A DNA stretch of 64,000 nt from Piromyces finnis finn (Eukaryota; Fungi; Neocallimastigomycota). The stretch lies in contig MCFH01000038.1 of the NCBI GenBank assembly GCA_002104945.1, positions 248,001-312,000 of the forward strand. Reading direction: 5' to 3'. This document shows positions 1-64,000 of this stretch, one piece after another. Every line of letters starts with the position of its first letter. Position 1 is the stretch's first letter. The translations under genes were made by a program, and so were the position numbers. The notes beneath the pieces were generated by a model. It ran no database searches, was not told where the DNA came from, and saw nothing but the letters and a program-made list of their open reading frames with translations.

Positions 1-498
1 AGTGTTTTCAAAAACTGTGTATTGAGCACCATCAATGGTGAAATCACCATGTTTCTTATTACCAACCCAATCACCTGGACGATATTGACTAAGCCAGTTA
101 TCAACAATGTAGAATTCTACAAGTGGATTTCTGGTCCAACCGTAGATACCAACATAGGAATAATCGACATTGGCAATGTTTTGCTTGACAAGTTTGAAGT
201 CAGCATACATGTGACCAATTTGAGAATGAGATTGAGTACTGTCGAAGGAAAGACCGGAACGACATAAATAATCCTTAGCATTAGAGAAAGAACAAGAGAA
301 AGAACCATCAGAATAGAAAGTAGCACTGTTATTACCACTATCAGCCCACATTTCATAACCAACACCACCAATGGAACCAACCTTATTTCCGGTTTCCTTA
401 ACACTTTGACCAGAGTGAGAAGCACTGCTACAGAAGCTTTGAGCTAAAGCAGAAGTAGCAAAAGATAAAGCAACTGGAATGAATTGACTGAATTTCAT
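1..498 (-). CDS. xynA: GH11 endo-1,4-beta-xylanase, N-terminal part (runs off the window edge); tandem paralog of 3107-4270
   Basis: Manual translation from the ATG at 498 is open to position 1: MKFSQFIPVALSFATSALAQSFCSSASHSGQSVKETGNKVGSIGGVGYEMWADSG...RNPLVEFYIVDNW...TVFENT. It has a signal peptide and the GH11 nucleophile motif (PLVEFY) and is nearly identical to the downstream copy. Absent from the ORF track because it has no stop inside the window. Confidence 0.95.
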   Translation of the reverse strand, partial: MKFSQFIPVALSFATSALAQSFCSSASHSGQSVKETGNKVGSIGGVGYEMWADSGNNSATFYSDGSFSCSFSNAKDYLCRSGLSFDSTQSHSQIGHMYADFKLVKQNIANVDYSYVGIYGWTRNPLVEFYIVDNWLSQYRPGDWVGNKKHGDFTIDGAQYTVFENT

Positions 499-3106
499 TT
501 TTTATTATATATACAAATATTTAAAATTATTTAAAATTTAAATTTTATTTTTTATTAATTCAATTAATAAGTAATTATAATAAGTAATTATAATACAATT
601 AAAATGATACTATAATAAGAAATATTAATAAATATTAATACTAATGAATTAAAAAAAAAAGAATGAATTGATAAATTTGAAGGAAAAATTTGAAACTATT
701 TATACAATGAAATTTAAATCATCTCTACTAATCCTTTTTTGAAAATATTTTAAAAATTTCATTTATAAGCAGATTTAAATTAAAAATTCTAGATTTTAAT
801 TTATTTTCTCTAGGAAATACAATAATAATTTAAGTTTCAAATGAAAATAATTTATATTAAAATTTATGGTATTTATGGAGACATAGGAAGAGATAGGTTT
901 AAAAAAAATATTAAATTCTAAACAAAAAGAAATAATAATAATATTTGATATTATGAAAATTATCCCAATAAAAAACTATTAAACTTCACATTAACTCAAT
1001 CGATTTAATATAAATGATTTACTTTTTTTTTTTTTTTTTTTAATTAAAAAGGTAGATATAAAAAATCAATAGTAATATAGATAGAGAGATATTTTGAATA
1101 ACTTGTACGAATTTATTTCTTTTCTTTTAATGTATAGTGAATGAGTATATAATAAAGGTATAGTAAAAGTATATTAAATATTATATAAATATTAAATATT
1201 ATTTTAATCGTATTTATCATTTTATCACATCCCATCCTAACAAAAAAAGTATTCATAAAATATTTTATTCAATAACGGCATGCATTTAAAAAAAAATATT
1301 AACAAAACCAACATTATAAAACATTTGTACAACAACCAAGTTCTTTGATATTTTTTAAAATTAGTTATAAATGGTTACACACTAATAATATTGAAAAATA
1401 AACCAATAACTATTTTATATATATATATATATATTTAAAATTTAAATAAATTTTTAATTATTCTTTATTTATTTTTATTTTTATTATTTTTATTATTATG
1501 AGTAAACAATTTCTTTTTTCTATTTTATAAGGTTTGCTTTATAAACTTTATACCTTTTGGGTTTTTAATGTTTATTAATATCAGATATTAAAAAGTTGAA
1601 ACTTTTCTAATATAATAAATTAAATGTTAACAGTTTAATAGATTTGTTGTTTTCTTTAAATTTTAATTTAAAAAATAGTCTATTTTTAGTATCCTACTTT
1701 GTTTAATCTTTCTAAAGTTTTTAATAGTTAAACCTAAATAGTTTTATTTATAAATATTAATATATAATATGAATTTTTTCAACAAACCATTAAAAAAAGT
1801 TCATCATCATATTATTATTCTAATTATTAAACTTTTCTTTCATCATAAAAAAATATTAAAATATATTATCATAAATCATAAATCCATAATAATAAATTAA
1901 TAAATAAAATAATTATTTGAAAAGTTAAAAATTTGTGACAACTTTAACAACAATATTTAAATTTTATAAAAATTAAAGTTACATTATAGTTCTCATACCA
2001 TTAAAAAAAAAAAAAAGATGAAAAAAAGACCGCAAAAAAAGAAACTTAATCCATTGAGTTTTAAAAGTCTTTCCAATAAAAAAAATAATAAAAACATAAA
2101 GATTAATAAATTACAAATATATTTTTTATCTTAATATTACTAATGTATTAAATGTGTGAAGCTTTTTAATTCTTTTTCCTAGACTATAAGTTTATTATAA
2201 AAAATTTTTATTTTTTTATTATAATCTAATTTAATATATCTTAACTTGTGGATTTCCACATGCTCAATAATTAATTTATGTTATTAATTATATGTAATAC
2301 AATAATATTATTATTTATTAATTTCTCGATAAATTAAATAATTTCTAAAATAATACTAAAATGGATTGCTAAATAACTAAACAATAATAATAATAATAAG
2401 TTAATTTAATATGAATAAATAAAAAAAAAAAATGTTTCATATTTATGATACTCAATACATTATTATAATAGAAATTTCTACAGTCATGGTTTCAAAAAAC
2501 GGAATTTAGAGAATAGGAGAATAATGTAATTAGAACTGTTAAAATAATTATAATTTTTTATAAAAAATCAATTATTCCGATTAACACGGATTTTAACCAG
2601 GCTAAAAAATCCCTTAGCCATACTTTTGGCAAAACTCTTATTAAAATATCATTATTGCATTAATAATTAAAAGTATTAATTATTTATTAAATAACTAATT
2701 AAAATAATTTATCGTACATAATTTCACTCTATTTATTTTCATGATACTAAAAACTATTCATTTTAATTAGTACAGTGAAAATTCTTTAAATATAACAAAA
2801 ATTTAAAAAATTATTAGCAAATAAGTAATATATTAATATAGATAACTTTTTTTATATATATAATTAAATTATTGTTTTATTTATTATAATAAATATTTAT
2901 ATTTATATTATAAAAAAATTACATTATATAACAATTATAGGAAATATTAAATAACATATATATAATATCCCCATTTTAAATAGTAACATTGATTAAAAAA
3001 ATTTTTTTTTTAAAATAAAAAAACTAACATATAAATAAATATGCGTATATATACATAATCTTTATATAAATATATATAAAAGTTTTTATAATTTTTTGAT
3101 GAACAT

Positions 3107-4270
3107 TTAAAGTTGACATTGATGGAAGTATTCACTAACTACCTTACAAGAACCTTCGGAACAACATGATGAACCACTGTAACCAATACCACCACATTGA
3201 CCCCATAAACCAACACAGTTTTCATTAGTAGATGATGCAGCATTTTGTGGAATTTGGTTCCATTGGTTGTTGTTGTTTCCTTGATCCCATGGGTTACCAC
3301 CTTGGTTCCATTGGTTGTTGTTGTTGTTATTGTTGTTGTTCCATTGGTTGTTATTGTTGTTTCCTTGATCCCATGGATTACCACCTTGGTTCCATTGATT
3401 TCCTTGGTCAAAATTAATACCTTCATTGTTATTTTCTTGAACTGGAACATCTTGAGCTGGAATATCTTGAATTGGGGCATCTTGAGCTGGAGTGTCTTGA
3501 ACTGGAGTTGAATCAATACCAGCACTACCACCATTTCCTTGACCAATGTAAACTTTAGCATATGGGAAATCTGCGGTACCACTAGTACCTGCTCCATTAC
3601 TACCTGCTTCTCCTAAAACTTTAGCTTCATGCATTTTACCCATAGTCATACCAAGCTTTTCCCATTGAGCAAAGTGAGCTGAAATATCAATTGTACCACA
3701 ATCACGTGGAGTTTGACGAATACTAAAGTATTGTTTGAATTGAGTATCACCATCAATAGATGGTCCAAAACGAGTGTTTTCAAAAACTGTGTATTCAGCT
3801 CCATCAATAGTGAAATCACCATGTTTCTTATTACCAACCCAATCACCTGGACGATATTGACTAAGCCAGTTATCAACAATGTAGAATTCTACAAGTGGAT
3901 CTCTAGTCCAACCGTAGATACCAACATAGGAATAGTCGACATTAGAAATATCTTGTTTGACAAGTTTGAAGTCAGCATACATATGACCAATTTGAGAATG
4001 AGATTGAGTACTGTCGAAGGAAAGACCGGAACGACATAAATAATCCTTAGCATTAGAGAAAGAACAAGAGAAAGAACCATCAGAATAGAAAGTAGCACTG
4101 TTATTACCACTATCAGCCCACATTTCATAACCAACACCACCAATGGAACCAACCTTATTTCCGGTTTCCTTAACACTTTCACCGGTGTGAGTAGCGCCAG
4201 TACAAAAACTTTGAGCTAAAGCAGAAGTAGCAAAAGATAAAGCAACTGGAAGTAATTGAGTGAACTTCAT
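3107..4270 (-). CDS. xynA: Secreted GH11 xylanase with P/Q/D and N/Q/W-rich linker and C-terminal CBM1
   Basis: Likely start MKFTQLLPVALSFATSALA at 4270 (the ORF track extends to 4285). Catalytic motifs PLVEFYIVDNW and HEAKVLGEAG; resembles the Neocallimastix XynA catalytic domain. C-terminus WGQCGGIGYSGSSCCSEGSCKVVSEYFHQC is a fungal CBM1. Intronless. Confidence 0.95.
   Translation of the reverse strand: MKFTQLLPVALSFATSALAQSFCTGATHTGESVKETGNKVGSIGGVGYEMWADSGNNSATFYSDGSFSCSFSNAKDYLCRSGLSFDSTQSHSQIGHMYADFKLVKQDISNVDYSYVGIYGWTRDPLVEFYIVDNWLSQYRPGDWVGNKKHGDFTIDGAEYTVFENTRFGPSIDGDTQFKQYFSIRQTPRDCGTIDISAHFAQWEKLGMTMGKMHEAKVLGEAGSNGAGTSGTADFPYAKVYIGQGNGGSAGIDSTPVQDTPAQDAPIQDIPAQDVPVQENNNEGINFDQGNQWNQGGNPWDQGNNNNNQWNNNNNNNNNQWNQGGNPWDQGNNNNQWNQIPQNAASSTNENCVGLWGQCGGIGYSGSSCCSEGSCKVVSEYFHQCQL
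3254..3398 (-). repeat. Internal coding repeat of the xylanase linker (NQWNQGGNPWDQGNNNN twice)
   Basis: Two near-identical copies of ttccttgatcccatgg(g/a)ttaccaccttggttccattg separated by (TTG)n runs. Confidence 0.9.
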
Positions 4271-6346
4271 TTTTATTATTATCAAAAGTTTTTAACTTTT
4301 AAATATGAATCGGATAATATACAAGATTTTTTATAATATTCAAAAATAAAAAATATATTTATATAATAATATTTATAATACTCTATTTACAAATATATAA
4401 TAATATTATAAACAATGCTTTAATAGATATTTTTTTAAGAAAATTAGTGTCTATTTATATTTTTTTAAAAATAATGATAATAATAATATGGATGTAACTT
4501 TTAGGAAAAAAAAATAAAATTAATTTATCTTATATTATTATTATGTTTTAGTATAAATTAAACCTTTTTTTTTTATTTTATTTTTTTTTTTGGAGATCAA
4601 ATTTTAAATTAAAAAAAAAAGTTATTTGTTAATAAATAATATTAATTATAAAATGGTAAATTAAGTAAATCCATAAAATCATAGAATAATAATTAATTTT
4701 TTTATTTAAAATATTTAAACTATTTAAAATGCCATGGAGACATATTCACTTTTTTAAAGATAATTAAATAAAAAAATAAAAAATTAATGGTTAAAAACAT
4801 GAAACAAATAAAAATAATTTTGGTCCAATGGATTCAATACTACTGAATATCTAGGCAATTTTATTCTTTTTTTTTATAAAAAAAATTATAAAAGGTAATA
4901 TTATAGAGATTTAAATATTTAAATAGTTGTAGAATTAAAAAAAATAGTATAGATAAAACTATTAATTGCAATGATTATAACATTATTTATTAAATATTTT
5001 TTATTTAAAAAATATATATATATTAATAGACATTACTTTTAATCTAACAACTTTTAGCTAAAAAAAAAAAAAAATTAAATTGGTGATTTTCATTGGTAAA
5101 TCAATTCATTTTACACAATTAATTTAAATGCGGCCTTTTTTTAATTTTAAATAATAACATTATAATAATAGTAAGTAATAATATTATGATTAGAGTTTAT
5201 TATAAAAGAAGAAAAAGAAAAAAAAAAAGATTAATAATTCTTTGTCACACTTTTTTATTTTTATATCATTTGTCTAATTTTAATAAATAGTTTTATTTAA
5301 AAATACTTAATAGTTAACCTTTTTATAAAAATTTAAAAATAGATAATTTTTAATTAAAAAATAATTAATTATAAAGGCATAAAAATGTTTCATGTTTTTA
5401 AAAGGTAAAAAATGAATTAAGAAAAAATATTTACTAATATACCAAACCACAAGCACCACTTTAAGAAAAATTAATCTACCAACCAACCGTTGTTCTACAA
5501 ACCAAAAATCAGTTGGTTGTTATTGTTGCATTTAAAAAATAAATAATATCAATATTAACCTCTTTTAAACTATCACCCAAAAAATTAATATTCCTAAAGA
5601 TGAAAAAAGATTTACCGCTGTTGAAAAACGAATAGATTAAGTCTGATTAAATAATGAAAAAAAATAAACTACTAACTGAAATATAAAATAATTATTAAAA
5701 TTATTAAATAATGATTTGTTACACTATGGAATTATATTTATTATACATCACATAGCCTATTACTGTTTTTTTAATATCCTTTATATTATTATTATGTTTA
5801 ATCTATTTAGTATTATAATATGTTATATATGTTGTTGTTGTTGTTATTATTATCTTATTATATGTCATCAAGGATGAATTATTAGCTGAATTATTAAGAA
5901 ATTATAAACTTTTATTTTATTTAAATAACGAATTGCAATCTATATCTCATAAATATTTATTTTCATGGGACATTTCATTAAGAGAAATATTGATTTTTTT
6001 ATTATTTCTTATTTTCGATAATTTATAAAAAAAATATTGAATATAAAAATAACCCATTTAAAATTTAATAATTAGTAAGCTATGAAATTATAAAAATATA
6101 GAAATCCAAGAATCCAATACATAAAATAGATAAAATAAAATAGAAAATATTAGACTTTAAATTTATATATCTATATTTGTGGATATTTATGGACACATAA
6201 TTTTATTCATCTACAACATATATATGTATATGTTTGTGTGCACGTGATTGATCAATTAATAAAGATGTAAATATATATTGTGTTGTAAACGTAATGTCTA
6301 CGTATTTTAGAGATAGCTATATTTTATTTATTTTATTTTATTTTCT

Positions 6347-6470
6347 ATAAGGTTAGGTGACCATAACCTTACATTTCATTATATAGCAGTAATATTTACA
6401 ATGTAACTTTTTCTCTTTGATAACCTTATGAATAAAATTATTTATTAATTAAATTTATTTCACAATCTTA
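6347..6470. repeat. Short palindromic dispersed repeat, copy 1 (MITE-like)
   Basis: Inverted repeats ATAAGGTTA (6347-6355) / TAACCTTAT (6421-6429), with internal TTACATT/AATGTAA. A diverged direct copy lies at ~7458-7560. Confidence 0.5.
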
Positions 6471-7198
6471 TTTGTTAATATGAAATATAAAATTTTGTAT
6501 AAAGTCATTGTATAATAATTTGGTATTTCGTTATTTTTAATACTTTGTTAGCATTAAAAGCATAATAAGAAAAAAAAGAGTTTTGTAATAAAAGATTATT
6601 ATAAATAATGTACAAATCATTCTTATCATGATTAATTGTAACAATTTTTTTTCTTTATTTGAATTATTACTTCTACAAATAATTTGTTACAAGTTCATAA
6701 TAAAAAGTATACTTTTAAACCAGAGCTACTTTTGATAAGTTAGGAAATATTTTATTTAAAAGGTTACCATATTTAATTTATATTTTAATGATTTAACCCT
6801 TTTACATTAATAATGTATAAAAAGGTTTAATAATTATTTATAGTCCTATAATCTTTTTATCTAATATATTTTTATTTATTTATCATTATTACTATTGTTA
6901 TTATTGTTATTATTGTTATTGGTGGAATTAAAAGAGTAAAATTGGTGTTCATTTCTAAATTAAATTTTTTAAATATATTAGAAAAACACAAAGTAGAAAT
7001 ATTAAAATACTATTAAAGGTTAAAAGTGAATACTAAAAAAAAAATATATGATATATTATTTTATATTTATGAAAACATATTTTTATTTCCTTATATCATA
7101 TACTTATGAATATACACATGTGACCTAAATATAAATTTAAATATAAATATGCATTGAAAATGTTGTTAACATAATATCTACATGTTTTAGGGAGAGTT

Positions 7199-7414
7199 TT
7201 GCATTGTAGTTGTGAAATATCGTACAACGACATGCATCTAATGTACATGGATTAAGTGAGCGTCGAAGCTGAAAAAACAGTATGACAGACCAGGAGGGTC
7301 ACAACCACCTAGCAATAGGAATGAGCCAACATTTCTCTAAGAACCACCATTGGGGCTAACTCCGATTGATGGGAGAAATGCACTCGGAAGTTAAAAAAAA
7401 AAAAAAAAAAAAAA
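7199..7414 (+). mobile_element. 5'-truncated non-LTR retroelement / SINE-like insertion
   Basis: GC-richer island ending in GTT(A)22 (7393-7414). Flanked by TTAGGGAGAGTT (7187-7198) and TTAGAGAGAGTT (7415-7426), a 12-bp TSD with 1 mismatch. A 44-nt segment from ~7258 matches the LINE 3' region at ~49685 at 38/44 positions. Confidence 0.8.
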
Positions 7415-7457
7415 TTAGAGAGAGTTACTTTTTATTTATTTTATTTTATTCTTTTAT

Positions 7458-7560
7458 GGTTACATGACCAAACATCTCATTATATAACTGTAATATATAT
7501 ACAATGTAACCTTTTTTTTTTTGTTGACCTTTTGAATAAAATTTACTTCACAATATCTTC
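7458..7560. repeat. Short palindromic dispersed repeat, copy 2
   Basis: ggttacatgacca...tcattatataactgtaatat...acaatgtaacc...tgaccttttgaataaaattta aligns with 6351-6440. Inverted repeat GGTTACAT (7458-7465) / ATGTAACC (7504-7511). Confidence 0.5.
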
Positions 7561-7891
7561 ATTAAAATAAATAAGATACTAAGTTAAAAAAAGAATAAAA
7601 TTGAAAGCTCTATAAATAATATATATATATATATAATATTTATTTATTAAATATATTAATTAATAGAATTATAGAAGTTTATCTTTTTTTTTTTCTATAA
7701 GGAATAAATATAGTATTATTTCTAGGGATAGTTATATAGCAATAAATTGTTCTGTAATTAATTAAAAAAAAAAAAAAACAACATCATAAATATATAATTA
7801 ATTAAATGAGAAAATAAACGAATAGAAAAATAATATTTAATATTTATAGTTGTTATAGTTGTTAGCTTTTATTTTTTATTTTTATTTAATT

Positions 7892-7922
<31 letters not shown>

Positions 7923-8106
7923 TTTATTTATTTAAATTTAATTGAAAGAAAACAGAATTAGAAAAAGAATATATATTAAAAATAGTTTTGCTTTTTTTTC
8001 TTTCTTTTTCTTTTTTCTTAATTTTTCTCTAGTATAAATTTATAAATTTATATTTTCTTTTTCCTTTTTTTTTTTTTTTTTTTTTAAATAATCATATTTC
8101 AAAATG

Positions 8107-8137
<31 letters not shown>

Positions 8138-8139
<2 letters not shown>

Positions 8140-9568
8140 ATTTGTAGGCATCGCACCAATCTTTATAATCAATGCAATTAATGTATTTACACCATTTACA
8201 CTTTTGATTTTCAGAGTAAAAGGTTTTTATAACCCATTGAAAAACAAAAATGGTTACAAAAATAGAAACAATCATTGCTGATCTTTTAATACGAAGATCG
8301 GTTTTACTAAAGGAAATGGTTGGTAAAAATATTAAACCGGTCAAGATACCACTAATGAAACCACCAACGTGAGCTGAATTATCAATAAAACTACATAAAC
8401 CAATGGCAAAAGATGCTGCAATAATAATAAGCATTTTAACTAATTCCCTCCATGGATTGACAATAATTTTCCAACTTTGAATTAAATCAAGGAAAAGGCA
8501 TCCAATTAAACCGTATAAAGCACCAGAACAACCAACACTTGGTATTACAGAATTATAGGCACCAAAAATGAAACCAAAAATACCAGTAGCCATATAAATG
8601 ATACCTATTCTCCAGGTACCAAAATCTTTTTCCATATCAACACCAGTTCTAATTTGGAAGGTTAAATTGAAAAAAAGATGAAGTAAACCACTGTGTAAGA
8701 AAATAGGTAGAATAAAACGGTACCATTGATTTGGATATTCTCCTACTTCCATACCAAATCCACAATAGTCACTTAAACTACAAGCATTTGGTCCTTTAGA
8801 TCCTTTTAATTCAGGAATACAACTCCATGTTGCATTTGTTGAGTACTCTTCCATATTTTTCATACAAGGGGAATATCTAGCGCCCATATGAATTAAATGA
8901 ATAGCTTCTGGACCAATCATTATATTATGACTTGTATTAACTGGAGCGATAGGTGAACCACTGGTTTTAAAGTTAAGATATAAACTAATGATATAGGTCA
9001 ATATTTGAATAGCCGTAACAGCGTACATAAAGTATGGTGTATGTGTATGCATAGCTTCTAATTGTTTACGAACTTCTGGATCATATAAAACAGATGGTAC
9101 ATGTCCAATATCACCTTTTTTAGGTTTTTTGTCATCACCACCTTGATAGGCAGCTGTTTGAGGTTTTTTAATATTGTCACCGTACAAACCATCTGTATCT
9201 TCTAAATTAACATATTGACCATATTTGTCACCCTTTCTACTATTAGAATAGAGAGGGAGAGAATTTGCTGGTGTTGGTCTTCTAATACTTGGTCGAGTAG
9301 TTGGTCTTCTACTTAATGTTTTACTTCTTAATAATTTACCATCTGTTTGTTGATTTAATTTTCGAACGGTATCATTTCTTTGGAAAAAGGAAATACCTAC
9401 AGGTTTTGATTGACTAACATTTGTATCTTCAGCATTAACCCATTTCCAAGCGGTTGTACCAGATCTTTTTATTGTTTTAAAAGATTTCGAACTTTGAATA
9501 TTTTGTGTATAAGTAGTTGCACTTCTTTTTATAGTTTTAAAAGTAGTACTTCTTTTTATAGATTCCAT
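8138..9568 (-). CDS. Rhomboid-family intramembrane serine protease
   Basis: 476-aa intronless ORF with WYRFILPIFLHSGLLHLFFN, catalytic VGCSGALYG (GxSG), SAHVGGFISG (catalytic His) and several hydrophobic helices. Long basic cytosolic N-terminus and a Cys-rich L1 loop. Confidence 0.93.
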
Positions 9569-12500
9569 TTTTATTTATAAATACTATTCTATATTAAAAA
9601 ATTATGGTTTAAAGCTTTATTATATATTATTGATATTATTTTATAAATGTTTTTTTTTAATATTTAATATTATATTATATTAATTGTTTATATACAGTTT
9701 TAAGAATAAATTTCTTTTATTAATATGAATAAATTAATGTTTTTGGTTATTTAATATATATGTTTTATGATTTATTATTATTTTTATTTATTTTTTAAAA
9801 ATAAACGATGATTATTTCATTTAAAAAATAAATTATATTTAGTTGTTTATTATCTATACACTTTTATAGAATTTTTAATACTATAGGAAAATTAATATTT
9901 AAAAAAGAATGAGTAATTAGTAATTAATAGTTGGTTATAATAACTTATTATTATTATTATTGTACTATTGTATTACTGTATTATTGTAGTAATTGTTAAT
10001 ATGGACTACAATCAAATTATAAAAATGAATACTTCTTACCTTTTTTTTTTTTATAATATTATAATTTATATATATTGAAATTTTATATTAATAAATAATT
10101 TAATAGACTATTTTGTTTTGCTTTATTTTATATTATTTTTTTTCTATATAAATGTATGATATTATTTATTGATAGAATTGATTTCTTTTGTTTTTATATT
10201 TTATTTGATTGCTAAAAGTCTTTTTTCCTTTTTTAAAGAAAAAAGATTTTTTTTTATATTTTTTTGTCAATTTATCAATTTCCAATTTTTTTTTTGTACT
10301 TTTATCCATAAAACTTTAATTAATATAAAATAAATAAATAAATAAACAAATGATAAATAAATAAATAAATAACTTAATAAATACTAATGAATAAATCTAT
10401 AATAAATAAATAAATAAAATTTTTATAATAGGTGGGAAACTGTGAAAAAAGGAATGAACTAATATGCAAAGAATATTAAATCTTTATTATTGATTCTTTT
10501 AAATATTTTATATTTTATTTTCAAAAGTAATTTATCTTTTTATTATTATCTTATATATGATTTTAATTTTAGTTTTAGTTTTAGTTTTAGTTTGCTACTC
10601 AATTAATATTATTTTAGAATATTAGAATATATTCACAAGAGTATTCATTTTTTCTTTTTTTTCTTTTCACAAGATTGCGGAATGATTTTTTTTTTTTATT
10701 AATTAAACCTTGGTATATTAATAAATAAATTAATTAATAAATAAATAATCAAACTAGACGAATTATAAATGTTTCTTTTTGCACATTGCATAATAATAAA
10801 AAAAGCCAAGTATATCTATCAATTTATAAAATTCTACAATTATACGTAAAAAAAAAAAAAACTATTTTTTTTTATATTTTATAAACCTTTTATTTCTATA
10901 TGAAAATGGTTTTCTTCTTTCTATTCTTTATCATCGTGTTACACAAAAGTCCAAAGTTCACTTTAAATTAACTCAAAAAAAGAAACATTTTTAATAATAA
11001 ATTTTAAAAGATGATTGGTTTATTTTTTTTAATTGTATTTTAGAAAATTTTTTTGAGATTTTTTTCAATAAATAAATAAATAAATAAATTTCAGCCATGT
11101 CCATGACATGACATCAATGACGCGCATTTAAATAATAGAACAATTCAAGATAGTCTATAATACTATATATATTTATATTCTAAAACAATTTAATAATATC
11201 TATATTTGGTTTAATTTGTGGAAGAAAAGAATAAAGATCATTAAAAACCTTTTGCATAAACCTTTTTTATTATAATGAAAAATCTCATAAAAAAGCAAGA
11301 TTAAAATGTTATTCATTAACAAAAGATAAAAATATTGTATAGTGTAGACTTTTACAAAACAAGTTTATATAACAATAGCTATCTATATTTATAATAATAT
11401 TTATAATAATATAGATAATATTTCTTATGTAATTTAGATTAATAATAAATCATGCCTTTTTTTTTTAAATTTGATATTATTATTAGCCCTACTTGTAGGA
11501 CATTATTTTAACATTTTATATTTTAATTGTGGATATATAAATCAATGTGATATAAAGGAAGGTAGTAAATAAATAAATATTACATAAATACGTAACATAA
11601 TAATTTACATTTATAAATGTCTATTTTTTAAAATTGTTTTTTAATATAATATGAAGAGTATACTTTTATATAATATTTTGGTATTATTTATATGACTCAA
11701 CCGCGGTGTTATTTTTAATGATTCTTGAAATAATAAAATATACAACATACAATGTATTAATAATATTGTTGATTTTTAATTAAACCATTTTGTAGGTTAT
11801 ATATTTTATTAATAATTAAAAATATCATTAGGGTTCACTTTTTTTCTTTTTTAAATATCATTATTTACTTTTAAATTATAAAGTTTAAATTAAAACATAC
11901 AAATTTGCATTAATACATATTATTTACATAATTTATAAATAATACAGATATAAATTATAGTTTTTTTTTGTTAAATTAAAACCTTAAAAATAAATGTCAA
12001 TTAGTACCAAGATAGCATTATTTAACTATTATATTTTTTTTTTTTAAAAAAAACTTTAAAAATTAGTTATAAATTATGACAGTTTTTTTAATTTAGATAT
12101 CTTTTTGATTAAAACAATAATTTTTCATTTTATATATCTAATAGGTATAAAACTCTACCACCATCTGAAAGAATGAAATAAATCACCCTCACTTATTAAA
12201 AAAGAAAGAAAGTGGGGGTATTAACACATAGGGTATAACTTTTAAACATTTATATATTATTAGTAAAATAAAATTCATTATTAAAACTAATGTTAAATTG
12301 TTGAAAAAGAAAGATATTATTATATAATTTATAATTTGTATTGTAAAAATAATTGATATTATTTTAAATTTGGTATATACCATGCATTTATTGTTTTAGA
12401 TTGTTTATATTACAATAAATACATTCTTTATGCGATTTAGTATTTGTCAACCATTTATAGATTTAATGCGATGATCAAAGTATTAAATAGCATTCAAATA

Positions 12501-14884
12501 AAGGTACTATTCAAGTAATCCTTCTTTTAAATACTTAATAAATGTACTATTCAAGTAATCTCTTTTTTTTAAAATGATTTTATAAAAGTGTTATAAAAAG
12601 TAATACCTTTTTTTTTTTTCCTTTTTTCTCATTGTACCTGATTTTTTTAAAGTTTTTTTTTTAATGTATTTTCTAATTAAAGTTTATTTTTTTTTAAATT
12701 AAATAATTATAAGATTCAATTGTAAATGTATTGTATATATATGCTATAAATATATTATTTATAGAATTTATATATTAATCCAATTTAATTGTCAATCTTT
12801 TTAAAAAACATTTTTTTAAAAAAAGCGATTTTTAATATTTTTACATGTTAATAAAAAGATATAATAAAAAAAAAAAAAAGGAAATGGATTAAGAACTATC
12901 TTAATTAATAATACTATTATTATTTGTCTTTTTAATAATAATAGTAATAATGGTTATAAAAAGAATAATAATTATTGAGCTTTTTTTTTTTTTTTTTTAA
13001 TCAAAAATTCTTAGACATTCTATTATTCCACAAAAGTTTAAAATTAATTAAAAAAAAAAAAATCAGGATATTTTAAATATTTTTTTTCTCTGACATATGA
13101 AAGATAATAAAGTATAATAAAATATTCTATACGTTTATTACTTTTCAACCATGAACTAATGATTAATAATAATAAAAACTTTTATTTATAAGGATAGTGT
13201 TAAAAAACAGTAAAGAGAAAACTAAAAAGAACTTTTTTTATTTTTCTTTTTAAATTAACTATTTCATTTTTTTTTTTAAAAAAAAATAAGAAAATTTAAT
13301 TATTCTATTAAATTATTTATTAAATAATATATTAAAGTTTTTTTTTTACTAATTTAATTATTAATAAAAATATATATCATTATAGGTAAAGTTGTAAAAG
13401 TTATTATTAAAAAAAAAATTGTATATATAAAATAAAAAAAAAAAAGTATTAAAAGTTTTCTTTCTTTTTTCTTTTTCTTTGATAAAACAAATATTCTAAT
13501 ATAAAACCACGCAAGAAATAATTAAGAGTGTATAGAGTTAAAGAAATATTTTTAACAATTAAAACTTATGATTATTTTAAAAGTAAAAAATTACATAAAG
13601 AAATAATATCTTTTTTTTTTTTTTTTTAGTCATATTATAATTATAAAGGTAATAACAATTTTGAAAAGATATTATTAATAATATTTAAATGAAATGGGGA
13701 TGATAATGAAAAGAAGAAACAGTAAAGATTTCAATAAAGAGACGAATAAAGCTAGAAAAAGTTATGAATAAAGGTGTTAAAATCAACAATTTAAAGAAAT
13801 TAAATATATTTTAATAGATATTTATCATTATTGTATAAAATTTTTATTGTATAAAAAAGCATAAAAAGAAAGTATTAAAAAACGTTTTATCTATAGGTTA
13901 TAATGATAGCATAATATAATATAATTGTACTAACAGTGTTACACGTATATTCCATATAAAAAATGTATCCATGCATATTTAAAAACTGCATCTATCATGA
14001 ATAATGCAATTAATAGAAATAGTAATATAATTATTATTTATGAATTGCTTGAAGGAAAAAGAAAAAAAAGAAAAACTTTAAAACTGTTAAAAAATATTTT
14101 ATTTGATGAAGAATATAATACTAACCATATACTCTTTTAATATTTTTAAAATATTGTTTTTTTTTAGAGTTTATAATATAATAATATCCAAAAAAAAAAA
14201 AAAAAAAAAACGTACATATACATATAAAGATATCAATATTAAACAGAGTTTTTCTACACAAATAATAATATATAAAAAAGGAGAGAGTTTTATATTTTGT
14301 TATTTTGCTGTATAAAAATTTAATATATAAGATATAAGAAAACACTCTAATTCAACCAAAAAAAAAAAAAAGGTACCTCATTGTAGAAAAAAAAAACATT
14401 TTTACAAAATAAACAAAAAAAAAAACGTAGGTGTAATTAATTAAAAATAAAAATTAAAATTTTAATCCAAATTTTATTTATATTTAAAAAATTTTTAATT
14501 AAATCTTTTTTAAAATCATAATCATTATAAAGGAATCACATTTTTTAATTATTTTTATTATTATCATAATTTTTTTTTTCATAGAGAATAAACAGCCATT
14601 GCAACAACAGAATTTAAAAAAAACAAAAACAGCAACAGATTTAATTCCAGGATATTAACTAAAAAAATTTATTTTTAGAATTTTTTTTTTTTAAAAAAAA
14701 ACTTTTTATTATAGGAATATTATTTTTCATAAAAAGAAAATAATTTAAACATTAATTTTTATTCATAAAATACGCGTTTCTATTACTAAATATAGTCAGT
14801 TATTTATCAAGATTTTTTTCTATTGAGATATAAAAATTAGTTATTTCTTTTTTTTTTAAATCTATAAATTAATAAATTTTTAAT

Positions 14885-17800
14885 ATGGTTGTTCAAGATA
14901 ATATATTATCAAAAAAATATGGTAACAATATTGTTACTTTAGTTGATTCAACTGGTGCAATTCATATTCATGATAAATCACCCCTTTCTTCAATAAAAAG
15001 TACAAATAAATATTTCAACTTTAAATCCTCTTCATTTCTTTCATTAAATAAAGAATTAAAGGTTAAACTTGAAGCAGAAAAAGCTATTAAAGAATATGGT
15101 TTAGGATCTTACGGTATTTTTACTCCTTATCATGCGGAATTAACGGAATATATAGAAAAAATTTATGGGGAAGATTGTTCTATTCGAACTTTTCAAAATG
15201 ATATACGTGATATTTTATTTAATAGTTTGGTTAGTTCTCAAGATTTTATTTTCATTGACGAACAATTGAACACTTCTTTTAAACAAACAATAAAATCATT
15301 ATTCTTAGAAAAGGGTCATATTATTGAATATACTCATAATACTCCACTTGACCTTAAATCTCAATTAAAAGCAATCCAATTAAAATTTCCAACAGTAAAT
15401 AAATTTATAATAACCGAAGGTGTTTTTGAAAATATAGGTAAAACACATGTAATATTTTCATTTTACATATAAATTTTAGAATTTTATAAATAGAAATATA
15501 TATAAAAGTATTATATAATAAAATAAAACATTATTTTTTATTAAATTTGATACAATATACTAAATCTATATGCATATATGTAATAATAATTATGAAATTT
15601 TATTAGGGGATGTTTGTTATCTTAATGATATTATGGATATATCAAAAGAATTTGGATGTACTCTTGTTTTAGATGAATCAAATGCTTTAGGGGTTATCGG
15701 TCAAAAAGGATTTGGTTCATATGACTATCACCAATGTCAACAAAAAGCAGATATTATTTTTTGCTCTATGGATAAAACACTCTGTTCTAGCGGTCAATTT
15801 TATGTATTTAATAATAAAAGTATTAGTATATTATTAAAAAATAATACTAGTCTCTTTGATGAATCCATATATTACCCAATAAATGCATTATCAGCTGCTG
15901 TTGCTAAAACAGTCTTAAATATAATTTTTGAAAATACTACAGATTTTAAAAATATAACATCTTCCATAGATGTTCACACTCAACTAGTTGATAATATTAA
16001 TTATTGGAAACAAAAATGTCAAAGTATTGGCTTAAAATTAATTGACAGTCCTTCTGCAATTACTTCAATTATTATTGATGATGTAGATGCTGAATCTTTA
16101 GTTGAACTTTTATTTAAAAATAATATAAGTAAGTTATTAAATATATACATATATAATAGTATAAATACATATGAATGAAGCTTGAATAAAAAAATAATGG
16201 AAATTTATTATTTTCCATTTTTTATAGATTAATAAAAGAAAATGATAAAAAAATTTTTTTATTTAATATTTCTTGTAATCTTTTATTTTATATAGGATAT
16301 CATAATATTATTAATATTATAATTTAAAAAAAGTTTTTTAATAATAATAATAATATTATTATTATTATTTATAAAAAAAACTAAATACTAATTTAATTTA
16401 TTATATATACATATCTTTCTATATATTAAATATTCTTTCCTTTTTTTTCTCCTTGGAATATTATAAATCTTAAATGATATTAACATCATAGAATGTTCAT
16501 TTACCAAACAAATAAATCATAATATTAATACAAATATTTTAAAATTCAATATATTAAGATCAATGACTAAAAAATTCATAAATGAAGCCTTTAACATTTT
16601 ACAATCAGTATTAATAAATTATTACCCTCATTTAATACACATGTCTACTATTCCAAAAGAAATTCAAATTGAAAATATGATTGATCCAACACAGCAAACA
16701 TCATCTCTTTTAAATGAAAATATTATCGACAGTAGTGATGTTACGGATTATCCAAAGGCTTATCCAAAGTTTGCTATTATTGGTACAGGTATTCGTTTAC
16801 CAGGTGATATTAATAATAAGGATGATTTCTGGAAGGTAATGATAGAGAAAAAAGTAATTACTGGTCTTACTCCAGAAGATCGTTGGGATCGTGATGAATG
16901 GTATTGTAAGACAGAAAAGCCCGGAACAATTCAAACTTTATATGGTGGTTTTATCGAGAATGCTTTTGATTTTGATAATAAATTCTTTTCTATTTCCCAA
17001 AAAGAAGCATTAGATGCTACTCCGGAACAAAGATGGCTTTGTGAATTAACTGTTGAAACCATTGAAGATGCCAATATTAATATTGATAAATTTAAAGGAA
17101 GTAATACTGGTGTTTTTGTTGGTACTTCAGGTATAGATTATGGTAGTTACGTTTTTTCAGTACCAGAAAAAATTACAAAATATACTTATAGTGGAATTGA
17201 ACCTTCTATTCATGCCAATCGTGTTTCTTATCTTTTCGATCTTCACGGTCCATCATTATCCACCAATACCGCTTGCTCTTCTTCATTGACTGCTTTATCC
17301 ATTGCTTGTAATTCTATGGCCGCTGGTGATTGTGAAATGGCTATTGTCGCTGGTACTAATTTCTTCCAAGCTCCAGCAAATGGTGTTGCCTATTCTCAAC
17401 TTCGTGTTGTATCAAAGAAAGGCGCTTGTCGTCCATTCGATAGTGGTGCTGATGGTTATGCTCGTTTAGAAGGTGCTGGTATGGTTTTATTAAAACCTTA
17501 TGAAAAGGCCATCCGAGATAATAATAAAATTTATGCTACTATTTTAAGTACTGCTTGTAATGAAGATGGAAAAACTGCTTCTTTAACTACTCCATCTTCC
17601 AAAGCCCAATATAAATTAATGAAGCGTGTTTATGAAAAGGGTCATATTGATCCATGTACTATTGATTTTATTGAAGCTCATGGTACTGGTACTGCTGTTG
17701 GTGATCCAATTGAGGCTAGTTCCATTGGTGAAGCTTATGGTAAAATTAATAAAGCCAATGGAAATCCAGCCATCCCAGTCGGATCCGTTAAAGGTAATGT

Positions 17801-20800
17801 TGGTCATGGTGAATACTTAAGTGGAATTATTGGTTTAATTAAGAGTACCTTAATTCTTCATAAAAATATGATTGTTCCACAAACAGCATTTGATACCCTT
17901 AATCCAAAGATTGAATGTGAAAAATTAGGTATTCGTATTGCTAATAAGATAGAAAAATTTCCAGGTCAAGGACGTCATAGAGTTGCTGTTAACTCTTTCG
18001 GTTTTGGTGGTGCTAATGCAAATGCTATTATAGAAGAGGAACCCCAATTTGATAAAAACAATATTTCTGTATTATTAAAGAAAAATAAAAATGGTGAGGA
18101 AATTCCATGCCCATACGTTGCATTCTTCTCAAATTCCAGTTTACGTCTTTTAAAGGAAACTTTAAAGAAGTGGTTATCTGTTCCAGAAAAGGAATTATTA
18201 CCCATGATTTATTTGAATTCTACCACTAGAACAGTTTTAGCTTATCGTATATTTATTTTTGCTAAAACTACCGAGGAATTTTATCGTACTATTCGTAACT
18301 TTATAGCTGATGATTCTCTTGACAACGGTTACAAAGTCACAGATCAGATGATGTACATTGAAACCAAGAGTAATCGTAAGAAGGGTACTTTAATGGCTTT
18401 TGATGAACCATTGACATATGTCAATTCCTTCCTTAAACATTCTACATATTACAATTGTTGTAGAAATCTTTACTGTAATAATAAATACTTTTCTGATTGT
18501 ATTGATTATTGTGATGGTATTTTCAAGGCTTTAAGTCAACGTTCTCTTCTTCAAGATTACGGCTTATTTACTACTGAAATGATGGATAACAATAAATTTA
18601 AAAAATTTAATTCTGATCTTAGAAAGGATCCATTAGTCATGATAATGTTTGGTGGTATGGTTCAATTAACTTTGTCTGCCTTATTAAAATATTATGGTCT
18701 ATTTCCTAATGCAGTTATTGGTTATGGTGCTGGTGAAATTGTTGCTGCCTATGTTGCTGATAAGATGGATTTAAAGACTACGGTTAAAGTTCTTTACCAC
18801 TATGGTAGAGTTTTAAGTCACGCTTACTCTCAAGAAAATAAGGTTTATACTCTTACTTTAATCTGTCCAATTAGTAAAATTAAACAAACCATTTTCACCA
18901 AACTAAATCAAGATGAAAAAGATGGCATATCAATTTCGGGTATTCCAAGTCCAAAGTTCTGTTTACTTAGTGGTGACTATAATATCATGAAAAAGGTTTC
19001 CGATATTGCCAAGAGTGAAAATATTGCCATTTATGGTGCTATGCAAAATAATTATGGCTTACATTCAATGATGATTAATGATAAAATGAAGGAAGATCTT
19101 GTGAACAGTCTTAAGGACATTCCTTTACAAACTTCTGATATTGCTTTCTTCACTACCACTAAGCTCAATAAGGATGGTAAGCCATACGAAGGAAAACTAG
19201 ACGGTGAATACTGGTGGATGAATATGAGAAATCCAGTTCTTTATGCTCACGCTTTATCTCAAACAGTCGCCTTTTTACCAATAGATGGTAAGAATATAAT
19301 AGAAATTGGTTTTGGTTTTGATTCCATTGTCCTTAACGATGCTTCTAGTACTTTCTATGAAAAAGAAAGAATATACAACTTATTTACTTTTGATAAATTT
19401 AAGATGAATAATGCTACTAATTATGATGTATCCTTTGTTCAATTAATCCATTTCATGGCTACCCTTCATGGCTACAATGTCACAAATAATCTTGACTATA
19501 ATCATCTTTGGGAGTCTTATGTTCAAGTTGTTGGTGGACATAATACATTACAACAACTTTATAGTATGCACTATGATATTCCTACTCGTTGTTGGAATCA
19601 TAAATATTTAAGAAAGTATTTCAAAGCAGAAAGAAATGGTCTTCCAGGTAATGTTGATGTTGGTATTAAAACTGAAGATATAGTGTACTTGGAAAAACTT
19701 AATCAAAAAGACCATTCAAAGTCTGTACCATCAAAGGAAGAAACCATGAAAAAAGAAGATATTACCATTAAGTCAGAACCAAAGAGAATTGAAAAAAGTA
19801 CTTCAGCTCCAATCAAGGAAACTAAAACTGTTACTAATGACACTGTTAAACCATTACCAAAAGCACATTCAACTTCTAAAATTGTTAACTTATCTGCCTT
19901 TCAAGCCAAATCTTCTTCTTCCTCCTCCTCAAATATTAACGAAAATTCTTCTAGCCATTATAATAACTCTAGTAATGATAATAACAAAAATCATTCTGTT
20001 CATTTAAAGCAAAATCATCCATCAATTTCAAATCCAATACAAAATAAAATTAGTACAACTACTGTTGAAGATTTTGCTACGGAAGATGATGAATTTTGGA
20101 GTTATGAAAATAATCAATATTTAGTAGATCATAAGGTGAATAACCAAATCGTTTTCCCAGCAGCAGGTAGTGTAAGTCGTGCAATGTATGGTTTCTTGAA
20201 TAGTAGAAATTCTCAAAAAATACAAGAAAGTAAGGGTCATGTCGCTTTAACTCAATTAGAATTTACAAGTTTATCTGTATTCCAAAAACGTGCTGAAGAT
20301 CAATTAAATAGTAAGGGCCCTATTCCAATGAAACTTTATGAAGATAAGAATCATCAATTTACTTTAAAACATCAAGATGGTTCAATTATTAGTAAGGGTA
20401 ATTTTGTTGAAATTGCAAAGGAATTTACTGATTTCCCTAATCTTTCGGATGTTGTCAAGAGCTGCACCACTGTCATGGGTGGTAAAGGAATTCATAAAGA
20501 TCTTATTTATCAACGTGCAGCAGCTATTCAACTCCAATATGGACCAGAATTCCAATTAATTCAATCTGGCCGTTCTGGAAGAAACTATTCCTATGTAAAA
20601 ATAAGGGTTACTGAAGAACATTCAAAGATGATATGTCATCCAGCTGTCTTAGATAACTGTTTCCATTCTATTATAACTTTAGGGTTAGGTAGTGGTAATC
20701 GCCAAGTTCTCCCACATAGGATAAAGAGTATTGAAATGACTAATGGAGGTCACTTTAAACCTGGTCTTATCACTTGTGTCAGTCAATTAATATACCAAGA

Positions 20801-23800
20801 TTTAGACAGTGTTATCATTAATTTCTATGTTTATGATGAAGAAGGTCATCCATTATCTAAAATCAGTAATATGGAATTCTTAGTTAGAAAGATAAATATT
20901 GTTCGTCCATTAGATTGGCATAATGTTCTAAAGTATGAAAAGGTGAAGGCATCCGAACAAAAATCGTTTTCAATTTCATGTTCTCAAGTTGTTATTATGG
21001 GTAGTGCAAAACAGGCTGATGCTATTAATATACATATTGTTCCAACCCTCTCCAGCATGAACCTTAAAGTTTATCTTATCACCGAAAATCATAACCAAAC
21101 TATTGACTATATGCTTCAAAATAATTTCATTACCAAAACGAATACCACCATTGTTGATGTTACCCTCTTGGATGACACCTCCATAACTACGGCATTTACA
21201 AAGATTCAATATTATGTCTCCCAAGGACTGAACCTTATTATTGGTAACATTATTATGACTAATGCCAAGGTAGAAGAAAATATTGAAAGCCTATTTACGG
21301 CTTCTAATACTATTTCTAGTATGTTAAGAGTGGCTCGTGCTGAATCTAGAGATTGTCATATGTATTCTATTCAAGCAAATTCAATTGATGACTTTGCCAA
21401 AGGTCTCTTCTCTGGTTGTCTTGGAAAAGATGAACCAGATGTTATTTACAGTAAGGAATATGGTCTTCATGTCCCAAGATTAGTTCGTGAAACGACTATT
21501 CCAACAATTCATTCCAAGAATGTTATTTCTGAACCAAAACGTTTTGGTAATATTAATAAGACAATCTTCAGAAAAACTTATGGAATTCCTGACCTTTCCA
21601 AACATGAAATGGATAAGGAGAGTGTTGTGGTAAAAGTTAGTACAATTTCTCTTCAAAATAATGATATTCTTCAAAATTCCTTACCAGATCTTTCAAGTCT
21701 TATGAAGGATTCCAGTGTTGCTGAATGTATTGGTACTATTGTTCATACAGGTTCTAATGTTAAAAACTTTAAAAAAGGCGATGTTGTCTTTGGTTTGAAT
21801 CTTCAGGCAAATGATATTCCATCAACATACGTTAAGATTCATCAAGATTTGGTTTTCCCAGTGAATACTATGGATATGGATAAGCAAAATAACCTTCTTT
21901 CATCTGTTTATGCTTACACCGTAGCTATTTATCTTTTAAATGAAATTCCAACAGGTGAATCTGTCCTTATTTCAACGGATGCAAGTGATTTAATGCAAGC
22001 TTTAGCTACCATTGCTCAACAGAAAGGTATTAACCTCTTTATCGATGATACATCTTCAAAATACAGTAAAGCTAATAGCAATGCCTTCAAGAATATTAAA
22101 GCCCAAATGATAAATACTCGTCAAGCATCCGAATACGTTCGTCTTGTCAAACAACATACGAATGGTGAAGGTGTTGGTGTTATTATTGACATTAATGTAA
22201 AGTTTGATAAGGAAAACACACTAGAAAAATGTTTAAGAATTGATGGTGAATATATCAAGGTTGGAAATATTGATCAAAGTACCAAGAAAAGAACTACCCA
22301 TAAGATAGTTCAAATGAGTCATTTTAAGGATAATGTCATTACTCCAGTAGTCCGTCAAGCAGTGGAAATGATTATTCATGGTAAGGTTGAAGCCATTGAT
22401 CTTAAGACATATCCAGTTTCTAAAATAAATTCTGCTACACTTGAAATATTAAGTGGTCGTCTTCAAGGTAAATCTTGTCTTGAAATGTGTAAGAAGGGTG
22501 AAGATGACATAGAATTTGAGTGCCTTCCAAGTCGTGTCTTTAAGGAAAATAAATCCTATTTGATTACCGGTGCTTTTGGTGGTATTGGCTTAAAAGTTGG
22601 TCTTTGGATGCAACTTCGTGGTGCTCGTCATATTGTATTAACAACATCGTCTGATCCAGAGAGTAAATATAAGCATCCAATTGTTAATGCTTTACGTCAA
22701 AAAGGTGTTCATGTCACCATTACTAAATGTGATATTTCAAAGTATGATGAAGTTGAAAAGCTTTTCATGGAAACCACACCAGCAATCGATGGTGTTTTCC
22801 ATTTCGCTAATAAATTCGGTCCAAAGCTTATCAGGGATTCTAGCCTAGATAGTTTTAATACAGCATTTGAACCAAAAGCAAGAGGTGCATTAAATCTTCA
22901 TAAAATAAGTCAAAAAGGATTCTCACTTTCTTCCTTTGTTCTTTTCTCCTCTGTTTTAGATATTCTTGGTAATTCTGGTCAAATGGCATATGGTGCTGCA
23001 AATTCTTACCTTAATAATCTTATTTATTATAGAAGACGTAAAGGTCTTTCTGGTCAATGCTTCTCATTACCAGCCATGAAAGGTTCTGGTTACCTTTCCC
23101 AATGGAACCAAATCACTCAATCTCGTGAATTTTCTGAAGTTATAGAATTCCTTGATTCAGAAGACTTACCTGACATTCTTGACTTTTTCCTTCGAGATGA
23201 TGTTGATCCATGCCTTCAATTGCTTTCTGGCATTCAAATTAATGATAAAGTCATCAATAAACATATTGCCCCAATTACCAATATTGTAAAGTATAAAATT
23301 CATTCAGAAATTGATGTACCTCAATTGATACAAAATCAATTCCCACCACTTAAATTCCGAAAGATCTTAGAAGATAAGGAACAATATATACTAGATAAAT
23401 ATGTTAGAAATACTCATCATTCACCACCATCTAGCACTAATTCTTCAGAAACAGAAGGTGAACAAGTAAGTGATCATAGTTCTTACTCTTCAGTAAGTAG
23501 TACTATTGGAGATAATAGTAATGGTGATAGTAGTGCTATTGAAAGTAATGTTGAATATATTAGTGTTGATGAAAGTATTGATAGTGATAAAACATTACGC
23601 AATCATGAAGATAAGAATAAGAATAGCAGTAGCAAAAAGAAGTATATGAAAAATGTTAATGATAATAAGCATGTCTTTTATAAGCATATAAAGAACGGAA
23701 TCTATAGTTTAGAGATGAAGAATCATTATATGGATATTGAATATGCAGAAGAATTAGGCCAGGTTATCACTAAACTTTCACAACTTAAAAAGATGCAAGC

Positions 23801-24332
23801 CCTCATTATTGAATATGAAGAAGACTTTTCCAAGGGTTTAGAACCTTCTCTTAAGGATGAACTTTTAAAAAAGAATCCTTCCAAATCCAAGATGAATGAA
23901 GTATATAAAATCTACTTTAATTGTCTCAAATTAACCAATCTTAATGTTCCGGTTATTAGTTGTCTTAATGGTGAAATTACGGATCATATAATTTTAATCT
24001 CCCTCTTATCTCAATGGAAGATTGCTACTCGTCGTTCCGTTTTTGCATCTTATAATAATCCTGTTAATATTAGTTGGATGAAAGAATTAGCTAAGAATAG
24101 TAATAATAAAAATTCCATGAAACTTATTAAACAAGTAGAAACCGAAAAAATTAGTGCCATTACTGCCTATAAGCATAAATATATTAATGATATTGCAGCT
24201 AATTTTGAACAAGCAAAAAAGAATGCATTAGAATATGTTGAAAAACTAATAAATAATTCAGAAAATATCGTCCCAGTGATATCAATTAAAACCGAAGATA
24301 TTGTAAAAATCAATAAGGCTATAAAAATATAA
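14885..24332 (+). CDS. Alpha-oxoamine synthase (SPT/LCB1-like)-polyketide synthase fusion: AOS-KS-AT0-DH-pseudoER-KR-crotonase-like, ~2971 aa
   Basis: Exons 14885-15437, 15607-16128 and 16492-24332; introns 15438-15606 (GTAAAA..TTAG) and 16129-16491 (GTAAGT..ATAG), both phase 1 and frame-preserving; total 8916 nt. AOS motifs NFKSSSFLSL, YGLGSYG, TEGVFENIGD, LDESNALGVIG, SMDKTL. KS motifs NTACSSSL, EAHGTGT, GHGE. DH motifs HKVNNQIVFP, HPAVLD. KR motifs GAFGGIG, YGAAN. The PKS part is certain; the fusion rests on the splice model. Confidence 0.82.
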
Positions 24333-25278
24333 TGAATTCAAATTAAAGAAAATGAAAATTATATTTCTGCCTTATTAATACTAAAAAAAAAGTATTTCAG
24401 TATTTCTATCCTGGAATTAATATGTATATACCTTTTTTATTTTGTAATTAAAGTTAAAATATTTATTAATTTATTTAGTTAGTTATAATTTAGATTCATA
24501 AAAAAATATAGTACACAAAATGTTATATCTGTACTTTTATTATTTAAGAATTATTATTTAATATAATATATATTTTATTTTATTAATTAAGAAAGCTAAA
24601 AAAAAAAAAAAAAAAAAAAAAAAAGATTACATTACAGATTTTACAAATGTATAAGTTATTTTTTCCTTACTAATACTATTTCTCTCTCTCTTTTTTTTTT
24701 AATTGATAGCATTAGTAAGAAAGAATAAAAAAATACATTCTTATTAATATTTTTTTTATAAAAAAAAATTATTTTCCTTGAATATATCACTTATTTTTTT
24801 TTAATAAATTTAAATTCAATTACAAAAAAAAAAAAAAAGAAAAAGAAAAAAACTTGAGTGTTTATAAATCATCCTTTATAATTAAAACCAATAATAATTG
24901 AAAATGATGATTTTTAATCATTTATAAATAATGTAAATGGGATCCTATTGAAAATTCTTTATTATTAAAAGAAATATATATAATCAAAAAGACTAACAAT
25001 GGTCCTTTTGATAGAGTAAATATTTATTTATTTTTTTTTTTTTTGTATTACCCATGAAATTATTGTAAAAGGCATACTATTTTATTTCAATTGAATTTAT
25101 TAATTATATATAAATTAATTTTTTTTAATTGACAGATTTAGTTATGAACCTTATTTTTAATAAAATCAATTTTATTAAATAAAAAAAAAATTTTTTTTTT
25201 CCATTATTTTTATTGCCAATGTTTTATAATTCTTAAAATTCTTGGTGAATATAAACAAAAATAAAACTAAAAAGGAGA

Positions 25279-26757
25279 ATGGAAGAAAAATCTGAAGAAG
25301 ATAAAAATAATTTAAATAAAACTGAAATTGAAAATAATAATAGTAATTTAGATTCTTCTATTACAAATTGTAACAATAGTATCAATAAAAATAAAGAAGA
25401 TAATATAAAAGATAACAAAAAACAAGAAATTGAAGAAAAAAATATAGAAAATGTGGACATCACCAATCCAAAAGATAAAGTTAGAATATTAACCTATAAT
25501 ATTTTTATGAGACCACCACCAATTCATAGTTTTGAATCTGATTTTAAAGAGGATAGAATAAAATTAATATGTAAACAATTTTTTCAAGATTATGATGTCA
25601 TTGCATTTCAAGAATGTTTTAGTTTTGGCTCAAGTAGAATTGATAAAATTAAAGAAAAAGCTAAAAAGCATGGGATAAACTATTTTTCTAATTCAAAGAA
25701 AAAATATTCTTGGAATATTGGTATTGACGGAGGTCTCTGTCTTTTATCAAGATTTCCTGTTGTTAATAAAAAAATGTATTAGTAAGTACTGAATTGAAAA
25801 TTTCTAAAAAATATAATTGTTTCATTAATGTAAATAATAATATTATTAATATTATTATTAATAATTTCTTTTATTTTTCTTTCTATAAAACTTAGCTTTA
25901 AAAATGGTTGCCATTCTGATGCGTAATTATTCCAATTTTTATATAATACAAAAATATAAATACTATTGAATTTTTTTTTTTTTTTCGTTACTAATAATTT
26001 ATACAAAAATTTATCTATTTTTTTTTTATTTATTTATTTTAATTATATAATTTATATACTACAAATAAACAATATATAGATATTCAGAAAAGGGTGTTTT
26101 ATTTAATGAAATAGAAATGCCAAATGGTAACCATTTATTTATATTTACTAGTCATACTCAAGCCTCTTATGAACATTTCCCAGATATCAATTCAGAATCT
26201 GTTCGAGTTCGTCTTAGTCAATTTACAGAAATTCGAAAATTTATAACTGAAATGACAGGAAATGCAAAACCAGATGATATTGTTTTATTATGTGGGGATC
26301 TTAATGTTAATGGTCGATTAAATAAGGATGAAGGAAAAGTTCATTCAGAAGAATATAAAAAAGTTTATTCTATTCTAGAGGGTAGTCTTTCTGTAGTGAA
26401 AAATGAAAAAAAGCAAAATTTTATTGATGAAGTTTCTGAAGAAGCTGAATATAAAGTAGAAGATTTATTTTATAATAAATACAATGAACATCTTGTAACT
26501 AGCTGTGATCTTTTCCCAGACGATTATTATATAGATGGTAAAGGTAAAAAATCACGAAAATGTTTAGATTATTTCTTTAAGTTTACTAAACTTAATTCAA
26601 TCAATAATGATGAAAATAACCAAAATACTGAAAGTAAAACTACTCTCGCAATTGAGGATTTAACCGTTAATACATTCGATGTTTCAGATAAAAAATTTGT
26701 TCATCTTTCAGACCACTATGGACTGTCTTTAAACATTGTTGATCACGAAAAAGAATG

Positions 26758-26758
<1 letters not shown>
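25279..26758 (+). CDS. Sphingomyelinase-like exo/endo/phosphatase (EEP) family phosphodiesterase
   Basis: Exons 25279-25781, 25896-25922 and 26080-26758 splice in frame (KKMYYFKNGCHSDAYSEKGVLF). EEP motifs ILTYNIF, VIAFQECF, DGGLCLLSRFP, TSHTQA, CGDLNV, LDYFF, SDHYG. An additional 5' exon cannot be excluded. Confidence 0.85.
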
Positions 26759-26789
<31 letters not shown>

Positions 26790-27040
26790 ATAGAAAAATC
26801 ACTCAATAACTCAATAATTTATTTATTCATCTTTTTATTATCCTAGATAAATATCTATAATAATAATAATGTAAATATAAAGAAATAAATGATAATTTAA
26901 AAATAATAACAAAAATTATGATAACATCTTATTTTAATCTGTCTTTTATAATATAAACTATCGTTTTTTTAAATATATATAATTAGAATATTGTTATATA
27001 TTTTTTAATATTTAATATTTAAAATATGTATATTTATAAC

Positions 27041-27072
<32 letters not shown>

Positions 27073-27248
27073 GGAAAATTTATATAATATTTATTATATT
27101 TATTTTATATTTATTTCTTTATATGAAAATTTATAATATTATAATATTATTTTATTAGATAAAAAATAAATTAGCGATTACTCTTTGTTGTTTTTTTTTA
27201 TTATTATTTTTTTAATAGTTTATATATAATGTTGTAACACACTTTTAT

Positions 27249-33546
<6,298 letters not shown>

Positions 33547-36500
33547 TTTGAATAACTACTATTTTTATTCTACCATATATAAAAAAAAAGTATAATTGTT
33601 TTTTTTTTCTTCTACTACTTTAAAAAAAAATTATTTCTATTATTATTTTCTATAATATAATAATAAATATTTTTTGTTTTTTGTTTATTATTTATGTTTA
33701 GAAAAGTATTTAAAATAGGCTTATTAACAATAAGTTATTGTTATGAACCATTTATAAAAAATTTTTTACTATATAGTTTTTTAATTGTATAGTATGTAAG
33801 AAAAAAAAAATAATAAATGATAAATGTTTGTTATAACTGTTTAATTATTTATTTTAATAAAAGTCTTTTTTTTTTTTTTTTTTTTTTCAAAAAGGATTAT
33901 TGAACTTTATTTATATATATATATATATAATTATATATCTATAAAAGAAAAATAGACTAAAATTTCTTAAGCTTGGTAAAAAAAAAAAGTCCTCTTTTTT
34001 TTATTATTATTAAAAGTTTTCGATATGTAATAATCGATGATAATTTTTAATTTCTGATATTCTTTATTAGAAACCAAAAAATTATTATTTAAATTTATAA
34101 TTATAATAATAAATAATAATATTATCTTTTATTAATATCTTATAAAATAAAATATTAATATAATAATATTAATGGTAATTGTAATTTTATTTTACACATT
34201 TTACTATTATCATTCTTTAATATAAAAAAAAATAAACTTTTATTAATATTATTTAGTATACTTTTTCTTTTTAATCTTAAATTTTATACATTTTCATCTT
34301 TTTAGTCTAATATAAAAATTTTAAAAATTGATTAAAAATAGAAATGGCATTAAAGATTATTAAGCATTAAAGTTTGGTAGGGTATTTATGTAATTTTGGC
34401 TAATAAATAGAATAAAAACTTTTTTATGTATTATATATTAAATTCAATAATAAAAAAAGTTTGAAGCTATAAAAAACTTTATTTTCTTTTTTTGCTAAAT
34501 TTGAAATTTAATAGTAAATAAAAATTTGAATTATGGAATAAAATTCTATTTTTGTAATGTATAAAAAAAAGTTTATAATTTATATTATCATCAGCATCAT
34601 ACTAATTAATTTATAATATCAACTATCTTCCACACAAAAATGAAACTGTTTACATTTTTTTTTTAAAAAAAAAAAAGGAAATGTAACTATTTTCAATTAA
34701 GAAAAATCAATTTACTATTGATTTAAATTAATCCAAGAAAATACGATATATATATTTCATTAACGTTTTTAAACTCTATTCAAAAGTATTGTTTATTAAT
34801 AGGGTTTAAATTTTTTTCTTTTTTTTTTTTTTATAAAACTTTTTTATTAAATTTTGTAGTTTTTTTTTTCTTTTTTTTTTTTTTTTTTTTTGAAATAATA
34901 ATAAATAGTATTTTTATGTACTTTTATTTATTAGTTATTGTTCTAAATAAGTTGAAAAGATTTATAAAATATTTAAATCTATTTTATAATACACAAACAT
35001 TGACATCCTTTTTTTTAAGTCTCTTTATTGAATTAAATAAATTTATATAAACTTTTTTTTTTTTTGTTATTACTACTATTATTTATATATTTATTTTTTA
35101 AAATATATTTTTTTTCTAATCCGTTATAAGTATATCTTCAATGAAATAAACTTTTATGAATTATTTAACCCAAATAATAAAATAAAAGAATAATATAATT
35201 AAAATATTAATTTTAATATAGAAAAAGGAATAAAAAACATTTATTTTTTAGCAATTTATTTTAAATAATATTAACATTTTTTATACAATAGCAAAAAAAA
35301 TAATGGTATCTTAATAATAGAAACTTTTTTATTTTTTTAAATAGTTAAATAATACTATGTATTTAATAGACGTTTAAAAAAAACATAACCTTTTCTATTT
35401 TGTATAATGGACATATGGGTTAAAAAAATTTTAAAGTTTTTTTTTACAATAAATAAAAAAAATTAAAGGTTAGGTAAACCGAAAATTTATTAATTTGTAA
35501 TGCATTATAACCAAAGATATATAATATGATTTTCTCTTTAATTTGAAATAAACATAATACATATAATGCATATATACAATATATAAAATAAAAAAAAATA
35601 ATGAATTGTTATATAATTTAACTATTTCATCTTTGATGTAATTCAAAGTATATATTTTTTATATTTTCCTTTATAAATGTATCATCCATTAATATATTAA
35701 ATATATTTAATATTTAATCCAATTATATTAAAACTATATGTAAAAAAAAAAAAGTAAACTTTCATGATAAAGATGTTATATTTATGTAATAATAATAGTA
35801 TGTATTATGGTTTTAAATTTGAATTTTATAAATAACTTTATATATTCTCAATTATTTTCTGTATTTAAATGAATAAACAAAATAGTATAAAAAAAAAATT
35901 CTTTAGGAAAAGTTTGTCATTTGATTGGATAGCTACCCATTAAAAGATAAATCTTTTTATTATTAAATCTAAATAAAGGATCAACAAGATACCTACAAAT
36001 GCAATCAAACGATTCCTTTTAGTTGAACCGTTTATTTATTTAAATTTAAATATTTATAAAAATAAATAATGTGGCAAGAAAAGCATACTATTAATTGATT
36101 GTAGGAATATCATGCCTTTTGTTTTCATAGCAAGTTATTATAGTTGGTTTGATTAATTCATCCTAAAAATCATCACTTTTTTTATTATTATTATTTTAAA
36201 TAAAATCAGTAGGATTTAAATTTTAATTCTTCAAGTAATTTATCCTTGAAATATATTATTTGAAAAATATCATTATCTTTAATAATTAAATACTAGAAAA
36301 AAAAAAAAAAAGTCTTTTTTTAACATTTCTACTGTTGTATATTTGAAACAAAATTTTAATAAATTTGGATAATTAGTGGAATTTTATATTAAATCTTTTT
36401 AATGCCATTTCACTTAGTAATGTATCATGAAAAAAGTATAGAATATAAGATAGATTCTGTTTTTATTTTAAAATAAACATTATATACATTTTCACTTTTC

Positions 36501-39500
36501 ATTGTATGTAATATCGAGAATAAAAATAATAAAAGGTGAATTCATGTCATAATACTTAATAGGGTAGCTAAAAAAATTTTTAAAATAATTTAAATCAATT
36601 CTAACCCTTTAACTCTAAATTATATATATATATTTAAAAAAAGCGCTAAGTCATCTATTGATGAATGTTTATATTTCTATATAATTTTTAAATATATTTC
36701 TGTATATTGTAATAAAAGGTGAGTATCTTTTATCTATTTTATGTTTTATGATAGTTTTTTTTTCCTTTTTTTTTTACATTAATGGATAAATATTTAAGTT
36801 TTTAAACTTTTTCAAACTCATTATCTTATTTAACTTTCTTTGTGTGACCTATCTTTTTTTAAATCTTATCATCCACATTATGTATACAATATGTAATTGT
36901 GAATTTTGTTTTTTTATCAAATACTAAATATTTCATTCATTTGCTTTTTATATAAGCGATATCTGTATTACTACTAATAAAATAGTACCAATAAACTGCT
37001 ATTTTTATAATAAATTAATCCCTTAATTAAAAAAAAGTTTAACATTTCTATTAATGATTCATTTAATAATGTAATAAAACATGTAATAAAATTAAAATTT
37101 TTGTGTAATGTAAAAAATCCACGTTTAATATAAAGAATAAGGAAAATGAATTTTTTTTTTTTTTTAAAATAAAAGAGTAATACTTTTAAAAATAATTTAA
37201 ATAAATTCCAGTCTTTAGAGTTTAATCCCTTTTCACTTAAAAGTACAATTTACTTGAATGCTTAATGCTTTTATCAAATACTAAAGCTTTCCTTTTTTTT
37301 TTTTTTTTTTTTACTTTACTTGTGATTTTAAACTTTTGATAAATATAAAGGATTAAAAGTTTTTTAATTTACTATATAAGGATAATAAGATAAGTTTAAA
37401 AAATAAAACACAGTTATTTTTAAAAGTATAATGGTAAAGATAGAAAAATGTTTCTTTTTTCTATTCTCATACATAGGTTCACTTGTAAACTTCGAAAAAT
37501 GTAAATGTAAAATGTAAATTACGTTAATAAAAAGACTCTTTTATTAATTAAAAAAACTTATCAAATTTTCTGTATATTTGATAAAGTTGATGTTTCCTTG
37601 GTATAATAAAGTTACACATTTGTCGATTAACTCTATTAAAGTTAATGAAATTGCGATATAACTATTAGAGTAGCAGCACTTAACCGACATTTATTATCAT
37701 TTAAGTTTTTATTATTTTATATATATTTTACATTATAAAGTTTAATTTGATTATATACACATATACTTATATATATACATTAATAGATACATATTTAATG
37801 CATTAAGTATTCTTTTTTTACAACTTTAAAATAGCATTATCATTATCTTTTTAGTATTATCATTTTTTATATTCATTAAAGTTTTAAAATTAATTATTTA
37901 GTGTAATCGTAAGAATGAAAGTTCTCTCCTCCTCCTCCTTCATTAAAAAATGATAAATAATAATTTTCAAATTTTCCATTTTTATATATTTTTTTTTTTT
38001 AATTAAATTATATTATCATTTTTATAAATTCTATTCTTATATTTTTATTAATAATGAATTCATTTGAATATAAAAAAAGAAGTCTTTTTTTTTTTTAATA
38101 ATTTTTATCTTAAAAGTTTTTTTAAAATTTAACATTATCAAAATTCATTTTTATATTAAACTTTTAAAGTTTATTATTTTTTAAAAAAAAGATAAATTGT
38201 TATATATATTAAAATATATTCGTTTATATTACCTAATAGATTTAAATTTTTATCAATTTAAAAAAAAGTTACGATAAAATTTAAAATTATCAGTTACATT
38301 TTATCAATGTACATTATATTAACATTAGCCACAAGTAATTTAATTTATATTATGAAAAATGTTAAATAATATGTACATTTTATATTTTATAGTATCAAAA
38401 AAAAAAAAAAAGATAAAAAACTCTTAAAATAACAATGTTAGGTATATTCAACAATTCTTTTTTTTTTTATCAAAATATAATAGTATTACTATTGCTTAGG
38501 ATTACTTACTATTGACATACTTTTTAAAAGGTTTTGAAAAACCAATAAATATACATATGTGGTATATATATAATATATATAATATATATTTATTTATGTA
38601 AAGTTTAAACCCTTTATAAATTTATTTTATATTTAAAAAAAGGAAAATTTTTACTATTCTTGTTATTCCTCTACCAAGAATTATTAATAATAATAAGGAA
38701 TAGATGTCCAACCACTACTACTACTACTACTACCACCACCACCACCACCAATAATAAATATTTTTTATACAACTATTAAATTAAAAAAAAAAAAAAAAAA
38801 CATTTTTATTAAAGTATTATATAGAATGGTATATTTTAATTCATAAAGGAATATATATTTTTAATATTTGTACTCTGTATTGTGATATGAGATAGGGAAT
38901 TTTTACGTTTAATAAAGGAAACAAATTATCCTAAAAAAAGCATTACTCATATATTTATTTTTTTAAACAAATAGTTTGACTTTCTTTTTAACCTTGTGTA
39001 TATAATTAAAATTATCCTTTTACCTATTAGTCATTCTTTATTCGAATTATCTATTTCAGTTTTTTTATAGGAAATAGAGACATAAAAAGTTAATTTCATA
39101 TATATTTTTTTCTGTTCATAATGTAGACTTTATAAAGTCATCAGCTTTTATAGTATCGTTAATATTCTATTTTATTTTAATTCTTGCGTGGTGGTAGATG
39201 GTTGTAGGGTGGTGGGTTATTTAGGCTATTATCTTTCTTTTTTTATATTTTTTTTATCAATTTAATAAATACATTATTCTATTACATTTTAAATACTTTA
39301 ATGTAATGTATTGAAATGATCCTATCATTAAGAATTAAAATTATCTTTGATACATTCCACCAAATTACAATTAATATAAATACATAGTGTAATATATTTT
39401 TTTTATATTTATAGCGTCATTTTATTTATCTTATTTATTATTATTATTTATATTTATATAATTTTATTATTAGAATTTTTATGCTTTTTTTTTAAATTAA

Positions 39501-40858
39501 CTTTTACTTTAAACTATAAATATACACCAATATATAGTATAATATATAAAATAATATTTTATATTAGAGTTTAATAAATGTTTAAAATTATTTATAATAT
39601 ATACTAAATTTATTGTATTTTTTTTGATAAAAATTTATTATAATATATTAGATAATCAATTTTAATATATAATAATATATATAAATAATATATTTGATGT
39701 GCCATTCTTCATATTGGTATTATCCATTTTTCATTAGAAAAAAAAAGATAATTAATATATAATAATATATATAATGTATATATTATCAATGAATTGAATA
39801 GTATTAATAATATTATCCATAATTTAAATAATAGAAGAGAATCCTTATATCAAAAAAAAAAAAAAAAAAAAACCTGCCTTGTAATCATGTAAAGTGCTAG
39901 TTGCTTAGCTTAATACTTCCCAAAGTTGACATCGTCAAAAGCATGAAACTATACCAATTCTCATTGTGGAGAAAAATGGTTCGCGTGTTTCTATTGATAT
40001 AATGATGGTTTACTTTTCTTATTGGATTTATTTATTATTTATTATGGAGAAGGTGTGTGCATTTTCCCTTTTTTTTTTTTTTTTTTTAAAAAAAGGAATA
40101 TCTTTTTATTCTTTAATAAATGGAATTATTTGTAAAGACTAATCTTATTATAATGTTCTTCCTTTGTCCTTTTTTTTTTTGTTGAAAAGGTTTTTAATTT
40201 TTTCTTTTTTAAAAAAAAAGTTGTTTATGATAAACTAGGGTGAATGACAATTTGATAAGTTGTATTAATCATAAAAACCTTTAAAGGAATCTATCAAAAG
40301 GCCTTATTACAAATGATGATGATTATGCCATTGAATTGTTTTTAAATATTAATAGTACATTCTGGTACATATCAACAATTTAATTAATATTTTTATCAAG
40401 GTTTTAGTTATCTTTTTTTTTTATGGAGAATAGTTAATAATATTAATAAAATAATAAAATAATAATAATAATTTTTTTTATTTAATAATAATTGGAATAA
40501 ATTTCTAATCAAATTTTTATTTAAAAAAAATAGATAAAATTTTTTTAAAAAATCTAAAAACTATATAAAGACCTAAATTTTTTTTAATTTTTTTTTTTTT
40601 TTTTTAATTCATCATACAACAAACAATCAAAAAAAAAATAATATTTAAATATATATATATATAATTATTAATTATATATTTTATATTATAAAATAGAAAA
40701 AAAAAAACATCTCTTTTTTATTTGTTTTTATTTTATGTATATATTTTTTTAATAAAAAAAAAACAAATAAAGCAATTTTTATTTTAGTCCAATATTTTAT
40801 TTTATGAAAATAATATATTAAAAAAAATAAAAAAATTTTAGAATAAAAATATTTCAAA

Positions 40859-43504
40859 ATGGCTTCTGTCAGAAACAATTCCCTTTTAGCTATTACTAAC
40901 TACAATCAACGTAACATTGAACCACCAAAGCGTGCTAATGGTAAACCATTATACACCTCTGAATACTTTGGTCAAAATGTTTTCACTCTTAAGGAAATGG
41001 AAAGAACTCTTCCAAAGTCCATTTTCCAAAAGTTCATCCAACAACAAAAAGTATATATTATTATATTTATAATTTTATATTTTTATAAAAAAAAATAATA
41101 TACAAAAGCGATAGTAGAAAGAGAGTAAAAGTCAATATAAAATAAGAAATAGATTAGCGTATATAGAAAGAAAACCTATTTTTTTTAAAAAAAGAAAAAT
41201 AGTAAAAGAAGTATAATAGAAAAATAAAAACATAAAAGCTTTTAAGATAATAATAGTTTAGAATACCAGACTTTATTAACCTATACTTTGAAGTAATAGG
41301 TAAAAACAATTAATATGATAATTACTAACTTATATTAAATTATTATTTAATAAAACTAGGGTCGTGTCAGCTTAGATCGTGCTACTGCTGATGCTATTGC
41401 TCATGCTGCCAGAGTTTGGGCTATGGACAAGTAAACCATAATTGTATTTTGATATAAAATTATAATTCGAAATTTATTGTATTAATAAATAATTATTAAA
41501 TAATTAAATAGGGGTGCTACTCACTTCACTCACTGGTTCCAACCACAAACTGATTCTACTGCTGAAAAGCATGATGCTTTCCTTTCTTTAAAGACTTCTA
41601 TTACTAACGGTCATGAAACTATCACCGCTATTGATACTTTCTCTGGTTCCCAACTTCTCCAAGCTGAACCAGATGCTTCCTCATTCCCAAATGGTGGTAT
41701 GAGAACTACTTTTGAAGCTCGTGGTTACACTGTCTGGGATACTACTTCTCCAATGTTCATCCAAGAAGGTCCACACAGCACTGCTGTTCTTTACATTCCA
41801 TGTGTCTTCATTTCTTACAATGGTGAAGCTCTTGATGAAAAGACTGCTCTCTTACGTTCTAACGAAGCTATTTCTCATGCTGCTGTTAGATTATTACACC
41901 TTATTGGTAACACTGATACTAAGCGTGTTATCACTACTCTTGGTGTTGAACAAGAATTCTTCCTTGTTGACCGTGGTCTCTGTACCTTACGTCCAGATCT
42001 TAAGATTTGTGGTCGTACTTTAGTTGGTTCAGTCCCACCAAAGCACCAACAATTAGAAGACCACTACTTCGGTAAGATGCCAAGTCGTGTTCTTGCTACT
42101 ATTAGTGAAACTGAAATTGAATTATTCAAGCTCGGTGTTCCAATGAAGACTCGTCACAACGAAGTTGCTCCAGGTCAATTTGAAATGGCTCCAATCTTTG
42201 AAGAATCTTCTCTTGCTGTTGACCACAACCTCTTAACTATGGAAGTTCTTCACCGTGTTGCTCACCGTCACAAGTTAAAGGTTCTTTACCACGAAAAGCC
42301 ATTCAAGGGTGTTAACGGTTCTGGTAAGCACTGTAACTGGTCTCTTTCTACTGATACTGGTGAAAACATTCTTGACCCATCTGTCAAGCCAGAAACCAAC
42401 CCACGTTTCCTTCTCTTCTTTATTGCTACTATCTACGCTGTTTACAGACACGGTGCTCTTCTTCGTGCTGCTATTGCTACCTCTAGTAACGAACACCGTC
42501 TTGGTGCCAATGAAGCTCCACCAGGTATCATCTCCGTTTTCCTTGGTGACCAACTTAACGAAGTCTTAAACGCTGTTGAAGAACAACGTGAAATCAAGAA
42601 CTTCTCTCAACACCAAATTCAATCTGTTAAGGTTGGTGGAACTATTCTTGATCTTAAGATTGCTACTCTTCCACCAATTTCTCGTGATCTTACCGATCGT
42701 AACCGTACTTCTCCATTTGCTTTCACTGGTAACAAGTTCGAATTCCGTGCTGTTGGTTCTAAGCAATCTCCATCCTTCCCAGTTACTTTACTTAACGTTG
42801 CCGTCTGTGCCGCTCTTAACGAAATCTCTAATGAATTAGAAAAGATTAAGGGTGAAAAGACCTTCGCTTCTCTTGAAGATGTTCTTACAGTTGTTCGTAT
42901 CTTCATCAAGAAGAGTAAGGCTATTCGTTTCGAAGGTGATAACTACTCTCAAGAATGGGTTGAAGAAGCTGCTAGACGTGGTATTCCAAACATCACTTCT
43001 TGCCCAGAAGCCTTCAAGATGTTACTTGACCCAGTTCACCAAAAGATTCTTACTGAAACCGTTCCAATCTTCACTATTCCAGAAGTTCAATCTCGTTACC
43101 ACATTCTTAACGAAAAGTACGTTAAGGACTTATTAATTGAAGGTAACACCTTAAAGGGATTAATTTCTCAATACATTATCCCATCTGCCTTTGAATACAG
43201 AAGAGAAATTGCTGAATCTCTTGTTTCTCTTAACTCTATCGGTATTGACATTTCTGCTTCTCCAGAAAAGGCTGTTCTTGTTAAGATTGGTGACCTTACC
43301 AATAAGATTACTCAACTTAAGGGTGAACTTGAAAAGGCCATTGCTGAAGTTTCCAGCACTCAAGATATTGTTTTAGCTGCTGAAAAGGCTCACCACGAAA
43401 TCTTAAAGGTTATGGATGACATTAGAACTAACGTTGATGTCTTAGAACAAATTGTTGCTGACAAGTACTGGAGTCTTCCAAAGTACAGCGAACTTTTATT
43501 CTAA
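40859..43504 (+). CDS. glnN: Glutamine synthetase type III
   Basis: Exons 40859-41050, 41360-41430 and 41512-43504 splice in frame. GSIII motifs EYFGQNVF, GATHFTHWFQP, EPDASSFPNGG, FEARGYTVWD, LGVEQEFFL, HNEVAPGQFE, KPFKGVNGSGKHCNWS, DRNRTSPFAFTGNKFEFRAVG. Strong codon bias suggests high expression. Confidence 0.95.
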
Positions 43505-44212
43505 ATGTAAATTTTTTTATTTCTCATTAAAATGATCATGCTTTTTTTGCTCTATAAAAAGACAAAATCATAAACGAAAAAAATCTTGAAAATTATATTT
43601 TTCTTATCTAATACACACCTATTTATTATAAAATCCCTATATAAACAATATAAATTATCAAAGTTAAACATACAAAACAAAAGAAAAAAAAAAAGAGATG
43701 AATTTTCAAACTATATATATATCAAACAAAATCCGAAGTTTATTATTCATAAATCTCAAAACTTTTTTTAAACACAAAGACAAAAGAAAAATAGCTTTTT
43801 CCTATTAAAGAAAGAGGTTATTTTTATAATTAGAATTTTCATATATTTTATTTTTTTTTTTTAAATATCATAATAAATTAATATTAAGAAGAATAAATTA
43901 TCCTAATTAAAATACATTTGTAAACATACCATTTTTTTTTAAAACTAATAGTTTAAAAAAAAAAGATCTCTTAAAGAAAAAATAAAATAAAAATAAATCA
44001 TTAATATTAATTAAAAAAAAAAAAATAAAGAAAAGATTATTTATTTTTAGTGTTTTTATATATATATAATATATTTCAGTTTTGAAGTAGGGTAAAATTT
44101 AAAACTTTTTTCTAGGTAATAGTTTGGTTATAAATATTTCGAAAGTAAAAATGTGTTTTTTTATTTTTTTTTCTTTTTGTAAAAGAGATAGTATTTAGTT
44201 TATGGGATGCTA

Positions 44213-44640
44213 CCCTCTTGGGAACGTGCCTTCATTTATTTAATAAATGTAGTTTCTCAAGGGGGGTCTACTCATGCTCATTCCCTCTTGGGAACGTGCC
44301 TTCATTTATTTAATAAATGTAGTTTCTCAAGGGGGTCTACTCATGCTCCCTCTTGGGAACGTGCCTTCATTTATTTAATAAATGTAGTTTCTCAAGGGGG
44401 TCTACTCATGCTCATGGTACTGAGAGAGTAGAAAGAATTAAATCCAAGTATTGCGCAATGGATGCTTGGTGCCCTCTTAGGAATGTGCCTTCATTTATTT
44501 AATAAATGTAATTTCTCAAGGGGGTCTACTCATGCTCATGGTACTGAGAGAGTAGAAAGAATTAAATCCAAGCATTGCGCAATGGATGCTTGGTTAGTCT
44601 TTAAGGGAAAATTATTAAGACTAAGCTCATGGTACTGAGC
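44213..44640 (+). repeat. Tandem hairpin modules (A-A-A-B-A-B-C) at the 5' end of the LINE array
   Basis: ~66-70-nt module A (ccctcttgggaacgtgccttcatttatttaataaatgtagtttctcaagggggtctactcatgctc) starts at 44213, 44283, 44348 and 44472. Module B (atggtactgagagagtagaaagaattaaatccaag(t/c)attgcgcaatggatgcttgg) occurs twice. The same modules recur at 50033-50342. Confidence 0.95.
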
Positions 44641-47600
44641 GATTAAAAAACATTTTATTCATCAAATTTAAGTATTTGATGAATAAGTGAATGTTTGATT
44701 TTTCAGGTAAGTTTGTATAGTATTTAATTAGAAGAGTAATACATTTTGTTGCTGTATTTTTTCTTTTATTCATGTATTCATGTAGTACTACTCTTCTCTT
44801 GTAAGAATCCAATGTAGTCAACTTTAGCATTTGCATTGTACTTTTATATTCATGTAGCTATTGTTGTATTGTTTCTTGTAAGAGACTGATTCACTCTACA
44901 TCATGTAAAAATACTATTCACAAGCTTTCTGGTGTCGACATTCTTGATTCAAATTTTTTACCAATTTAAATATTTAATGAAAAGTAAAGTCAAACAAGTT
45001 TAGTGTCAAAAAGCGAATCGAATTTACTAACAACAAACCAAAACTAGAATTTTTAAAGAAAATTTACAACTAGAATTCAAAAAAAAGAAACTTTAAACAA
45101 AGCATCGTAACAATTTTTGTACTATCCAGTACTTTTAAGAAGAGAGAGAGAGACAGATTTTTTTCCATATACGTTATATTTGTAATTTTTATTAGTATTT
45201 ATTTTATATTCAATATTTTTTAATTAGAATTTATTATCATGTCAGTCCCTTATATTAAAGATAAGAATTATATCAGACGTGGTACCCGGTCTTATGGTAT
45301 CCCCTTAGATGATATTCGCTCCTTCTTTATCCGTGGTATTCGATCATGGTCAGTAAATATGCTATGGGAAAAACTCGAGGTTATTCTAGAAGATAAATTT
45401 AATTCAGTTATTAGTGTTAAATATTTTCAAACTTTCAATGATCACTTTTTCTTAGTCAAGGTTCATGGTTCATCAAAAGATTGTATTAAAATCTTACACA
45501 TGTTAAAGAAGAAACTTTCAGTTACCTCAATTTCCTTTTCAGCTCGTAGTAGAAGGAATCACAAATACACTTTTTCCACTCTCAAACGTAAAATTTTAGT
45601 TTCTAATAAACATCAACATTCTATTCAACAATCATTTCAACAATCAGTTCAACAATCTCATCAACAATCCGATCTTCAACAAGATCTTCAACAGGATCTT
45701 CAACAAGTTTCCCATCATGAAAATATTCCAGATCTACAGCAAACACAATTTCAATCTCAACATTCAACAATTAATTCTAATAGTTCTATCAACTCTGATA
45801 ACAGTTCAATAGTTGATAGTTCTTCAGTTTCACAGCCATCTAGTAATAGTTCTACTTATTCCTCTGATGCATCATCCATTAATAACGATGACTTTAATAA
45901 TAATAATAATAGCAACGATTCTTCCTCATCCAACAAGCCTGATAACTTTTCTTTTTGTCTTAGTTGGAACACCAATGGGTGGAATCATGAAAAGAGGGAT
46001 AGTATTAGCTATTTCACAGCTATTTTCAAACCATTATTCTTATGTTTCCAAGAAACTGGTAATGGTTCTGGTTCGAATACAGATTATCCTTGTCGTGTTA
46101 CTTTGCGAAACTATAGACACTTTTTCAAGAAAGCTGACGAATCAGTTCCGGGAATGAGAGGTTTATATTTAGGTTTTCACAATTCGTGTCAAGCCTCACT
46201 TGAAAACTTCTCTGGAAAGTATATTATTTCTATTTATACTTTTAGTCTCTGGAATAGATTCAAATGCTCGATTGGAAATGTTTATATGCCTCATAGTCAT
46301 CACAACATCTATGTTGATCATGCAAAGTTAGAAGTTCGCTTGTGGTTACAAACTCATTCATCCCATCCATCGATTCTTGTTGGTGATTTTAATATGTCTA
46401 AAGTAAAATTATCCAACTGGTTATCAACTAATGGATTAGGAGATTGGGAAATTCTTCCGCTTAGAGGGTCTACTATCTCTTGGACTCGAGGTGATCAATC
46501 TTCCGACATTGACCATGCTCTTATCAATTCGAAGATGAAAGATCTTATTCACTCAGGATCATTTATAAATAATTTTTATCCTGTATCAGACCATAAGCCA
46601 CTTCTTATTAATGGTAAAATTATTCCTATGGAAGATTTTTCTAATGACTTTAACGTTCCTAAGAAAATTCTGAAATGGAATAGATTAAAATGTACTGAGG
46701 AAAAGGAATCTATTCTCAGTCATAATAAATTCCAAATACTTTCAGCAAAATTCAACGATCCTAATGCTTCTACAGATGAACTTTCCAAAGAATTTACTTC
46801 AACTGCTTTTTCAATTGCAGACGAGCTCAGTATTACCTCAGCAAATAATGTTATAAAGTCTTCATTTCATATTTCACAACAAATTTTTAATCTCCAAAAA
46901 ATCAAAATGAAGTTGTATAAGAGATTTAAAAAAGAAAGAATTTATGATATAGATGAATTTATTAAAAGAATTAAAATCTACCGTAAGCTCATTGATTACA
47001 TCCACAAAAGATGTAATGAATTTAGGAAGCAAGAATATCTTCATTGGATTAAAACAGGATGTGAGTATATGAAGAGTCATAATCCTAAGAAGGCCTGGAA
47101 ATGGATCAAAAAAACTGCAAAAATTGGAAAAGATTCTTTCTTTATTGCTCAACCAATTAAAAACAAAAATGGAGAATTAGTTGTTGCTACGGAAGAACAA
47201 CTAGATGTGTGGCATGATCATTTCGAAAATCTTGCATCAGATCCAAGTGGTGTAAGTCTTGATTTGGAGCATTGGTATGAAGAACCAATGAATAAACGTT
47301 TTTCACTTCCTATGCTTGATGAGTGGGATATCAACCAAGATATTAGTATTGATGAAGTCAAGTCAGCTATCCTCTCTACTCCAAATTATAAAGCATCAGG
47401 TCCGGATGGTATTCCAATTGAATTTTACAAAGCATTAATTCCATCAAGTAATGATTCTAATAATGCTACAGATAATAATTCTTCTGGTAATACTACTTCA
47501 GATAATGATGCTCATGGTTTAAATTTTATTCTTAAATTATTTAACCGTATTTGGGATGGAGATTTCCCCAACTCATGGAATGAATCCAGTATTGTTTCTA

Positions 47601-49995
47601 TTCCTAAGAAGGGAGATTTGACAGATTGTGATAACTATCGAGGTATATCACTTATCAATAATGGTATTAAGTTGATCTCCAAAATTGTCACCACTAGAAT
47701 CTCAGAATATGGTCTAAAGAATAATTTCATTAGACCTGAACAATTTGGTTTTCGAAAAAAGGAAGAAAGTATCAGTCTTTTCATTTCAATCCAAGAAATA
47801 TGCCGTAGACGTCAATTAGATAATAAAGAGACATATTTGGCCTTTTTAGATCTCAGGAAAGCATACGATTCAGTCCCAATCGGTAATATTCTCCATAAAT
47901 TAGATTGTTTAGGAATCCGAGGTAAGAGTTTACAATTTATCAAAAATTTATATTTAACATCTAAGGCTAATGTCAAATTAGATGGACAATTCTCGAAATC
48001 TTTTGATGTGAAGAAAGGAGTCCGTCAAGGATGCCCTCTTTCTCCTATTCTCTTTAATCTCTTTATTAATGATATATTTAGAGAGTGCGAAGATCTAGGA
48101 GTCAGTTTAGGTGACACTCGATGCTGTGGTGGACTTTTTGCAGATGATATAGTTATTTGTGCTCCAACAAGAGGATGCTTAAAAAAGATGCTTAGAAGAG
48201 TTAATGAATGGGCACTGTATAATGAAATGGAATTTGGTATCCAGAAATGTTCAACGATGGTGATTCGTCCTGAATCAATAGAAAATCAGAACAAGAGAGA
48301 TCCAACATTTTACTTAGCAGGACAACCCATTCCAACTACTGATTGCTATACTTATCTTGGTGTTCCATTTGATAAGAATCTGTCCCTTAAACCAGTAATT
48401 AAAGCTCTTAATAACAAGGTTTTGAAAGGACTTTTCTCAGTCAGTAAATTCTTAAGAAATCCTAATATTCCTATTCCTTTCAAAAAACTAGTACTTAACT
48501 CACAAGTGATTAGCAGAGTTTCATACTTTGCACCATTACTTGGATCCAACAAAGCTAGGTCTAGGATTGCTCAGAAGCATGTTAACAAAGGAATACGATG
48601 GGTTGCCGGAGTTCATAAAGCTGTATCGTTTATATCTTTATACTCTATCTCAAAAGATTTGAATATTCCTCCATTGTCAGCCAAATGTGCGTTAGCTCAG
48701 GTTAGATGTTTTAACAAATGGAAAAACTCAAATTGTATTATCTCACACCTTGTCAATTACATTCCTAAATTTAGAAAATACACGTGGTGCAAATCAAGTA
48801 GGACACTTGATAAAAAATTAAAGAAACATGGAGATGTTAAAGCAGTTAAAAACTTTTATTGGAAAGATCTCAAAGGGAATTCAATCAAAGCGCAATATTA
48901 TGATGATAATAAATTTATTGAAACTAAAGATTTTATTAAATTATGTTATGAGTACCCAGAGTTTGCCTATGGCTTCTACTGGCTATTGAAAGCAAGAAGC
49001 GGATACAAGTTGGATGCTAGAGTTGCCAAAGCTGCCAAATTTGTTGATCCAGTTTGTCCTAACTACTGTCCATGTTGCAAGTGTGGAGATCAAAGTATTA
49101 AACATTGGTTATTAGATTGTCCAACATTTAGAGATATCCGTATTAAACATTATGATTCCATAGTCCAGCTATTAAATTTTTTCAGTCAACGTAATTCCAA
49201 TAGTCCTATCAATAATAATGAAATTGATAATATCAGTAGAGATAGTAATAACATTAATAGTAATAGTAACAATAGTAGTAATAACAATAGTAATAGTAAC
49301 AATAGTAATAGTAACAATAGTAATAATAACAATAATAGAAATAATAATATTAGTAATGATAGCAATAGTGAAGATAATAATTCTAATTTAGATAGTAATT
49401 TAGTTAATGATAGTAATAGTTCTAATAATCCGGTGAATATTAATGTGTATGATTATTCTAGTGTGTGCAGTAAAATATTTAAATTCCTTCTTGGGGGAAG
49501 AAGTTTTAACAATATCAATTACAATTCAAGGGAATGGAAAGAACTTTGAAAGCGTCAGATTCAATCTGGTACTAATGAAGGAGCACCATTCTTGACGGTA
49601 ACCGCGGAACTTCTAACCAAAATCATGCCTTTTGCTATTGGCCAGCAATGGTCAATGTTCAAAAGGTTTGAAGCAACATCCAAGAGCGTCAATGCTGAAG
49701 AAACAGTAAGACAGGCCAGGAGGGCCAGCGCAACCAATGGAGATCATAATTTTGTTCCATGACAAAATTTTGATCTTTGGCTCGGTGTCCCATTGGAAGT
49801 CAAATACAATTATTATACTTTAGTATGATAGTGGCTTTCTTACTTTAATTAAAATTACTAGAATACATTATACCCAATTTTTATTCATTTGTGTTTATTT
49901 AAACATATTTTTTTTATTTTTATTATTTTTAATTATTTATTACATGTATTATAATTTTAATTAAATTAATAATAAAGTTTAAAATATTTGATGCC

Positions 49996-50032
<37 letters not shown>
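44282..50032 (+). mobile_element. Non-LTR retrotransposon (LINE), copy 1, near-intact
   Basis: ~1-kb 5' leader, one long ORF, ~235-nt 3' UTR and an (A)34 tail (49999-50032). Flanked by the 16-bp direct repeat GTCTACTCATGCTCAT (44266-44281 and 50033-50048). Confidence 0.93.
45239..49549 (+). CDS. LINE polyprotein: N-terminal domain, APE endonuclease, reverse transcriptase, C-terminal Cys/His zinc motif
   Basis: APE motifs SWNTNG, FQETG, VGDFN, DIDHAL, SDHKP. RT motifs GPDG, IPKKGD, NYRGISL, QFGFR, FLDLRKAYDSV, GVRQGCPLSPILF, LFADD (48143-48148), YTYLG. Zinc motif CPCCKCGDQSIKHWLLDC. The frame stays open for 70 more codons after the TGA at 49547, to 49762. Confidence 0.95.
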   Translation: MSVPYIKDKNYIRRGTRSYGIPLDDIRSFFIRGIRSWSVNMLWEKLEVILEDKFNSVISVKYFQTFNDHFFLVKVHGSSKDCIKILHMLKKKLSVTSISFSARSRRNHKYTFSTLKRKILVSNKHQHSIQQSFQQSVQQSHQQSDLQQDLQQDLQQVSHHENIPDLQQTQFQSQHSTINSNSSINSDNSSIVDSSSVSQPSSNSSTYSSDASSINNDDFNNNNNSNDSSSSNKPDNFSFCLSWNTNGWNHEKRDSISYFTAIFKPLFLCFQETGNGSGSNTDYPCRVTLRNYRHFFKKADESVPGMRGLYLGFHNSCQASLENFSGKYIISIYTFSLWNRFKCSIGNVYMPHSHHNIYVDHAKLEVRLWLQTHSSHPSILVGDFNMSKVKLSNWLSTNGLGDWEILPLRGSTISWTRGDQSSDIDHALINSKMKDLIHSGSFINNFYPVSDHKPLLINGKIIPMEDFSNDFNVPKKILKWNRLKCTEEKESILSHNKFQILSAKFNDPNASTDELSKEFTSTAFSIADELSITSANNVIKSSFHISQQIFNLQKIKMKLYKRFKKERIYDIDEFIKRIKIYRKLIDYIHKRCNEFRKQEYLHWIKTGCEYMKSHNPKKAWKWIKKTAKIGKDSFFIAQPIKNKNGELVVATEEQLDVWHDHFENLASDPSGVSLDLEHWYEEPMNKRFSLPMLDEWDINQDISIDEVKSAILSTPNYKASGPDGIPIEFYKALIPSSNDSNNATDNNSSGNTTSDNDAHGLNFILKLFNRIWDGDFPNSWNESSIVSIPKKGDLTDCDNYRGISLINNGIKLISKIVTTRISEYGLKNNFIRPEQFGFRKKEESISLFISIQEICRRRQLDNKETYLAFLDLRKAYDSVPIGNILHKLDCLGIRGKSLQFIKNLYLTSKANVKLDGQFSKSFDVKKGVRQGCPLSPILFNLFINDIFRECEDLGVSLGDTRCCGGLFADDIVICAPTRGCLKKMLRRVNEWALYNEMEFGIQKCSTMVIRPESIENQNKRDPTFYLAGQPIPTTDCYTYLGVPFDKNLSLKPVIKALNNKVLKGLFSVSKFLRNPNIPIPFKKLVLNSQVISRVSYFAPLLGSNKARSRIAQKHVNKGIRWVAGVHKAVSFISLYSISKDLNIPPLSAKCALAQVRCFNKWKNSNCIISHLVNYIPKFRKYTWCKSSRTLDKKLKKHGDVKAVKNFYWKDLKGNSIKAQYYDDNKFIETKDFIKLCYEYPEFAYGFYWLLKARSGYKLDARVAKAAKFVDPVCPNYCPCCKCGDQSIKHWLLDCPTFRDIRIKHYDSIVQLLNFFSQRNSNSPINNNEIDNISRDSNNINSNSNNSSNNNSNSNNSNSNNSNNNNNRNNNISNDSNSEDNNSNLDSNLVNDSNSSNNPVNINVYDYSSVCSKIFKFLLGGRSFNNINYNSREWKEL

Positions 50033-50036
<4 letters not shown>

Positions 50037-53000
50037 ACTCATGCTCATATCCTCTTGGGAACGTGCCTTCATTTATTTAATAAATGTAGTTTCTCAAGGG
50101 GGTCTACTCATGCTCATGGTACTGAGAGAGTAGAAAGAATTAAATCCAAGTATTGCGCAATGGATGCTTGGTGCCCTCTTAGGAATGTGCCTTCATTTAT
50201 TTAATAAATGTAGTTTCTCAAGGGGGTCTACTCATGCTCATGGTACTGAGAGAGTAGAAAGAATTAAATCCAAGCATTGCGCAATGGATGCTTGGTTAGT
50301 CTTCAAGGGAAAATTATTAGGACTAAGCTCATGGTACTGAGCGATTAAAAAACATTTTATTCATCAAATTTAAGTATTTGATGAATAAGTGAATGTTTGA
50401 TTTTTCAGGTAAGTTTGTATAGTATTTAATTAGAAGAGTAATACATTTTGTTGCTGTATTTTTTCTTTTATTCATGTATTCATGTAGTACTACTCTTCTC
50501 TTGTAAGAATCCAATGTAGTCAACTTTAGCATTTGCATTGTACTTTTATATTCATGTAGCTATTGTTGTATTGTTTCTTGTAAGAGACTGATTCACTCTA
50601 CATCATGTAAAAATACTATTCACAAGCTTTCTGGTGTCGACATTCTTGATTCAAATTTTTTACCAATTTAAATATTTAATGAAAAGTAAAGTCAAACAAG
50701 TTTAGTGTCAAAAAGCGAATCGAATTTACTAACAACAAACCAAAACTAGAATTTTTAAAGAAAATTTACAACTAGAATTCAAAAAAAAAAAGAAACTTTA
50801 AACAAAACATCGTAACAATTTTTTATTTATTTTATATTCAATATTTTTTAATTAGAATTTATTATCATGTCAGTCCTTTATATTAAAGATAAGAATTATA
50901 TCAGACGTGGTACCCGGTCTTATGGTATCCCCTTAGATGATATTCGCTCCTTCTTTATCCGTGGTATTCGATCATGGTCAGTAAATATGCTATGGGAAAA
51001 ACTCGAGGTTATTCTAGAAGATAAATTTAATTCAGTTATTAGTGTTAAATATTTTCAGACTTTCAATGATCACTTTTTCTTAGTCAAGGTTCATGGTTCA
51101 TCGAAAGATTGTATTAAAATCTTACACATATTAAAGAAGAAACTTTCAGTTACCTCAATTTCCTTTTCAGCTCGTAGTAGAAGGAATCACAAATACACTT
51201 TTTCCACTCTCAAACGTAAAATTTTAGTTTCTAATAAACATCAACATTCTATTCAACAATCATTTCAACAATCAGTTCAACAATCTCATCAACAATCCGA
51301 TCTTCAACAAGATCTTCAACAAGATCTTCAACAAGTTTCCAATCATGAAAATATTCCAGATCTACAGCAAACACAATTTCAATCTCAACATTCAACAATT
51401 AATTCTAATAGCTCTATCAACTCTGATAACAGTTCAATAGTTGATAGTTCTTCAGTTTCACAGCCATCTAGTAATAGTTCTACTTATTCCTCTGATGCAT
51501 CATCCATTAATAACAATGACTTTAATAATAATAATAATAGCAACGATTCTTCCTCATCCAACAAGCCTGATAACTTTTCTTTTTGTCTTAGTTGGAACAC
51601 CAATGGGTGGAATCACGAAAAGAGAGATAGTATTAGCTATTTCACAGCTATTTTCAAACCATTATTTTTATGTTTCCAAGAAACTGGTAATGGTTCTGGA
51701 TCGAATACAGATTATCCTTGTCGTGTTACTTTGCGAAACTATAGACACTTTTTCAAGAAAGCCGACGAATCAGTTCCGGGAATGAGAGGTTTATATTTAG
51801 GTTTTCACAATTCATGTCAAGCCTCACTTGAAAACTTCTCTGGAAAGTATATTATTTCTATTTTATACTTTTAGTCTCTGGAATAGATTCAAATGCTCGA
51901 TTGGTAATGTTTATATGCCTCATAGTCATCACAACATCTATGTTGATCATGCAAAGTTAGAAGTTCGCTTGTGGTTACAAACTCATTCATCCCATCCATC
52001 GATTCTTGTTGGTGATTTTAATATGTCTAAAGTAAAATTATCCAACTGGTTATCAACTAATGGATTAGGAGATTGGGAAATTCTTCCGCTTAGAGGGTCT
52101 ACTATCTCTTGGACTCGAGGTGATCAATCTTCCGACATTGACCATGCTCTTATCAATTCGAAGATGAAAGATCTTATTCACTCAGGATCATTTATAAATA
52201 ATTTTTATCCTGTATCAGACCATAAGCCACTTCTTATTAATGGTAAAATTATTCCTATGGAAGATTTTTCTAATGACTTTAATGTTCCTAAGAAAACTCT
52301 GAAATGGAATAGATTAAAATGTATTGAGGAAAAGGAATCTATTCTCAGTCATAATAAATTCCAAATACTTTCAGCAAAATTCAACGATCCTAATATTTCT
52401 ACAGATGAACTTTCCAAAGAATTTACTTCAACTGCTTTTTCAATTGCAGACGAGCTCAGTATTACTTCAGCAAATAATGTTATAAAGTCTTCATTTCATA
52501 TTTCACAACAAATTTTTAATCTTCAAAAAATCAAAATGAAGTTGTATAAGAGATTTAAAAAAGAAAGAATTTATGATATAGATGAATTTATTAAAAGAAT
52601 TAAAATCTACCGTAAACTCATTGATTACATCCACAAAAGATGTAATGAATTTAGGAAGCAAGAATATCTTCATTGGATTAAAACAGGATGTGAGTATATG
52701 AAGAGTCATAATCCTAAGAAGGCCTGGAAATGGATCAAGAAAACTGCAAAAATTGGAAAAGATTCTTTCTTTATTGCTCAACCAATTAAAAATAAAAATG
52801 GAGAATTAGTTGTTGCTACGGAAGAACAACTAGATGTGTGGCATGATCATTTCGAAAATCTTGCATCAGATCCAAGTGGTGTAAGTCTTGATTTGGAGCA
52901 TTGGTATGAAGAACCAACGAATAAACGTTTTTCACTTCCTATGCTTGATGAGTGGGATATCAACCAAGATATTAGTATTGATGAAGTCAAGTCAGCTATC

Positions 53001-55035
53001 CTCTCTACTCCAAATTATAAAGCATCAGGTCCGGATGGTATTCCAATTGAATTTTACAAAGCATTAGTTCCATCAAGTAATGATTCTAATAATGCTACAG
53101 ATAATAATTCTTCTGGTAATACTACTTCAGATAATGATGCTCATGGTTTAAATTTTATTCTTAAATTATTTAACCGTATTTGGGATGGAGATTTCCCCAA
53201 CTCATGGAATGAATCCAGTATTGTTTCTATTCCTAAGAAGGGAGATTTGACAGATTGTGATAACTATCGAGGTATATCACTTATCAATAATGGTATTAAG
53301 TTGATTTCCAAAATTGTCACCACTAGAATCTCAGAATATGGTTTAAAGAATAATTTCATTAGACCTGAACAATTTGGTTTTCGAAAAAAGGAAGAAAGTA
53401 TCAGTCTTTTCATTTCAATCCAAGAAATATGCCGTAGACGTCAATTAGATAATAAAGAGACATATTTAGCCTTTTTAGATCTCAGGAAAGCATACGATTT
53501 AGTCCCAATCGGTAATATTCTCCATAAATTAGATTGTTTAGGAATCCGAGGTAAGAGTTTACAATTTATCAAAAATTTATATTTAACATCTAAGGCTAAT
53601 GTCAAATTAGATGGACAATTCTCGAAATCTTTTGATGTGAAGAAAGGAGTCCGTCAAGGTTGCCCACTTTCGCCTATTCTTTTTAATCTCTTTATTAATG
53701 ATATATTTAGGGAGTGCGAAGATCTTGGAGTCAGTTTAGGTGACACTCGATGATGTGGTTGACTTTTTGCAAATGATATAGTTATTTGTGCTCCAACAAG
53801 AGGATGCTTAAAAAAGATGCTTAGAAGAGTTAATGAATGGGCCTTGTATAATGAAATGGAATTTGGTATTCAGAAATGTTCAACGATGGTGATTCGTCCT
53901 GAATCAATAGAAAATCAGAACAAGAGAGATCCAACATTTTACTTAGCAGGACAACCCATTCCAACTACTGATTGCTATACTTATCTTGGTGTTCCATTTG
54001 ATAAGAATTTGTTCCTTAAACCAGTAATTAAAGCTCTTAATAACAAGGTTTTGAAAGGACTTTTCTCAGTCAGTAAATTCTTAAGAAATCCAAATATTTC
54101 TATTCCTTTCAAAAAACTAGTACTTAACTCACAAGTAATCAGCAGAGTTTTATACTTTGCACCATTACTTGGATCCAACAAAGCTAGGTCTAGGATTGCT
54201 CAGAAGCATGCTAACAAAGGAATACGATGGATTGACGGAGTTCATAAAGCTGTATCTTTTATATCTCTATACTCTATCTCAAAAGATTTGAATATTCCTT
54301 CATTGTCAGCCAAATGTGCGTTAGCTCAGGTTAGATGTTTTAACAAATGGAAAAAACTCAAATTGTATTATCTCACACCTTGTCAATTACATTCCTAAAT
54401 AATAGTAATAATAACAATAGTAGTAGTAGAAATAATAATATTAGTAATAATAGCAATAGTGAAGATAATAATTCTAATTTAGATTGTAATTTAATTAATA
54501 GTAGTAATAGTTCTAATAATCCGGTGAATATTAATGTGTATGATTATTCTAGTGTGTGCAGTAAAATATTTAAATTCCTTCTTGGGGGAAGAAGTTTTAA
54601 CAATATCAATTACAATTCAAGGGAATGGAAAGAACTTTACAAGTGTCAGATTCAATCTGGCACAAACAAAGGAATACCATTCTTGACGGTAATCGCGGAA
54701 CTTCTAACCAAAATCATGCCTTTTGCTATTGACCAGCAATGGTCAATGTTCAAAAGGTTTGAAGCAACATCCAAGAGCGTCAATGCCGAAGAAACAGTAA
54801 GACAGGCCAGGAGGGCCAGCGCAACCAATGGAGATCATAATTTTGTTCCATGACAAAATTTTGATCCTTGGCTCGGTGTCCCATTGGAAGTCAACTACAA
54901 TTATATTATACTTTAGTAGAATAGTGGCTTTCTTACTTTAATTAAAATGACTCGAATACATTATACCCAATTTTTATTCATTTGTGTTAATTTAAACCTA
55001 TTTTTTTTTTTTTTATTTTTTTATAAAAAAATAAA
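50033..55035 (+). mobile_element. LINE copy 2, disabled, directly after the poly(A) of copy 1
   Basis: Near-identical to copy 1 but carries a +1 T at ~51861, stops at 53751 and 53760, FADD->FAND (53772), a +1 A at ~54351, a ~545-bp deletion removing the zinc motif, a ~75-bp leader deletion, and only a short A tail. Confidence 0.93.
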
Positions 55036-55309
55036 GATGTGAGTCTTGATTTAGAGTAGGTATGAAAAAAAAAAAAAAAATATTAATTCTTTTGACTAAT
55101 TATTTTTTTTCTGATACTAAATTTTTAAGAAATAATTCTATTAAGGATAATACTTTATACTTCTAGTATTACTTTAAGTTACAATACTTTCAAATTTTCA
55201 GTAATAATACTTTTTTTCGGAAATATTATTATTATTATTTTTTTTTTTTAGGTTAAGTTTTTATTCATAAATTATTCAATTGAATTTGAGATGATAGTGA
55301 TTTTTTCAT

Positions 55310-55870
55310 AGCTTTTGGAATGAATCCAAAGTATTGTTTCAATATTTCTAAAGAAAGGGAGATTTAACTGATTACAATAATCATTCATGTGGTAACCTCC
55401 CATATATTGATAATGATATCAGATTAATTTCCAAAAAAAAAAAAAAAAAAAAAAATTGTCACTACTAGAATCTCGAAAATATGGACTTAAAAACAATTTT
55501 ATTAGAAATGGAACCATTTAGTTTTTAGCTAAAAAGGTAAAAAAAAAAAAAAAAAGTATTTTTCTTTTCCTTTCAATTCGTAAAGTATGCTGTAGTGCTG
55601 TAGACATCAATAAAAAAAAAAGATAATAATAGTTGAAAAAAAAAACCTATACTTAATGATCTACTTTTTTAACGATTAAAGTGGAACTTTTCACTATTAT
55701 CATGTCTTATATTATTATTGACCAACAATGGTCAATATTCAAAAAGGTTTATAACTGTTAATGGTAAGATCGGAAGACAGGATTCTACAAATTCTTATCC
55801 TTCCTGTCCAAATTTAATAGTTAAAAACTACAATAGTTATATACTTTAATAGAATATGGTGGTTTCCTTT
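55310..55870 (+). pseudogene. Highly decayed third LINE relic (RT and 3' end fragments)
   Basis: tggaatgaatccaaagtattgtttc..aaagggagatttaactgat, aaaattgtcactactagaatctc..atatggacttaaaaacaattttattaga, attgaccaacaatggtcaatattcaaaaaggttt and tacaatagttatatactttaatagaat align collinearly with LINE RT and 3' segments. Confidence 0.8.
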
Positions 55871-57164
55871 TTTTTTTTTTTTTAATAAATGTCTTTTAAA
55901 AATAATATTTAAAATTATTATTAATAATATTATTATTAATTATGAAATTATGGAAAAAGAAAAACCTAATCATATTAATGAATAATGAAATGAGTATAAA
56001 TTTAAAATAGTATTATTATTTAATGTTTTTTTTTTTTCCTTTGAAGAATGGTAGAATTTTTTTTTTTTTTTTTTTTTGTAAAGTTAGAATAAAATAATCC
56101 ATTTATTATAATATTTAAAAAAAAAAAAAAAAAACCATTGGATAAAGTAGTAAAAAGTCAACAACAATTTAAAATAGACAATAATAAAAAAAAAAAGAGA
56201 AATGACTTTATATAGAAAGAAAAATTAAGAATACGAGTAGAAATGGCTGAAATATTTTTCTTTATCCTACACAACCCATCCTTTTAGGAGTCAAAATGAA
56301 ATTATAAAATTAATATTACCATCATAGATATTATATATGATATTATATATCAGGAATAATATATATATTTTTTTTTTCCTTTTTTAATATAAACTATAAA
56401 GTTATTAATGTTACACAAATAATTCTATAAAGAGGATCATCATGGGTGGATTTTTTTTTTTTTACTTTAATGATTAGTTTTAGCTGTAAAACAAAGCAAA
56501 ACTTAAAAATATCAATAACCTAATCTATTTGTTTGATTTCCTATTTTTAATAATTTTTTATTCCTAAAAATAATACACAACATTCACTTTATAAAAAAGT
56601 ACTTTTTTTTATTTTTATGTAGTAAATCGTTTTATTTTTAAAATATATATATATATTTTTTTTGGCAATTCAACTCTATAAAATATATTAGTTTATAGTC
56701 TAATATACTTGTGTTTTACATCCCCGTATAACAATAATGATCAACAATACTAAACTCTAAATAATTTTTTTTTTGGTTTTTGATGATGGTAAAATCTTAT
56801 TTATTAAAGTTTTACTTTTATATAATAATTTAAATTAAAAACATTAATAAATGTAAATTATTGGCTAGGAAGGAGAATGCTCAAAAAGAATAATAAATAA
56901 AATTTTTTATAATATTTATACTATTTTTTTTTTCCATAAAATGTATGATAGTGGTATAAAATAATAAATATAATTTGAAACATTTTAAGGATGATAATTT
57001 ATATTTGATAGGCAGTCATTTGAAAAAAAATGCTGTGCGATATTCTTTTATAATTGATTACTCATTTTTTGTTTATTCTGGTAAAACAAATGTATTTTAA
57101 TTGGGAAGAAAGAGAATGGAAAAAAGTAAACATAATATGGTAATTTGTTATTTATATTCTCAAC

Positions 57165-58196
57165 TTATTTATTTATAATATAACTCTGGGCGGTTTCGAT
57201 ATACATATCTTGTGAAACACTTAAAACATCATTATTATAGGAAATTTCATTTTCATTTGACATATCAAATATTATATCGTGTAGCGTATTTATCACCTCA
57301 TGCCCATTATCTGGAGCCATTATTGGACTAATAGTTTCAGTACTGTTAATATTAACAGTACTCATACCTTCTCCTTTTATAGTACTTATACTGGAATCTG
57401 AGTATTCATATTCATTTAATACATCTCTATTTGGATCTTCGGTTTGACCATTTAATGGTGCTATATTATTGAAATTTATCATATCGTCACTCATTATTCC
57501 ATTTGATCTTTTTCTATGGACAATAAATAAAGCTCCAAGAGTAAATAATGATATAAGTGATAAAACTAAAGCAGTTGTTCCTGTCCATGAACCAGCACTT
57601 AAAACAGTAATATTGCAATTTTTATCAGATGTATTAACATTTGCTTCCTTATCAATTCCAGCTTTATTATCTATATTGTCTTGATTAGTAGTAGCAACCG
57701 CATTATTTTGAGCGTATTGCATTTTATCATTATTAGTATTTGTATTATTTTCGGTAACATCCATAGCTATAATAGGATTGGGATTATTAGTTGCATTTGT
57801 TGGATTAATTGTTGACGTTGCAGTAGTTTTTGTTTTACTACTACTTTTACTCGTTGTTTTTGGCTTTGCTTTTGTTGTAGTTTTCTTATCATTATTATTA
57901 TTGTTGTTATTTTGTGGTGGCCAATTTGGTACTCCCCAATCTGCTGGTGGTTGTGGCCAGCCATTTTGTTGTGGTTGCCAACCATCTTGTTGTGGTTGCC
58001 AACCATTTTGTTGTGGTTGCCAGCTATCTTGTTGTGGTTGCCAACCATTTTGCTGTGGTTGCCAGCTATCTTGTTGTGGTTGCCAACCATTTTGCTGTGG
58101 TTGTTGCCAATTTGGCCATTGCCATTGTTTCTTTGTTAATTTATTAGTAATATTTTGTTCATCTGAACTTATCTTTTTCTCATTATTAATATACAT
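57165..58196 (-). CDS. Single-pass membrane / cell-surface protein with (QQNGWQP/QQDSWQP)n repeats and a Thr/Lys/Asn-rich stalk
   Basis: 343-aa ORF with heptad repeats, a T/S/K-rich segment, one hydrophobic helix (TTALVLSLISLFTLGALFIV) followed by HRKR, and an acidic tail. No signal peptide in the ORF, so a 5' exon may be missing. Confidence 0.7.
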   Translation of the reverse strand: MYINNEKKISSDEQNITNKLTKKQWQWPNWQQPQQNGWQPQQDSWQPQQNGWQPQQDSWQPQQNGWQPQQDGWQPQQNGWPQPPADWGVPNWPPQNNNNNNNDKKTTTKAKPKTTSKSSSKTKTTATSTINPTNATNNPNPIIAMDVTENNTNTNNDKMQYAQNNAVATTNQDNIDNKAGIDKEANVNTSDKNCNITVLSAGSWTGTTALVLSLISLFTLGALFIVHRKRSNGIMSDDMINFNNIAPLNGQTEDPNRDVLNEYEYSDSSISTIKGEGMSTVNINSTETISPIMAPDNGHEVINTLHDIIFDMSNENEISYNNDVLSVSQDMYIETAQSYIINK

Positions 58197-60309
58197 TTTT
58201 ATTTATTTATTTTTGAAAAATAAAAATGAATATATATTGTTTATTTTTTTTTTGATTTTGAAATTTGGTATAATTATATAGGTAATAAAGAACTTTATTA
58301 TAAATAATATTTATGTATATATAGATTTAAGTTTTAAATTTATATTTATGTTTAATTAAAATATAAATTTTTATACTATCATTACTTCATCTTAATTTAA
58401 TCTTTTAATTTTCTATTTTTTAATAATGTGGAAAGTGTATGAAAAAAGTAAAAAAAAAAAAAAAAAAAACTTTTAAAATATAAATACTTTTTATAGTATT
58501 AAATTATTTAATATATTTGTAAATAAATTTATAATATATTAATTGTTTTCAAAGTAAAAAAAAAATAAAATATATTAAATATATGTTATAATATATATTA
58601 AATATATAAATAATAAATTTTTAACTTAACAGAAACTATTATATTAAAATATAAAACATGATAACAAAACCTTAATTATTATTAATTATTTATATTAAAT
58701 AATACCAATATTGTAGGTAAAGGTTAGGTGAACTTGTAACTTTTTGTTGGCATTAAAATTTTAATAAATTACATGTTTTGTATTATTTACACAATCTGTC
58801 GTACTACATTGTACTACATAATCTAAAATATTATTGGACATAACCACTGGGTAGTTGATAATAGTTTGAAGGTAAAGTTTAATATAATATATAAATAAAT
58901 GAAGATCATTTGTATTAAATAAAATTTATTAATAAAAAAGTACAGGTTATCATTTCCTACTATTATGCTAATATGTTTGAGAAAGGTAATATTTGTATTT
59001 AATTAATAAATAATATTTTAATACTAAATAATACTTAGTATTAATAATAAATATTAATCATTAATAAATAATATTTGGTGTTAATAAACATTAACAAATA
59101 CTGTTTTAATAATAAATACATGTATAATAATAATAAATTTAATTTATAATTGTAAAAGAATTCAATACAAAATGGATCATAATGTATACAAATATAAGAA
59201 AGTATAATACTATAGGATTCTTTCTCTTTTATCAAGTAATAGCAATAGGTATTTAAAAAACTTTTAGATTTTCAACATAATATACTTTTATTTTTTTTTT
59301 TTTTGTAGATGTATTTTTTTTTATATCTAATATTATTATACTTTTATTTTAATAAAGATAAATAAAAATTAGTATTTATTTTTAAATAAAAAAAGTAAAT
59401 TTTTAGTTTTGTATTTTGTTTTATATTATAGTAATATAATACTAATTTATATTATATTATTCCCCACCCCTTTTATCATAATAATACCATTTGTTAATAA
59501 GAGTTTCAAGAAAAAATAAAAAAAAAAAAAAAAAAAAACTACAAAGTTAACTAAAAAAAGGAAAATCATTAATAAAAAATAACTGTAAAAAAAAAAAAAA
59601 ACTATTCACTTTAATATTTTATTATTTTTATTTGTATATTTATATATTAATTTTTATAAAATAAAATTCTACTTTAGGTTCTACAGATTATGCCATATAA
59701 TTATTACATAAAAAATTAAATAGATTTAAATATTAATACTAGTTACTTTATCATTTATGAAAATGTAATTGTTTTCATGAAGAAGGACTTTTAAAGTATA
59801 TTTATATATTACAAATATAATATTATATAGCAATTTTGATTTTTGATTTAATATGGTGTTGAAAAATGTTAATAGGAAATAGGTATATCTAAAGATTCAA
59901 TTAATAATCATATAATTAGTCAAGTTTTAAGAGGTGAGATATTCATTTGCTTTTTAATAAATTTTACTTAATGACTTGTTTCTTGAACTTTTTTTTTTAT
60001 ATTTTATTATTTATACTATTATAAAAGGACACATTTTTATAGGTATTAGTGTCCTTTCTATACATTATATAAAAAATATTTTATATTATGTATACAATAT
60101 TTGGTGATAGAGATAATAATTACTTGTTTTTTAATACTCATTTTTATTTCATATCATCTAGTAAAATCTATTTTAGACACACACACACAAAAAAATATTT
60201 GAAATTCCTTATTTTTATTATTATTCGAATTTTTTACGAAATAGGATGCATATATTGAAAATGGATGTAAATATATTATATGTATACATAATGTAATGTA
60301 ATATATTAG

Positions 60310-60774
60310 AACGATCTCTATCCATATTTGGTGATACTATTAAATTTAATCTTTTTTCTTCATCCGCTTGTCTTCAGAATTCTTCTACGACTCTATTACT
60401 CCATTCTTCCCAAATATACCATCTATTTATTTTTTAAATAATATATATATAAGAATTATTTCATTCAATGTTAAATTATAATATATATATATTGATATAA
60501 TTTTTTATTTTTTTTTTTATTTTGTTTAAAAAATTTAATATTTAAACTATTGAATAAAATTATATTTACGGTCTTGCAGGATTACTTATATCAGCTGTAT
60601 GTAATAAACCATTCAATATAATTCGACGCTGCTTTTCAGATAATAGTTGATACTGTTTACGTTCTAAAATACGAATACTTAAATTTAATTGATAAAGTTC
60701 TGTATCACTCAACCTACTTGAATTCGATGATTCCTCATATATAATATCATCATAAGATTGTTGCTGATTTTGAA
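60310..60774 (-). pseudogene. 3',5'-cyclic-nucleotide phosphodiesterase (class I PDE) C-terminal fragment
   Basis: Exon 60774-60570 ends LLHTADISNPAR. After an intron (60569-60423, GT..AG) the frame continues PWYIWEEWSNRVVEEF*RQADEEKRLNLIVSPNMDRD, matching the PDE consensus LHxADISNP...W...EEFxxQGDxEK...SPxMDR. In-frame TGA at 60376-60374; no upstream catalytic exons visible. Confidence 0.75.
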
Positions 60775-61205
60775 CTATAATTATCAAAATTATATAGTTA
60801 CAGAATGGAAATAAATATAAAAACTAAATTATAACACAATAAATATTTATATCAAAAAATATAAAACAACAACAACAACAACAACAATAATAATAAAAAT
60901 AAAAAAGGATTCCATATTTTTTATAGACAATTTGTTTTTTAAATTTTTTTTTTTTATAATTTATTTCATTTTTATGTATTTTTATATTGTTTCTTTTGTT
61001 ATACATTATATTTTTTTTTAACAAATTTTTAATACAACGAATTTTTCTTTTTTTATTGAAAAAAAAGTTATAATCTATATAACTTTTTATTTTTGTAATA
61101 AAAAAGAATTTATTGTTTTGAATCGTCTATAAACAATTGATTTATTATTAAAAATAAATCTATATACAAATCTATAAATATCGAAATTTATAAATGCTAT
61201 TCTTT

Positions 61206-63317
61206 CTAATTACATTTGTTAGAAATACCACACCATTCATTGTTTTCAATACCCCATTTACCATCATTATCGGTTGCATATACAACACAGTTATTGTCAC
61301 TACAACATTTATAACCTTGTGAAACAATTGAAAATGAACAAGAGGCAGTAGCAGAATTACTTGGTGAAGAAGCACAGCCACACCATTCACCATTTTCAAC
61401 ACCCCATGTACCACTTTCATCAACGTAAGTTATTTGACAATTACTAGAACAGCATTTGTAACCTTGGGCTAAGATAGCGGCAGAACATGCAGCAGCGTTT
61501 GATTGATTTTGACTTTGGTTGTTGTTTTGGTTATTGTTTTGATTGTTGTTTTGTTGAGCATTTGAATCTGTACGAACTAACTTCCATTGTTGATTAGCAC
61601 CACCATTATTACCCCATTGTAAAACATTACCACCATCAGACATAGATCCCTTTTCAACATCGAGATTCTTTCCACTGTTGGCATTTGTAATGGTGTAATA
61701 ACCATCACCAGTACTTTGAATACTCCAACGTTGGTTAAGGGCTCCAGTATCTGGCCAGATAATGACATTACCACCATTTTCAGTTGAATTTTCATTTACA
61801 TCAAGAGCTTTCTTGGCATTAACATTTATTAAACTAAAGTAATCACCTTCTTCACTAATAACCCATTGTTGACTACTCTTGTTGCTTTCGGACCATTGAA
61901 TGACATTAGCAGCGTTAGCAGTAGAATCGTTATTAACACTTAATACTTTTCCACTTTGACGGTTAATGATTTTGTAGGTACCATTAGCAACAGCTGGAGT
62001 AGTAGTAGAAGTTGAAGGTGGTTCAACGTAGCCACTTCCATCACCCTTAGTAATGAATACACGGTAACCAGAACTAGCATTAGTTCCAGTAATACTAATG
62101 GATAATTGTCCGTTTTCAACGCTATATTTCTTTTCAAAGATAGTGTTTGGACCATTACTTGGAGTATCCTTATCTCTCCAATCAACCTTTTCGACCTTAA
62201 CATTAGCGACAGATCCAATAAAGGATGGGATGTTTCTGAATGAAGCATTAATAGTACCATCATTTGGACCACCGAAAATAAAACTAATGTATTGTTTGCT
62301 AGAATCAACACAAGCAGCACCATCTACAAGCTTACTGTTATCATTTGGTGGAGTAACATAGACCATATCACCAGTCATATCACCGTACCATTTGTAGAAA
62401 TACCAACCAGCACCCTTTTGAGTATCAGTAGCTAATAAACTACCTAAACGACCTGGTTTTGGTACAAACCACCATGAAATCATAGCACTGTCAATCTTAT
62501 AACGTTCAAATTTACCAATGAAACGTGCACTAGAACCTGGTTGACCTTCTAATTCGTGTTCAGCATCACAATATTCATTAATACTAATTGGAAGTTCCTT
62601 GATACCAAGAGATTTTTCTAATTCACGGTAAGCCTTAATGTGGTTTGAAACATTTTCAATACCACTTAATTCATGCCAACACATAATATCTGGAATAACA
62701 TTATTAGTTTTACAGAATTGTAAGAATGAACGCATTCTACTTTCATTGTACCAACTATCACATGGACCAATAATCTTTTCATTTGGATCATTTTGACGAA
62801 TTACTTGGTAAGTTTGTTTCCAAAATTCGTTAAAGTTTAAACCATTAGAATCTTTCCATGTACCATCTGGTTCATTCCAAATTTCTAAACCGTACCAATT
62901 GGTTAAACCAGACTTTTTTTTATCAGCAATAAATGATTTAACTTCGTTTGCCCAGCTTTGCATACCTGGCCATTTATATGGCCAATATGGTAAAATATCA
63001 GCTAAATCAACAGAAACTAAGGCACCTGGGGTTTGTGCTAAACGTTTTGCAACTTTAATAGCATCACCATATGGATGTTGATTTCCATTTGCACCTCTTC
63101 CTGGATTACGCATAACAAATGGATGAATAGGATCAACTAAGGCATTATAATCCCCTGGAACATTTTCAATAATACCATATAAAGAACCATTAGCACAGTG
63201 TGTAGCTCCACGAATTTTGTTGGCACAATCTACTTTTAATGTATTTGCAGCCTTTACTGGAGCAATTGAAGCCACTAATAAGTGACAAGCAAGAACAATT
63301 AAAGATAAACTCTTCAT
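61206..63317 (-). CDS. Secreted GH39-like glycoside hydrolase with CBM13 (ricin-type) and two fungal non-catalytic dockerins
   Basis: Signal peptide; ATHCANGSLYG; clan GH-A acid/base WNEPD and nucleophile SINEY; three QxW repeats (SQQWV, NQRWS, NQQWK); two C-terminal dockerins (YKCCS...GTWGVENGEWCG and YKCCS...GKWGIENNEWCG). Intronless. Confidence 0.88.
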   Translation of the reverse strand: MKSLSLIVLACHLLVASIAPVKAANTLKVDCANKIRGATHCANGSLYGIIENVPGDYNALVDPIHPFVMRNPGRGANGNQHPYGDAIKVAKRLAQTPGALVSVDLADILPYWPYKWPGMQSWANEVKSFIADKKKSGLTNWYGLEIWNEPDGTWKDSNGLNFNEFWKQTYQVIRQNDPNEKIIGPCDSWYNESRMRSFLQFCKTNNVIPDIMCWHELSGIENVSNHIKAYRELEKSLGIKELPISINEYCDAEHELEGQPGSSARFIGKFERYKIDSAMISWWFVPKPGRLGSLLATDTQKGAGWYFYKWYGDMTGDMVYVTPPNDNSKLVDGAACVDSSKQYISFIFGGPNDGTINASFRNIPSFIGSVANVKVEKVDWRDKDTPSNGPNTIFEKKYSVENGQLSISITGTNASSGYRVFITKGDGSGYVEPPSTSTTTPAVANGTYKIINRQSGKVLSVNNDSTANAANVIQWSESNKSSQQWVISEEGDYFSLINVNAKKALDVNENSTENGGNVIIWPDTGALNQRWSIQSTGDGYYTITNANSGKNLDVEKGSMSDGGNVLQWGNNGGANQQWKLVRTDSNAQQNNNQNNNQNNNQSQNQSNAAACSAAILAQGYKCCSSNCQITYVDESGTWGVENGEWCGCASSPSNSATASCSFSIVSQGYKCCSDNNCVVYATDNDGKWGIENNEWCGISNKCN

Positions 63318-64000
63318 TATTATTATTACTAATAATATATATTTTTTTTTTAATTCTTATTTCTCTTTTTTTTTTTTTCTTAGGGTTATTTAATCAAGAT
63401 ATACCTTTCTTTTCAATTTTTTTCCTGTTTTTCAAATAAATAAAATTTATATATATATAAATAGTAAAGTAAAAGAATAAAAGAACTTTAAAGAAAATAA
63501 AATAATATACAACTGTATATATTTATTATAGTATTTTACACACTTCTTTTCCTTTTTACTTTAAATTTTTTAATATTAAAAAAAAATGAATTTAATTTTT
63601 TTTGAAATGGGAAATTTTCATTTTTATATTTTTTTGAAAACCTTTATTTTTTTATAAGAATTAAAGTTTATCATTTTTAGCTATATTAAAATGATTCACT
63701 ATTAATTGTAGATCAATAATTTATATACAATAATTTTTAATTTTAAATTTACAATAGTTATTAGAATTGTATAGTGATTAAATTAAATATTAAAAAAAAA
63801 TGAAAGAACAAACTTTATTTAATATAATATATATTAATTATAAACTTTAAAATTTATAAATTAATAGTAAAGAAAAATAATTAAAAAGATATTTAGTTTA
63901 ATTATAAATAAAATATTTTAATTTTATTTAATTAATAAGTTTATATTGTAATATTATTAAATTAATATATAAAATAAATGAAATAAAAGAAAGGAGCAAG

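Follow-up and report, generated by a model that had tools for sequence, protein, structure and literature searches.

Results

Three open reading frames form one gene that begins with an AOS domain

Three open reading frames of Piromyces finnis are the coding exons of a single expressed gene (14885–24332, + strand, numbered along the window, the whole 64-kb stretch of DNA that was analyzed). The gene encodes a megasynthase with the architecture AOS-KS-AT-DH-ER-KR-ECH, in which the AOS, AT, ER, and ECH domains are degenerate. As judged from the predicted structure, the first 410 residues make up a complete α-oxoamine synthase (AOS) fold. The most probable origin of this domain is an ancestral fusion, in anaerobic gut fungi, of an AOS to the N terminus of a PKS.

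The coding sequence joins 14885–15437, 15607–16128, and 16492–24332 (8916 nt, 2971 aa, stop codon at 24330–24332). Spliced RNA contigs from two studies have precisely the introns 15438–15606 and 16129–16491 removed, both in phase 1. The 9302-nt contig of run X1 aligns to 14712–15434, 15604–16128, and 16492 to 20200 and beyond, skipping 169 and 363 nt at two GT..AG joints, the first of which has a 3-nt ambiguity that is compatible with 15437/15607. Intron 1 was confirmed by X2 record 8 and intron 2 by X2 record 12 (an 8180-nt contig), and the loose ends of X3 are compatible with intron 1. The junctions 15437/15607 and 16128/16492, for which the preliminary description had suggested an RNA check, were therefore both seen, and the alternative acceptors at 16227 and 16295 were not used in the RNA contigs examined.

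Upstream of the start codon, a 5′ UTR exon spans 14585–14884 (+); RNA contigs from all four runs have their first match at 14585, directly after the AG at 14583–14584. A probable UTR intron precedes it (about 14427–14584, +), as X4 record 19 links 14300–14425 to 14585. In-frame stops are present upstream of M1. Exon 1 (14885–15437, +) encodes residues 1–184 and the first base of the Gly185 codon and holds the N-terminal part of the AOS, including N129. Intron 1 (15438–15606, +; 169 nt, GT..AG) lies in the Gly codon of a GVFxxxG|D motif. Exon 2 (15607–16128, +; residues 185–359, codons split at both ends) carries the AOS core with D207, N210, K241, and the FDES motif. Intron 2 (16129–16491, +; 363 nt, GTAAGT..AG) contains TACTAAT at 16386–16392, and the first AG thereafter is that at 16490–16491. 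The first part of exon 3 (16492–16640, +; residues 359–408) supplies the two strands and the helix that end the C-terminal domain of the AOS, and the remainder of the exon (16641–24332, +) encodes a linker, KS (from about 16773), AT-like, DH, ER-like, KR, and C-terminal ECH-like regions, assigned by Pfam, motifs, and homology.

The spliced product is 100% identical to the public protein P0001 (BCR36DRAFT_414372, JGI Pirfi3 414372; 2971 aa), whose junction sequences, ...FENIGDVCYLN... and ...LFKNNIKCSFTKQ..., match the prediction exactly. The single gene with two phase-1 introns that had been proposed from the DNA alone is thus borne out by both RNA and the public protein. The description of the fusion as hidden did not hold, since the 2971-aa protein is already the GenBank/JGI model. 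BCR36DRAFT_414372 is the "PKS family 2" of Swift et al. 2021 (PMC8106346), and only the antiSMASH model of that study starts at residue 383, taking residues 383–2971 (PMC8106346). No paper discussing the domain was found when the literature was searched for AOS or aminotransferase domains in PKSs of anaerobic fungi.

The AOS fold is completed by exon 3

The exon 1 and exon 2 pieces match AOS structures independently and collinearly. Residues 42–181 of exon 1 match SPT residues 44–183 (E 4.5e-6), and residues 1–159 of exon 2 match AOS residues 188–337 (E 2e-9). The spliced domain matches bacterial SPT with an E value of 3e-22 and PF00155 with 29.7 bits (cut-off 19.7). The unspliced pieces gave only a sub-threshold Pfam match of 13.4 bits, so the domain is visible only after splicing or by a structure-sequence search.

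AlphaFold2 (AF2) predicts the complete fold over residues about 31–408 (pLDDT 89.8, pTM 0.88). Residues 351–410 have pLDDT values of 87–97 and form strands 361–367 and 370–378 and a helix at 385–402, so that the last strands and helix of the fold come from exon 3, as the preliminary description had anticipated. M383 (16563), the "start" on the ORF track, falls within the helix 385–402, in agreement with the earlier view that the PKS reading frame begins inside the AOS fold. Foldseek returned TM scores of 0.73 to 0.80 to SPT, KBL, and AONS over about 400 columns, and each of the best 50 matches was an AOS (TM 0.70–0.83). In addition, the phmmer alignment to the AOS of P0014 (LY90DRAFT_512986 of N. 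californiae) extends to residue 408.

The AOS active site is degenerate

Alignments agree with the earlier observation that both PLP-contacting His residues are replaced by Asn and that the Schiff-base Lys is kept. The stacking His is N129 (15269–15271) and the O3′ His is N210 (15681–15683), at columns that are both 100% conserved in 107 aligned canonical AOS sequences. The Schiff-base Lys (K241, 15774–15776) and the PLP-N1 Asp (D207) are present in four of four orthologs. Elsewhere in the pocket, the carboxylate Arg is K376 (16542–16544), the Ser of GVFSMxG is E182, a conserved Asn is R108, the FSxS phosphate loop has become an acidic FDES, and a conserved Gly loop is deleted. Canonical AOSs have 38 columns with a conservation of 80% or more. 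The P. finnis domain keeps 20 of them, as compared to 32 for P0014 and 25 each for family 6 and the LCB1 consensus. The substitutions are likewise fixed across three metagenomic orthologs with about 60–72% identity in the AOS domain (52–74% per exon). Extra constraint on the substituted pocket columns is a non-significant hint (11 of 16 invariant vs a 53% background, p 0.31).

Because Lys and Asp are kept in all four orthologs, PLP binding by the AOS domain may persist. Asn is able to hydrogen-bond O3′ in other fold-type I enzymes. Given the pattern of residue losses, canonical AOS condensation by the family 2 domain is nevertheless unlikely.

Orthologs are intact and under purifying selection

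Orthologs with intact ORFs and conserved introns occur in at least three other lineages. The position of intron 1 is common to L001 and L003, in L004, which is without exon 1, the acceptor is retained, and the position of intron 2 is conserved in the orthologs. The AOS has a dN/dS of 0.27–0.33, the KS one of 0.06, and the dead AT one of 0.25, and the AOS domain evolves at 4–5 times the rate of the KS.

The remainder of the megasynthase

The Cys-His-His triad of the KS is intact (TACSSS, EAHGTGT, GNVGHGE; PF00109, 226.8 bits). An AT fold was detected (61.9 bits), but its nucleophile is gone, the motif being GYGAGE with no Ser where P0014 and its A. robustus counterpart P0015 (BCR32DRAFT_248107) have GHSMGE. 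Pfam gave zero PP-binding matches in the protein even at E 5, a search that a very divergent ACP could escape. A tblastn search of the 64-kb window with an ACP from P0014 returned nothing, and a second AOS was not found within the window. From its sequence, the protein is best described as one with a dead AT and without an ACP. Pfam detected neither an ACP nor a crotonase in the C-terminal 430 residues; the ECH-like domain there was recognized through homology to the ECH of P0005 (BCR36DRAFT_316229 of P. finnis), which is seen only pairwise.

The domain groups with PKS-fused AOSs

The preliminary description had judged the domain closer to LCB1, the non-catalytic subunit of serine palmitoyltransferase, than to BioF or LCB2. 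That ranking stood in a first comparison (bacterial SPT 82 bits, KBL 71, LCB1 67, LCB2 39, BioF 38); an origin from LCB1 was not supported. Paralogous PKS-fused AOS domains score 153–168 bits, whereas no other AOS exceeds 106 bits and no LCB1-like sequence exceeds 88. Profile scores follow the same order, with 229 for PKS-AOS, 190 for canonical AOS, 145 for LCB1-like, and 89 for LCB2-like sequences. In the ML tree, three PKS-AOS families are united (SH-aLRT 99) with family 6 as the sister (SH-aLRT 98), and the LCB1-like clade stands apart (support 100). Moreover, the canonical A. robustus paralog L006 has intron 1 at the identical position and phase. AU tests of a forced LCB1 grouping did not reject it (p 0.42 and 0.27), and we therefore do not take the tree by itself to decide the origin; descent from a PKS-AOS rather than from LCB1 is favored by the scores and the shared intron.

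LCB1-like sequences have N, T, H, or another residue at the column of the Schiff-base Lys, which is K241 here. No TM-like segment was found in residues 1–425, where the maximum 19-aa Kyte-Doolittle value is 1.27. With the PKS-AOS scores, the tree, the shared intron, and the retained Lys against it, an LCB1 origin was ranked low, and convergent loss is the better reading of the LCB1-like substitutions. Word-indexed searches with the AOS region of P0001 returned orthologs only; those with P0014 returned, among large proteins, only anaerobic-fungal ones, a result whose reach is limited by the word index and which is not proof of absence.

Discussion

Relation to known PKS and AOS systems

The closest intact relatives are the canonical AOS-HR-PKSs P0014 and P0015, both uncharacterized hypothetical proteins. 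As in the P. finnis gene, their AOS is N-terminal and directly precedes a homologous KS-AT-DH-ER-KR (AOS match 153–155 bits), and the phase-1 intron in GVFxxxG|D is shared with the P. finnis gene. In contrast, all catalytic residues (H, N, D, H, K, R, R) are present in P0014 and P0015, their AT looks active (GHSMGE), and they carry 10 ACPs in tandem; the P. finnis gene has lost all three features. P0005, the "PKS family 6" of Swift et al., is organized as AOS-KS-AT-DH-ER-KR-ECH-ECH-HMGS and resembles family 2 in its degenerate AOS, dead AT, lack of an ACP match, and homologous C-terminal ECH-like region. Unlike family 2, it has Tyr in place of the Schiff-base Lys and Lys in place of the first His, keeps the second His, and carries an HMG-CoA-synthase cassette that is absent from the family 2 gene.

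In the fumonisin (Fum1/Fum8), myriocin, and sphingofungin pathways, PKS and AOS are two proteins. Bacterial sphinganine synthesis by SgaA/SgaB likewise uses a PKS and an AOS as two proteins (PMC12134224). Such pathways resemble this clade in pairing an iterative reducing PKS with an SPT/KBL-like AOS, and by this analogy the pairing is likely the ancestral logic of the fungal clade; however, their AOS is separate and catalytically intact, whereas that of the P. finnis gene is an N-terminal fusion and degenerate. SxtA and RedL/PigH are megasynthases with a C-terminal AOS, and FAAL-ACP-AOS and ACP-KS-AOS-AOS proteins were also found (P0239, P0165, P0131). There, too, the AOS is covalently joined to carrier or KS machinery, but it is canonical and follows the carrier, whereas the P. 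finnis AOS precedes the KS. LCB1/SPTLC1 shares with the P. finnis domain a conserved AOS fold with catalytic residues lost. Many LCB1-like sequences likewise carry Asn where the first His would be, and Arabidopsis LCB1 has DESN. LCB1 differs in being without the Lys, in having a membrane anchor, and in belonging to a different clade of the ML tree.

Possible roles of the degenerate AOS

The explanation that we favor, if by a modest measure, is that the degenerate AOS, inherited from the ancestral AOS-PKS fusion, has been kept as a non-catalytic structural module serving as a dimerization clamp and possibly a docking surface. The AOS of the intact sister family would most probably join the ACP-bound chain to an amino acid in a decarboxylative condensation, which would release the chain as a sphingoid-like aminoketone. 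The family 2 domain would no longer perform this condensation and would be retained under purifying selection as a structural module, presumably a clamp atop the KS dimer. The module might also offer a docking surface that pairs with the catalytic AOS of an ACP-bearing partner synthase.

A possible but distinctly less probable reading is that the domain still works as a PLP enzyme, though with altered chemistry, in which Lys241 and Asp207 hold PLP, Asn residues replace the His residues, and an amino acid is condensed or transformed with a chain from the PKS or from a trans ACP or CoA. The invariance of Lys and Asp in four orthologs, the intact fold, and the purifying selection on the domain are consistent with it. 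Against it are the loss of six pocket elements (stacking His, O3′ His, Ser, Asn, Arg, and FSxS) together with the deleted Gly loop, the evolution of the domain 4–5 times faster than the KS, the absent ACP, and the dead AT. The Lys itself is also gone in sister family 6, which indicates that catalysis is dispensable in the sub-clade.

A bolder form of the structural-module explanation, which we put forward as speculation, is that the pseudo-AOS acts as a docking code. By analogy with LCB1 and LCB2, it would form a heterodimer with the catalytic AOS of a multi-ACP AOS-PKS paralog, and ACP-less accessory megasynthases (family 2 with KS, KR, and ECH-like domains, family 6 with HMGS for β-branching) would gather round one carrier-bearing synthase to make a branched sphingoid-like amino lipid in anaerobic fungi.

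The suggestion that an LCB1-like domain docks the PKS onto the housekeeping LCB2 of serine palmitoyltransferase and feeds in a PKS-made acyl chain is improbable. It would fit the higher score of LCB1 over LCB2 and BioF, the DESN motif common to the domain and Arabidopsis LCB1, and the AU tests that do not reject family 2 with LCB1 (p 0.42 and 0.27), but paralogous PKS-AOSs score about double, the ML tree and the shared intron indicate descent from a canonical PKS-fused AOS, and the domain retains the Lys, unlike LCB1, and has no hydrophobic anchor.

Two further readings were considered and ranked low. That the whole protein is a decaying relic with a functionless N-terminal domain could account for the simultaneous degeneracy of the AOS, AT, ER-like, and ECH-like domains and the missing ACP, yet we give it little credence: runs from two studies show transcription and correct splicing of the gene, orthologs in at least three other lineages have intact ORFs and conserved introns, the KS has a dN/dS of 0.06 with Cys/His/His intact, the AOS has one of about 0.3 and not about 1, and PKS family 2 is reported from all four genera studied by Swift et al. 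(PMC8106346). Equally doubtful is that a fused mRNA exists while most protein is an AOS-less PKS from an internal start near 16563, as the greater downstream depth of the X2 and X3 contigs and the beginnings of X3 record 17 (16569) and X4 record 20 (16475, inside intron 2) might suggest, because an X2 contig of high depth starts at 15779 within exon 2 and spans the splice junction, X1 is one uniform contig from the 5′ UTR on, purifying selection acts on the AOS exons in frame with the PKS, and the depth differences are compatible with assembly breaks and the 3′ bias of an mRNA of 9 kb.

Significance

PKS and AOS chemistry has so far been described for separate proteins or for a C-terminal AOS; in a clade of megasynthases from anaerobic gut fungi, the AOS stands before the KS. 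The domain layout published for "PKS family 2", analyzed from residue 383 onward, is corrected accordingly. Within the AOS-PKS clade, the enzymes make up a natural series, with a fully intact one at one end and the strongly degenerate product of the P. finnis gene at the other. The intact family of the clade is a candidate one-gene route to sphingoid-like lipids, and the P. finnis domain would be a case in which a catalytic domain within a PKS has become a conserved pseudo-enzyme, in parallel to LCB1.

Gene structure and transcript evidence

In this strongly AT-rich window, the ORF listing gives three separate forward-strand ORFs at 14885-15472, 15570-16178, and 16563-24332, which the preliminary description had joined into a single gene by two phase-1 introns. 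As read from the sequence, intron 1 spans 15438-15606 (+; donor G/GTAAAA at 15437/15438, acceptor TTAG/GG at 15606/15607, phase 1). Intron 2 spans 16129-16491 (+; donor A/GTAAGT at 16128/16129, phase 1) and contains TACTAAT at 16386-92, after which the first AG is found at 16490-91. In translation, the pieces join in frame as ...EGVFENIG-DVCYLN... and ...LFKNNI-K-CSFTKQ....

Four RNA runs from one organism and three studies (X1-X4) cover the stretch, and contigs of X1 and X2 bear out this arrangement. One 9302-nt contig from X1 aligned to 14712-15434, 15604-16128, and 16492 onward, with GT..AG joints and 169 and 363 nt spliced out. The exon junctions are also backed by separate X2 contigs of 737 nt and 8180 nt, and the exon 1/2 junction is matched by loose contig ends in X3. 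Since the 9302-nt contig is close in length to the 8916-nt coding sequence plus UTRs, it is consistent with there being no additional intron, and upstream in-frame stops fix M1 at 14885. One low-depth X4 contig starts 17 nt within intron 2, at 16475, and one X3 contig starts at 16569, adjoining the ATG of the ORF track; these starts could reflect intron retention, an internal start, or mere assembly breaks. Because of these starts, and because the RNA contigs are assemblies and not single molecules, a minor internal start or some intron retention may accompany the spliced transcript.

In all four runs, the first matching position of contigs is 14585, directly 3' of an AG, with unmatched letters upstream, and one RNA contig links 14300-14425 to 14585-14650. 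These matches point to a 5'-UTR intron of ∼158 nt (∼14427-14584) behind a non-coding leader exon. Separately, positions 15469-15522 within intron 1 gave 21-26 nt matches to several highly expressed, unrelated contigs of X1, X2, and X4, which are probably low-complexity AT-rich similarity and no feature.

The spliced model is 100% identical to the public 2971-aa protein BCR36DRAFT_414372 (JGI Pirfi3 414372), which represents P. finnis in the "PKS family 2" of Swift et al. 2021 (PMC8106346). The antiSMASH model of that study covers residues 383-2971 only, and an aminotransferase or oxoamine domain appears nowhere in the paper or supplements. Wider literature searching likewise found no description of an α-oxoamine synthase (AOS) or aminotransferase domain in an anaerobic-fungal PKS. 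With the full-length model public and the literature silent on the domain, the fusion is already annotated and the AOS domain itself is unrecognised and undiscussed; the term "hidden fusion" thus suits the antiSMASH model and not the public one.

The N-terminal domain and its active site

The products of exons 1 and 2, searched as separate pieces, match AOS structures independently and collinearly. The spliced AOS domain exceeds the PF00155 cut-off, and residues 1-425 match Sphingobacterium serine palmitoyltransferase (SPT) with an E value of 3e-22. Scores for the same residues were 71 bits for KBL, 67 for Arabidopsis LCB1, 52-54 for human and yeast LCB1, 38 for E. coli BioF, and 33-39 for LCB2, so that LCB1 is indeed closer than BioF or LCB2, as had been proposed. 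An AlphaFold model from a 109-row alignment (pLDDT 89.8, pTM 0.88) predicts a complete AOS fold for the domain. In this model, exon 3 contributes two strands and the last helix (residues 359-405, pLDDT 87-97), which complete the fold and thereby place the ORF-track start, M383, inside it, in agreement with the preliminary description. Foldseek matched the model to whole AOS chains at TM 0.70-0.83; the top ranks went to bacterial SPT and KBL, and LCB1 stood at rank 14.

The active site was compared with 107 canonical AOS sequences, counting 38 conserved columns. The canonical consensus at the His1, Asn, Asp, His2, Lys, and Arg positions is H, N, D, H, K, and R. The canonical AOS-PKS proteins of Neocallimastix and Anaeromyces (P0014/P0015) have the same residues and keep 32/38 columns; PKS family 6 (K, N, D, H, Y, and K) and the LCB1 consensus each keep 25/38. 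The gene under study and its orthologs keep 20/38, with most catalytic residues lost: N129, R108, N210, and K376 occupy the His1, Asn, His2, and Arg positions, and D207 and K241 are retained. The alignment therefore upholds the reported change of both PLP-contacting His to Asn with the Schiff-base Lys kept. In addition, the Ser of GVFSMxG is E182, the FSxS loop is FDES, and a Gly-containing loop is deleted.

As judged from these residues and motifs, the AT and ACP follow the same degeneration gradient as the AOS. At the AT nucleophile, the motif is GHSMGE in P0014/P0015, GYN(S/T)GE in family 6, and GYGAGE in the gene under study, and among the PKS-AOS proteins ACPs were detected only in P0014/P0015. 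The KS Cys/His/His is intact in all three. The C-terminus (23100-24332, aa ∼2758-2940) is without a Pfam match and shows homology to the second enoyl-CoA hydratase (ECH) of P0005, the P. finnis family 6 protein, at 54 bits. Neither a second AOS nor an ACP was found in the 64-kb window.

Origin and selection

Orthologs aside, the PKS body is closest to other anaerobic-fungal PKSs, which likewise have an AOS at the N-terminus. A domain search of database proteins gave AOS-KS-AT-DH-ER-KR-ACPx10 for P0014/P0015 and AOS-KS-AT-DH-ER-KR-ECH-ECH-HMGS for family 6 (P. finnis 316229 and relatives, P0005-8). The preliminary description had noted several motifs that look closer to LCB1; an LCB1 origin of the domain was not supported. 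The domain scores 153-168 bits against paralogous PKS-fused AOS domains, ≤106 against any other AOS in the top 150 drawn from 1.84 billion representatives, and ≤88 against LCB1-like domains. Profile scores were 229 for PKS-AOS, 190 for canonical single-domain, 145 for LCB1-like, and 89 for LCB2-like profiles. A maximum likelihood tree (80 sequences, LG+C20) united the three PKS-AOS families (SH-aLRT 99), with the family 2 AOS sister to family 6 (98) and a separate LCB1-like clade (100). Moreover, the canonical gene of A. robustus has an intron that matches intron 1 in both the interrupted Gly codon and the phase, a coincidence that is unlikely by chance (on the order of 1% by our estimate). 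The AOS of that gene (MCFG01000258.1, 1501-3983) has four introns, after aa 67, 135, 213, and 244, of which only the aa 213 site is in common; the family 6 gene has two AOS introns, neither at this site. AU tests did not reject trees with family 2 forced to join the LCB1 clade (ΔlnL 4.5, p 0.42; stricter constraint, ΔlnL 20, p 0.27). Both groups have long branches and have lost the same columns, and we interpret the likeness to LCB1 as a product of convergent loss and not of ancestry.

Other AOS proteins were seen in these searches. P0213, a 2140-aa JGI metagenome protein, has an ECH, two tandem AOS, and an HMG-CoA synthase, parts that resemble family 6 without the PKS core. Many proteins, among them P0124, P0126, P0144, and P0148 (∼800-1400 aa; one from the foraminifer Bolivina), carry one canonical LCB2-like AOS and one LCB1-like AOS without the Lys in tandem, and look like single-chain SPT heterodimers.

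Orthologs on three metagenomic contigs share 58-74% identity and have both introns placed alike; all three exons are present on L001 and L002/L003, and exon 1 is absent on L004. Nei-Gojobori dN/dS between the gene and two metagenomic orthologs was 0.27-0.33 for the AOS, 0.25 for the dead AT, 0.12-0.17 for the KR, and 0.06 for the KS. The AOS domain is thus under purifying selection, though loosely constrained, like the dead AT. A column test found conservation of the substituted pocket columns not significantly above background.

Proposed role

Fum1/Fum8 reportedly off-load a chain by amino-acid condensation, a precedent for the ancestral AOS. SgaA/SgaB offer another precedent for PKS plus AOS off-loading (PMC12134224). 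By analogy with both, the ancestral AOS would have released ACP-bound chains via amino-acid condensation. In the ACP-less, AT-dead derivative, the AOS is probably a pseudo-enzyme retained for a structural role. Given that AOS enzymes are obligate dimers, the domain is likely to serve as an N-terminal dimer clamp or as a docking partner of a catalytic AOS domain. The preliminary description was confirmed in its observation of fusion and splicing, and its interpretation is partly supported. Altered chemistry, with PLP held via the retained K241 and D207, is an unlikely alternative for a pocket with so many substitutions. Docking onto a housekeeping LCB2 is unsupported and improbable.

Compared with known PKS plus AOS systems, the AOS here is fused N-terminally and degenerate. 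As a biochemical target, the intact sister family, of the P0014/P0015 type, holds more promise; the gene described here is instructive as the presumed pseudo-enzyme end of the AOS-PKS series.
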